Shown: in pieces, positions 1 through 64,000 of the stretch
Position numbering within the stretch: the stretch's first letter is position 1
Layout: each line of letters starts with the position of its first letter
Assembly (NCBI RefSeq): GCF_000143415.4
Contig: NW_003314273.1
Coordinates: 2,352,097 to 2,416,096, forward strand
DNA: 64,000 nt
Direction: 5' to 3'
DNA from: Selaginella moellendorffii
Taxonomy: Eukaryota > Plantae > Lycopodiophyta
Notes under the pieces: generated by a model
Database searches by the model: none
Seen by the model: the letters and a program-made list of their open reading frames with translations, nothing else
What the model was told of the DNA's origin: nothing
Translations under genes and position numbers: made by a program

Positions 1-23
1 CCCCTCTTCAAATATATTAATAT

Positions 24-177
24 CTTCATTGACTATTGACTAACAACCCTTATTAAGCTAAGGCTACCCCCCCTTCAGAGATGTCAATACTTAAACCATC
101 CTCATTGACTATTGACTAACAACCCCTACTAAGCTAAGGCCACCCCACCTTCAGAGATGTCAATACTTAAACCATCC
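24..177. repeat. Two-copy tandem repeat, about 76-bp unit
   Basis: TCATTGACTATTGACTAACAACCC...AAGCTAAGGC...CTTCAGAGATGTCAATACTTAAACCATC occurs at about 26 and again at about 102. Confidence 0.85.
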
Positions 178-599
178 CATCCTACTGAGCCAAGGAACCA
201 GCACCTCCATTTTTGCACTAAATCTACTAATCCTTCCATTGTGTAGATTAGCTATTTCATGTGAGGCAACTAGTCATCCACCCGTACCATAGTGGATACC
301 TTCGTTCATGGATGCTCCACCAAAAGGAAAAATGTACGATTTCAAATTTATAGGTAGGAATATACCTTGCTTAAGGGTATATTATATTTTTAAGTAGCCA
401 CTAATCAATGGGAATCGAACCCGTGTCATTTGCTTTAATACCACATGTAGTACATTTTATTTCTTTCCCCTTAAGCCAATTGGAAAAAAGGCAATTGTTT
501 GATAAGAGAGCCCTTAGTGGCTATTTTATCCCCATTTATCCCTTAAAGTTTCAAGTATCCATAGTGATAGTATATCTAAATCTCATTTCATGATCACAT

Positions 600-3323
600 G
601 CATTACAGATACCCATACTATAACTTTATTTATGAGGAAGTTGTATACCGATATGAGTCCATCTTATAATCTTCACTTTAGTTTTGACTAAGTGTTGATC
701 ATGTATAGCTAACCTCTTCGCATGCCTAGAGCTAGTGGTTAAATGCATTAGTGAGCTTATTGCGGTTGAGTTGAATTCAAGTGGTCATTCAGTTTGTGCT
801 TGTCTATGAACCTTTATTTATGAACCCAGGGTATCACGTTCATGTGGAACAAGTATATAACTCGATGATATGAGTTTAGTGTTTGGGTCTTGTGAAAGCA
901 AGTTAAAGAGTGATTGCTAGTTGCTTTGCAATTAGTGATTGCTTGTAGACTTTGTCTATGACTGTTGACACTTGCTTCACTCGATGAAGATTTATTGGTG
1001 ATAGGTTTGTTTTGCCAGATGATGTTGTGGAGGATCGTGTTGTTAAACTTATATGGGTTTTCCATATTGGCATGTCAACTCTACTTCTATCAATATCATT
1101 TGGTTGCGTTTAGTTTGTAGTGTTGGATTTCATTGAGTCTTGGATGTGGTGACTCACTCTTTGATGATGTGTTATCTGTAACTGAGTATTGTTGGAGGAT
1201 TAATTTCAGATACTGACTAAAGTATCTTTGACTTTAGTTAGCTTAGTTGTTAGGGGGATTTGGGTGGTGATTCACTTTTTCTTTCTTTTAGCTTTGTTCT
1301 AGTGTTAATGGCATTGAAGTGATACCTTGTCTTTAACATTATTAATGTTGAGATTTGAATGAAATGAAATGTCTCTTCATATGATTTATATTAAGTTTCA
1401 TTAGTTTCAATGGAGATAATGTTGATGATTTGGCTGTAGCTTTGTGTTATTGATATTTGTGCATTTACTATTTAGAACTATGTCGACTTTCGAACGAGCT
1501 GAGTGGCAAGTTGAGTTAGTTAAGTTCTAGATGAGATTATTTAGTAAGGGGTTGAGCTTTGGCTTTTCCTTGAAAAGTGATTTAATCGTGGATGACGCTA
1601 ACTCTATGAGAGGAAGAGTTAGTGATCAATATTGGAATGTTTGAATCTTTATTGAATTTGAGTTAGAATATATTGATCATTAATGATTCTTCTTGTGTTT
1701 GTTATAAAGTGAGTTACGTCTTGCTATAGATGGATTCATAGAGGATTGTTTAGTGATTATTTGTTGAGCATAGCTTCATTGTGTTTGGCTTTTGAATTGA
1801 TGCAGATATACTCTTCATTAGCTTTGCGTTACTTATGGATGTGTTGAGGAGGATATTATTGGTTGTACTATGAGTTTTTCTTTAGTATTGAAGTTTATGC
1901 AAGACTCGTAATCATTGTTAGGTAAGACTTAGTTATAGGTTTCTTCAAACTTTTGGTTCCTTAAGATTTTGTGCTTATGGTCCATTTCTTAGAAGTTATT
2001 GGGGAAGGCATTTTGGTTTATTAGCTTTGATGTTGAAGTTGGCTTTTGCATTTAGCAATCATTGGTGATGATTAACTATCATCTAGGATAGTTGATTATC
2101 TTTGTTAAAATGTTTTGCTTCATTATTGTTGATATAAAATGATTTACTATTCTTTGGGATGGTAGATTCCTTTTTCAACAATAGTTATGCATTTCTCTAT
2201 TGATGGGATGATTGATGATCTTCTATGATAGTTAGTTGTTCTTTTTGATAGCTTATGGCTTTTTGCAATACCACATGTTCTTTGTGGTTTGCTCTGGATT
2301 AGTCTCTTGGGTTTGAGATATCAATAAAATATTGTTAATGCTTGCTTAGGCAACTTGGGTTCCCTCGTATTGTTGACTAGGATCTATTCAGATTGGCTAT
2401 TGTGATAATTAGTATGAATGAGTGTTTGTTGGTCTTACCACATTCATTCTATTGTGTTAATTATTTCTTGAGTTAGTTTTGATAGATCGGGATATTATTT
2501 CCTTTAGGTGATACATTCACGAACATTTTGTTTGCCTAATTGATGATACTTTGTGTTCTTGAGTTTTATCATTGAGTTTTCTTGATGATACACTAACTAT
2601 TGAATTTTGTTGGATGGTAAATCCTATACTTTTCCAACTATAGTGATTTTGGTGGTTCCTATGCTCTACTACTATTTTATTGGATGATAACTTACTTGGA
2701 ATACTTTTATGTTCTCATCTAAGATTTAATCATTGATAATTAAGTCTTTAAGATATCATTGTCTATGACTTTGATATTGTTCATCTATTTATCTTTGAGT
2801 TTAGGCCAGTATAGGCAAACTGACTTTGACACTTCGTGTGCATGGTGAAATTTCTAGTCATGGGGTAGCTACTGTCAACTAGTCACATCACCCACCTCTT
2901 GTTGATATTCCTTATTACATTGAAAGGGTGTGACCGTGTAAATACTTTTAACTGCCTGTTTATAGTAGTCTATCTAAACCTTACTGACAAGTTTGGTTTC
3001 TTTGCTTAGGAGGGTTGGGGCCTCTAGCTTCTCTTTTTATGTCTCTATAGGCAAAGGTGTATCATACTTTTGTAAGTTGGGTGACATCCAGAGCAGCAAG
3101 GGTGGCTAACTCCGTTGGTCATTTCCTTGTCGGCGACGGTCGGAAAGTGTCTAAGTTGGTAACGCATCCGCGTTCGACAAAGAAGTTACCCTAAATCATT
3201 TAAGTTGGTGCATTTATCATATAGTGTGATCACCGTGAACTTTTTCTAAAGTTGTTTCCTTGGCAGTGGTCTAGACTCGAGTATGCATTGACGAAGACGT
3301 TGATCTTCCTTAGGGGGGGAGAG
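600..3323 (+). mobile_element. Degenerate LTR-retrotransposon internal region (probably Ty3/gypsy) ending in a polypurine tract
   Basis: No long ORFs and T/G-rich decay. Ends in AGGGGGGGAGAG (3312-3323) immediately before a TG-started LTR. Part of it (about 700-1170) is repeated at about 6250-6680. Confidence 0.7.
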
Positions 3324-4199
3324 TGTCACAAATGTGACTTCAGGTATTGAAGGTTACCTATTGGCCAGTCCTTACAGACACTTTTTCCTTACTACCACGA
3401 TGGTAAGAGGTCAGTATTGCTGGTTCCCTTTATCAACCCCTCTTATTCAAGTGTTAGTTTACTGGGCTTAGCACCTATACTTAGCCAGATGGACATAAAG
3501 TAGGAACTCCTATGTGTTTCTAGCTGAGCATACTTGGCTTGGCCTTTAGTTCTTTTTTACTATGTTTTGCACTGGCTTGACAAAAACCCTCGCATATTGA
3601 GACTAGTCCCTCAATATCACTAGATGGTAACTTATTGTGTTTGCTAAACACCTTCGCTATCATGCCCTTTGTGTTAGTCTCATTTTGGTCCTAAATGCTA
3701 TTTATGGAAAGCGTATAGATTTACTCATTTGGCACATCACAGAATGTAAAAATTGTCTCGAACACAATGGTGTTCGTCCCGTGTCTAAATTTGCAATCTA
3801 GGGATATTCTATATTTAGTAAGTTTCGAGCTTGTCCTAGAGACTAACTCCTGATTGGCTTTATTTTGAGTGTTGATCCTGGCATTAGGATGTTGAATATT
3901 CTAGGACTGTTTCAAGTCATTTCGTGCTCCTATTCCTTCACTCCTTGGGCTGTATGCTCGAGAGTCGTTCCGTGCTCTAGTGCCATTGCTCCTTGGCTCT
4001 ATGCTTGAGAGTTTGGCACCATTCCTTCATTCAGTGGCCCAAGGCCCTAAAACTCGGGTTCCACACCACTGTCTCTCGAACATATGGCATGTGGCACGTG
4101 GCATGTAACATGTGGCACATAGAGGGTTTACGTTCCACTTCTATAATTAACTTATAATAAATCACCATAGGATAAAGGATAAAAACCATATGCGCTACA
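3324..4199 (+). mobile_element. 3' LTR (TG...CA) with internal deletion
   Basis: Starts TGTCACAAATGTGACTTC after the PPT and ends TGCGCTACA. Reverse-complement homolog of 8526-9636 but lacks roughly 250 bp of it. Confidence 0.85.
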
Positions 4200-7100
4200 T
4201 TCTATTACCACTACTTTATAAAGGATCACTATCTAAAATTCCAATCATTTAAGAAAGACAAACTTACAATTCTCCTCTATACTTCTATATGGTATTGGTT
4301 AGTCAAGACAGTCAATATTATTTAACCAAATAGTAACAGTCAATTTTAGTACAAGCACAAATTCTTCTATTGCCATTTGTGTAGCAATGAATGGGATGAT
4401 TATCATCTCTTTACTCTAGACCTTTATATAGGTAGTATGGTTTTTTTTTTCCTCTTTTTTTCTGTGAGTAATTTTTATTTAGGCTTTACAATTATGTTCT
4501 GTTATAATGAAAATAACTTATAATAGGTATATATGTAATCTCAAAAATGATTTTTTTCTTGTGAAAAAAAAGTTAACCACACCAAGCACCTCATAAACTC
4601 TCTTTTTTCAATCTAGAGTGTCAAATAACCATTTGTGTTCCTCACCTAATACAATATCCAGTAGGAGCTTAATACTTGCTTAAGATCTAGAGCAATATTT
4701 AAATGGATATTAGTTTGGTGATCATTTGTTGAGAATAAATTTATTGTCTTTAGCTTTTGGATTGATGCAGTATAAAATGGTAACAATAGAGTAGAATAGA
4801 GTGCCATGAAACATTCTGGTAGAAATTATGGTATAACCTATAATATCCTTTTCAACACATCTATAAGTTGAAATTTCATAATACAAAAGTTAATGATGAG
4901 TATGTAAGCTTATGTGAAAAAGGGTTATCAAGGATGAAGGATCAAAAGTATAAATCATTTTATCTTTTATAAAATGTAATTTACAACAAGGTGTGATCTC
5001 ATTAATTGTGTTCACATCATATGATCGAAAGTCCTTACATCAATGCATAATTTTATGAATGATGAGTCATAGGATGGAAAGCATTAATTCATTTTGCTTA
5101 GGCTTGCCATCAAAAGGTTTAATTATAATGCTCAATTCTTTTTTGAAGAACCTTACTATTGCCCTTTTAAGTATCTTGGTTAGATTAGTTTGAGTTTGGT
5201 TAGAAAGAGAGTGGTATGAGCTTATTTGAAATATGAATAAAGTTGATGGTATTATGTGTTATAAATCTTTATTAGTAAGGTTTGGTATTTATATTATATT
5301 TTGTTGACTAAAGTTGGCACTTGATACTAGCATAAACCTTTGTAATAATGACATAGGCTTTGCTTCTGATATTGTTTGATTGATGACAAAGATATTGTGA
5401 TTTCTATATCATATTTTAGTGATTATAAGCAATTGCAATTACTTATTCAAACGATAATTAACTTTAAAGTGGTTGATAGGGTAGTCTACTTGTAAGTAGT
5501 AACATTCTAACAGTCTTAATTAGGTTCTCAATAAGTGATTTATTAAATGCTAAGTTGGTATTAGTACCTTGGTTCTTATTGAGTTGGCTCATTAATGTTT
5601 AAGAAAGTTATAACATTTATTTATTATAGCTAAATGGTGCATCCATTGGCAATTGGAGTAAGTTATTGGATTGAAAAAGTGTAAATTAAGGTATTAATAT
5701 TATTAGCCTGTGTTAATGAAAGTGATATTGTTATGATAGGTGATAAAGAGCTTTTCTTAGAGCTTGATTTTTCATATCACTTTTGTTATTAATGTTTTAG
5801 CTTCATATTAGATCTCAAAAGTGTTTGAAAAAGAGTGTCAATGCAATATAGATATCCAAAGTTATGGTCTTTATAATCGAGTCTTGGGTATTAATTTTGT
5901 ATTTTGTAGATATCAAAGATAAATATCAGAAATATGAGCATATTGTTAAACACTTATGCATATTAGTGGGTCATACAAATTTATATTGAGGTGAACCTAT
6001 ATAAAGTTGTTGGTAAGAAAAAGTTAGTTGAGTTTTGAGACTTTATATTTTTGGATTAAGAGTCATTCCTTTTCTAGGATGAAATTCTTTTCATAAATTT
6101 TTATAAGCTTTTCCAATGACTTATCTATTGATTATTTTGCTTAAAAACCATTTCACTTTTTGCAAACTAGTGAAGGGATTTTTTTTGAAATTGACTATGG
6201 TTAATTTTAACTAGTAGGTAATTTGTAAAAAGGATCATTCATAACTAACCTCTTTTGTTATGCTCAGAGCTATTAGCTAGATATGTTAATGGGTTTATTG
6301 CTGTATAATTAGATTCAAGTAGTTATTTTATCTATATTTGTTCATGATCCTTATATTGTATTTTGGGTATTAACTTTCAATTGGACAAGTATATAGTTCA
6401 ATAACATGAGTTTGGTATTTAAGTCTGATGAAGATGAGTTGAAAAGTGATTGTTAATTGTTTTGCGACTAGTAATTGCTTATAAACTTAGTTGAGAACTA
6501 CTAACACTTTACTTAACTCGATGATGATTTAAAAATGATAAGCTTACTTATCAAATGATATTGTGGATTGTATTCATAAGATTTCATAGATTTTACATAT
6601 TAGTATGTTGATACCACCTCTGTCGATATTGCCTAATTGTGTTTTGTTGAGTCTAAGATGTGGTAATTCATTTTTTAATGATATAGGATTTCATAGAAAA
6701 ACCATGAAAGCTCAAGAATAAAATCCACTACAACACTATCTAGTAAAGCAAGCCCATCATTGTTACCAAAAAATAAAAAGTGAAAACCACGTACAATACA
6801 TTGTTGATTTTGGCATTGGAATAGTAAATGTTTTAGAAATATTCTATATCACTCCATGCTTTTATTCTTTTACTCTTTAATTACATGTTTAGGAGTTATT
6901 CTATACTTTTGTTCTTTTTCTTCTTAACTATATGTTAAAGAGTTTAACTCTGTCCCTTTGTTCAGTGGCCAAAGCTTTAAACCTTAAATTCTACTATGTT
7001 ATATGTATTCAATGGTTTTATTTTGTTATGTGATAGCTTACTGTGTTTGTCAAACCCTTAAATGATTAAAAGAGAATGACTCGAGAAACAATACATAAGG

Positions 7101-7399
7101 GTTTAAATATAGAAGGAAATAATCTATGAATAAAAGTGCACCCTTTTGTTATTCAACAGAGTTAGATTTAAAACCTTTTTAATACTAAATGTAAGTTTTT
7201 GAATTTAGACTTCTCGAAAATCCACCCAACCTAATATTATTTAAACCCAAAGACAATAAACCCCAAGTATCCCAAAATTTTAATTAATTGGAAAAGAAGG
7301 TGTATTTATTTTTATAGGCCATTTCCCTTTATATTTTAACTTTTGGTTATTACAAACTATTGCTATTATGTCTTATGTGTTGGTCCCATTTTGGTTCTA

Positions 7400-7930
7400 T
7401 ATGCTATTTATAGAAAATGTCTAAATTTATTATCTATAGAATATGTAGAATATACTATGTTATTTCCATGTCCAAATTTACAATCTAGAGCCATTCCATA
7501 TTTAATAAGTTTTCAAGATTATTCCAAAGACTAACACTCCCAAGTATATAGCCAAGGAGCAAAGAAAAATGAGCATAGGATAATTCCCAAATATACAGTT
7601 AAAAAATGAAGAAACAGGAGTACAAAACAATCAAGTATAAGGAGCAAATAAAGAGAAATATAGAGTGACATTAGAATAGTCTTAGAGCATTTACCATCCT
7701 AACACCAGGACTAATAAACAAAATAGAGCCAAAAAAGATTTCACATTATTTCAGTATATTAGTGGTTTATTATGAAAATATCAATATTCCACCAATTAGA
7801 ATGGTATGGAGCTTGGGCTTAAACCCAAGTCAAACATAAAACAAGGATAAGCACACCTAATAAAGAGTTAAACAATGCCTTAAGTTAGTCAATTATGCCC
7901 TTTACCCACTATCCTTACCACTTTCCCACT
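7400..7930 (-). mobile_element. Highly decayed LTR fragment, same family
   Basis: Segments such as GGAGCTTGGGCTTAAACCCAAGTC and CTCCCAAGTATATAGCCAAGGAG match 8700-9030 with many transitions. Confidence 0.65.
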
Positions 7931-9675
7931 ATCTAGTTGTAGAACTTCATCATCTTTAGAATTTGAAGAGGAATTTAGTAGCTGTCTCAGCTTCTTTTTT
8001 CCTCTTCTCATTCTTCTTTTTCAATTTATGAACTTTCTTTTGCAAATTCTCGATCTTAACTTCTTAAGCTGTACATTGTAGTGCTGCAACATTAGGCTCT
8101 TCATCCTTTGACTCAGCCTCAGCTTCTTTTGTAGCATCTCTAGCAAGAGTTTTCTTCTCTCGATTCACTTATCTAAAGGTTTTAGCATTATCAACATAGT
8201 TCATTTTCACCATTTTGCTAGTTGCATACATGCCTTTATCAACAACTGAACATGCATATATTATATCTCTAATACCAAATGTAGTATATGTGGCTTTTAC
8301 CCTTTATTTTATGGTGATTTACTATAGGATAACCATGAAATGGAACCTAAACCCCCATGTGCCATGTGTCAAATGCCATATCCCATGTGTCCAATGACAA
8401 CAGAGCGAAACCCAAGTTTTAGAGCTTTGGGCCACTAAATGAAAGTATGGAGTCAAACTCCCAAATTTACAGCCAAGGAGCGAAGGAACTGGAGTATGGA
8501 GTGACTCTCAAATGTACAGCCTAAGTGTAACGCACGTGGTTTTGACTTTATCCTATGGTGATTTACCATAGGATAACACCACGAAACGGAACCTAAACCT
8601 TCTATGTGCCACGTGTCATATGCCACGTGTCCATGCCACGTGTCCATAGGAACCCGAGGTTCAAGGCTTTGGGCCATTGAACGAAGGAACAGTGCCAAAC
8701 TCCCAAGCATGGAGCCAAGGAGTGACTAAACCGAACCACGGAGCAACTCTCAAGCATAAAGCCCAAGGAGTGAAGGGACAGGAGCCCGGAGCAACTTGGA
8801 ACAGTCTTGGAGCAACCAGCATCCCAATGCCAGGACTAGCACGCAAAACGGAGCCAAATGGAGTCTGGCGCTATTTCAGCATAACGCGAGGATATGGGTA
8901 CTCCACCAGCTAGCATGGAATGGAACTTGGGCTTAGACCCAAATCGGACGCAAAACAAGGACAAGCACGCAAACAGGAGCTAGACTATGCCTTAGGTTGG
9001 TCAGCCATACCCGACCTACCCACTATCCCTATTATACATTTGGAACCCCCCACATCCCCCCCCCCCCTGAGGAACACACGCTTTGGGCTTTCACCCCATG
9101 CCTCCCTTAGTATCAGGAGTTAGTCTCTAGGACAAGCTCGAAACTTACTAAATATGGAATGTCCTTAAATTGTGAATTTGGACACGGGATGAACACAGGC
9201 CAATCTCTACATTCCGTAGATATGCCAAATGAGCAAATCTAGACACTTTCCATAAATAGCACTTGGGACCGAAATGAGACTAACACAAAAAGCATGATAG
9301 CGAGGGTGTTTGGCAGACACAGTAAGCTATCATCCAATGATATTAAGGGACCAATCTCAATACGCGAGGGTTCTTGTCAAGCCAGTGCAAGACAGAGCAA
9401 AAGAGAACTAACAAGCCGGGCCAAGTATGCTCAATTAAATAGACACTTAGGAATTCCTTCCTTATGTTCATTCAGCCAAGTACAAATGTAAAGTTCAGTT
9501 TACTAACATTTGAACAAAAGGGGCCGATAAAGGGAACCAGCAATACCGACTTCCTGCCATCATGGCAGTAAGGTAAGAGTGTCCGTAAGGACTAGTCGAC
9601 ATGTAACTTTTGATACCCGAAGTCACATTTGCGACACTAAGGAGTGAAGGGATAAAAGCATAAAGCAACATAATA
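7930..9675 (-). mobile_element. Older 5' LTR fragment with tRNA-iMet PBS and adjacent internal remnant, interrupted by the solo LTR
   Basis: LTR end at 8280 is followed on the minus strand by TGGTATTAGAG (8267-8277), close to the iMet PBS TGGTATCAGAG. LTR homology resumes after 9636 (CTAAGGAGTGAAGGGA). Confidence 0.7.
8526..9636 (-). mobile_element. Solo LTR, 1111 bp, with 5-bp target-site duplication CTAAG
   Basis: TGTAAC...GCGACA termini. CTAAG lies at 8521-8525 and 9637-9641. Homologous to 3324-4199. Confidence 0.9.
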
Positions 9676-11773
9676 ACAGTTCTAAAGCATCCAATATATA
9701 TTTTACAGAAGGCTTGGAGCACAATGCCTTGCAAAGAGCAGCACATAATGGAACAATGCTAACAAAATGGTTTAAGTTTAATATTCATAATCCAAGTGCA
9801 AGGCAATATACATACATTCAAATACCTTTATATTATGTTTTCAATAAATCTACTAGCTAGTTGCCAAAATCTAGCAATTAAACCTCTATTACCATGGATG
9901 CAATTATACTTTTTCTTTTGGTTTGAAGGTATGCTTAATTAACTTAGTCATAAAGATTCATGAAGAGTTCATCACTTGCTGGCAATGATGAGGATGCAAA
10001 AAAGAATTATTTATAACATTGTTTTCTTTTATATGGGCTAGAAAAGGGCAATTCTAGTCTAATAATTTCTTCCCTTCTACATAGCTGGAGTGGACAAGCA
10101 TTTATATCTTGCACTTGCAAAATAATTATGACCAACTTCCTTGTAGCATCAAAAGCTGTAAATGACTATTGAATTAAACTCCTATAGACATGGGTCTCTC
10201 TGTTTTATTATTTTATTTTTTAAAAATGTGTTATTTTGCTCAAGTTACATATTGAAAACATTCTCTACTTCTTTCGTTATCTACATATATAAAAACGAAG
10301 AGCTTAACCTCCCCCAAAGCCGTCTGGTCCTAGGCCTGGGGCAGCCTCAGGATGCATGGTTTTAGTAAAAGTTTTGTGGATTTTTAATGGAAAATTGGCA
10401 TGGCTTGGTTTACTATTGGTTGGAACCCCACCTATGCTGTGTGTTGACACAGAGACGGCTTGAGCAATGGAGCTCCCAAGCTCCCAGGAGCACTGCTGTT
10501 GCCTGTGAACCACAATTTGCAAAACACACATTATAGTGCACATTTTGCTTCGCTCCCATCTGTGGTGCCCTAATCGCATTGTGAAATTCTATCTTATCTT
10601 TGTCCGATCCAATTTCCCAAGCCAGCATTTTGGACTTTTTACTTTCCTCACAGGTTAGTGAAGAATTCTCTCAGTCGTGATGGCTGTAGGAGACGTGATT
10701 GCTCACAATCAGGACTGGAGTTGAGAGCGTAGAGAATTCTCCTGTTTCTCTTCTAAAAACGGCTTGTTGCTTAAGAGCGAACAACAACCAAAAATGTTGA
10801 CACCATTTTCTTCAACTAGTTTTACACTCTTACAGTTCACTTGGTTTCAGAAAAGGCGAAGTATTTGCCGCAGAGACTCAAGAAAGGTTGAAGGCGTGTC
10901 CTCCACAGGGCGTGAGGAGGCAGCAGCTGGAAACTTGAGTGTTCAGCAGCTTCTCAAATCCAAGCTGCATTCTCTAATGTTCATTTTTTCAAATTATAGA
11001 ATTTATTAGCTAGGGAAGCTTGAGAGCATCCTCATTTGCGTCATTGGCTGGGTTCGTTGGAATTCTTATCCAGCAAAGCAATGCAACGTAAAGTCGACCT
11101 TTGAGGAATTTCCTTGGGATATTTGGGGCATTGGTCCAAAGGCTGGGATTGTGAGAGTTGACAGATCTGGTGACAAGGCGTCACCAAAGTAGCTATGAAA
11201 TGCATGTACCCGCATAGTTCTCCTTATCCTCATACTCACCTTCCCAGTGGCCGTGTTCATTTGAACTTGCCCTGTGGTTTATGTCTGGGGAGATCATATT
11301 GTTTACAGGCTGATGACCTTTTTTCTGGGGAGAGGATACAAATGGCTGGAAGACGTACCACTTTTTAAGAGCTCAAAGTGGGTCAGTTGTTTATCATCCT
11401 GTCTTATCCACCTTAAGTTTCAGATATTTCATAATTGAAACAATCGTTAAGACAACACAATTTAAAGGTTCTTGAGTTGTTATTCCACACATCACCCTTA
11501 CATATGTGGAATGACTCCAACAATTGATCCAGTTAAAAATCATCCCCATGTATCTCTGTCCAGCTTCCTTTTATGAAGTCTCAGTGTACATAAGGGTGTT
11601 ACTGCCAATAGAGGGGTGGGAATGAATCATAATGGCAAAGTTTGAGCATTCATAAATCAAGGACTGTGGCTGGGCAAATTACTAGTTATTATATGTTTAC
11701 CATGCCTAGAATATCCATAAGCCATAACAAAATATACCTTATCTGCGGGGTTTTAGGTCATCAGTCCGCGACC

Positions 11774-12207
11774 ATGTTTGCTCGTGCTGTTCCATCGAGC
11801 TTCGCCACTGGCTCCCTGCCACTGCAGGTACACTCTCCCCTCCCCATTTCTCCAGGACCATTCACCGCAGCTTGCAATCCAAGGTGGAGCGCGGGGATGC
11901 CCGGATTGTGTGCCGGAAGCCCGACATCCACCCCGCGTTTTTCAGCGAGGCCAAGGTATTCTGCAAGGGCGAGCACGTGATGACGACGGGCGGCACCCAG
12001 GCGGAGTACGTGGTGGACATTTGGTCCGGGAACCACCCCTTCTACCAGGGCGGCAAGTCCGGCGTCGTCATGACCACCGACCAGCTCGAGAAGTTCCGCC
12101 GCAAGTACGGCAGCCTCGGCTCCATGAACAACATCCCCGTCATCACCAACAGCGTGCCCAAGTTCGACAAGAAGGGCAAGAAGCCCGACAAGAAGAAGAA
12201 GCGCTAG
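11774..12207 (+). CDS. RPL31: Plastid 50S ribosomal protein L31 (2 exons; intron 11828-11883)
   Basis: Transit-peptide-like exon MFARAVPSSFATGSLPLQ splices in frame via a 56-nt GT-AG intron to CRKPDIHP...VDIWSGNHPFY...QLEKFRRKYG, the bL31 signature. Confidence 0.92.
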
Positions 12208-12344
12208 AGGAGATGCGCAACGGAATGTTCTGTGCCGCTGGTGGCATATTCTGGTTCCGCTGACGGAATATGCTCCATCCATTTTTAGTTGCCCTTGCGC
12301 GTATATAAAGGAGGTGTGGCCCGCAAGCCCTATAATCATAAATC

Positions 12345-12797
12345 ATGGCTGACATTGACGCGTCCCTTGATCATGCAAGATGCGCAAACAATTGTGGATA
12401 CTACGCCAACCCAGGGACGGGTAATTTGTGCTCCAAGTGCTTTAAGGAGTCGATCAAAGCATCCAAGGCCAAGAAAATTGAAGGTGGCGGTGGAAAGATT
12501 TTGCATCCCGACGTAGCAAATGTAAAAGTAGGTGGTAGTGGTGCTGGAGAAGTAGAAATAAGTGTTGCAGAAGCAGAAATTGGTCCTGAGGCAAAAGCTG
12601 ATCCTAATCGTTGCATATTGTGCAGTAAGAAAATTACTCTTTCCATGGTATTCAAATGCAGATGTGAGCTAGTATTTTGTGCGAAACATCGCCATCCTGA
12701 AGATCATTCCTGCCACTATGACTACCGTGATAAAGGCAGAAAGGATATTTCCAAAGCTAACCCAGTTATCAAAGCTGAGAAGATTACAAAAATTTGA
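12345..12797 (+). CDS. A20/AN1 zinc-finger stress-associated protein (SAP)
   Basis: A20 motif CANNCGYYANPGTGNLCSKC. AN1 motif CILCSKK...FKCRCELVFCAKHRHPEDHSCHYDY. C-terminal ANPVIKAEK. TATATAAA at about 12302. Confidence 0.95.
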   Translation: MADIDASLDHARCANNCGYYANPGTGNLCSKCFKESIKASKAKKIEGGGGKILHPDVANVKVGGSGAGEVEISVAEAEIGPEAKADPNRCILCSKKITLSMVFKCRCELVFCAKHRHPEDHSCHYDYRDKGRKDISKANPVIKAEKITKI

Positions 12798-12850
12798 AGT
12801 TAAAAAGACATCATTTCTAATGTAAATTCATTCAATACGTTCGTTAGTGT

Positions 12851-15800
12851 TCATAATATAAAATACCTGCTACAGTTCTTACACTCGGTCACCTCAAAGG
12901 ATCCTCCCACAACGTTGTAGACTCCGCAGGACACGCACTTGAGCCTGTTGATCTTTGCGGGCTTGAGCTGCTTGTAATAGTGAACGTAGCCCAGCCGCGG
13001 ATGGACGAGCGTCTGCGCGTGAGCGTAGCTTGCTCCTCTCTGCTGCGGATTCTGTGCCGGGAGAGATGGAGCCTTCTTCAGCTGAACGCAGCACTTGACA
13101 GGCTGGAGCTTGCACGCCTTGAGGTGTTCCTGGATGATCCCGACGCGGCTGTCACCAGTGATTTCTGTTTTACTGCTGCCTTCGGCCCCGGTGAAGGCTC
13201 TTAGCGACTTGAGTTGCGAGGAGAGGAGCAACGAGAGCTCGGCCGGCGGCTCGATAAGTTGGTCTTCGCAGTAAGCCTGTAAGTTACTGAGCTGCATCTG
13301 AACGTGAGCAATCTCCTGGACCAGACTGTCCCACTCGCTCGATCCTCCTGTTCGTTCTCCATCGAGCTCGCAGCTAAGACCTGTGGCTCTCGGGTGATCC
13401 TCGCAGCTCTCGTCCAGATATGCCAAGTCGATGTCCTCCACTTGAGTCAATGGCTCGTCACGCTCGTTGCTTCTCCTTTCCAGCAGCCCGTACATACTGA
13501 CGAAGTTGTGGCGGACAACCAGCCTTGCAGCGAGGAGGTGCTCGCAAGTGAACATCGTCTCGAGGCAGTCGCAGAAGTTTGTGAGGAGGTTGACGACGTG
13601 AGACTTGGCCGTGTCACCATTGCAGCCGTGAACTCTGAAAAGAAAACCCGGCTCGCTGAGTACCTCGAAACATGCTCGGTTATTGTTGTATTGAGCCAAA
13701 AAGCGTTCTGCAGCAGCCAAGCGCTTGCGCTCCGCCGAAGTGCTCGATTGACTGTGATAGCGCCTCGAATCACCTGAGAAAGTGTTAAGGACTCGAAAGA
13801 AAGGAAAAGACTGGTGGATACAAAGGACGTGTCTCTGCCGAAAAAACTCCTCCAGCGTACCACCCTCTGGCTTACTGCTTGTCAGGGCGCTTCCTACCAA
13901 AGCCAGAAGAAGATCACAATTGCTCTGGTTCATACGCCCTCCAAACAAGGAATACTTGATGAAGAGCCAGAAGTAACTCACTATGTTGATTGTCTCTACG
14001 TTTCCATGCTCGAACAACCTGCCAAAAGTCGGCCAAATTCTCCGCCAAGCACAATGAGAGCCCAACCATCCCATTTCCAGATAATCCACAATCTCCTTAA
14101 AACCACCATAGTCCTCCTGTGCATCAAAAACAAAAACAGGCCACTCAAGACAGAAACATGACAGAACTACCTTAAATTTGTTCCAAAGATTATCGAAATC
14201 GGCTTCAGAAGGGGCCATCATCATTCCATCCAGTTGGCGATACACATCTTTTCTCATTTCCGATGCGACCTGCTGCAAGCAATCAGGAAATAGTTACAAC
14301 GAAAAAAGGTTTTCACCTGTGGGAGAAGATTCTCAACCCAAGCTCTTTTCACGCAAAACCAGCAAAGCAGTAGTCGACAAGCGATCTGCTTACCGTCCCT
14401 CCAGCATTTCTCATCCCGAGAGACAACACTGAACAAAGCGTCAAAGCTCAGCCGCGACTTATCAATCAAAATTGCAGCTGGCCTCACAGACAGCTGCTTC
14501 AAAACTGCTGTCAATGCCAGCTTCAAGGCAATGCTCTCGTGCCTTGACCCCGTGTCAGCCGAGCACATCATGAAAAACACTGGCATTCCAATGCCGTCCT
14601 GGAAGACGTGATCAAAAACCATAACAAAATAGAGATAGAGACAGTAAGGCACCTGATTAGGAACGGCTGCCGCATGCAATGGAAGACCCCGTATACAGGT
14701 TGTGAAAGTCGAGTCGAGGGCCCAAACATTACCCGCAGAAAACCTTTACAAGAAAAACAAACGTCGTTATAAGAAGAATGAAGAACATAAGAAATGAAAG
14801 CAAGACCTTTCAGCCATTTCTCGCATCCATGGAGTCATGATGACACACACGAACGGCTGCTTCTCTTCCACGGGATTAAAAACGTCATACTGCTGATAAA
14901 AAATCACAGTCTTCTTTTTCCTGTGTGCGTCAACCTCCTTGAGCAACCGGACCCAATCGCTGCTTGAGATCTTGCCTAAAAGAAAGCGGTACAAAACCCA
15001 GCTGTATCAGGCAGGAAGATAAACATTGGACCATAAAAGAACGAAAAAACCGACAAACCTTGAGAGTTCAGCTCCATGGTTAACTGCGCCACCTCTTTCG
15101 GGATCAGATGAAAGCGAAAGGTAGCTTTGTCAAGGTCCGTAGCTCTGGACTTGAGTAGCATATCCATCCGCAACGACGCTCTTGCAACCGAAATCACGTC
15201 CCAGGACAAGTCAAACTCGTACAAAGCAGCTTCTTTTGCCGACGAATGGACGGGAAAGTTAACGTAATCTTCTTTGTCATTGGGATTATGCCCCCTGTGT
15301 GCCCTGTTGAGAAGTACTGTCACCAAGATATTGCTCGAATCTAGAAAATGGCTGTTTGCCTGCATTTGCTCAAAGTAACTCCCATGGCCGTCCTGGAAAT
15401 CTGGAAGTTGGCTCGAGCTTTTGGAGCCAAGAAAGTCCTCCGACGAATCCACGGAGGCTGTTCTCTCCGGCAAGTTTACTGGCTCTGTAAACTCCGGGTT
15501 GAGCTCGGGCAACTGAGAGATCCTCACCGGAATGAGAGTACGTACTCGAAAAGTGCATGGTAATCCTTGATGAGTAGCACCAACATTTTTGCTTGAGGAA
15601 TCGGCTCCTTCCTGCTTTCGAAAACCACGGGCACAAACCCAGGTGGTGACGATCGAAGGCTCAGGACTGGCGATCCTGTACGTGCTCTCCTTTCGCAGCG
15701 ATACCCTGTGCCGGATACAAAGACCCTCGATGAAATCATCCAGATGCTGCCAAGGAACAGTGTGAACTTCCGGCCACCTTTCAGGCAAGTTCTTGCGGAG

Positions 15801-16529
15801 ACGCTTGCTAGCCGGGGACTCGTGGAGCTGGTCATCGCATTTCGGGCACTCTCCAATCCTGGCCTTGATGAAATCCTCCGGGATGCCATGCTTCTTGTTC
15901 CCAGTAACGTAGAACAGCCCCAAGTTCTTGACAGTGTCGCGGAGGTTTAGACACGATCCACTGCCAGCCTCGACATGGAACTTATCGACGACGAAAGGCC
16001 ACTCCTCTCTGTAAGCTATGATCCTTCTTAACTTATCCCACTTGGAGCTCAAGCGTCGGCGCTTGATCCCATCGCTTTCCACGTCCATCACCACCAGAGC
16101 GCTGGACAGGGATTTCCATCGGCTCAAGAGAGCGTCGGCCACAGCGCGGTTGTTCCTCCGCTTCTCCGGGAAGCTTGGATCGGCCTTCTTGATCTGCGCC
16201 TCGCTTGGCTTGGAGCCAGAATCCAAGCACTTGACGGTCAGATCGTAAGCGGCAGCATTGAAAGCGTAGGATTCCAGCGATCCAGAATTATCTCGTGGCG
16301 CCTGGTGATGATTCTCTGAAGGCGCCGCTGCCGCTGCCGCTGCCGCTACACAAGAAGAAACCCTCTCTACATCCTCGAGGCTGTCTAGAAATTCTATCAC
16401 ATTGAGCTCCGCTGCTGGCTCAGAGACTCCAAAACCCTCAAAATCTACATCGCGTTGCCTGGCCGCCGCACCTGCTGCTGCGTCCCAGCCCTGACCCCAG
16501 CTGGATTCGTAAGCACTCATCGCTAGCAT
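12851..16529 (-). CDS. Mutator (MULE) transposase-derived, SWIM zinc-finger protein, multi-exon
   Basis: Spliced ORFs give WALDSTF, AILIDKS, LLCWFCV, TINIVSYFWLFIKY, SWIM CDC-x6-CEH and a terminal CxxC...CxxC. Short GT-AG introns link the ORFs. Confidence 0.8.
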
Positions 16530-17599
16530 CGCTGGAAAGCATAGCTACAAATCCTAGAACCCTAAAAATCAAATTGATAAGATTAAAAGAACATTGTTCT
16601 TTTCTAACATTATTGAATTCTTTTACTTCCTATTATTACTAAACTCCCTTTTAGTTCAACGTGAAGATAACAATATGCATTTTTGTTTGATGTCAAAACT
16701 AAATTTGCATTATGAGGCAATACATTCTATTTTATGATACCAAACTATTTACTCATAAATCCAACAATTATCAAAATTTAAATCATGATAACGTTTTTTA
16801 TTATTAACCAATTAATTGATTAGCAGGACCTATATTGATATGTTTAAATTCATAATTTTCTGAAACTCCAAAAGCCCTAAAACAGGCATACATCCAAATA
16901 ATGTCTCAAATCTATCAATAAGCTGATACTTGAACAAAAGTATTAGGCTCACTATTAGACTCTTTAGTTGTATGAAATTTTATAACAATATTAAGAACAT
17001 TATCTATTGTATAACTCCAAGTATCTCCCAAGATTCTACAATTTCAATAAATTTTATAATTGAATAGATGTAGTTATTTGAGTGACACTGGAAGAGCACT
17101 ATCATGTACAATTATATTAGTAACTATAGGAAAGATTAAACATATTAATATTATAAAAATAATTGTGTTCAATCTCAAATAAATATAATGCTGTATATAA
17201 TACTCTAAAATATTATAAATATCACTAATTGTCTTTAAAAAAAGAGTCATATACTTCTCTTTAAGATTAGATAGTGAAGCAGTTGGCTATAGTTTTATTA
17301 ATCAATCTTATTCTTTACTTAGAATAGAATAATCTCAGATGTTTATGATCTTCTAAACATAAGACTTTAAATTAGAGGTGTATTATTTTTAACTTATAGC
17401 TATAACCATATAAAGATAGGATATATTCAAAATAAACTACCAAGGTTAATATTATTATAAACATATATTTTTAGTTATGTGAGTGCATGGAATATAAAAA
17501 TGGAATACAAAAATCCCATTATACTAATATTAGTGTACAACTGTTAATATTAGTATACAACATCGTAACCATACACTTGGATTTCATATCATCCCCTCC

Positions 17600-18720
17600 T
17601 TTCTAAAGTATAGAAACTAATTAGGGGTTTCTAGTTAATAGGCTGGGATTTAGAAGAATATTAAGAACTAGTGGATTTGTAGATGGTATTAATTGTTCTT
17701 GATCCCTTTGTACAAACCATTTCAACCATTATACATATATAATTTCTAAAGGATTAATTTCTTGAATATCATGCCAAACCTCATAAATTTGCAGTCCAAT
17801 TGTAAATGACTAAATTTCCATTCTACTTTAGTCACTTAACCACATATTCAACCATTTAAAAGAGTCTCATTTACAACCTTCATAAGCCCTATTCCGGACT
17901 TAAGGCTTGTTAACCCCAAAAATGGCATTTATGCCATTTAACCTTTGCATTTGGTCCAAATGCTCTATATGTCCAATCCCATGATCGACACTCAAAGGTA
18001 TCACTAATATATCAACCCATTATACTAAGGCCATGCCCATTCACTTTTGTCACACCGATGATCCAACACCACTTACATCACAGTCCCATCTCTCAAAGAC
18101 TAAGGCATTCATCTATGAATGATCATCACAGATCCACTCCTTAACATCTTTAAGATACCTATAGACATGGGGAACAACTTTCCCCAATATCCCTTTTTTA
18201 GTCTCTATCAAGTCCCTTTTTGCCCATGGTTGTGTTTGCCCACACTGCCATTAGATCAAGGCCCACAGGCCCAACCATCATATGACCATATCCTTGGTCA
18301 TTACACCAAAGGATTATTCCCCTTCCTTTCCAGTGTTTGGGACTTTGGGATAATATTTTGGAACACCATGCCCCACTCTCCCCACCTTCCACCTTTGGGT
18401 GCTTTAGCTATGGGCTTAGAGTGAGGTTTCATTGAGCCATGCTAAGTATCCAAGTAGATAGTGCCACCCATATTTGGATTGGGAGCATCGACCATTCAAT
18501 CTTCTAGGGGAGCTAAAGCTAGCTCTTGAACACTTCACCAAGGTACCCCACTTGTCTGTTCAAATTCACTTTAACTTTAGACTCCTCAGTGGATATATCA
18601 TCACCGAACACGTGGGCATAGCCTTCTTGGGTCACATTGGCCTTTCCAACAATCTTTAAAGAAGAAGGACAACAGAGGTTTTTCAAAGTGAAGAGTGATG
18701 CAAAGTTTAAGAAAGACTCC
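17600..18720 (-). mobile_element. Decayed interspersed repeat, probably retroelement-derived
   Basis: About 18000-18430 is a reverse-complement homolog of about 60010-60480. No intact ORF. Confidence 0.55.
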
Positions 18721-19329
18721 AAGAAGAAGTTTGGTGGTTATTATAATAAATCTAACTATGAAGAGTTTAAATGTAACTATAAATGAGTTTAAATTTAACT
18801 ATTGACCTATTGTGGTAGTTAAAGAAATAACCCCTTTATGCATTTGGGTGCATGGCATATCAGCATGTTCCAAAAGGGTTGCATACAAAATTTAATCCAA
18901 TTAGGGAAAAGCTTATGTTTGTTGACATATCTGATTTTAGGTTTCATACTTACAAATTGATGAATTTGGTGACAACCATGGTTCACATTTACAAGTAGGA
19001 AAAAGTGGTATTTTCTTAAGTAACTCTTTTTTTTCTCTCAATCCTCTTTTATTCTTTATAAAATTTTCATGTTCTTAATTTTGGAATGATGTTATTTTTT
19101 ATGCTTATTTTTCGAATAATGCTCAACAAAGTGGAGTTAATTTAAGAGTATTTGAGCAAAAAAGACCTAATTTAGTCATTAAAGTCCCAACCCAACCTTC
19201 TCTTATAAGATATGAGGTTACAAGACTTTTTGAACCACTTAAATAAGGAAAAAAGGTGAAAATTCCAAAAAACCTTTAAAAATGCTAAATATTTTTATGT
19301 TTTTTTATTAGAATTTTATATACTTACTT

Positions 19330-20640
19330 ATACACTAGAGTTTTCTTCATTTAAGGAAGCTATTAGAAGTAAGAAATGACAAATAAATCAAGTTCATCAC
19401 TTGTATACACACTTTTGATGAAGTGGTTTTTCCAATTAAACTTGCATCTCTTGGCAATTCATAGGTTTACAAGATGAAAATTAACTTTAATAGTTTCATT
19501 AATTGTCATAAAGTTTAATTCATTGCACAAAGTTACAAATAACAATATGGTATAAAGTATTTCAAGACATACTCTTCAATAGTAAAGATGAAAAGTGTTT
19601 AGATTTTGTTTATTTTAACTATTTACTTTAATTTTGAAATTCATCAAATTGTCATTAAGACTGCTTTCTTAAATAGAAACTTACAGGAAGATGCTTACAT
19701 TCAACAACCAAAAGGTTAACCTAACCTGAAAAACAACATTTCATGTAGAAGCTCAAGAAAGCTCTTTATGGCCTTATGTAAGTCTTGAGAGCATAGTGGC
19801 AAAAAATTAATATTTTCTTTAAAATTAAAAGATTTTTTTATCACTCCTGAATTTAATGTTTACATCAAGCAAGAAGGGAAATTTCTATTTATTGTTGCTC
19901 TCTACATTAATAATTCACTCATGATTAGCAACAATTGTGAGTATTTACAAATTTTCAAGACTAACCTTGAGAAAAAAATTCTGTGATGGATCTTGGAGAA
20001 GCTTGATATTTTTTTAATCTTGAAATTCATTGTGATATGAAAATAAGGTCTCTTTACATCTTTCAACATCAATATTTAACTAAAGTTCTTCTTATTTGTC
20101 TATGAAACCTAAAAGTTGAGTGTTCTTTTAACAAGAAAGAGTGTCAAGCTATAGCAAAGGTACCATTTCAAAATTTTCTTAGGAGTTTGATATAGTGTGC
20201 AACTATCCAAATTTAGCTTATGTTGTCATTGCTCTTAACCAATTTTCTACCAATCACATCAAGATATAGCTAAATTTTTTATATGTTGCTTTTGGAGTGT
20301 TATATGGCTCAAGTGGTGGCTTTTCTCTTGTTACTTACAGGAACATCAACTTGTTAGATAACAGAGATAATTATAAATCCACAACAAGGCTTTTCTTCTA
20401 GTTTGGAACAAATCATGTTCTTTGGGCTAGCAAGAAGCAAACTCATATTACTCTTTCCTCTACAGAAACAAAGTATTTTGCTACCTTAATTGCTTCCAAA
20501 GAAATTCTTGAGTTTCAAAAATTTCTTGGAGTTCATGGTCTATATCAATTACTTTTCATGTTGATAATGGAGTTATTAATTAGTTGCAATACTAGAAGTT
20601 TCAGCATGTCTATCACTATATCAAAGATCTGATACATATA
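19330..20640 (+). mobile_element. Degenerate Ty1/copia reverse transcriptase-RNase H remnant
   Basis: Interrupted frames encode KTAFLN.NLQED.YIQQP (about 19655), KLKKALYGL (about 19750), DLGEA (about 19990) and WASKKQTHITLSSTE.KY (about 20425). Confidence 0.85.
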
Positions 20641-22200
20641 GAAATTCCATTGGAGTCATGGCCAAGCCTTGGAGGAGGAAGCAATAGCAACAATCAAAGA
20701 GTGTTGAAGCTGAAATCCAAGATATGATAGGTGCTTTGAACCAAAGGCCATAATTTCAAGTGAAACTTCTGTACATAACAGTGGTTCTTTCTTGTTTCAA
20801 GTAAGCAATTGTTTCTAATTTCCTTCTATTCATTCTTTCTGGTCCTTTATTAAGAGAAGATGATTGGACTCTGACCTAACTACTCCTGGATGCCATGTGG
20901 CAGGAACTGGCACTAACACCCCCACTTTGGCGCAGTAGAGGATGGGACTGGTGGAGACTCGTCTTGGATGGTCTGGCCACATACTACACGTCATTGCTCC
21001 TGGATCCAGCACTCTACTCTTGCAAGTGTTGCAAGCGCTTGCGCCCTCTTCTCCTCGTTTGTCATTGGTCATCTGCACCATTCATATTGGCCATTGGATC
21101 GTTTCAACCAAATATCATGTGCGAATAATATCAGTTAACTTCATAGCATGTCAGTTACATTGTTATACATCTAGCTATGTGTTCCTTGGACCATCACTTG
21201 ACAAGCTTATGTGGAGATCAGTCAGGATCACTGACGTAGTGATCTTGTGTTTCCCACAGTTTGTCCATTGTAGCTGAAGGTGGCTCTCTCTAAGAAGACA
21301 CCAAATCTGGAGGATGTAGTGGTGATCGTCAGTCACCTGTTTCAAGAGGATGGCCTTCTTTGGAACTTCTTGAAGTGCCAGACACCCATCTCATGGCCGT
21401 TTTAACCAAGGAAATGAGAAGGACCTTGACTGTCATGCAAAACATTGTGGATGGGATCGCAGAATTTTTATTTTAATTTTTTTTTTTCTGGCCTCACTTT
21501 TGCAGCTCCCTGGCGTAAGCAACCCCGAGTGCCAACCAGGGAGACTTTTGAGATGGCTTTGCTTGAGAAACTTAAGTTTGTTTCCAATCCAATCTATACA
21601 CGCTAAGAGCTCAGATCATCCGGTGGGACACAATGAGCCCCTGAGTCTGCATGGAACCAAAACAATAAACTCGCAATGGAAAGCTCAATGGATTCAGCTT
21701 GGCACCATTTGGAAATGGCCAACGGCCTTGCTGTGAGTGTGTGACACAAAAGCACCACACTGTTTTGATTGAGAGCTTGCGATCGATCAAGAAGAAACCA
21801 CCTAAAGGAAAACTGATGCTTTGCTTTGCTTCTGTTTTAGATACACTCACTTCCAACTCGCTGCCTCTACTTTCGTTTAGTACATACACTATTTTACAAT
21901 TGAACATCAAGTATCATAAGCTGAGAGGTGGACGACTTACTAGCTCTGCCATTCACGTGCTGGTCGTGGTAGTTGATGTCCTTCACTTACAATTCGGACA
22001 ACCATGCTATGGCTTTGCCTCGGTGGTCCGAGCTTTAAAATGGTGGGACGAGATCGAAAGCTCGTGTTTTTCACGACAGAGATAGCCAATCAGCCGCTCT
22101 TGATATTTAAAGCACGTGTTTTTCTCTCACATGCTTGACAGGCCTATAAATGTATGCAAGGATTGCTGTGACTTGCCAATATCGAGAAGTCATTGGAATC

Positions 22201-22928
22201 ATGCTTCTTCGTGCTCTAGCATTCTTTGCATTGTGTTTGCTGGTTTCCGCAGCACCAGCATCACCCCCTCCTCCTGGTTCATGTTCATCCGACGCTGACT
22301 GCCCGGAGGCATACCCCTGTTGTTCATGGGGAAACTGTGGCAAAGAAGCCCCATGGTGTTCGTCGCCTCCTCCACCGCCTCCACCTTGCAAGGAAGTCTT
22401 ACGAGTACACCAGTGGAGGGTCTACGCATAATCAGCGGTTGTGTGGTTGATGCCATTCAGTGGAAGTCGTCGGGTTCTTCCTGGACTCAAATGTATGGAA
22501 CGAACTCCTGTTCAGAATGTTTACCAAGGCCACCTCCGCAAGCTGGTCTGAGAGGCACACTCTACGAGGTCTTTTTAAGTTAACGTTTTTCTTACTTTCT
22601 CAATTTCTTTCTGCAGATCTCTTTGAGCTCGGATGAGTACATTTACAAGGTATCGGGTACAACTGGAACAGACAAAACATGCGGTGCTGGTTGGGCGGGA
22701 GAAGCTGTTGTTTCGCTGACTGTGCATGTCAAGAACATGAGAACCAGTGCAACCAAACCATATGGTCCATTTGGTACTTCGACGAGTGGCACTTTCTTCG
22801 AAACAGCACCAGGCAACATAGTCTCGTTCTTTGGATATGCAAGCCCCAGCTCATATATGAAAGGCATTGGTGTTATCTATTCGACGTGCCCATCCAGTTC
22901 TGTCATGGGGGCGTTTAGCATCATTTAG
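22201..22928 (+). pseudogene. Secreted hevein-like (chitin-binding) plus jacalin-like lectin, with a frame discontinuity near 22392
   Basis: Signal peptide, then CSSDADCPEAYPCCSWGNCGKEAPWC flanked by poly-Pro. A different frame then gives LRIISGCVVDAIQ, intron 22569-22617, and LSSDEYIYKVSG...YGPFG...IVSFFG...KGIGVIY. Confidence 0.7.
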
Positions 22929-24449
22929 GGCTGTGTGGCATTTGCCAAACTATGTATTAAAGATTTTGGTGCTATGCCAAAATATGTATTATCCGAGCAG
23001 CTCGCAGCAGGGCTTGGCAGAGAAACATCCTTCATATTTCTTTAAAAAAAATGCAATCTATTATGATGTTGCAATAGATCATTGTAGTGTTACACACTTT
23101 GACAAGAATTGAGGCCAGCATTTCATAACCCAGTTAGGGAGGACATATACATGCCTCGATCTTGCCAGCCATCCGGGAAAAATATCCACCGCATAAAAAG
23201 CAACCTCAACCTGGTGGGATCCAAGGACGTTCACAGCATGCTATTCATGATCAAGATTATCTGAGTATTTTCAATTCGGACTATTTCAACGAACATAACT
23301 TTAAAACTTTTAATGCTATGAAGATGCATCACATTTTACAAACTTCATTGCAGGATTATGGCGGTAGTTTGGTGAAAGCTGGAAAGAGAACTGCTGTAGT
23401 ATCATAGCCAGAATGACTTTGGCCTTGATCATCACAAATGACTAGCCGAACACCTACGGGCCAAATAAAAACGTGAGTACACAGAGTACAGTATGATATG
23501 GCACTGCCCAAGGGAGATTTATACAAGAGAGATTTTGAGAGATTTTGCAAATTGGGCTGCCCTCCTTGATGGGTATAAGTCTAGGTGAGCAATATATTAA
23601 CCTTCTTCTCACTGATTGGTAGTTTCTTTGTTGTCACATTGAAGGGCATTGAATTAATAAGAATTGAATTTGTGCCAATACCATTTATTTCTCTTCCCTT
23701 AAAAGCTAATTGAAAAATGTGATGGTTTTTAGTGGCCTTTTATATACCCTAAAATTCTAAGGATTCATTGTAATAATATATTTAAATTTCATATATATAT
23801 ATATATACAGATAAGCACTTCCATTATGCAAAATAACCTTTTATAAACATCAACAAATGTTAGTACTCATTTGACATAGGGCAATATAAAACTCTTTGCA
23901 TAACCAGAATTTATAAGGTTAGCTTATTTCTAAAGAGATGTGTTAATCTCTCAAGGAAAAGGAACACTAGTAGTAAAATCTCAAACTCAAGATTAAACTC
24001 ATTGCTTTTATTACTTAAAGTAGTTCTCATTTTTTTTAATCCAACAAAATTCCAACCTCCAAGAGTTCCAATAATAATTTTACAAAGAAGAAAGGCCATT
24101 GTAACTATTATACCAATTACTACTCACCATTTACACCAATCGCCAAGACTAAATAATCACATTCAATTGATAATAACATTCATGATGCATAGTTTTACTT
24201 TTGTTGCTAATTCTCGAATTATTAATTATACAAATGATTTGTACCATCAATTTAATCACTTTACAATGATTACCACCTATCATTTTTAAAATGATATTTG
24301 GCATTTGCACAAATTTCCCAAATGTTTACAAAGGATACAGTGGTACAATGTTTTAAGCATAGGCACTTGTGTAGATTAAAGTTGTGTGGATACTAAACTA
24401 ACACATGATAGAATCATACAAGATCTTTGCTGTAAAATGCTAATCTGCT

Positions 24450-25250
24450 GTCTTGAGAGCCACAGCCTCCACCTACATAGTGAAGAAATTCATTGCAAAC
24501 AACAAGTAACAGTGGCTGTGTAAGATGCTGGAGATATTGGGCAAGTGTAGAATGGACTTTGAAAAGGTAATGAACTGAAAGGGAGAATGTTGCTTTGAGG
24601 ATTGAACTGTTGGCAAGTCATGCATTGCCTTGAAAATGACAGGCCAATAGAAACCACCATTGTTGATCCCCCCAAATGACCATTATAAGGGTGAAGACTT
24701 TGAGAGTCTGGAACTTTAGCTTCTGTCAAGCAGCACAGTTGAGCTGTTCTCATGTATAGTGTTCCTCCCAACAAGCAAAATTCTGAGCCTTGATCTCCAA
24801 AGTCCATTGCCACACCACTGGCAAGTTGTCTGGGGACTCTTGTGATGCAAATTTGACCTTGGTGTCAATGAGTGCACGATAGATTTGCTTTTGTCAACTG
24901 CCCAGGGTTTGCTGGGCAATTTATACTCTTGGTTCTAGTATGCTCAAGAGTTGATTACATAGGAACTCTAAGGTTGTCAACGTAAAGTTAGAGGAGTGGT
25001 TCATTCTTGATGCAACTTTTCATATATCTTGCACTCAAAATAACTGTGACCTTGAGTTCCCTAGTCCACCCATGTGTTGGACCGCTTTGTAGCTTTGCTA
25101 AGATTTGTCAATGCTTATTCCCCATTGAGTGGTACACTCTAAGCCACTTGGGGTTGATGTTCATCAAGTAGTATTGGCAGCATGCTTGGCAAGCCCTGGT
25201 CGCTGGCCCTGAGCACTGTGTTGGCTGGCCCAAGAATCTCTGCTTAAACT
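24450..25250 (-). mobile_element. Possible decayed retroelement integrase region
   Basis: Fragments CMTCQQFNPQ...PFQSPF and LPSKPWAVD resemble the integrase CxxC and PxxPW motifs. Heavily disrupted. Confidence 0.35.
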
Positions 25251-25579
25251 CATTTCTTGGATTTTCAATGACAAAGCTTCTTATTGGTCACACTAATTGT
25301 GGCGAGTTTCTTTGGAGTAGCCTTCTGGTCACTGGAAACGATTCGGTATGCCGAGAGCCAGGCTTGGCTCCGTGGCACCACTTGGAGCAGGTGATCGATG
25401 TAGAGACAGATTTTCCTTATCACTTTTCTTGCAACATTGGCAGACGGAGAAGTCACAAAGCAAGCTTAAATGATGGAGAAAACCGGCATTTGATCTGAAA
25501 GCTCGTCGCTCTCAAAGACAGGCAAACGTCCTATTGTTGTTCTTTCCCTACAGTAAAAATTTTGAGCTCAAATGAGTAG

Positions 25580-26521
25580 CTACTCATTGCTGTCCTGCCA
25601 CGACTCAAGGGCCGCAAAGAACCTCTGCCAACCGAAGTAGACCCCCTCGATGATAAGAGCAGTCGGGTCCCTGGGATCGTCGTCGTCCTCGCGAGCACTC
25701 TCGAAGCACTTGAGGTAGACATCCCGGTTCACAAAGTCGTGGTGGCGGCCAGCGCCACCAGCAGCAGCAGCGAACAAGACGTTGGGGAACACAGCCACGC
25801 TGCGAAGCAAGTAGGCCAGCATCATCCTCCCGCATCGCCCATTCCCATCCACAAACGGATGGACGCACTCAAACTTGTAGAAGAATTCTGAGGCCAGCAC
25901 CAGGAGCTGCTCCACCGTCTTGCAGCTGATTGTCGTCCTCTCCTCCTTGAAGAGCCGCTGCAGATCCGCGTTGGTCTTGCTCACCAACTTGGACAGCTTC
26001 GGCCGGATTGCCCAGGCATCCGCGTAGAAGTGCTGCCTTCCGCTGCTCGTGATCGTCATTGCAACCTCGCTGCCAGACCGAAACAAGCCCGCGATGTCCG
26101 GCCTGCCCGACTCCATAAGCAGCTCGTGTGACTGCCTGAGATTGTAGTTGTTGACGCTGGGAGCCTCCTCCTGATCCTGGAGCCACCATGTCTTGTTGAA
26201 TGCTCGGGACAGGCAGCGGACTTGTTCCAATCTCTCGTCCGGAGCCACCACTTTGTCGTCCAAGTCCACTTGGAGCTGCTCCAGGGCGTGGAGTGTTTCA
26301 TCCCGGGTATCAAAGCCTTCCAGCTCCAGCTTGTTCACCTGGAACAGGAAGTCGGCCATGGCGTCGCGCTGCGCGTACACGTCCAGCGCCCATGCTTTGG
26401 CATCGCCGTCCAGCGCCAGGAACCTCTTCACGTACCCACAAATGGCGTCCACCATGCTGCTCGTCGCCGGGGCTCCGTCGCCATCGCACCTCCAAAAGGG
26501 CCTCTCCGCGTATCGCCCCAT
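25580..26521 (-). CDS. Fic (Fido) domain protein, intronless, 313 aa
   Basis: Canonical Fic catalytic loop FECVHPFVDGNGRCGRMML. GC-rich codon usage and an uninterrupted ORF. Confidence 0.92.
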   Translation of the reverse strand: MGRYAERPFWRCDGDGAPATSSMVDAICGYVKRFLALDGDAKAWALDVYAQRDAMADFLFQVNKLELEGFDTRDETLHALEQLQVDLDDKVVAPDERLEQVRCLSRAFNKTWWLQDQEEAPSVNNYNLRQSHELLMESGRPDIAGLFRSGSEVAMTITSSGRQHFYADAWAIRPKLSKLVSKTNADLQRLFKEERTTISCKTVEQLLVLASEFFYKFECVHPFVDGNGRCGRMMLAYLLRSVAVFPNVLFAAAAGGAGRHHDFVNRDVYLKCFESAREDDDDPRDPTALIIEGVYFGWQRFFAALESWQDSNE

Positions 26522-26823
26522 CTGTAAGCCCTAACCAACAAGGGCTCCATTTTATACCCTTTTCATTTTAAAGTTTACAAAAGGTGGCTATGTATAAAGC
26601 TTTCTCAAATTTGTGTAAACCTATATTCCGAGAATATTCCAAGGCCCCTCAAGATATACAATATGAGAGCCTAAACAATGTGTAACCATTTTCATGCATG
26701 GATATTTGTAGTACTTGGTACCTGAGAACCGAACATGCTATCCAGCTGGCCTGTTGAAATCCCACAAACTCACTTTCACAGCACAGGAAACTGTTTGTCC
26801 ATACCCCAAGTGTCACTTTAATC

Positions 26824-28428
26824 ATGCCGGTTGCAGCTCGAGCCCGCTTCTTCCCCTTGTTTTGCGGCGCAGAAGCACGAAATCAGCTTGAAATACAAAG
26901 ATGTCACACCCTGTCCAAAGATCACATCGCCAAGGTGAGAATCTCAACACTCTTAGAATCCTCAAAGTCTCACCTCCCGCGAGAATTCCAGGCCAAAACA
27001 GCCATGGACAAGTTCCTCCAAAGCGTCGAGTCGAATCCCCACAGACGAGACGCAGCCGAGCCTTGCTACTCGCTGCACGAGCCAGGAGACCTCGTCTATG
27101 GAACCGCTCTCGTCTTTCACGGATTCGGGCAATCTCCACAGCAGTGCCAGTTGCTCGCGGACTACCTGTTTGACAATGGCTTCAATGTCTACCAGCCTTG
27201 CCTTGCTCGCCACTATCTCGGAAATCCGACTCTAAACTGGCCGCAGGTGACACATCTTAAAGTTCGCTCTTTACTTTCATCTCCACCCAGGTCGATCTCA
27301 AGCCGGAACTGAAAGAGAAGATCCGGCAAAACTTCCTCAAGGATCCGGTCCTGGCCAAGGAGCTATATATCTCTGTAAGCCTTCTGCTATAACGTTTTCA
27401 TCCTGCTGACAGTTTGCTGGCCTGTGTTCTTCGTGATTGTCCTCCCAGGCGGAAGACACCATGCAGCGAGTTCGCTCGCTTTCCCCCGAAATGTCTGATA
27501 TGATCGCTGCCCTCGACCAAGGTGACTGTAGCCAGGATTTCCAGAGGTCTGTGAGCGCGGCTCTTCACCTCCAAAATGAACTAACCACTTGGCTGCCAGG
27601 TTTTTCGAGTCGAGCCACTTGGACTACTTCACGGAAGCCGAGCAGCGACTAGAAGAAGTGCGTGCTCTGCCAGGCCCGATCTTCGCGATAGGCATCTCGA
27701 TGGGAGGAGCCACTGCGTTGCATCTCGCCAACACTTATCCAGACACAATCTCGAAAGTCGTAGCGTACGCCCCGCTCCTCAAGGTAGGAGGATACTTAGG
27801 CTTCGAAACAAAAGAAGAAAGAACAAACTTACTAATGATCGATCGATTTTCTGGCCAGACAATGGATGATGCGAGGAGAGAATTTGCTCTGGCGATCGGC
27901 CCGCTGGACGTGAAAGAAACCGGATGGGAGCCGTCGCTCCAGTTCACAGTGGGATGCCTTGTGGCAATCGACCTGTGTGGGACTCGCGTCAGCCAATCCA
28001 ACATAGATAACCTCGCAAAGAAAGTCGCTACCTTGCTACTCTTCACCGCAAACGAAGACTCGGCCGACCTTCCAACGCAGGAGAAATTCGCGCAAAGACT
28101 AAAATCCATCTCCTCCGGTAGGATGCTTTGATCTTCAACACTGCGGAAAAATTCTCCCGTTGCTACTGTCCCAGATGGAGTGCCACACCTGCATTACACA
28201 TATCGCCGCGAGCTGGAAGTCCCGCACGCGATGATCCACCCAAACGAGGTAGGAAATCGAGAAATTCTCGAGAGATTTCTAACCTCTCGCTTGGCGCAGA
28301 GGCCGATCGCGAACAAGCTGTGGAGAAGAATGTACCAGGAGACATTTCGATTCCTGACCACCGGGAAGGCGCGCCAGGACGAGCTCGATTCGCTGCGCCA
28401 AGACGAAACCCTACCCCAAGTACCATAA
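26824..28428 (+). CDS. Alpha/beta-hydrolase (carboxylesterase-like), multi-exon
   Basis: Oxyanion motif LVFHGFGQS, nucleophile GISMGG, NEDSAD acid region and VPHAM His. In-frame short introns, e.g. 26935-26991 and 27247-27290. Confidence 0.85.
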
Positions 28429-28732
28429 ACCCTAAAACCCCAAATTCTCGGGAGCAAACTTTTATCTCCTCGTGAGAGCGAACAAACTAAACGCTAGAAC
28501 TTTGGATCAAACCTGAGAGATCTATTCCTATCCTAGATGGAAGTTTTTCGTTGTGATCTTCTTCTCAAGCTCCTGTGACTCTCGAAAGAACTTACAACTC
28601 TCTGGAACTTGACGCTCGCTCTACCTGCAAGGAAGAAAGAACGTCGATCAAAAACACGAGAAAAGAGAGAGGACCACCATCACCACTCGCCTGGAAGAAC
28701 TTGGAACTTGGCATGGATGGTGTGGAGTCGCT

Positions 28733-29488
28733 TCACTGCTCGCCATCCGAGGCCGTGGATTGCTGGCCTTGAGCCTGCGATTGCTGGGCTTGGGCCTGTT
28801 GATCCGGCTGCCACTGCTGCTGCTGCTGCTGCTGCGGCGACGCCATGTACTGCATTGGCGGCCGCTGCTGCTGCGCGTAGAGCGCTGGATCCATTGGAAT
28901 GGCCGGCCTTCCAATCACCCCCGGAGGAGTCTGCCCAGGAATCATGTAGTACTGCATGTCCGGAGCTCCGATCGGCAGCGCTGATCGCGAGACACCCAGC
29001 GCCTCGTCCTTGACATCCTCGCGCGGCACGATGTCCACCAGGAAATCGAAGATGTCCGTGCGAGTGACCGCCGCCGCGATGTCGTTCTTCTGGAGCGTCC
29101 GCCGCTTGTTCTCCTCGGTGTGCATCCACGCGCGCAGCGTCAGCTCCAGGATGAACATCTCGCACGCCTTGGCGAAGAGCACGGGCGCCTCGCCCGAGAT
29201 CATCCTCACGTCCTCGTCCGCCTTCATGATCTTCTTGATGCGCGCCAGGGGCAGGCTGTGCGTCTTGAAATCCATCACCTCCTGGACCTCTTGCATCTGC
29301 CCCATCCAAAACTCTTGCATCTGCCGCTGCTGCTGCTGCTGCAAATGCTGGTAGCTCATCCCCGGCGCTGGGAATCCCCCCGCTGGCTGCCCCGCCGCGA
29401 TCTGACCTAGCGCCATGCCCGGAGGAGCCCCAGCGGCCGCCATTCCCTGCCCGGCGTACTGCGATTCGTTCTGCGAGCTCTGATCCAT
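28733..29488 (-). CDS. NF-YC: Nuclear transcription factor Y subunit C (HAP5/CBF-C)
   Basis: [46 protein letters not shown]...[12 protein letters not shown] histone fold, with Gln-rich flanks. Confidence 0.97.
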
Positions 29489-29678
29489 GCTCACCCCTGC
29501 CACGGCCAGGAGGAAGGATCTCAGCTAGAGCGCCGCGCGGCGGCGAGGGATTTTCCGGGAGGAAAGATTGGAAATATCGGCCTACCTGGTGGATCGCGCT
29601 CGCGTCTCCCGGCCTGTGCGCCTTAGGGCTCGCGCTTCGTTGCAGGCCGTAAGATCCCACTAGTCCGTTGCCCTTCAC

Positions 29679-29709
29679 TGACGGCCGTCAATCGGGGGCT
29701 TGGCACGTG
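29679..29709. promoter_or_regulatory. Palindromic double TGACG site and G-box upstream of NF-YC
   Basis: TGACGGCCGTCA at 29679-29690 and CACGTG at 29704-29709, about 200 bp upstream of the ATG. Confidence 0.4.
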
Positions 29710-30694
29710 GTGCTCCATCACACCGTCTAATTTAAAACTTCTAGGGGGTAGGGTTTAATATTTGAAAAGTTGTAACTAAATTAAAGTGGTATAACAATTT
29801 TATTTTTTATAGTGTAATATTTTTAATATTTAATATTTTTAACCTTGATCCTTATTTTTATAAATTGGTTAAAAAATCCCAAATTTGTGTAGCTTATAAA
29901 ATATTTATTTTTACTAAATAGATTTCAATTGTTGCTTGCCTCACTCATAAATTAATTTTAAGTATATAATTTTTAAAAACTTTAGATATATGCGAATAGA
30001 AATATCTAGAATACTCTACTGAAAGTTGTTGAAGAATTTTTTGATATAAAAATCTTAATTCACTATAAAGAGGAAAATAAAAATAAATTGTTAATATTTA
30101 TTTTAAAATTAATGTTTGAGTTCAAGTTCAAAGGAAATCAAGAATAATCTTCATTATAATGTTATTAATGTCAAATTTAGAAATAAATAATTTATCATAA
30201 ATAAAATAAGAATATTATATTAAATAGGATTAAATTCTATTTTATATCCTAAAGGCAAAAACATTAATCTCACACTTCTATAATTTATTTTATGTATGTT
30301 ATTGATGTTATTTTAGATTATACACTTTTAACTGTGAAAACAAAACTTACAAAAATCAGATTTCTTTTTTTATCCCACTCTATGGTTCTGTTTGATTTAT
30401 ACAAGTTACCCACCGCTTTCTTCATTGAGCTGTCTTCGTTGGTATGAAAAAAAAACCTTCCCAACGTCAAAGGAAAGCACTGGCAAAAAACCATCCAGCC
30501 GATACACTCTGCCTGTTAGCAATTTGTCTGTCATGTGATCTATAATACAGCACCAGTCGTGTCTTGTCTTTCTGCCGCTGCACCACCAAAATTATTCCAA
30601 AACCGAAATACTCCCGAGAAAAATGTACACCTTGCACCAAAAAAACACTCCCTCCCACCTCAGCTTCTCGCTTGCCTGCCTCGTCGTGTTGATT

Positions 30695-33600
30695 TCAATC
30701 CTTCTCAACGTCCGAAGAACTCTGGCCACCGTTGTCATTCTCGTCGTCTTTGCTGGAGCAGCTGCTGCTGCTAGAGGTTTCAAAATGGCAGAGGCCATTT
30801 CGTTCTTTTCCCGGACGAGTTCTGACGTTAGACCCAACGGGGAATGGCTCCTGCCAAGATCCAAAAAAGAAAGTTAGAATGTACAAAAGTCTCCGCAGTA
30901 TTGCTTACAGGATCGCCCAGGTTGGGACCTTCCGAACGAAACAGAATTGGACGGCATCTCTTGTCTTCGTTCATGAGGCTTGAGTTTTGGAAATGTGCGA
31001 CGAGGGCAACCTTGCCTTGTATTCGAGCGTAAGCCAGAGAAGCAACCTTCTCGCTGTTGAATTTCTCCCACTTCTTTCCATTGAAGGTCTGTAAGATCGA
31101 GAATGAGAATGCGCACGAAGAAAACAACGGTGTCAAACCTTGAAGAAAGGGACGATATGCACAGGTGCAATCATGTTGATGAAAGCATACCCCACGTTAC
31201 ACTTATTCTGAAAGGAGAACCAACAATCAGCAAGAATGTAAGGATTTCTCGTTATACGATTACCTTAAAATCAATAGGTAAGTAGATGAAATCATAGGTA
31301 CCGCGATGATGTTCGTCAATTGTTGACAACAGCATCTTCGACGTGTACCTAGACACTCAGTAGCAGATCAGAAAAGTTCAACCTCGTAAAAATGAAAGAG
31401 AACTTACTTGTTTGGTATGTTTTTTATCATCAGTGTTGTCCGTAAGTCTTCCCCGCGAAGAATACGCTCCAAGTCAAGCTGATACTTTTTGTTCTCTGCC
31501 AGAGTCAAAGTGCTGTCGGTTCTTCGGCTTCTACAACGGTCGCTAAAAGTTTCCAAAGTCGCACCATTTGGAAAGGAACGGGGCCTAAGTTGTGGTGACA
31601 TAACACCCAACCTGGGAGAATCCACCAATCCTTTCGATGTAGCAATAGCAGCCAGGTTCAAACCGCCGTGAGTGAGGCCAGCCCCCTTAGAACCATTCAT
31701 TCTCAGGCCGCCGAGAGATCCTGGCCATCCTAACGCTGATCTCTCGGCCAAGTCAGAGTAGTACCTATTCTGGCCATCCATCAGACTCTGCTCGGTAAAT
31801 GTTGCTGAATAATCTGCAGCTCGGCTATGCCCGTCCGTATGGTACATGGCATTCGCGGAGTATAGCGAGCCCGAACTGTTCCATGACAAGTCCTCGTTTC
31901 TCGAAGCAGGAACTCCAAAAGCTGGAGAGAAATAAAAATGGCATGATCAGTCCACGATGACTGTTTGATTGCTGAAAACTTACCTCTGGATGATTGCTCG
32001 AGAGACGGCACGTCACACAAGCTCGAGACTGCCCTCTGAAGGGTACCAGCATCTAGCTCGTCATAATTTCCAAAGCCGGGTGGAACCCGTGTTGGACTGT
32101 CGAGGTCAGGAATCTGTAACGATGGAAATTGCTGACGGATTCGAAGGCCAACAGACCGCTCCGGTTGTATGAAAGAATCAGGATTTGCGGACATGCCGTT
32201 TCGTAGCGGAGAGGACACACGTGCAGGCAACGAACCAGCATTTACGTTTAGAGGCTTGATACCCAAGGAACCAAAAGTGCCTCGCTCGTTCAACTTATTC
32301 ATAGGAGTACTCCACTGCGGTGAATGCCCTGGAGTGCAATCAGTTAGATAAAATAAATAGAACGTCGTGCATAAAACAAACCTGCAGGCGAAGCACCCAA
32401 TGATGCCTGAAGTTGCTGACACCGAAACTCTTCCTGCTCCAGCTCTTGAGTGAGCTGTTGCATTAGGCTGAAAAATAAATCTCAAAAATCGATTCCAATG
32501 CTTGCAGTAGCCGACCGCATTACCTTCTTCGAGCACCACCGGGACGACTGGGTTCCAGCTTTATACGCTTTCCTGCGATGTCGCTTCTGTTCAAGGCTCT
32601 CAAGGCAGCTTCAGCTGCCCTGACATCGTAAAACTCTATAAACTTGTGGTGCTTCTTGTGTGGGGTCTCACGTATCTGACGTAGTATCATCCACATGTGA
32701 GAAGGCTGTCTAGTACAAGAGCTTGTACTCACCTCTTTGATCTCACCATAAACACCAAAAATATGCCGAAGGTCGTCGTTGGTCACTGAGGCGTCGAGAT
32801 TAAATACCACTAAAGTGCCCTGGTTAACATCCTTATCTGAGGGGTTATCCTGCAAGAGACCGTGTTAGTTCCATGCCGTATATTGCTACACAATACCTTC
32901 GGAATGGAAAAGTGAATATCTAACTTTCGACGCCTGAGCGGTTTGTTCTGGAGGGCGCGCATTGCAGTACGGGCTGCTCGGATGTCGTAGTAGGAAATCA
33001 TCACGAATCCCCGATGCTTACAGGCGGTATACAAAGTGCGAATGGCACCATATTGCTGGTGAAAAGGGAGAGGACACAAAATGAGCAAAGAAAAGGTAAA
33101 ACAAGATTTCGTTACCTCAAAAAGTGCTCGCAGCTCCGCATCTTCAACGTTACTGTTTATGTTCCTCACAAAAAGCGTTCGCGAAGGATGCTCGCCGTAG
33201 GGGTGTTCCCCGGCCAACACTGCGGCTGTGTTGCCACCAATCTGATAGTTGTTCAAGTAAGGATCACCCTCCAGCTCCAGTCCACCCCCGCTGTTGAAAA
33301 TGTCGTAGTCATCCTCGTTACTGTTCCGCTCGTAAGCATAGCCCACCTCGGCTAAAAGATCCTCCTCGGCATCAGGAAGAAGTCTGCCTAAAGCGTGTGA
33401 CTCGAGCTCTTGCATCGATCCGAAAAGCTCGTCAGTTTCAGTCTCGGCATCCGGATCAGAGACTACCGTCGGTTCCGACAGTTTGACTGCATGCATAGCA
33501 AAAAAAAAAAGAGAGAGAAGATCAGAGTAAGAAAAAAAGATGATTTTAGTAGTAGTAACTTACGTCTTTGCTGGAGCATATTTGGTAGAGAGTGGGCGAG

Positions 33601-33819
33601 CCCATTTATCGGAGAAACCGCGGGGAATGGGTTTCTTCCTCTCCCATTTTCTAACCAACCATTGGCGTTGTTGGCGACACCGTCGTGATTTCTAGCTAGA
33701 TTGTGAAGCCCATTTGCCCAGTCCGGCTCGGCAAGCGACCACCCGTGCTGGGAGAAGGCCTCGAATTTTCGAGCGCCAGCGGGGAAGAGCTGGCCGACGC
33801 TGCGAGTTTCCATCTCCAT
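30695..33819 (-). CDS. MEI2-like (AML class) RNA-binding protein, copy 1
   Basis: GEHPYGEHPSRTLFVRNINSNVED (RRM1), NQGTLVVFNLD (RRM2), RTTLMIKNIPNK...WEKFNSEKVASLAYARIQGK (RRM3). Many short introns. Confidence 0.95.
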
Positions 33820-35637
33820 CGCAGAAAGCTCCTGCATTCACAGATTTTTCTCACAGCGTCAGGCACCAAGAATCCACGCCATGGCGGGCAAACCTGGCGA
33901 GGGAGCGAAATTACGCCGCGAGAGGGACTACGCTCGCCCTAGCACGAGAGCGCGCGATCAATTGAGCGCGAGAGAAGAGCTCCGGGGAGACGACAAGGAG
34001 GAGAGTGTGAATGAGGGAGCGCGATCATGACGAGGAGCCTAAAGCAGGGGAAGAGAGGGAATCGAGTAGATCCAAGCGAAATATCCAGCGGGAGCTTGAT
34101 CTTGGGGCGGGAATCCATGATTTGGAGCTCCTGGAGCTCACAGCAGCGGGATCACCAAGCCAGAGGAATCCCATGCGTAGCTTACATGATGCAGATCGCC
34201 ACAATCCAGAGCTCGAAGCGGCGCCTATTCGATGCGTCCTCCACTGCCGCGATCGATCGTTGCTCCATAGCTCTCTCTTCTCTCTCTCTCTTCTCTCCCT
34301 CGCGCTCTCTCTTTCCCTCTTCGTACAAAAACCACGCAAAAACAAAGAAAGAAAAGGGAAAGAACGCACCAACACGCATACACACCCTCTCTCTAGCCCG
34401 CGGGCAGCCACGGGCAGCGCGGGCACGCCTGCCCGTTTCGCCCTTGCCGGCCGGCGCAAGATAAGTTTTCACGAGCAGCTTCCCGGCAGCATTTCCGTTG
34501 ACCTGACGCGGCACGATCGCCGCCGTTGTGGCCTGAGATGGACGGGCAGGATCTGGCGGGCCAGGAGCTCGTTTGTCGTTACTCGCGTTGGTCCCAATGG
34601 CCATGTGGCCCAATGGGGCCCTTGCGTGTTGTCCTATTGGCTCAATCTTATCGCTACGGATTCTAATTGCTTTTTCTTTGATTGATCGAGAGGAGATGGT
34701 AGGGTTAGCTAACACCACCTTTGCTTTGTTTCTATCTCCCGCCCCGGAACAAAAGATATTAGGGCATGGAGAGGACGTGGCCTGTGGCTCTTTCACGCTG
34801 AGTGTGATTGTCTGCGTAGATCGCTCGCACAGGAAAAACATTGCAAGTGGTCCCTGGAGAAATAAATGACCCAATGGTTTTTTGTACATATAGTCAAGGA
34901 ATTCACTTGGAGATCCAGGCACCAACTTTGGCAAAATGTGACCCCGCCAACCATAGATTGCGGAATGAGATCTTCTAATTCAATGAAAATTGGCTGTCCA
35001 TGTGTGCCACGCTTGCAAGAAACACTTAAATTGGCAGTGCAAAAACTATATTAAATCAAAGAATGTTTAAGTTAAACCCATTTTTCGAAAATAAAGCTGG
35101 CAGGGTGAAAATTACGTACCACTGGCGCCACTTTTTCGAAGCATTCAAATTTCGAAGCTTCCTTCTTCCCAGGGCAAAGAAAAAGCGAGGGAATCCAATC
35201 CATACACACGTCACGGGTTCGAATTCTCCTAATTTATTTGAATTTTTTTTTTCCCGGCCAATAGTTTTTTTGTGGATTGGTAGGCTTAATGATGTGCACT
35301 GCCGCGGCTGCTGGCGCAACCTTTTTCTCCTCCAATCAATCATTTGGTCACACAAAAGTTGGGGCATATGCTCTGTACTATGACCAAAAGATTCCACCCA
35401 ATTCCTTGGTTTCGAGATGAGAACCTTTGAGCGAAAGTTATAAAACGTTACAACGGAGTATAATTCCATAAGAGAAAAATTTTAGTGTAGCAGCCAAGCA
35501 GCAGACATCGAGAAGGCATTCCTTTCGCGGCCCAAAAAATTGATATCTGCCTGGAAAAACCGAAAAGTAGCGATGGACGAAGCGGAAATGGAAGCTCGTA
35601 GCGATGGACGAAGATGGAGATGAAAGCTTCCATCTTC

Positions 35638-37042
35638 TCAAAGGAGGTTCCGCAAGAGCCTCGCGAAGACCCTCCACGATGGCCACAGCCAGTCGATGGC
35701 GTCCTCGTACTTGGTATACAACCACAGCGCCAAGCGAGCCAACGCTTCCCTGAGATCGCGAAGAGCTTGAGTTTTCACGTACTGGATCGCCCAAACTCTG
35801 GAGCTCGACGCAAACTTCTTGGCGTTGGAGATGCCTGTTCTCAACTCCTGTTGGAGCCTTCCCGTTCTCACGTCGGACAAGAGTTGGAGTCCTCGCTGAT
35901 TTAGTGCCTGGACCCTCGCTGCTCCATACTTTTGGTACAAGCTTCCAGCGTAAATCCCTGCCTGGATATAAAAGCTCATGGCCAGAGGGCCCAGCGTCCA
36001 TACTCGCCACAGATCATCCGAGACTGCTTTTCCAAACCGGACAGTCACAGCCGCGTAGAAAATGCCACTGAAAAGAAAGACGAAAAACTTTAGCATATAG
36101 AACATAGAATTTTTCTACTTACAATACGATCACCGGCCATTTTATCGCGGGATGGATGCTCGACCAAAGTGTCGACGGTTGGGGAGGTTTTAGCGTCTGC
36201 AGCTTTTGCTTCAACACCTGTTTCGCGTCGGCGCTCTTTCTTCTAACTTCCGTGATTGCCAGGAGCTCCCTCGCGACCTGGAGAGATCCGCGATCTTTTA
36301 AGTTTTGCCTCCAGTGCTGCAGCGAGCCTTGTAACTGCTGCCACAATCTTTCTCTTTGTTGCCAGTCCAGCGTAGGCGTCGAGGAGGATGATGTCGGTGA
36401 GTCGTTGCCGTCGGACTCGTTCTCGGCAACGTCTTGGAATGATACAGCACGAAAAGTTCGTTTCCTGTTCGTTGCTTTTGGAAACAGCATAAGATATCCG
36501 TGTGGATCAAGTGGTGAGGATCTAGAAAAAAAAAGAAAGCAAGATAGGAGAGACTTGACATACTTGCAAAGAAAGAAAGAAAGAAATACTGAAAACTTCG
36601 CTACCTCAACACAATCTTTGAAAAACTGTGCGTCCAGGACGATTGTAGATTCGTGTTCTCGACGTAGCTACACGTACAGAGGGATTTTTCTTTCACCGAG
36701 CGTACAAAGCTTGGGTGAGAAACACAAGCTACGTGAAGACCCTGCAATGAAAGGAAAGTTATTAAAAACGTAAGCCGCGATTTGTTTAACACGAACACCA
36801 AGAGCACTGCTCTCTAGAAACTTACTCCAACGTTAAGTGCTGTCATCTTCAAGCTACGCGGCGAGCGAGTGGAAAAAACAATAGAATTCCCGGGGAATCC
36901 TTTCGTTTGGATTCACAATCCACTTCTCGCGAGGAATCTGTAAGCGCGGATTAAAACTCACGGCACTGGAGCACGAATTAGGGCCGTGGGAAGGAACACA
37001 GGCAATCCACATTGGATGGAGCTTATGGCTCCCGAAAGGCAT
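35638..37042 (-). CDS. EMB2759-like protein (5' exons uncertain)
   Basis: AIKWPVIV...FGKAVSDDLWRVWTLGPLAMSFYI...LWLYTKYEDAIDWLWPSWRVFARLLR resembles the C-terminal pattern I recall for Arabidopsis EMB2759. Confidence 0.6.
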
Positions 37043-37490
37043 CAACCGCAGCGAAACCTAGCAAGCAATCCAATGCCAGGCGCGGGCGCGCTGGATTCTT
37101 ACCGGGCAAGGCGCTCTCCACAATCGCCCACTCCCCCCCGCTCGCGCTAAAGCCCTGAATCTCTTTGGCGAGGAAAGGAAATCTCCATCGTTAAAAATCT
37201 CTTTTTATCCCTTTGGCCTTAACTAGCTGAACGGGGCCCCACTTTCACGCTTGGAACTTGTTATGTTAGCCAAGCTCTAATTTAACTCTCAAAACCATAG
37301 TTTGATGGCCTCTCTCTGTACAAAAATCGATGCTTCTTCTTCTTTTCACCGGAACGAAGAAACCATCGATCAATCCAAACAAAATACACCGCCTGCTAGA
37401 AAGATCCTTACGGACTTCCCACAGCTCTCTTGCCGCAGCTAGAAAAAAAGAAGGAACTCGTACAAAAGCTCACACCTCTCTCCATCTCGA

Positions 37491-40337
37491 TCACAGCGAA
37501 GAGATTTCGAACTGGCAGTTTCCATCCGGCTCGGGCCGAGCAGCACAAAAGTGTTGCTGCAACAAGCAAATCTTAGATCGATGAAGAGCTATCTCTTAAG
37601 CACTACTTACCGGATTGTTTTCCGAAGGGAAGAGTATTGGACGACACCTTTTGTCCTCGTTCATGAGGCTCGAGTTTTGGAAGTGTGCGACCAGCGCGGC
37701 CTTGCCTTGGATCCGTGCGTAGGCGAGAGAAGCAACCTTTTCGCTGTTGAACTTCTCCCACTTCTTGCCGTTAAAACTCTGAAAGTCACAGAGCGAACAA
37801 CAAGGATTACAACCAGACGAGCGAGAGAATTGATCGAACCTTGTAAAAGGGGACGATGTGAGCTGGCTCGGTCATGTTGATGAATGCATAGCCAACGTTG
37901 CATTTATTCTGCACAGGCAAAAGCCGGTCAATACCAGGGAAACACTTTTGCTCGCCTAAAATCACCTTAAAGTCAATTGGTAAATAGATGAAATCGTAGG
38001 TACCACGGTGGTGCTCGTCAATTGTCGACAGAAGCAGCTTTGATGTGTACCTAAAAGCCGAAAAACGTAAATATCACCGCAAGACTGCTCTGTTCGGAAT
38101 GCTTACTTGTTTGGTATGTTTTTTATCATCAGCGTCGTCCGCAAGTCATTCCCGAGGAGGATGCGTTCCAAGTCCAGCTGATACTTCTTGTTCTCCGCAA
38201 GCCCCGCAGAAATTTCACCCCTCCGGCTCTTGCAACGTTCGCTAAAATTATCCAGTGACCCAGCACCATTGACAAATGGACCAGTTCTATATAGCGGTCC
38301 CAACCGTGAAGAATCCACAAGGCCACTGAAAGCCTGATTGGATCCTTTCATATTCAGGCCCCCAACCGGTCCTGACCATGACATGCCGGGCAAGTCAGTG
38401 AAGAAGCCATTGTGACCGTCGACTAGCTTTCGATCCGCAAAGGCTGCGGAAAGTTCCATACTCGCCCGGGTGGAGTCCAAATGCCTGTCTCCCACAAAAC
38501 TCTGTAGTTGAGAATGGAACGGACTGGAATTACTCCAGAGTGACTGCTCTGTGATTCTCGTACCCGTAAGAACTGCACAGTCGAAATGTCAGTCACACCG
38601 TAACGAGAAAGATAATATCTTCGCACCTCTGGGCGAGTGGTCGAGCGATGCCGACACTTCTCGTAAGCTAGAGGGTATTCTCTGGTCATACACACCAAAA
38701 CTGGTGGGGTCCTGGTCAGAGATCTGTAAAGATGAAAATTGCTGACGCATGAAGTGACCAGAGGACCGACCGAGAGAATCAGGAATGTTAACATGTAATG
38801 GAGAAGAGACCCGGGCAGGAACGCTACCAACACCGTTTGGATGCTTGCTAGCAAAGGAGCCGAATGAAGAGTGCACAGCTCTTATTCCTGGATCATTCAT
38901 TCGAAGCGTGCTGCTTCCCCAGTGTGGTGATTGCCCTGCCGCAAGGTATTACACTTGAAACACGTAAGCATGTATGCAACTTCAGGAAGCATACCTGAAG
39001 GTGACGAGTCCAAAGGTGTCTGCATCTGCTGGCACCGAAACTCTTCCTGCTCCAGCTCGTGGGTGAGCTGTTGCATTAAGCTGAAACAATCGCTTCAAAA
39101 CTCTGTTTCCTGGCTTCCACACAGACACGTACCTCCTACGAGCACCACCAGGGCGACTGGGTTCCAGTTTGATACGTTTCCCCGCAATATCGCTTCTGTT
39201 CAGCGCTCTTAGCGCCGCTTCAGCTGCCCTGACATCGTAAAACTCAATAAATTTATGATGCTTCTTGTGTGGTGTCTCGCGTATCTGAATTACAAAAGAG
39301 AGTTGCATACGTAAACGTTGTCACCGAAAAGACAAGCATACCTCTTTAATTTCTCCATAGACACCAAAAATTTGTCTCAGGTCGTCGTTTGTGACTGACG
39401 TGTCCAGATTAAATACAACTAGCGTCCCCTGGTTGACATCTTTATCGGACGGGTTATCCTGACGAAGCGAGCATTAGCGTAAGAAGCAACTCAGAAATTC
39501 TGAGTACCTTCGGTATTGAAAAGTGGATGTCCAGCTTTCTTCGACGTAGAGGTTTGTTCTGGAGACCACGCATGGCACTCCGGGCAGCCCGGATGTCGTA
39601 ATACGATATCATCACAAATCCGCGGTGTTTACAAGCGGTATACAGCGTACGAATATCACCATATTGCTTAAAAGAAGAGAAGGTAAAAACCAAAACGTGT
39701 GTCACGCGCGCTCAAGAAAACCGAAAACAAATGCAGCCTCACCTCAAAAAGTGCTCGAAGCTCCGCATCCTCAACGTTACTGTTGATGTTGCGAACAAAA
39801 AGCGTTCTAGAGGGATGTTCTCCATACGGGTGTTCTCCTGCCAAAACATTCCCGGTAAAGTTCCCGTTTGTGCCTGCGATGTCACCCTCCAGCTCCATTC
39901 CACCACCACTGTTGAAAAAATCGAACTCATCATCGTGAAGAGAGCCCAGATTGTATCCAGAATCGGCTAAAAGGTCCTCTTCGGCATCCGGAAGGAGAGT
40001 CCCCAAGGCATGCGACTCGAGCTCTTGCATAGAACCAAAGATGTCGTCACTCTCCACATCCTCGGAAGCAAGCGGCTCTAGACAATCGCAAAAGTGATTC
40101 TATCAGAAAACAGGAACTCGAGGAACGAGAGAACTCACGTCTTTCAAGAACTAAGTTTGGCAGCGAGCAAGGAGCACTGAGAAGGCGATTTAACTGTGAA
40201 GTGGCCGAGAACATCGACGATCCAACTGGCGCATCAAAATTCTGGAATTCATTGCTACACCATCCGGAGTCCGAGAAAGCTCCAAATTCCCGCCCGCCAG
40301 CGTGACTGGGGAAGAGCTGCGAGGTATTGGACGCCAT
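37491..40337 (-). CDS. MEI2-like (AML class) RNA-binding protein, copy 2
   Basis: Same three RRM motifs and apparently matching intron positions as copy 1. Last exon QHFCAARPEPDGNCQFEISSL*. Confidence 0.95.
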
Positions 40338-41677
40338 CCAGGCAGCCGATCCTGCGCGAACACTCACGCTCATCAGCACATCATCAAAACCCTAGAGCAT
40401 GGGAAAAACAGAGTCTAAAGCTCGCGGCAGTGGAGCGCCGCAAATTCGAGCTCCCCGAGCTCGCCAGGGCCGAAATTTCGAGAATGGAGGCGCGAGGGAC
40501 ACTCACATGACGTGAATCGCAGCATTCCGGAGCTTAGATCGATCGCGCCGAGATGAGGAACACGATGCGCTCGCCGCCGCGCCCGCCGCTGCTGGTGCCG
40601 CCAGGGATTCCTCCCCCCCCGCCAGCGTCCAAGAGCACTGCTCGCCATTTTTGCCTAGTCGATCGAAGCACAAAGAAAGGGGCACACACCCTCTCTCTAG
40701 CCCGCGGGCAGGGCGGGCAGCCACGGGCAGCCACGGGCAGCCAGTCAGGGGCCGGGCATCATCTTATCCCAAAATGTCTCTGTCTTTGACATTAAATCCC
40801 GCGAAACAAACATACTTATCACTTTTAAAAGCCCGAGCTCGAAGAAATAAAATCGTCCTAAACGCTAAACAAGAGAAGATTAGCCTCGAAGTCGAGGAAC
40901 TTGGAAAATCAAAGAAATCCAAAGCCTCGAAAACATTACCACATCACCTAGTCGATCAAGCGCTGCAAAGCTGGAAGAAAATAGTCTGTACAGACAGAAG
41001 AACAGTACCTATCAGAACGAGCAGCGATTCGAAAAACACGAAAGAAGCCTTTCCAGTCTCGAGAAGGCGAAGAGGATTACTACTAACAAAGCACAAGGAG
41101 AGAGTACTGATTAGAGTCTCAATCACCCAAGACGCAGAGAAAGCAAAAGATCTCGCAAGAACACGGACAAAGCAAAAGAAAATAAAACTTCGAGACGCGA
41201 ATCTCACCGGGTGAGTCGCGATCCGTTTTGATGTGTCCGCTCGCAGTGGCTGCAGCCAATCCGAATGGATCCGTTCGTGTGCATCGATGAACGGGCTCCA
41301 CGCCAGTTTATCCCTGGAAAATGGAAAACTCCCTCCAATTAGCACAAGCAATACTTCACATCACCTGATGTTTACCTGATGTTTATGTTGCTAGTGAGAT
41401 AAGCTTCCACCACTGCTCGCTAGTACAATAATGTAGGCAGGCGCCTTTGCTTTCCCTTTCGCTACTTTTTATCGCTCCTCTCTCTCTTGCTTCACTGCGA
41501 GCGAGAAAAATCCATCGCGGATGAGATGAGTAGCTCTAGTTAGCTATAGATACAATGAGATCATTTACCAGCTGCTGAGCTGTTGTGTGATCCCTGATCC
41601 CTGCTGTTGATCATAACTCCTCCACCAGACACCACGGCAGCCTGGTTTTCTTCTTTTTTCGTAACCTCTCTTCCCAG

Positions 41678-42973
41678 GAGTGCTCCAGACCCGAGGAGAG
41701 GATCAAAGCGCTCATGGCCTCGGTCGATTGTTTCTCCAGCCAAATCGAGCACATCTACTCCAAGTCTGCAAAATCCAAGCCCAGCGGTAAACTGTCAGTG
41801 TTTCTGAAAGAACGGTATTTAGCTCGACGAGAAAAAAACCTGTCTGTGCAGGAAATCCGGTGCTCAAAATCAGTTTTATAACACTGTCTATTGCTGTGGC
41901 TCTTGGAGTTTCGTATATAGCTCCACCTCCCGCAAAGATATGCGGGACACTGCATGGCCCCGCTGTTACCACTTCTCGACTCCGCTTTCCAGATGGTCGA
42001 CCCGTTGCTTACGCTGAAAGAGGTGTCTCCAAGAACGATGCAAAGCACAAGGTTGTTGTTGTTCACGAGTACGGAGGCACTCGCTTGGATCTTTTCCCCT
42101 GCAACGAGGTAAGATATATTCAAGCCAGCTAACAGTGCAGTAAGCAGCGAACCTGTGCAGGAAAAATTGGAGGAGCTCGGTGTGTATATGGTGAGCTTCG
42201 ATCGAGCTGGATACGGCGAAAGCCACCCCTTCCCGCACCGTTCTATTGCGTCCGAGGTTCAAGACATGGAGCACTTGGCAGATGCACTTGAGCTTGGACC
42301 GAAGTTTTACGTGATAGCCATTGGTGTTGGTGCATACGCCGGCTGGGGTTGCATTCAATACATTCCCAACAGGTACAATGCCTTGAGAATGGCTGCAAAT
42401 GCAACTAGCAATGTGTTTCAACAGGATAGCAGGACTTGCGATGATTTCACCTGTTGCAAACTTCTGGTGGCCAGGCTTAGCTGCTACTTCTCAAGGGCTC
42501 GAGGCTTTAGAGGCCGCCGATAGATACACTCTCCAGGTAGCACATTATGCTCCTCGGTTCCTCTACCATTACACAAGGCAAAAATGGTTCCCTTCATCAA
42601 ACATGGAGAAACTTAGTCAGGTATGTAATATTAAAAGAGCAACTCACGGACTCGAGGTTCCCAGGTTTCGGAGCTTGCGATACAGCAGGGAATACACGAA
42701 TCCATTCACAGAGATCTGATGATTCAATTTGGAAGCTGGGAGTTCGATCCAGCGGCACTCCACAATCCTTTTGTCGGTGATGCGGTTCACGTATGGCAGA
42801 GCAGCGAAGATCCCTTCTTCCCATCAAGCTGGAAGGCACGGCTGAAAATTAAACTCCCATGGGTTCAGTACCATACAATACCCGGGAAAGCTCGTGATTC
42901 GTGGCTTCAAGTTGCTGGTTTGCCTGAAAAAATGCTTGTTAGCCTACTACCTGGCAATCAAACACATGCCTGA
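41678..42973 (+). CDS. Plant alpha/beta-hydrolase family protein, likely non-catalytic (start codon not resolved)
   Basis: CGTLHGPAVTTSRLRFPDGRPVAYAERGV, SFDRAGYGES, LADALELGPKFYVI, PVANFWWP and FGSWEFDP. No Ser at the nucleophile elbow. Confidence 0.8.
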
Positions 42974-43116
42974 ATCCTGTTGGTTGGGCATACTCCGAGC
43001 CGTGGTACAAAACTTTATTTCAAGGTACCGTCCTGGTCGGAAGCTCGTGGAGTTCATAAATCTGCTATAGACAACACGTTATTGTGAAAAGAACTAGCAA
43101 ATTGTCTTACAGCGAT

Positions 43117-43160
43117 GTTCGTCTTGGTGAACTGGCGAGTTCGTCTTGGTGAACTGGCGA
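43117..43160. repeat. Perfect 22-bp tandem duplication
   Basis: GTTCGTCTTGGTGAACTGGCGA occurs twice in a row. Confidence 0.9.
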
Positions 43161-43248
43161 AAATCCATTCGTTGCGACGGTCTGTCCTTCCTGACGACAA
43201 TATTCATAGCAGAGCCGATGCAAAGCATCAACTCTACCTGAAAAGCCG

Positions 43249-44979
43249 TTAACTGCTGGCACAGAACCGGTACTGCCGCATCTCTGCTTGCTCCAGCTCT
43301 GGCATCAGCAACTGTACAACTTCCAGCCTGTTGAGCCTCCGAGCATGGTTCACAAGCGTCTGCAAAGTATTCATTTGAGGGCTATGTCCACTGGCTTTCA
43401 TCTCCCTCAGCATCGAGCATGCCTGGTCAATGTGACCAGCGCGGCCGAAAGCTTCCACCAGATTGCAGTACGAGCTGCGGTCCAGCGAAACGTTTCTGCC
43501 CTCCATTTCCTTGATCAGCTCAAAGCAAGCTTGGAGCCTCCCCACCTTGGCCATCCTGACCACAATCGTGTTGTACGTGTAATGGTCCGGCACGAGGCGC
43601 TGCTCCAGCTTGAGCTCCTCAAAGGCTTTCCAGGCCTCATCGACTTTCCCAACTTTTCCCAGCAAGTCGATGATGATGTTGTAAGTGATGAGATCGTGAA
43701 CAAAGCCTCCCGCGGCCTTGAGATCGTAATAGAGCTCGAGCGCTACTTCCGGCTTGCCGACTTTGTTCAGTCTGGTCATGATCACGTTGAGAGTGAGCGA
43801 GTTGGGATAGAAGTTCATCTTCATCAAGTCCCGGACCAAGGTATGCGCTGCATCCACTTCCCCAGACCTCCCAAACGCATCCATCAGGATCCTGAAAGCC
43901 CTCTCCCCGGGCGAGCAGCCATAAGACACCATCTTCCTTACCAAGTCCGCGGCTTGAGCAGTTTTCCCGGCTTTGCAAAACGTGTCGAGAAGAACGTTGA
44001 AGGTGACAATGTTGGGCTGGCACTTGTTCGCTACCATCTCCTCAAACACCTTGGCCGACGCTTCCAAGTTCGTGGTGTTTCCAATCCCTTCCATGACGAA
44101 GTTGTACGTGTAAACGTCCGGAGGATAGCCTTTCTCGGACATCTCCCTGGTGTACTTGAGCGCCTCGTCAACTTTGCCGAGCTTGCAGAGGCTGTTGATG
44201 ACAACGTTGTACGCAAATCTATCCGGCTTGTTCCCGGCCCAGATCATGTTCTTGAAGATCAGAGGCACCACCTGGAAACACCCGGCCTTGACGAGCTTGT
44301 GCATCACGTACTTGTAGTGCTTCATGGCCGGCTTCTCCGAATGCTCGAACACATCGAAGAACTTCAAGGCCTTTTCGATCTCGCCACCGTCGAAGTAGCA
44401 CTGGAAGAGGATCATGTACGTGATCTCGTTCTTCGCGACCTTGGCCTTGGCCATGTCGGCGTGGAGCTCCTCCATCATCCGGAAGTTCTTGGCATCCCCG
44501 AGAGTCTTCATCATCATGTTGTAGACGTAAGTGTCGTTGTAGTACTTTGGCTGCGTCTTCGCCCACCGGAAGAGCTTGAGCGCGGCCTCCTCGCCGATGC
44601 GCTGCTTCAAGATCTCACAGACGTGGTATGGCCGCAGCCTCTTCACTCCGGATGATCTTAGCAGCTCCTCGGCGGTCCACCACCCAAGCTCCCCCTTCCT
44701 GATCGCCTTGGTCATCTCCACCACGAACTGGAGATCCTCGTTCACGGGCTCCCACATGAAATCGCTGGTGAGCACGTCCTTCCGGTGGGAATCCAGCGAA
44801 ATCTTCTTGAGTGGACTCTCCAGCCGGCTCCTGCTGATGTCCCTGCTGAGAGAATAGGGCGATGGGAGAGTGACGCAGGGACGTCGCCTCACCAGCAGCG
44901 ATTCCGCCTCCATCGACAGGAATCGCACCAGCCGGATGCTCGCTGCCGCATTCTTCCTTGTGATCGCGAGGAACCCCAT
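43249..44979 (-). CDS. P-class pentatricopeptide repeat protein, 576 aa, organelle-targeted
   Basis: Tandem 35-aa repeats (PDRFAYNVVINSLCKLGKVDEA, PNIVTFNVLLDTFCKAG). Intronless, with a basic N-terminal presequence. Confidence 0.95.
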   Translation of the reverse strand: MGFLAITRKNAAASIRLVRFLSMEAESLLVRRRPCVTLPSPYSLSRDISRSRLESPLKKISLDSHRKDVLTSDFMWEPVNEDLQFVVEMTKAIRKGELGWWTAEELLRSSGVKRLRPYHVCEILKQRIGEEAALKLFRWAKTQPKYYNDTYVYNMMMKTLGDAKNFRMMEELHADMAKAKVAKNEITYMILFQCYFDGGEIEKALKFFDVFEHSEKPAMKHYKYVMHKLVKAGCFQVVPLIFKNMIWAGNKPDRFAYNVVINSLCKLGKVDEALKYTREMSEKGYPPDVYTYNFVMEGIGNTTNLEASAKVFEEMVANKCQPNIVTFNVLLDTFCKAGKTAQAADLVRKMVSYGCSPGERAFRILMDAFGRSGEVDAAHTLVRDLMKMNFYPNSLTLNVIMTRLNKVGKPEVALELYYDLKAAGGFVHDLITYNIIIDLLGKVGKVDEAWKAFEELKLEQRLVPDHYTYNTIVVRMAKVGRLQACFELIKEMEGRNVSLDRSSYCNLVEAFGRAGHIDQACSMLREMKASGHSPQMNTLQTLVNHARRLNRLEVVQLLMPELEQAEMRQYRFCASS

Positions 44980-45225
44980 GGGAAAATCCCGAAGAACCCT
45001 AAATTTCGCTTGGCCGATCGCACCACATCGCCTAGCTGCTCAGCGATCCCACACTTCGTCCAGGAAGAATCGATCGAGCTGCGTGAAACCTCAAATCGTC
45101 GAGCCACAGCGATGCCTCCATCGCCGGGAATCAGTGACACTGCCGCATTTTCTTCCTGAATGTGATATCTCCCGCCTAGCTCCTCAAGAACCCTAATTCT
45201 CGGCTAGGGTTTCTGGGCAGCGAGG

Positions 45226-45453
45226 ATGTGGATCTTGCTCGAGGCCGTGCTGCTGATGCTCAATAGCATCGCGATCTTGAACGAGGAGCGATTCCTGGCG
45301 CCGCACGGGTGGGGTTTTGGCGACATGTCGCAGCACGGCAGCCAGACGCTCAAGGGGCAGATCATTGGCTTCATTCACGCTGTCCAATACTTGCGCATGC
45401 CGCTCATCTTCTTCAATCTCATCGCCATCACTTCGATGCTTCTCTTCGGCTGA
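45226..45453 (+). CDS. YOS1: Yos1/IER3IP1-like small ER-Golgi membrane protein
   Basis: LLMLNSIAILNEERFLAPHGW...LKGQIIGFIHAVQYLRMPLIFFN. 75 aa with two hydrophobic helices. Confidence 0.92.
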   Translation: MWILLEAVLLMLNSIAILNEERFLAPHGWGFGDMSQHGSQTLKGQIIGFIHAVQYLRMPLIFFNLIAITSMLLFG

Positions 45454-45569
45454 GCTAAGATCGATCGATCGATCCCAGCTAGAAAAAGGAGAAAATGTAT
45501 GGCGCTTTTCTAGCTAATCAAATTTGCCGCAAACCCTAATTCCTGAACCCTAGGAGGGGAGGAAGAGCG

Positions 45570-46614
45570 ATGGCGTTCGCGGGCGCCTTGGGCAGTGAGG
45601 TGAGATTTTCCCTCTTTGTTCTTCCGATCGATCCACACTCTTGGCGCTGCGCAGTTGGGCCTCCGATTGCTGCTATCGCCTGCTGGAACAAACATTGTTG
45701 TGCGCACGGCAAGGTTCTCTTCTTCTTTTTCTTCGCTTCTCTCGCATTCTAAGATTTGGATTTCCATCCAGTGTTGGAATTGGGATCGGCTTTCCAGTGT
45801 ATTCCACATTCAAGGCCATTGAGAGGAAGAATCAAGCAGAACAGGAGGAATGGCTTGTCTATTGGACTGGTAGAAATTCCTTCTTGTTTTTCTCCCTGTT
45901 CTTCATGTTTTGTGGTGTGCAGTGTATGGATGTTTCACTGTAGCGGAAATCTTCTCTGATTCCCTTCTCTCCTGGTAAGTTTTGTTTTTTTTTTCTGCTC
46001 AGAGATTCTTCAATCCTCGTATGTTTTCTCTCGCGCAGGTGTCCATTCTATTACCACGCAAAGCTTGTTTTCCTTGTTTGGCTACAATTCCCACACAACT
46101 ACGTACGTCTGTTCCATTTTTTTCTGCTCTTTCTCACTCCGATCTTTGCTTTTCTTTCCTTGCTTGTAGGGAGCAAGGCATGTTTTCAAGGTGTTTCTAA
46201 AGCCTCTGTTCGTGAAACACAAGCCTCAGCTCGACAGGATCGTCGAGGGAACACGCTCAGATCTCGTAAGCTCATAGGAGTTCGATCGATTCCTACATTT
46301 CTGATGAGCTCCTGGATTTTGCAGGACACTTTCGTCAAGACCACAAAGGAGAGAAAAGAAGTCCAAGCTATCGTGCACACAACGAAAAATCTCGCTCTCT
46401 CAGGTAAAACTCCACACAGTCTAAGAATCAAAGGCAAACTTTTTCTTCTCCTCATTACATTTTTTCTTTTTTTTTTTACTTCCTCTTCTAAGCGTACCAT
46501 TCTCTCGGCGATTTGATCAAAGGCCACAACGATAACAGTATCAGAGGAAACGATGAAGATCAAACAGATCAAACCTGGGTTCACGTTCGCAGAGACGAAG
46601 ATCAAGATGAATGA
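45570..46614 (+). CDS. HVA22-like (TB2/DP1) protein, multi-exon
   Basis: GIGFPVYSTFKAIE...QEEWLVYW, then VYGCFTVAEIFSD, then PFYYHAKLVFLVWLQ across short introns. Confidence 0.9.
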
Positions 46615-46767
46615 CGAAGATCAAGATAGACTATAGAGTTTTTAGAATATTCGGTTCTACGAAGGGGAATCTTTTCGCTTTATGTTGATGCCACAAGGAT
46701 ATGCTGTTCTTGTTCTAGGGCTAGGTCTCTCTTGGCTAGGGCATTGGTTCTTGGCTCCTCCGGCGCC

Positions 46768-47687
46768 ATGGCTTCGTCGCTGATCCGGGATCTCGGGAGG
46801 AAGCTGGCTCCGCGCATTGCATCGGCGGCGGCGGGGTCGACGTCGTCCTTCCACACCTGCTCCTCCGGTCTCTCTCGGGGCGCGGCGTGGAGCGCGAGCA
46901 ATGCGATGGCGAACTGGGATTGGGAGAAGCAAGAGAAATCCTCCTGGGGCAGCTGCGCCACTCCCTGGAGCTATTCCACCACACGAGGTAAGCAAATTCT
47001 CGCAAGAAGGGGGGAAAAGCTTCCATCTTTTGATCGATCTATCCAGGCTGCGCACTGACGCGAGGGAGCGAGGCGCTGACGCGAGGAGGCGAGGACTCAT
47101 CGCCCTTCCTCACGGCGCTGCGCAACCCCACCGCCAACATTGTCTACGACGAGAGCGTGGTGGAACGCTACCCGCCCGGCGACCCCGACCGAGCGGCCTA
47201 CATCTACTTCGTCGCCACGGGCACCCGGTTCGTCTACGCGGCGGCCATCCGCGTGTTCATCCTGCGCCTCATCATGACCATGTCCGCCAGCGCCGACGTG
47301 ATGGCGCTCTCGAGCCTGGAGGTGGATCTCAGCAACATCATCGAGGGCTCCACGATCACGGTCAAGTGGCGAGGCAAGCCGGTGTTCATCCGGCGCAGGA
47401 CCCCGGACGAGGTGGCCACCGCCAACAGCGTTCCCGTGAACTCTCTCCGCGACCCTCAGCAGGACGCGGAGCGAGTGGTGAATCCCGAGTGGCTCATCGT
47501 GATCGGGGTGTGCACGCATCTGGGATGCGTGCCGCTGCCAAACGCGGGGGATTACGGAGGCTGGTTTTGTCCCTGCCATGGATCGCACTACGACGTGTCT
47601 GGGCGAGTGCGCAAGGGGCCAGCGCCGCTCAACCTCGAGGTGCCCGAGTATAAGTTCATCTCGGACACGACTGTGTTGATAGGGTAG
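46768..47687 (+). CDS. UCR1: Mitochondrial cytochrome bc1 Rieske iron-sulfur subunit (intron 46988-47046)
   Basis: [30 protein letters not shown] 2Fe-2S boxes. [10 protein letters not shown] hinge. The presequence exon splices in frame. Confidence 0.97.
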
Positions 47688-48425
47688 AGAGGGAAGAGGC
47701 GAGCACCAGAATCTCCAAGGCAAGAAGAAGAGACCCCATTTTTCTCTAAGAACTTTGCTATGTTGACGAAGAAGAAGATGAGCTGAGCAGCGGCTGCCTG
47801 GCATCTTGTTGGTTTTCTTTCCAACCAGAGAATAAGAGTGAGATTGTAAACTTGTAGCTTGTGTCATAAAAAAGTCACTGGATCTAAGTTCATATAAACC
47901 AAAGTTAATAAGTGTAAAACTACATTAAATGAGCATTAAACTACATTAAACTAGAATATACTAGATAGTGTTTAGAAAAGTTTATAAACTATAAACATGT
48001 TTATAAATTATAAATATAAAATTAATCTAAATGAATAAATAGTAAAGTATCTCAAGAATATCCAAAACTTCCAGCATAAAATGTCACGTTCTTGGGTGGA
48101 TCCACCTAAGTGAGTAAAATTTTTATAGATGGAGCCTCTGCTCTATGAAACAGTGAATCAAAGTTTCTATAGAAAATGTATCAATGTATGTGTGTTTTCG
48201 CCATATATTGTAACTTTTTTCCACTATGATGTTCAAAGGATTTTCTGAAATGGATTTATAAAATATAGAGAATGTGGTGGTGGTCTTCTATAAACTTCCA
48301 CTGTAGGCAAATGGAGAGAATAGAATATTACTTATAGAGCTCCAAAGCTACATCTGGAATAGCTTGGACACAAAATAGTCCACACTCCTCACTATATAAA
48401 CTTTCATTTCTCAAATCTCTCCACA

Positions 48426-49567
48426 ATGGCGTCTTCTTCCACCACTTTCGCCATCGCCACGCTCCTCTTCGCTGCTTTGTTCGCTCCTGCAAAATCCGCA
48501 AACCAAAGCAGCCCGGGCTCATTCTGCCCCACCGCGCTCTTCACCTTTGCAGATTCTCTCAGCGATGGTGGCAACCGCGACATCGAAGGTGGCGGCAAGA
48601 CTCTCTCGGGCAGCTACCCCTACGGCGTCACGTATGGAAAGCCAACCGGGCGCTACTGCGACGGCCTCATCATCCCCGACTTCCTGATCCAGAAGCTCGG
48701 TTTGACAACATCGGCATCCCCAGCCTCGAGTTCAATGGCACCGAGTTCGTCAGCCTCGACTTCGCCTACGCTGGAGCCACGGTGCTCCAGGTCGAGAACC
48801 AGCCATTCTCGAGCCCCCACATCTTCTCGGCCCAGGTTGACGATTTCGTGCGCCACCAGCAGACCGTGGTTGCGCGCAATGGCCGCGAGCAGAGCGAGCC
48901 GTGGTACGAGAATGCGCTCTTCTACGTCGAGATTGGAGGAGACGACATCAACTTCGCGCTGCCGCTGGGAACCGACACGGTGATCAATCACACCATCCCG
49001 GCCGTGATCCAGGGCATCGCCACGCTTTACAACCACGGCGCTCGCCATGTCCTGCTCTTCAATATGCCCCGCGCGGATTGCTCGCCAAACTATCTCCAGG
49101 CCTTCCAGCAGTACCCCGCCGGGACATTCCACTACGACAACGATGGTTGCATTGTGGAGGTCGGCCAGCTTATCTCCTACTTCAACTCCAACATCCAGAG
49201 GCTGGCGACCGAGCTCGCGCAGAACTACACGGGCCTCAATGTATACTACTCCGACTGGTTCGCGGCAAACACGTACGTCATGGAGAACATGAACCAGTAT
49301 GGATTCACGAACGCGCTCCAGTCGTGCTGCGGCGGCGGTGGCAAGTTCAACTGTAATGGTGATGGGCTATGCGGCTGCGCTCCACTGAACGAGCCCAATG
49401 TGACTTACACGGTTTGCAACGATCCCAGCCAGTACTTCACCTTCGATGGAATCCACTACACGCAGCACTTCTACCAGATCATGTCCGACTTTATCATCGC
49501 CGGGCAGTACCTCACGCCGTCGGTGAAGCTTTGCAAGGCCGTCAATGAGCCTGAAGGTCCTCTCTAA
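48426..49567 (+). pseudogene. GDSL esterase/lipase, intronless, with a 1-nt frameshift near 48700
   Basis: Signal peptide, FADSLSDGGN and PTGRYCDG in one frame. DFAYAGAT, EIGGDD and FDGIHYT in another. Adding one base at CTCGGTTTGAC restores the ORF. Confidence 0.85.
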
Positions 49568-49679
49568 AGCTTCATGGTTTTGGCAAACTTTCATTTCTCA
49601 TTATGTATCTTGTGATCCCACACTAATATCAGATAAACTTTTTGTTTCCCCTAGAAAAAATAGGTGGTCTAAAGTTGCC

Positions 49680-51700
<2,021 letters not shown>

Positions 51701-51726
51701 ATCTTGAGTAACATAAATAATGAACT

Positions 51727-53343
51727 TTACCTCTTCGCTTCCAAGCTTCTCCGGCGTCTCATGAGCATTTGATTCTGGAGCTCCAGGCTTAGATCCATCC
51801 CTTCGAGTTTCATCCTGCCGTAGAGCCTGAAAGCCTGGTCGTACAAACCACCGACGGTGAAAGCCTCGATCACGCAGGCGTAAGTAGCCTCTTCCGGAGC
51901 GAAGCCTTTCTTGTCCATCTTCTTGATCACTTGAAGGCAATCGAGAAGTTTGTCGTTCACGGCCAGTCCCACCAAGAGCACGTCAAACGTAGCCTTGTTT
52001 GGCTTGATCCTCGAGCTTTTCAGCCCTTGGAACAGCTCGAGAGCCTCGTCGGTCTTCCCCTCCTTGCAAAGCATTTGGATGACTATGTTCTTTGTCTCAA
52101 TGTCTGGAGCGCAGCCGGCGTCCTTTCTCATGTCCTCGTAGAGCCTGAGTGCCTTCTCGTACTGTCCAGCACCATTGAGGAGTCTCAAAAGCCCATTGTA
52201 GACCATACGATCCGAAACAGCCAAATCCTCGTAGAAGTCGGACGCCAAATTTGCGTCACCTTTCTCCTCGAGAAACTTCATGATGATCTTGTTCGAAGCC
52301 TCCTGGAGCTCGCAGCAACCCGCGACCACCATCCTCTTCACAACCCCGAGAGCTTCGCACGCCTTGTCGGAGCTGAGCAGGAACTCGAGCAGGAGATTAA
52401 AGTTGTGGACGTTTGGCTTGCAGCCTCTCGCTGCCATGTCCGCGATGATATCAGGAGCTCGATCCATGTTCTCGGATCTCACAAGCCCGCTGATGAGATA
52501 GATGTAACTGTGGACGTCGGGCGCACAGCCTTTCTCCACCATATGCCTCGAAAGATCCACTGCTTCTCCAACTCTGCCGGTAGAACTCAGCGCATGGATC
52601 ACGGCATTGACAGTCTCGGTGTCGGCTACGTGACCAACTTGGAGCATCCCTCGCACGATCACTGGAAGAACATCACTTCTCTGACACTCGATGAGCTTCT
52701 TGAGCACGTAGAGGTAGTACTTCTTCTTGGGCTTGCGCTTCACGTAGCTCTCAAACTCGAGGAAGCTCTGGACGGCCTTGTCCACCATGAAGGCATCGAA
52801 GTAGCTCTGGACCACCGCCATGAATGTCACGTAAGTTCTCTGGGTGTTACTGGCCATCATCTCCTTGAGAAGGAGATTGAGCTGCCGGAATCGCTGGTTG
52901 AGGCCAAGCGTCTTGAGCATGAGATTGTAGGAATTGGTGTCGTGCTGGAAGCCTGGCTGTGCTTGCGCCCAGCGAAACAGCCCCATGGCAGCGTCGGCAT
53001 CGATGTTCTTGCGCAAAATCTCGCAAATGTGGAAGGCCTGGAGCTTTACCTCGAATTTCTTGAGAATCCCCGCCGCCTCCCACCAGGTGATCGCGCCGCC
53101 GCGGAGCACCAGCGTCATGTGCTTGATGAATCCCACATCTGCGATCGATGGATAGCACTTGTACTGCTGGAATACCTCCTTGTCGATCTCCACTGGCCGC
53201 TCCTCCAGCCCCAAGAAGCTGTCCGGCAAGTGCAAGGGATCCAAGCGGCCGCGCGGAGATTCTAGGGAGTAGAATCTGGCGGTGGTGTGAAGCCCGGAAG
53301 AGACCGCATTGCCCCGGCGGAGGAGCCGCGCGATCGAAATCAT
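51727..53343 (-). CDS. P-class pentatricopeptide repeat protein, 538 aa
   Basis: PPR repeats (PDVHSYIYLISGL, PNVHNFNLLL). The N-terminal block resembles that of 43249-44979. Confidence 0.93.
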   Translation of the reverse strand: MISIARLLRRGNAVSSGLHTTARFYSLESPRGRLDPLHLPDSFLGLEERPVEIDKEVFQQYKCYPSIADVGFIKHMTLVLRGGAITWWEAAGILKKFEVKLQAFHICEILRKNIDADAAMGLFRWAQAQPGFQHDTNSYNLMLKTLGLNQRFRQLNLLLKEMMASNTQRTYVTFMAVVQSYFDAFMVDKAVQSFLEFESYVKRKPKKKYYLYVLKKLIECQRSDVLPVIVRGMLQVGHVADTETVNAVIHALSSTGRVGEAVDLSRHMVEKGCAPDVHSYIYLISGLVRSENMDRAPDIIADMAARGCKPNVHNFNLLLEFLLSSDKACEALGVVKRMVVAGCCELQEASNKIIMKFLEEKGDANLASDFYEDLAVSDRMVYNGLLRLLNGAGQYEKALRLYEDMRKDAGCAPDIETKNIVIQMLCKEGKTDEALELFQGLKSSRIKPNKATFDVLLVGLAVNDKLLDCLQVIKKMDKKGFAPEEATYACVIEAFTVGGLYDQAFRLYGRMKLEGMDLSLELQNQMLMRRRRSLEAKR

Positions 53344-53472
53344 CCTCCCTTCTTCATCCTCCTTTGGGGTGTTTTTTTAGGGTTCTAAGGATTTATATTC
53401 TTTTGTAGCGTTAGGGGAGGCGCTCAGCTCGTCGCGAGGACGCTTGGCGCATCGCCGCTCTCCGGAGGCGCC

Positions 53473-55424
53473 ATGGATTCCGGTAAGCTCTCTTCGTAGC
53501 GCAGCGCTCACTAGGGCGCGATTTCTTGCTCCCGCGCTTGGCATTGCATGGATCCTCAGTAATTCTTGCTTGGTTTCGTGGTGTATAGACGCGGACATGG
53601 AAGATTATGGCTTTGAGTACTCGGAAGAAGACCCCGAGGAGCAAGATGTCGATATCGAGAATCAGTACTACAACTCTAAAGGTAGCGATTTTCTTTTCTG
53701 TGAAAGAAAACAATGGTATCGGCAGGATTTGTGGAGGCTGATCCTCGAGGAGCTCTCAAGGGCTTTGCGGAGGTCGTGAAGATGGAAGAAGAGAAAGGAG
53801 AATGGTAAACGAGCTTTTCTCTTTCTTTTCTCAAAGAAACACCACGCAGGGGATTCAAGGCTTTGAAGCAGACCGTGAAGGTGCATTTTCGATTGGGGAC
53901 CTACAAGGAGATGATGGACGCCTATAGGGAGATGCTGACGTACATCAAGTCCGCGGTTACCCGGAACTACAGCGAGAAATGCATCAACAACATCATGGAT
54001 TTTGTCTCCGGCACTGCAAACCAAAACCTGGAGCTGCTGCAAGAGTTTTACCAGACAACGCTCAAAGCTCTCGAGGATGCCAAGAATGAGGTTGTGCCGG
54101 TGGCTCGTGTTTCTTGCTAATAGTGATTTGTGCAGAGGTTGTGGTTTAAAGCGAATCTCAAACTTTGCAAGCTTTGGTTCGACATGGGAGAGTATGCACG
54201 CATGAGCAAGGTAATATTAGCCTGGGTGATTTTTTTTAATTTTCTGGCCCTCCTTTCGCTGCATAGATTTTGAAAGAGCTCCACAGATCGTGCCAGAGAG
54301 AAGATGGCTCTGATGATCAGAAGAAAGGAACTCAGCTTCTGGAAGTATACGCCATTGAGATTCAGATGTACACGGAGACAAAGAACAACAAGAAGCTAAA
54401 GGTATCTATGCAGTTCTTTTTATGATATTTTGCTGAACCTCGGCCTCAGCAACTCTATCAAAAAGCTTTGTCTATCAAATCGGCGATTCCTCATCCACGC
54501 ATCATGGGAATCATCCACGAGTGCGGCGGAAAGATGCATATGGCTGAGAGGCACTGGGCAGACGCAGCCACTGACTTTTTCGAGGCCTTCAAGAACTATG
54601 ACGAAGCCGGAGCACAAAGACGGATCCAATGCTTGAAGTGAGTGGCTTTTACAAAAGTCCGGTCTAACATGTTTTCTTCTTTGTAACAGGTATTTGGTTC
54701 TTGCAAATATGCTGATGGAGTCTCAGGTTAACCCCTTCGACGCACAAGAAGCAAAACCGTATGTATCATTTTGTCCACATTCCTCAATTCTGTGCTTTGT
54801 TTTTCTGTCCTCCCAGGTATAAGAACGACCCTGAAATTCTAGCGATGACAAACCTTGTCGCAGCTTACCAGCGCAACGAAATTTTCGAGTTTGAGAAGAT
54901 CCTGAAGGTAAAGCTGTTAAGTTGGCAGTCTGAGCCGGGCGAGGATTGATTTTATTTGATTTTATCTGGCAGAGCAACCGGAAAACGATAATGGACGACC
55001 CGTTCATTCGGAATTACATCGAGGACTTGCTGAAGAACATCCGGACACAAGTACTATTAAAGCTCATCAAGCCTTACACCCGGATCCGCATTCCATTTAT
55101 CTCGAAGGTCGGTTTTGTGCAAATTCTATCCGCTGCCATTCAACTCTCTTGTGTAAAACAGGAGCTCAACATTCCGGAAAGAGATGTGGAGCAGCTCTTG
55201 GTGTCTCTCATCCTGGACAACCGGGTTCACGGTCACATAGATCAAGTTCATCAGCTCCTGGAGCTCGGTGACAGGTAACTCTGGACGATAGATTCTAGTT
55301 AGTTTCGTTCGAACTAAACGGTGTGCTGCTCAGATCGAAAGGGCTGAAAAAATACACCGCGATCGACAAATGGAACACGCAGCTGAGATCTCTGTGCCAG
55401 ACCGTCTCCAACAGGATCGGCTGA
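53473..55424 (+). CDS. CSN2: COP9 signalosome subunit 2, multi-exon
   Basis: [11 protein letters not shown]...[54 protein letters not shown] and PCI domain [18 protein letters not shown]. Confidence 0.97.
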
Positions 55425-55627
55425 GAGCGAGAGGATTTTTTGTAACGCATTTAGCAACATCCACGCCAGGTCGGAGTTTCTTCTTCTTCTTTTTCTTCTC
55501 TTTTGGCCTTTGTAGCTCAGTGTGTATATTCGCGAAAGAAAATTTTGAGATTCCTGATTTAATGCGTTAAAGGTGTTTCTACAAGGCATAGATTGCCAGA
55601 GAGTAGAGGGCTTTCGATTGATGATTT

Positions 55628-55990
55628 GGAATGGCTCCACGCGATGGAGTGCTTCCAGAGGATGATCGATGCTGGGCGATGGATCGGGATCACATTTGCG
55701 GCGATTCTGGATTGGGGAGCGCTGGGCCTTTTGCTAGGCAAGTTAATGGGTTTACTCCAGATGCTCTCTTGAACATTTCTTCTTGGATTGTTTTTCTTGG
55801 ACAGGATGTATGATTATAGCACTCCTTCATTCGATGCACAAGAGTATGGATGAGCTACTTTGCTCGCGATCTCCCCGACGAGAGCTCGGTATAACGACTA
55901 TGCAGCATATGCCTCGGATGGGCATTAGTAAGGCCTCGTTAAAAGAAATGCCCAGAAGGGGCATTTGTATGGAGAGCTGGGACGCGGGCT
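55628..55990 (+). pseudogene. Decayed PLS-type PPR fragment
   Basis: Broken frames give AMECFQRMID...ITFAAIL, AAYASDGH* and KEMPRR...SWDA. Confidence 0.45.
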
Positions 55991-56048
55991 TATGAGACGA
56001 AGAGATAAACCCTAGCGTTCTTGCATTGCGGCATTTGCGAGGGAGACG

Positions 56049-57681
56049 ATGGGCGCGGGGTTGTCAGATGGTAATGCCGCTCCTCCGTCGCGATTTTCTG
56101 GAATCGCCTTGCAGGGTTGGGCGCCCGCGCTCGAGGATCGGCAGTTCCAGGCGTCGTCGTTGCGCTGTGGCGGGGATGGAGCCGATATCGGACGTGTTGC
56201 GAGATATTTCGGCTCCTCTTCGACGATTCTTTCCCATTTTCGCAGGAATCCGGTATCCGCTGTTGTCTCGTTCGTGTTTGATCCTAGTTCTTCCTGCTAC
56301 ACTGCGTTTGCATAGCTGTGAACAAAGATCATCCACTGGAGCATGACACTGGTGAGCGCTTTCTTTCTTTATCGGATCTTAGCCAGTTTGATCGATATTA
56401 CCAGGGCCTGACTGGCTGAAGGAGGTGACACGTCGAGTTTCAAAGAGAAAGAGCGTTAGTGATGCAGCTCAACTCCATCAACTCGGCCTCTTTTTCGACA
56501 CGGATCTTCAGCTCCAAAACTTGGCAGGCGATCAAGGTAATGAATCCAGCATTTCTTGCTAGTCTCTAAAACTTTGAGTCCTTTCCACTCACAGACAAGC
56601 TATTACTTGGCGCAACTACAGATAAGCAGGTTTAGCAATATCTTCTTTTACTTGCTTGCTTTCAACTCGTATTGCCAGGACCTTGCTGCACATGAGGTAG
56701 TGAGTGCTGCAGTCGTGGCTTATGTCCAGGAGCTGCTTCTGGAGAGTTATGATATGACGTTGAAAACGCTGGAGCTCAAAAGGAATACATCACGTCAGGT
56801 AAGTAACTAGCATGATGAATTGAAATTTTCATGACTTGGTTGCCCAGACAAGCACAATAGTCGTGTCTTCGAATGTCAAGTCAGCAAAGGCGATTGTTTT
56901 ACTTCTCTGTGATGGCTTATGGTTGAAGAAAATCCATGTCAAGGTAAATAGCAAGTGCAATACAATGTGTCTAAGCTTTATGTGTTGTTTTGCTAGGACT
57001 CCCTTCTTACAGTATTGGCATTTCTTGGTAATGCATGAATTCTCAAATTCAAGTTCTTACATTTTCCAATCAGAATGGGCTCACGGGCTTGGGATGGCAG
57101 TGGTTCTTCTAAATCCAAGCGAGGTGGCGTTCAACGAGCGAAAGGTGCAAACCATTCCATCTTGTGTTTTCTTTGTTTTTTGTGGGACTGACAAAGAGCA
57201 TTGCAGCAAGCTGCAAGTGCCGACATTTCGCTTGAGCACGTTCTATGTGCATGGGACTTCGTCTTCACAACTTTCCCTGGCACGGTGCTCGCTGTCGTTG
57301 CTCACGGCTCTGGAGGAAAGCTCGCACTCGATCTGTTAAGCCGCAGACATGTCGTCCTTCCTGAAGATTGGGAAGCTGTCCAGCGACTGAGATGTTTCGC
57401 ATTCTGTAATTCAGAGATTCCAAGCGATTCTTTGCAAGTAAGAGTTCTTTTATGTGAGACATATAACGTGTTAAGCTCGTTCGTAGGTGCTTTCTCGTCG
57501 GAAATTGAATTTCCTTGAGAGCAACTGCATTAATTGGGTCTCAGAAGACAAGCTGGCGACAGAAAGAAGCCCGATAAAACAGGTGCCCTCTGGAGCAAAG
57601 ACCCACGAGAAAGCTGCAGAGTTCGCTTTCAATCCGATGTGTAACTTCCTGTTGGCGAATCTGACAGACGCAAGGAACTAA
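56049..57681 (+). CDS. Arb2/FAM172-like protein, multi-exon
   Basis: LHQLGLFFD, IVVSSNVKSAKAIVLLL, WAHGLGMAVVLLNP, EHVLCAWD, AVVAHGSGG, FAFCNS, NCINWVS and SGAKTHE occur in the motif order of the Arb2 domain. Confidence 0.78.
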
Positions 57682-59004
57682 ATCCATTTGAAGGTAACTG
57701 TTATGTGAAACTGTATCATCGTAACTGACAGATCATTTTGATTTATTGCAGGATGTACAATTAGGACTGTACATGCGATTGTTAAGACTTGTGCTGACAG
57801 TTCCCTGTTTGTTCTCGAGCAGGGATATTGTCGATGTTATTGCTTTCTATTGGTGCCGACTATCTTGAGACGGAAGATTGATGAGAAAAATAGAGAAGAG
57901 CCTTGCATCAGCAAAGAAATTTCACCCGGCCGTGAGCTCTGTTGAAATGGAAATCCAGGTGGGTGTATTACATCTGCAACTAATTTTTCTCAGAGGAACT
58001 TCACAGGTCCTTCAGTTGCAATCGTTTTGAGACCTGAAGAAGCGAACTGCAAAATAGTGCGTTGTTTTGCTGGCTTGTGAGTCAAGTGATGAACGTAGCG
58101 GCCGGCATCGAAGTGCCAGCTGAAATTTGCGCCGATTCTTCTCGAAAATGAAAAGCGGAGAGAGCAACAAATCGTTTCCACGTTTGCTTCCTCGCTACCA
58201 GCGCCATCAGTGAAAAAGCGGAACACATTTAGCACACCACATCTATCCATCGCGTTTGCTCCTGAACACTTAGACAATGCGTGGAATTACAAGAGAAAGA
58301 ACTAAGAAACGGCGCCGAAAGGTGGTGGCCGAACAGTCCATGGTGACAACGAAGGAATGTCCGAACTTCCCTGCAGACAGCAAGCCTCGGAAACTGTTGA
58401 GGTCTATTGTTGTTGGCGAAGACAGCATCAGAGTGCGTAGCGGGCCAGCAGTGTCACATCATCTCCTGACGTTTTTTCACGAAGAAAACATCCAAAAGCC
58501 TCATCGCCATTGTCGATCACAAGGCGTGGATCATGCAAGAAACCAGTTCCTGGTGGAACCGTGGGCTATAAATCGAAGTCATCCTGCAAGGTAATGACGC
58601 ATTTACATGTTCTCTAATCATTTAGCCTGCAGGTGCGCTCATTATGAAAAAGCTGGATCCTTCGCTGTGTATTCTATCTTCATGTCGAATGTTGAAGAGC
58701 AAGCTGTTTTGAGAAGGTCCGCTACAGAAATTTTTTCACGTCCTTTCATACAGATCGAAACTTTTGGGCAGCCTCATTGGACATACCGCATTACACCACC
58801 AAAGCGGTTTCTATCTTTCAACCTGCGTTTGGCGATTGCTTCTCGGTCATGAATACACGTGCTGGTATGTATCCTTCGGATGCTGATGAGAAGATGGCTA
58901 TGGATCTGGCTGGCATGTTTCAGGTACGCATAAAATATCTGTGTCGATTTTGCTGCCAGGCGGCAGATCGTATGGATCGCAAAGCATGCTAGTGAATGAC
59001 TGAT

Positions 59005-59595
59005 GGATCCAAGGCTTGAAGTGAGTGATGTTACAAGAGTTCAGGGGTGGTCTAACATGTTTTCTTCTTTGTCTTTGTCACAGGTATTTGGTTCTTGATG
59101 GAGTCTCAAGGTAACTCCTACGCTCAAGAATTTAAATTGTAATATATCATTTCATCACATACTTCAATTGTGTGCTCCTGTCAGGTATAAGAACGACCCT
59201 GAAATTCTGGTGATGACAAACCGTACCAGCGTTCGAGTTTGAGAAGATCCAGTCCGAATTTATTTGATTTTATCTGGCAGGCCAATGGGAAAAACGATAA
59301 TGGATGACCATCAAAACAATACAATGATGAGAGTTTTGATGGGACGACAACCATACATTCTCGGAATTACATCGAGGTGCTGAAGAACATCTGGACACGA
59401 GTACTATTGAAACTAAGCCTTGCATCACCATTTATCTCGAAGGTACGCTGCCATTGTGTAAAACAGGACCGCCTGGTGTCCCTCATCCTGGACAACCGGG
59501 TTCACGGTCACATCGATCAAGGTCTTGGAGGTAGACACGATATCTAGTTTCGCACGAACTCAGCTGTGCTGTGAGGATCGAAAGGGCTGAAAAAG
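59005..59595 (+). pseudogene. Degraded partial duplicate of the CSN2 3' half
   Basis: Collinear with about 54620-55345 including intron sequence (GGTCTAACATGTTTTCTTCTTTGT; GTATAAGAACGACCCTGAAATTCT; ATCCTGGACAACCGGGTTCACGGTCACAT). Many deletions. Confidence 0.9.
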
Positions 59596-59848
59596 TTTCT
59601 TCTTCTTCTGAATTGGATTTATTGCCTTTTGCTTGAAAATAAAATAAAATCTGTTTCCCTTTGTGTAGTTTATAAACTTAGAAGGGCGTCCTGTTATTAG
59701 GGTGGTGGGAAGATGGCAATAGAGAGGGTCCTCTGGTACGATGGGAAGTGGACAGCTGCTGGAGGTCCAATTGATGACTGCTGGAACCCCATGTTGCCTG
59801 ATTCTTTGACAATAGAGGGGACTCCTGGAGAGATGAAACTTCCTTAAC

Positions 59849-59948
59849 NNNNNNNNNNNNNNNNNNNNNNNNNNNNNNNNNNNNNNNNNNNNNNNNNNNN
59901 NNNNNNNNNNNNNNNNNNNNNNNNNNNNNNNNNNNNNNNNNNNNNNNN
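59849..59948. other. Assembly gap (100 N)
   Basis: Run of N. Confidence 1.
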
Positions 59949-59949
59949 A

Positions 59950-60500
59950 ATGGTCAAAGCTCCCAATATAAATGTGGGAGGCACTAATTACTTGGACATT
60001 TGGAGTGGCTCATCAGAACCTCGCTCTAGCCCACCATGGCTAGGGCACCCAAAGATGAAAGGTGGGGAGAGTACCCATGAGGTTTACATAAGGCCACGGT
60101 GTTTTAAAATGTCATCATAAAGTCCTAGATTATAGAAAAGAAGAGGAACAATCCTTTGGTATAGTGACCAAGGATATGATCACATGGTGAGGAAGTCCCA
60201 GAAGATAGTAGGACTTAGTGGTTAGGCCTTTGGGCCTTAACCCAATAGTAGTGTTGGCAAGCACGACCGTGGATAAAAAAGGACTTAATGGGAAAGGAAG
60301 AAGGGATATTGGAGAAAGGTGTTTTTTATGTCCCCGGGCATCCTAAGGGTGCTAAGGTATAGTCAAAGGATGACCACTCATAGATGGATGGCCTAGTCTT
60401 TGAGAGACGGGATTATAATGCAAGTGGTCTTAGATTACTGATATGACAAAGGTGAATAGGAATGGCTTAGCATAACAGGTTGATAAGTTGGTGGTTGTTG
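59950..60500 (+). mobile_element. Interspersed repeat, homolog of about 18000-18430
   Basis: Reverse-complement similarity, e.g. AATCCTTTGGTATAGTGACCAAGGATATG. Confidence 0.6.
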
Positions 60501-60759
60501 CGAATGTGATTTGGGGTATCGAAAGATATTTGTTAGCTAATCCTTACGGACACTCTCTCCTTATTGCCATAACGGCGGGAGGTCAGTACTGTTGGTTCTT
60601 GTTATGGTCTCCACCCAAGCTAGTTGAGAAACTGGTCAGCACGTGTGCACTTAAACCAGAAGGGCACTAAGGAAGGAAATCCTAAGTTGTCATTAAGTTA
60701 AACATACTTGACACGGTGACGAGAAACTCATGATGTTGACTTGCACTTGCTAGTGTTAG

Positions 60760-61180
60760 AAACCCCTGCAATATTGAGACTAGTCCCTCAATATTCGTTA
60801 AATGATAGTTTACCGTGTTTGCCAAACACTCTCGTTATCACGCCCTTTATATTAGTTTCATTTCGGTCTTAAATGTTATTTATAGAAAGTGTCTATATTC
60901 ATGTCTACAAAATGTAAAGGTCGACTTGAACACAATGGTGTTCATCCNNNNNNNNNNNNNNNNNNNNNNNNNNNNNNNNNNNNNNNNNNNNNNNNNNNNN
61001 NNNNNNNNNNNNNNNNNNNNNNNNNNNNNNNNNNNNNNNNNNNNNNNATAGTAAGTTTCAAGCTTATTCCAAATACTAACTCCTGATACTAAGGGAGGCA
61101 TGGGGTAAAAGCCCTGTTTCTCAAAGGGGGGGGAGGGGGCTGTGGGGGGTTCTAAATGTATAGTAGGGATAGTGGTTGAA
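60760..61180 (+). mobile_element. LTR fragment of the 3324/8526 family spanning a 100-N gap (60948-61047)
   Basis: ATATTGAGACTAGTCCCTCAATAT matches about 3594. ACTAACTCCTGATACTAAGGGAGGCATGGGGT matches the reverse of about 9093-9124. Confidence 0.85.
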
Positions 61181-61329
61181 ATGTATGTTTGACCACTTGA
61201 GACATTAATTTGGCTCCTACTAAACTATGGTGACACTCTACCCTGTGGTGCACCAAAAATGCAGAGGAGAGGTTGTGAACAAAAGAAAGGAACTTTGAAA
61301 CCCTAGAATACACTATATACTATAGAACA

Positions 61330-62230
61330 TGCTTTGACATATTCCCATACCCAAGCTCCTTCCACTTGACAAGATACTCCTTGGTGTGTTCAGTTTCCCT
61401 GACACCAATAATTTAGTGTGAACATGCAAGAAAAATCGTTGTAAGCAAACCTTTCATCTATGACCCTATCAACAGTGATTCATTCCGCTCGAGTTGGACA
61501 TTGTTTCATGGCCTCACACGTTTTGTGGAATTGGTTCATCTTCATCCTTGAAGCTCTCTCCATGTCATTCAGCAGTATCCTGTGATGCTTCATATGAGTG
61601 ACTAGTGTCTATAAGCAAGAAAAGACTTACCAAGAGCAATGAAGGTAAGACCTCGACTTCCACTTGACAGGTAACGCTTCATCTGCTCTTCTTCTGCCTT
61701 CTTGCCTTCCTCCGTCTTCCTTCTCCGTGAGAGTGCATGAAACTCCTGTTAGTGCTTCCCTCTTGCAGCAAGATAATCTTTGAAGCCAATACCAATAATT
61801 TGAGAATCTACTTAGAGGCTCCTCCTGAAACAAAAATAAATACATAATGCCAGTATGAGAAACGAAAGGCATCGACACTACAACAAAGCAGGGCATCTCG
61901 AGCTCCTCCTTAGAACAGACTTCATTGGCGGATCCAAGCACTGGAGGTGATACACCGCAGCACAAGCATCGCAGCAGAAAACTTTGCCACCACTCTTGCA
62001 AATGGTGCAAAAATCTTTCCTCNNNNNNNNNNNNNNNNNNNNNNNNNNNNNNNNNNNNNNNNNNNNNNNNNNNNNNNNNNNNNNNNNNNNNNNNNNNNNN
62101 NNNNNNNNNNNNNNNNNNNNNNGAATAAACGAACGATATTTGTAAAGTCCCTGAAAACCCTAGGTGCTGACTATGCGTACCACCATCCAGCTGCCGCCTT
62201 GGCATGGGGGCCTTTGCTTGCCATTGCCAT
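61330..62230 (-). pseudogene. Degraded PICKLE/CHD3-type chromatin remodeler N-terminus (PHD plus two chromodomains)
   Basis: DFCTICKSGGKVFCCDACAAVYHLQCLDPP (PHD), VKWKSRSYLHCSW (chromo 1), RMKMNQFHK, *ITVDRVIDE and EYLVKWKELGY (chromo 2). Contains frameshifts and a stop; no ATPase domain follows. Confidence 0.8.
62023..62122. other. Assembly gap (100 N)
   Basis: Run of N. Confidence 1.
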
Positions 62231-64000
62231 CTTGGCCCTGTGGGGCCATGACCTGGAGTTAGTGACTGTGCAGCACTGTGGCTAAAACAAATAAAACTCC
62301 GCATTTAAAACATTTTGCAACTTTTGTTGACTCAAAACTCATTCATGTTTTCAGTTTGAGTTTTTTCAACATTAAAACTCAGCATTGTACTTAAGAAAAT
62401 TTTGTAAATAAAATTTTATTCACACACTATATTTTTGTAAGTAAAGTTCCAATAACAACTGATATTTATTCAACAGAATATAATATGATATATATCTAAA
62501 CTTGAGTAAATGTTGTGGTTATAATTACTATCTAAGTTGGTAAAACAAAAATCAATTCACATTTAGTATTTTTATGAGAAATCTGTGATTATGATCCTCT
62601 CTGTAGCTCAGTTGATTCAGCAAGAATTCTGCCTCTTCAACAAAATTTCAAGCCCGAGACATTAAAGCTATTTACAAATCCTAAACCACTAGTATTTCTA
62701 TTGCAATTCTTTTAGAGAAACCCTTTTCATGCTTATTATTGAAAAATTATCATTCATAATTTATTTTTGAGAAAGTGAGGAAATACAAGTGTACTTAGTG
62801 GTCTTCAATACAAATCCATTTAAAGTTTGTAATAAGCAAAACTGTTAATTATGTTTAAGAATATTTTTGATATATTATCATTTTATGGTATAGAGTGATA
62901 GAATCATGTTATAATCATGCCATTGGCAATTAGTATTTGATGTTCAATGTTCATAATGTGTGGAGCAAGATTTATCTTTTCTTAATGAAGTTCATGAGGC
63001 TTAAAAGGTTAAACTATGAATTCAAAGGTTTTGCGATGAGTTTAAAAATCTTACATAATTTGTTGATGACTTGTCATTTTAGCATTTAATTTTCAATATT
63101 AACTTAAGGATAACTTTTTTTATTTTGTAGGAACAGATCCTGATGATCATTTACTGTTGGTGGTACAGAATCCTCATCTAGAAAATCCACAAATGCTGGA
63201 ATAATAGGCTCATCAAAAATAAAAGAAGAAAGCAAAATTTTATATTTTAACATTTATACCAATAACAAATTCCTAAACACTCTGTGAAGATTTATTCATA
63301 ACTATATATGATTCAAATTAGACCAATATTTTGGCCATCTTTTCCAAGACAAGACCATGAGTGTTTGTCTTGTTTTCCAGCTTACCTTAATATATATTCA
63401 AATTATGCAAGAAAAATATATTAATATAATATTTTATATATACAAATTTTACAGTTTTTGGAAAATATAGTTATCTGACCTTAAGTAGTAGTTTCTTCAC
63501 CTTTTCAATCCAATGGTTTATGGTTGTGATTTTTTGCTTTTAAACTCTTCTCTAATTCATTTGTAATTTTCTTTAAATATTATAAAATAATCTTAATATT
63601 CTAAAAACTTATCAAGCTTTTTTTATCCATCAAGATAGTTGCTTGTTAACAACAAGCTAACCAAGATTTATTGTTGTGAGATACAAATTTTTGAGCCCCA
63701 AAGTAGAGCCAAAAAAGTGCCACATGGTAATGATTGAAGTGGAAGTCCAACAAGTATAATATATTTGGACCAAAAGCCATGATTTGGGAAGTCGAGAGCG
63801 GGAATAAAATTCCAAACTAAGTGCTCAAGGAATGAGCATGAAGCAATTGGTGAATAAATTTCTAAAAAGGACACAATAAGGACTGATATATGGCTAGTGT
63901 TGTGACACATGGAAGTGTTAGGAACAAGTTTGCAATGGGATATGAGGAGTTTAAGGTGGAGTCTAAGAAAGAATCCAAGAAGGAATCTAAGATGGAGTTC

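Follow-up and report, generated by a model that had tools for sequence, protein, structure and literature searches.

An intact, transcribed Fic-domain gene of Selaginella moellendorffii belongs to a multi-copy family of lycophytes and ferns

Introduction

Fic proteins were described as absent in plants and fungi in a 2025 review of AMPylation (PMC12409994), and the eukaryotes listed in the 2009 Fido paper comprise metazoa and a few fungi only (PMC2686095). Plant Fic proteins were noted once in passing, in the supplement of Khater and Mohanty (2015), where they appear without species names in a mixed 'E2' clade together with Dictyostelium and fungi (PMC4454073). What, then, is to be made of a complete Fic reading frame in the genome of the lycophyte Selaginella moellendorffii? 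The window analyzed here is a stretch of 64,000 nucleotides of that genome, in which a first-pass annotation, made from the sequence alone, had pointed to an intact, intronless Fic gene and had considered horizontal acquisition or ancient retention as its source.

In the current study, the observation behind that annotation is confirmed and its interpretation is retained in part: the locus is an intact plant Fic gene, whereas a recent bacterial transfer, a single oddity, and a wholly unknown family are not what we found. Fic proteins of Selaginella are already present in the databases under automatic Fic or Fido names (RefSeq and UniProt), in addition to the 2015 mention. As far as our searches show, the features that have gone undescribed are the family size and the confinement of the family to lycophytes and ferns, its expression, the constraint acting on it, and the mis-modelling of most of its members; no paper on Selaginella or fern Fic/Fido proteins was found in the literature.

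A complete Fic reading frame

The gene and its sequence motifs are located in the window as follows.

25580..26521, minus strand: complete intronless coding sequence of a Fic-domain protein, including the stop codon (open-reading-frame list, Pfam, AlphaFold2, RNA-seq)
25826..25861, minus strand: catalytic Fic motif HPFVDGNGRCGR, H221 to R232 (residues 221-232), read directly from the sequence
26321..26338, minus strand: inhibitory-helix-like VNKLEL (V62-L67), with E66 at 26324-26326 (family conservation, alignment to the FICD profile)
26489..26500, minus strand: N-terminal PFWR, residues 8-11, a signature of the Fic subfamily (PxWR is present in most plant and non-plant relatives)
25628..25648, minus strand: C-terminal EGVYFGW, residues 292-298, a second subfamily signature (conserved in three family alignments)

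The frame opens with an ATG and runs for 313 amino acids with no internal stops in the open-reading-frame list. Fic (PF02661) is the sole Pfam domain assigned to the product, over residues 127-239, with a score of 46.7 bits against a curated gathering cut-off of 24 (E 5.9e-12). HPFVDGNGR occupies residues 221-229 and is followed by C-G-R232, which completes the catalytic motif of the Fic/Fido superfamily; the H, P, F, D, G, N, G, and R of this motif are invariant across the family alignment of 83 sequences. The HPFxDGNGRxxR loop that had first drawn attention to this frame is therefore complete, as seen both in the sequence itself and in the Pfam match above cut-off. Sequence searches against NCBIfam and the PDB gave only weak matches, limited to the core, with Fic proteins of bacteria and metazoans.

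Toward the N-terminus, residues 58-69 read FLFQVNKLELEG, and both E66 and G69 in this segment are conserved in at least 90% of the 83 family sequences. A resemblance to the (S/T)xxxE(G/N) motif, with Glu kept and Ser/Thr replaced, had been proposed for this region and is upheld by VNKLEL, the E66 of which aligns with the corresponding Glu of FICD. The plant alignments have in common two signatures of the lycophyte/fern subfamily, A[DE]FLFQVN and, covering the C-terminal EGVYFGW, [IM]EGVY[VF]GW. The Pfam search revealed no TPR or further Pfam domains in the 313-residue protein, and a hydrophobicity scan revealed no hydrophobic segment at the N-terminus, the peak over 19 residues falling on the core helix at residue 233, in agreement with the earlier reading that signal anchor and TPRs are both lacking.

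Genomic setting and authenticity

The two genes next to the Fic frame on its 5' side are the following.

26824..28300, plus strand: divergent neighbor, an intron-containing alpha/beta-hydrolase gene (Pfam Hydrolase_4/Abhydrolase; seven GT..AG RNA-seq joints)
28733..29503, minus strand: upstream neighbor, an NF-Y/histone-fold gene (Pfam CBFD_NFYB_HMF, E 2.8e-18; also found on the second haplotype)

The closest database proteins are models from the same species, S. moellendorffii, a lycophyte. The GC3 of the Fic gene (0.79) lies within the range of the neighboring NF-Y-like and PPR genes (0.74-0.82), and its codon usage correlates with theirs at 0.55-0.74; both the host-like, GC-rich codons and the setting among intron-containing plant genes (the hydrolase gene has seven introns) had been remarked upon from the sequence and hold on closer analysis. 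The window also carries intronless PPR genes.

The S. moellendorffii assembly contains two haplotypes. The second copy of the gene was identified as the SELMODRAFT_411522 locus on the 2.68-Mb scaffold GL377580.1, where collinearity with the window extends from 29544 to 24225 (5.3 kb) at 96.1% identity and continues to 22004, with an identical order of the NF-Y-like, hydrolase, Fic, and jacalin genes on both haplotypes. Collinearity of the two haplotypes excludes a chimeric assembly at this point, one of the outcomes that would have counted against the annotation.

The Fic gene is thus a genuine nuclear gene of S. moellendorffii. That it might instead be contaminating or mis-assembled non-plant DNA has nothing in its favor except the unusual taxonomic distribution of the Fic domain, and was ruled out by several observations, leaving this explanation with a vanishingly small probability: the two collinear copies stand in plant contexts of 64 kb and 2.7 Mb, flanked by plant genes with introns; RNA reads from S. 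moellendorffii carry heterozygous SNPs, with both alleles at approximately 50% each; and the stretch is present in sequencing runs from 11 studies. The paralogous loci likewise sit between bona fide plant genes, on scaffolds of 0.7-2.7 Mb.

Expression and transcript structure

Expression was assessed with two stranded raw-read RNA-seq runs from one study, of which approximately 12% of each run was read and mapped to positions 24000-29500. The hydrolase gene on the plus strand served as the control for splicing and strand; all seven of its GT..AG joints were carried by reads with the first mate on the minus strand, so the first mate is opposite to the RNA in these libraries. The Fic frame is covered over the whole coding sequence at a depth of approximately 4-8 by reads with the first mate on the plus strand (0-0.8 in the other orientation) and therefore yields RNA from the minus strand, while the intergenic stretch 24000-24900 has zero reads. 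No splice joint of at least three reads was found within 25580-26521 in the two runs. The gene is thus transcribed from the minus strand, unspliced, at a modest level (low to moderate), and the proposed RNA-seq check for a silent locus found an expressed one.

A transcript contig from another study stops at 26528, where adapter sequence follows, and a box-like element lies a short distance upstream.

26550..26556, minus strand: TATAAAA box-like element, 22-28 nt upstream of the apparent transcript 5' end (approximately 26528), read from the sequence

TATAAAA is a candidate promoter element by its position, and with the transcript ending at 26528 the 5' leader would be very short. A loose end at 25768, seen in four reads of one run, falls in a GCT-repeat (poly-Ala) stretch; its 30-nt consensus had no match in the window or in the paralogous and allelic loci compared.

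Public gene models omit the catalytic core

The v1 model of the allelic SELMODRAFT_411522 locus is a protein of 221 amino acids that lacks residues 180-271, the genomic translation of the same locus being an open 313-residue frame with the Fic motif intact. In the window, the corresponding stretch is as follows.

25709..25984, minus strand: in-frame stretch of 276 nt with GT..AG ends, encoding residues 180-271 with the catalytic core, which is the "intron" of the v1 model of the allelic locus

Within 25709..25984, RNA-seq depth equals that of the flanks and joints are lacking. A real intron or exitron across the catalytic core is consequently ruled out by the lack of any joint of at least three reads in two runs and by equal depth inside and outside; given this depth, a rare isoform without 25709-25984 may exist.

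The same defect recurs among the paralogs. All seven v1 models that were compared with the DNA omit the catalytic core, and in each case the removed stretch encodes the Fic motif; it is open with an intact motif in six of the seven, and the seventh has a frameshift. At five loci (SELMODRAFT_419851, _444864, _447619, _422537, and _418963) the DNA is open through an intact HPFxDGNGRxGR and the full translations pass the Pfam Fic threshold, with no Pfam hit recorded for the deposited models. In SELMODRAFT_427919, which encodes the motif, the frame shifts near the C-terminus; in SELMODRAFT_419851, a conserved Trp codon is replaced by a stop, upstream of the annotated start. Among the database search matches, no full-length public protein was found for the window locus. 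The checked v1 Fic models therefore share a systematic annotation error; with the core left out of the public models, neither the window gene nor its clade A paralogs carry Fic annotation, and domain-based surveys miss most of the family.

Family size and distribution

Relatives were sought by an exhaustive profile search of 1.84 billion representatives, complemented by a further profile search and by cluster look-ups. In Selaginella, the Fic paralogs make up at least eight to ten groups, among which three sub-clades (A, B, and C) were distinguished. Clade A, to which the window gene belongs, includes paralogs of 341-363 amino acids, one with a signal-peptide-like N-terminus and one with a KKRRRK tail. 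Clade B is represented in Selaginella by XP_024542721.1 and XP_024515747.1, under the automatic RefSeq name 'adenosine monophosphate-protein transferase fic-1', and clade C by SELMODRAFT_425001, _424999, and _421387, which are clustered on one scaffold and carry the UniProt name 'Fido domain-containing protein'.

Outside Selaginella, the only named relatives are two proteins of the fern Adiantum nelumboides, one of them at 38% identity. Two further proteins from short Logan contigs (1.1-1.4 kb; SRR4210093 and SRR17638748/52/53) are termed fern-like solely because they group with Adiantum. Among the named matches of the profile searches and cluster look-ups, there were none from seed plants, bryophytes, or algae. 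The suggestion that Fic proteins are not a standard angiosperm family is consequently supported as far as the searches reach into seed plants, and no described orthologs across land plants emerged from the paralog count and homology searches. The gene is no lone oddity, being one of approximately ten Selaginella paralog groups with relatives in ferns.

Selection and integrity

Selective constraint was estimated by the method of Nei and Gojobori. The two haplotypes differ with a dN/dS of 0.42 (dN 0.012, dS 0.030), a value in which selection on the window copy is weakly resolved because the allelic pair has few changes. Comparison with an 88%-identical paralog gave 0.35-0.40, comparisons among deep Selaginella paralogs gave values of 0.22-0.34 that are rough because dS is saturated, and fern genes gave 0.13-0.20. 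With all values clearly below 1 (0.13-0.42), the family is under purifying selection, as judged from these substitution ratios, and the neutral evolution that had been named as a counter-sign was not seen.

Two paralogs, SELMODRAFT_427919 and SELMODRAFT_419851, match the window over the gene body only, at approximately 90% identity (26533-25594). These closest paralogs, at one locus or two, have the frameshift and premature stop described above, so the sub-lineage of the window gene is partly decaying. Could the gene itself be a transcribed, functionless relic (an incipient pseudogene), or a catalytically silent pseudo-enzyme used for binding or as a decoy? The damage in its nearest paralogs, near the C-terminus of one and at the conserved Trp codon of the other, the few changes behind the allelic ratio of 0.42, and the low to moderate expression all fit such a history. 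Against it, the full open frame and all catalytic residues are kept in both haplotypes, the catalytic-motif positions are invariant in 83 family members, dN/dS is 0.13-0.40 relative to paralogs and fern relatives, and the structure model is confident; we consequently regard a relic as improbable and a maintained enzyme as the better reading.

Phylogeny and origin

Two maximum-likelihood trees were computed, including plant, non-plant, viral, and bacterial-type Fic sequences. All plant sequences form one clade in both (support 96/91 and 98/93), within which clade A unites seven Selaginella with three fern sequences (98/96) and clade B one Selaginella with one Adiantum protein (94/82). The sister of the plant clade is a large non-plant group (95/93 and 99/96) that includes giant-virus members. 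Its shared architecture runs from PxWR at the N-terminus through NxxExxG, the Fic motif, and a PFP turn to a C-terminal helix with EGxWxGW. A split supported at 100/99 sets both groups apart from the bacterial-type Fic proteins, several of which carry HTH modules. With the root outside the plants, at least two copies would predate the lycophyte-euphyllophyte split, a count that refers to the divergence of clade A from clade B only, because Selaginella monophyly within clade A was not rejected (AU test, p 0.134). Judging from the trees, lycophytes and ferns most likely inherited at least two copies of the family from their common ancestor; seed plants, as far as the searches reach, have none.

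Recent horizontal transfer from a bacterium, such as an endophyte or a soil species, would account for the gene being intronless and would agree with the overwhelmingly bacterial distribution of Fic proteins, with the bacterial Fic clusters that are its shape-based Atlas matches (TM 0.72-0.73), and with the multiple bacterium-to-eukaryote Fic transfers inferred by Khater and Mohanty (2015; PMC4454073). It is nevertheless very improbable: the profile search of 1.84 billion representatives is topped by plant and PxWR/PFP-type sequences only, the bacterial-type proteins form their separate group at 100/99, codon usage is fully host-like, and the lycophyte and fern sub-clades argue for an age above the lycophyte-euphyllophyte split. 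In addition, the signatures of the plant family, including the EGVYFGW pattern, were not found in relatives among 185,579 prokaryotic species genomes, and a generic HPFxDGNGR scan of prokaryotes gave, among the matches listed, best identities of 22-32% over the core only, by which a bacterial donor was ruled out. The earlier proposal of a horizontal or ancient origin therefore fails for a recent bacterial transfer, given the monophyletic plant clade and a non-plant sister that is not of bacterial type, and succeeds in that the gene is genuine and plant-borne. Ancient retention or an old transfer is left, the latter possibly virus-mediated.

The non-plant relatives bear on this last point. In the ESM Atlas, the nearest eukaryotic Fido clusters are labelled Ascomycota and Mollusca (by language-model similarity, with no alignment), and one relative was found in EukProt. 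Cluster look-ups yielded hardly any names for these relatives; the taxonomy of the sister group is weakly supported because its labels come mainly from such Atlas matches, one EukProt entry, and gene context. One relative lies among Bro-N, KilA-N, and DUF723 genes, which are typical of large DNA viruses. In IMG/VR, a giant-virus MAG encodes a 315-residue member with the full architecture, and a 180-kb viral contig holds the best non-plant core match, at 40% identity. By fold, WSSV wsv406 and a FIC-like protein of a nudivirus are the best viral matches, and Fic is also present in bivalve herpesviruses (PMC5552708).

From these data, it may be asked whether a large DNA virus, such as a giant-virus relative, passed the family to an early vascular plant, the enzyme itself still being a Fic transferase. 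The viral gene neighborhood, the 315-residue member with the family architecture, the 40% core match, the WSSV and nudivirus folds, and the herpesvirus Fic genes all lean in this direction; we consider it rather unlikely, given the age and deep branching of the plant clade, the lack of any viral sequence within it or as its sister, the scatter of the three viral sequences of the tree within the non-plant group, and the missing host labels for most of the non-plant sequences. A viral donor was among the readings rejected: viral members exist, and none groups with plants in the tree.

A broader and distinctly doubtful proposal is that lycophytes and ferns have retained an ancient and expanded AMPylation toolkit lost by seed plants, which was seeded by capture of a giant-virus Fic gene in an early vascular plant and whose paralogs differ in address (signal-peptide-like N-terminus, KKRRRK tail) and in regulation (Glu kept, Asn, or motif absent), together possibly serving stress or immune signaling. 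Under this proposal, the clade without the inhibitory motif may be constitutively active.

Predicted structure and proposed mechanism

AlphaFold2, run with the 83-sequence alignment, returned a model with a pLDDT of 92.9 and a pTM of 0.92, in which a helical Fic core carries a beta-hairpin at the position of the flap (strands 155-157 and 163-165). In a Foldseek search of the PDB, the best 50 of 54 matches at E <= 0.001 were all Fic proteins, with Dde_2494, human FICD, C. elegans Fic-1, BtFic, and SoFic at the top (TM 0.58-0.66, probability 1.0); in the Atlas, bacterial Fic clusters match the predicted shape over its full length at TM 0.72-0.73.

Engel and colleagues are said to have defined class II Fic proteins in 2012 as those with the inhibitory helix in cis, N-terminal to the core. 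The predicted helix 39-65, with E66 directly after it, has this arrangement, and the structure-prediction check thus gives a confident fold that is of class II type by position. The family profile aligns with human FICD at E 4e-23 and places E66 on the Glu of the TVAIEGN inhibitory motif. The strict [S/T]xxxE[G/N] pattern is only partly present in V62-N-K-L-E66-L67, where Val stands in the Ser/Thr position and Leu in that of Gly/Asn; autoinhibition may consequently follow another mode or be absent. Ferns have VNKIEK at this site; clade B of Selaginella has Asn for Glu, and clade C lacks the segment.

The best explanation overall, which we hold to be likely, is a soluble, single-domain Fic enzyme of class II type encoded by an expressed nuclear gene. 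Its probable function, as deduced from fold and motifs, is that of a soluble, auto-inhibited nucleotide-monophosphate transferase, possibly bifunctional. Such an enzyme would use a nucleotide as the donor of AMP, or of another nucleotide-derived group, for Ser, Thr, or Tyr hydroxyls of target proteins. Because UMPylation, phosphocholination, phosphorylation, and rhamnosylation are also catalyzed by Fic folds, AMPylation is just the most common of several possible activities. The inhibitory Glu of Fic enzymes obstructs productive ATP binding and is needed in FICD for de-AMPylation; in class II proteins its side chain touches the second Arg of the Fic motif and occludes the site of the ATP gamma-phosphate. 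By analogy, E66 would prevent ATP from binding productively at R232 and so keep the Selaginella enzyme auto-inhibited, and it may also support the reverse, de-AMPylating reaction. The cytosol or nucleus is the presumable site of action because the protein has no signal peptide or membrane anchor.

Significance and comparison with known Fic systems

The statement that plants lack Fic enzymes is corrected by this locus and its paralogs: at least two lineages of seed-free vascular plants have a multi-copy, selectively maintained Fic family, the expression of which was seen in Selaginella. Protein AMPylation by Fic enzymes thereby becomes open to study in plants, with a tractable entry, and a block of wrong Selaginella gene models is corrected. 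Moreover, the link of the plant clade to a little-known group of eukaryotic and giant-virus Fic proteins offers a lead on the spread of these enzymes among eukaryotes.

Among the closest known proteins are two from the same species: XP_024542721.1 ('fic-1') and UniProt D8SRP9 ('Fido domain-containing protein') belong to the plant clade, in sub-clades B and C, and share the catalytic motif at 27-34% identity to the window protein. The uncharacterized 'Fido domain-containing' proteins of eukaryotes and large DNA viruses, the sister group of the plant clade, are intronless, approximately 300-400 amino acids long, and have in common PxWR, NxxExxG, HPFxDGNGR, (T)PFP, and a C-terminal hydrophobic-EG-x-W-x-x-W; their identity to the Selaginella protein is 20-29%, and the plant clade is separate from them and monophyletic. 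WSSV wsv406 and the nudivirus FIC-like proteins are linked to the family by fold matches only.

Bacterial class II Fic proteins (SoFic, BtFic 3cuc, CdFic, and Dde_2494 4rgl) have a similar shape and an N-terminal helix that autoinhibits them in cis. In the trees they are placed in their own group (100/99), and they lack the PxWR and EGxWxGW signatures. C-terminal HTH, MarR, or Fic_N modules are usual among the bacterial relatives, in contrast to the single-domain Selaginella protein.

Human FICD/HYPE and C. elegans Fic-1 show only approximately 17% sequence identity and are not orthologs; the 313-residue protein has neither the transmembrane anchor nor the TPRs by which a FICD ortholog is recognized, its inhibitory motif is VNKLEL rather than TVAIEGN, and it has the additional N-terminal PxWR and C-terminal EGVYxGW signatures. 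Moreover, Fic genes are multi-copy in Selaginella, whereas FICD and Fic-1 are single-copy. In spite of these differences, the proteins have the same Fic fold (Foldseek TM 0.58-0.66) and an identical catalytic motif, the inhibitory helix lies in the same chain, N-terminal to the core, with its Glu aligned, and among solved structures FICD is matched best by the family profile (E 4e-23). The Selaginella protein thus resembles an ordinary Fic enzyme, with conventional chemistry to be expected of it, in an unexpected host lineage.

Copies and Paralogs of the Fic Gene

Two further copies of the Fic gene were located in the Selaginella assembly GCA_000143415.2:

L007:3001-3914, scaffold GL377661.1, Fic-gene copy
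L008:2800-3855, scaffold GL377609.1, Fic-gene copy

Both share approximately 90% identity with the window over the gene body only (26533-25594), and their flanks show no similarity to those of the window. In one of the two the frame shifts close to the C-terminal end, and in the other the conserved Trp codon is replaced by a stop; the pair are dispersed, gene-sized duplicates and appear to be decaying. Two Selaginella paralogs differ at their termini: the N-terminus of one (L010:1501-2592) is hydrophobic and resembles a signal peptide (MLLRFILAIALVIAVDARASG), whereas the C-terminus of the other (L012:1501-2526) is the basic stretch KKRRRK, a hint that the paralogs are sent to different compartments.

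Transcripts and Open Frames in the Window

Stranded RNA-seq reads of minus-strand origin (first_mate_on+) contain CT..AC joints that define four introns:

26909-26973, minus strand, intron
27776-27832, minus strand, intron
27970-28030, minus strand, intron
28212-28284, minus strand, intron

These joints show a spliced antisense RNA (26909-28284, minus strand) that overlaps the plus-strand alpha/beta-hydrolase gene; this RNA may be an extended 3' UTR belonging to the NF-Y-like gene, or it may stem from transcription running on in the direction of the Fic gene. Approximately 30 reads per RNA run and one contig skip 66 nt at 28623-28690, immediately downstream of where the NF-Y-like gene's coding sequence lies; the skip has non-canonical CC..CG ends and could reflect either an indel between the haplotypes or an atypical intron. 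Within the Fic gene, four reads of one run (X22) align as far as 25768, inside a GCT-repeat (poly-Ala) stretch, and then continue into approximately 86 nt of other sequence, for which no source was found in the window or in any locus retrieved for comparison. Two other long open frames gave no Pfam match at E <= 0.01:

12851-14278, minus strand, open frame of 475 aa
14976-16529, minus strand, open frame of 517 aa

Fic Genes on ENA Contigs

Two intronless Fic genes, encoding 401 and 342 aa, lie in tandem (L005:5881-9029) on a 548-kb ENA contig that is probably of eukaryotic origin. The surroundings of P0037, a non-plant family member, were covered by two retrieved stretches, L094 and the following:

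L095:1-20897, on a 3.1 Mb ENA contig, surroundings of P0037

There, P0037 is embedded in a dense block of short uncharacterised genes in which Bro-N, KilA-N, and DUF723 domains also occur, a context that looks like a giant-virus genome or a viral element integrated in a large contig.
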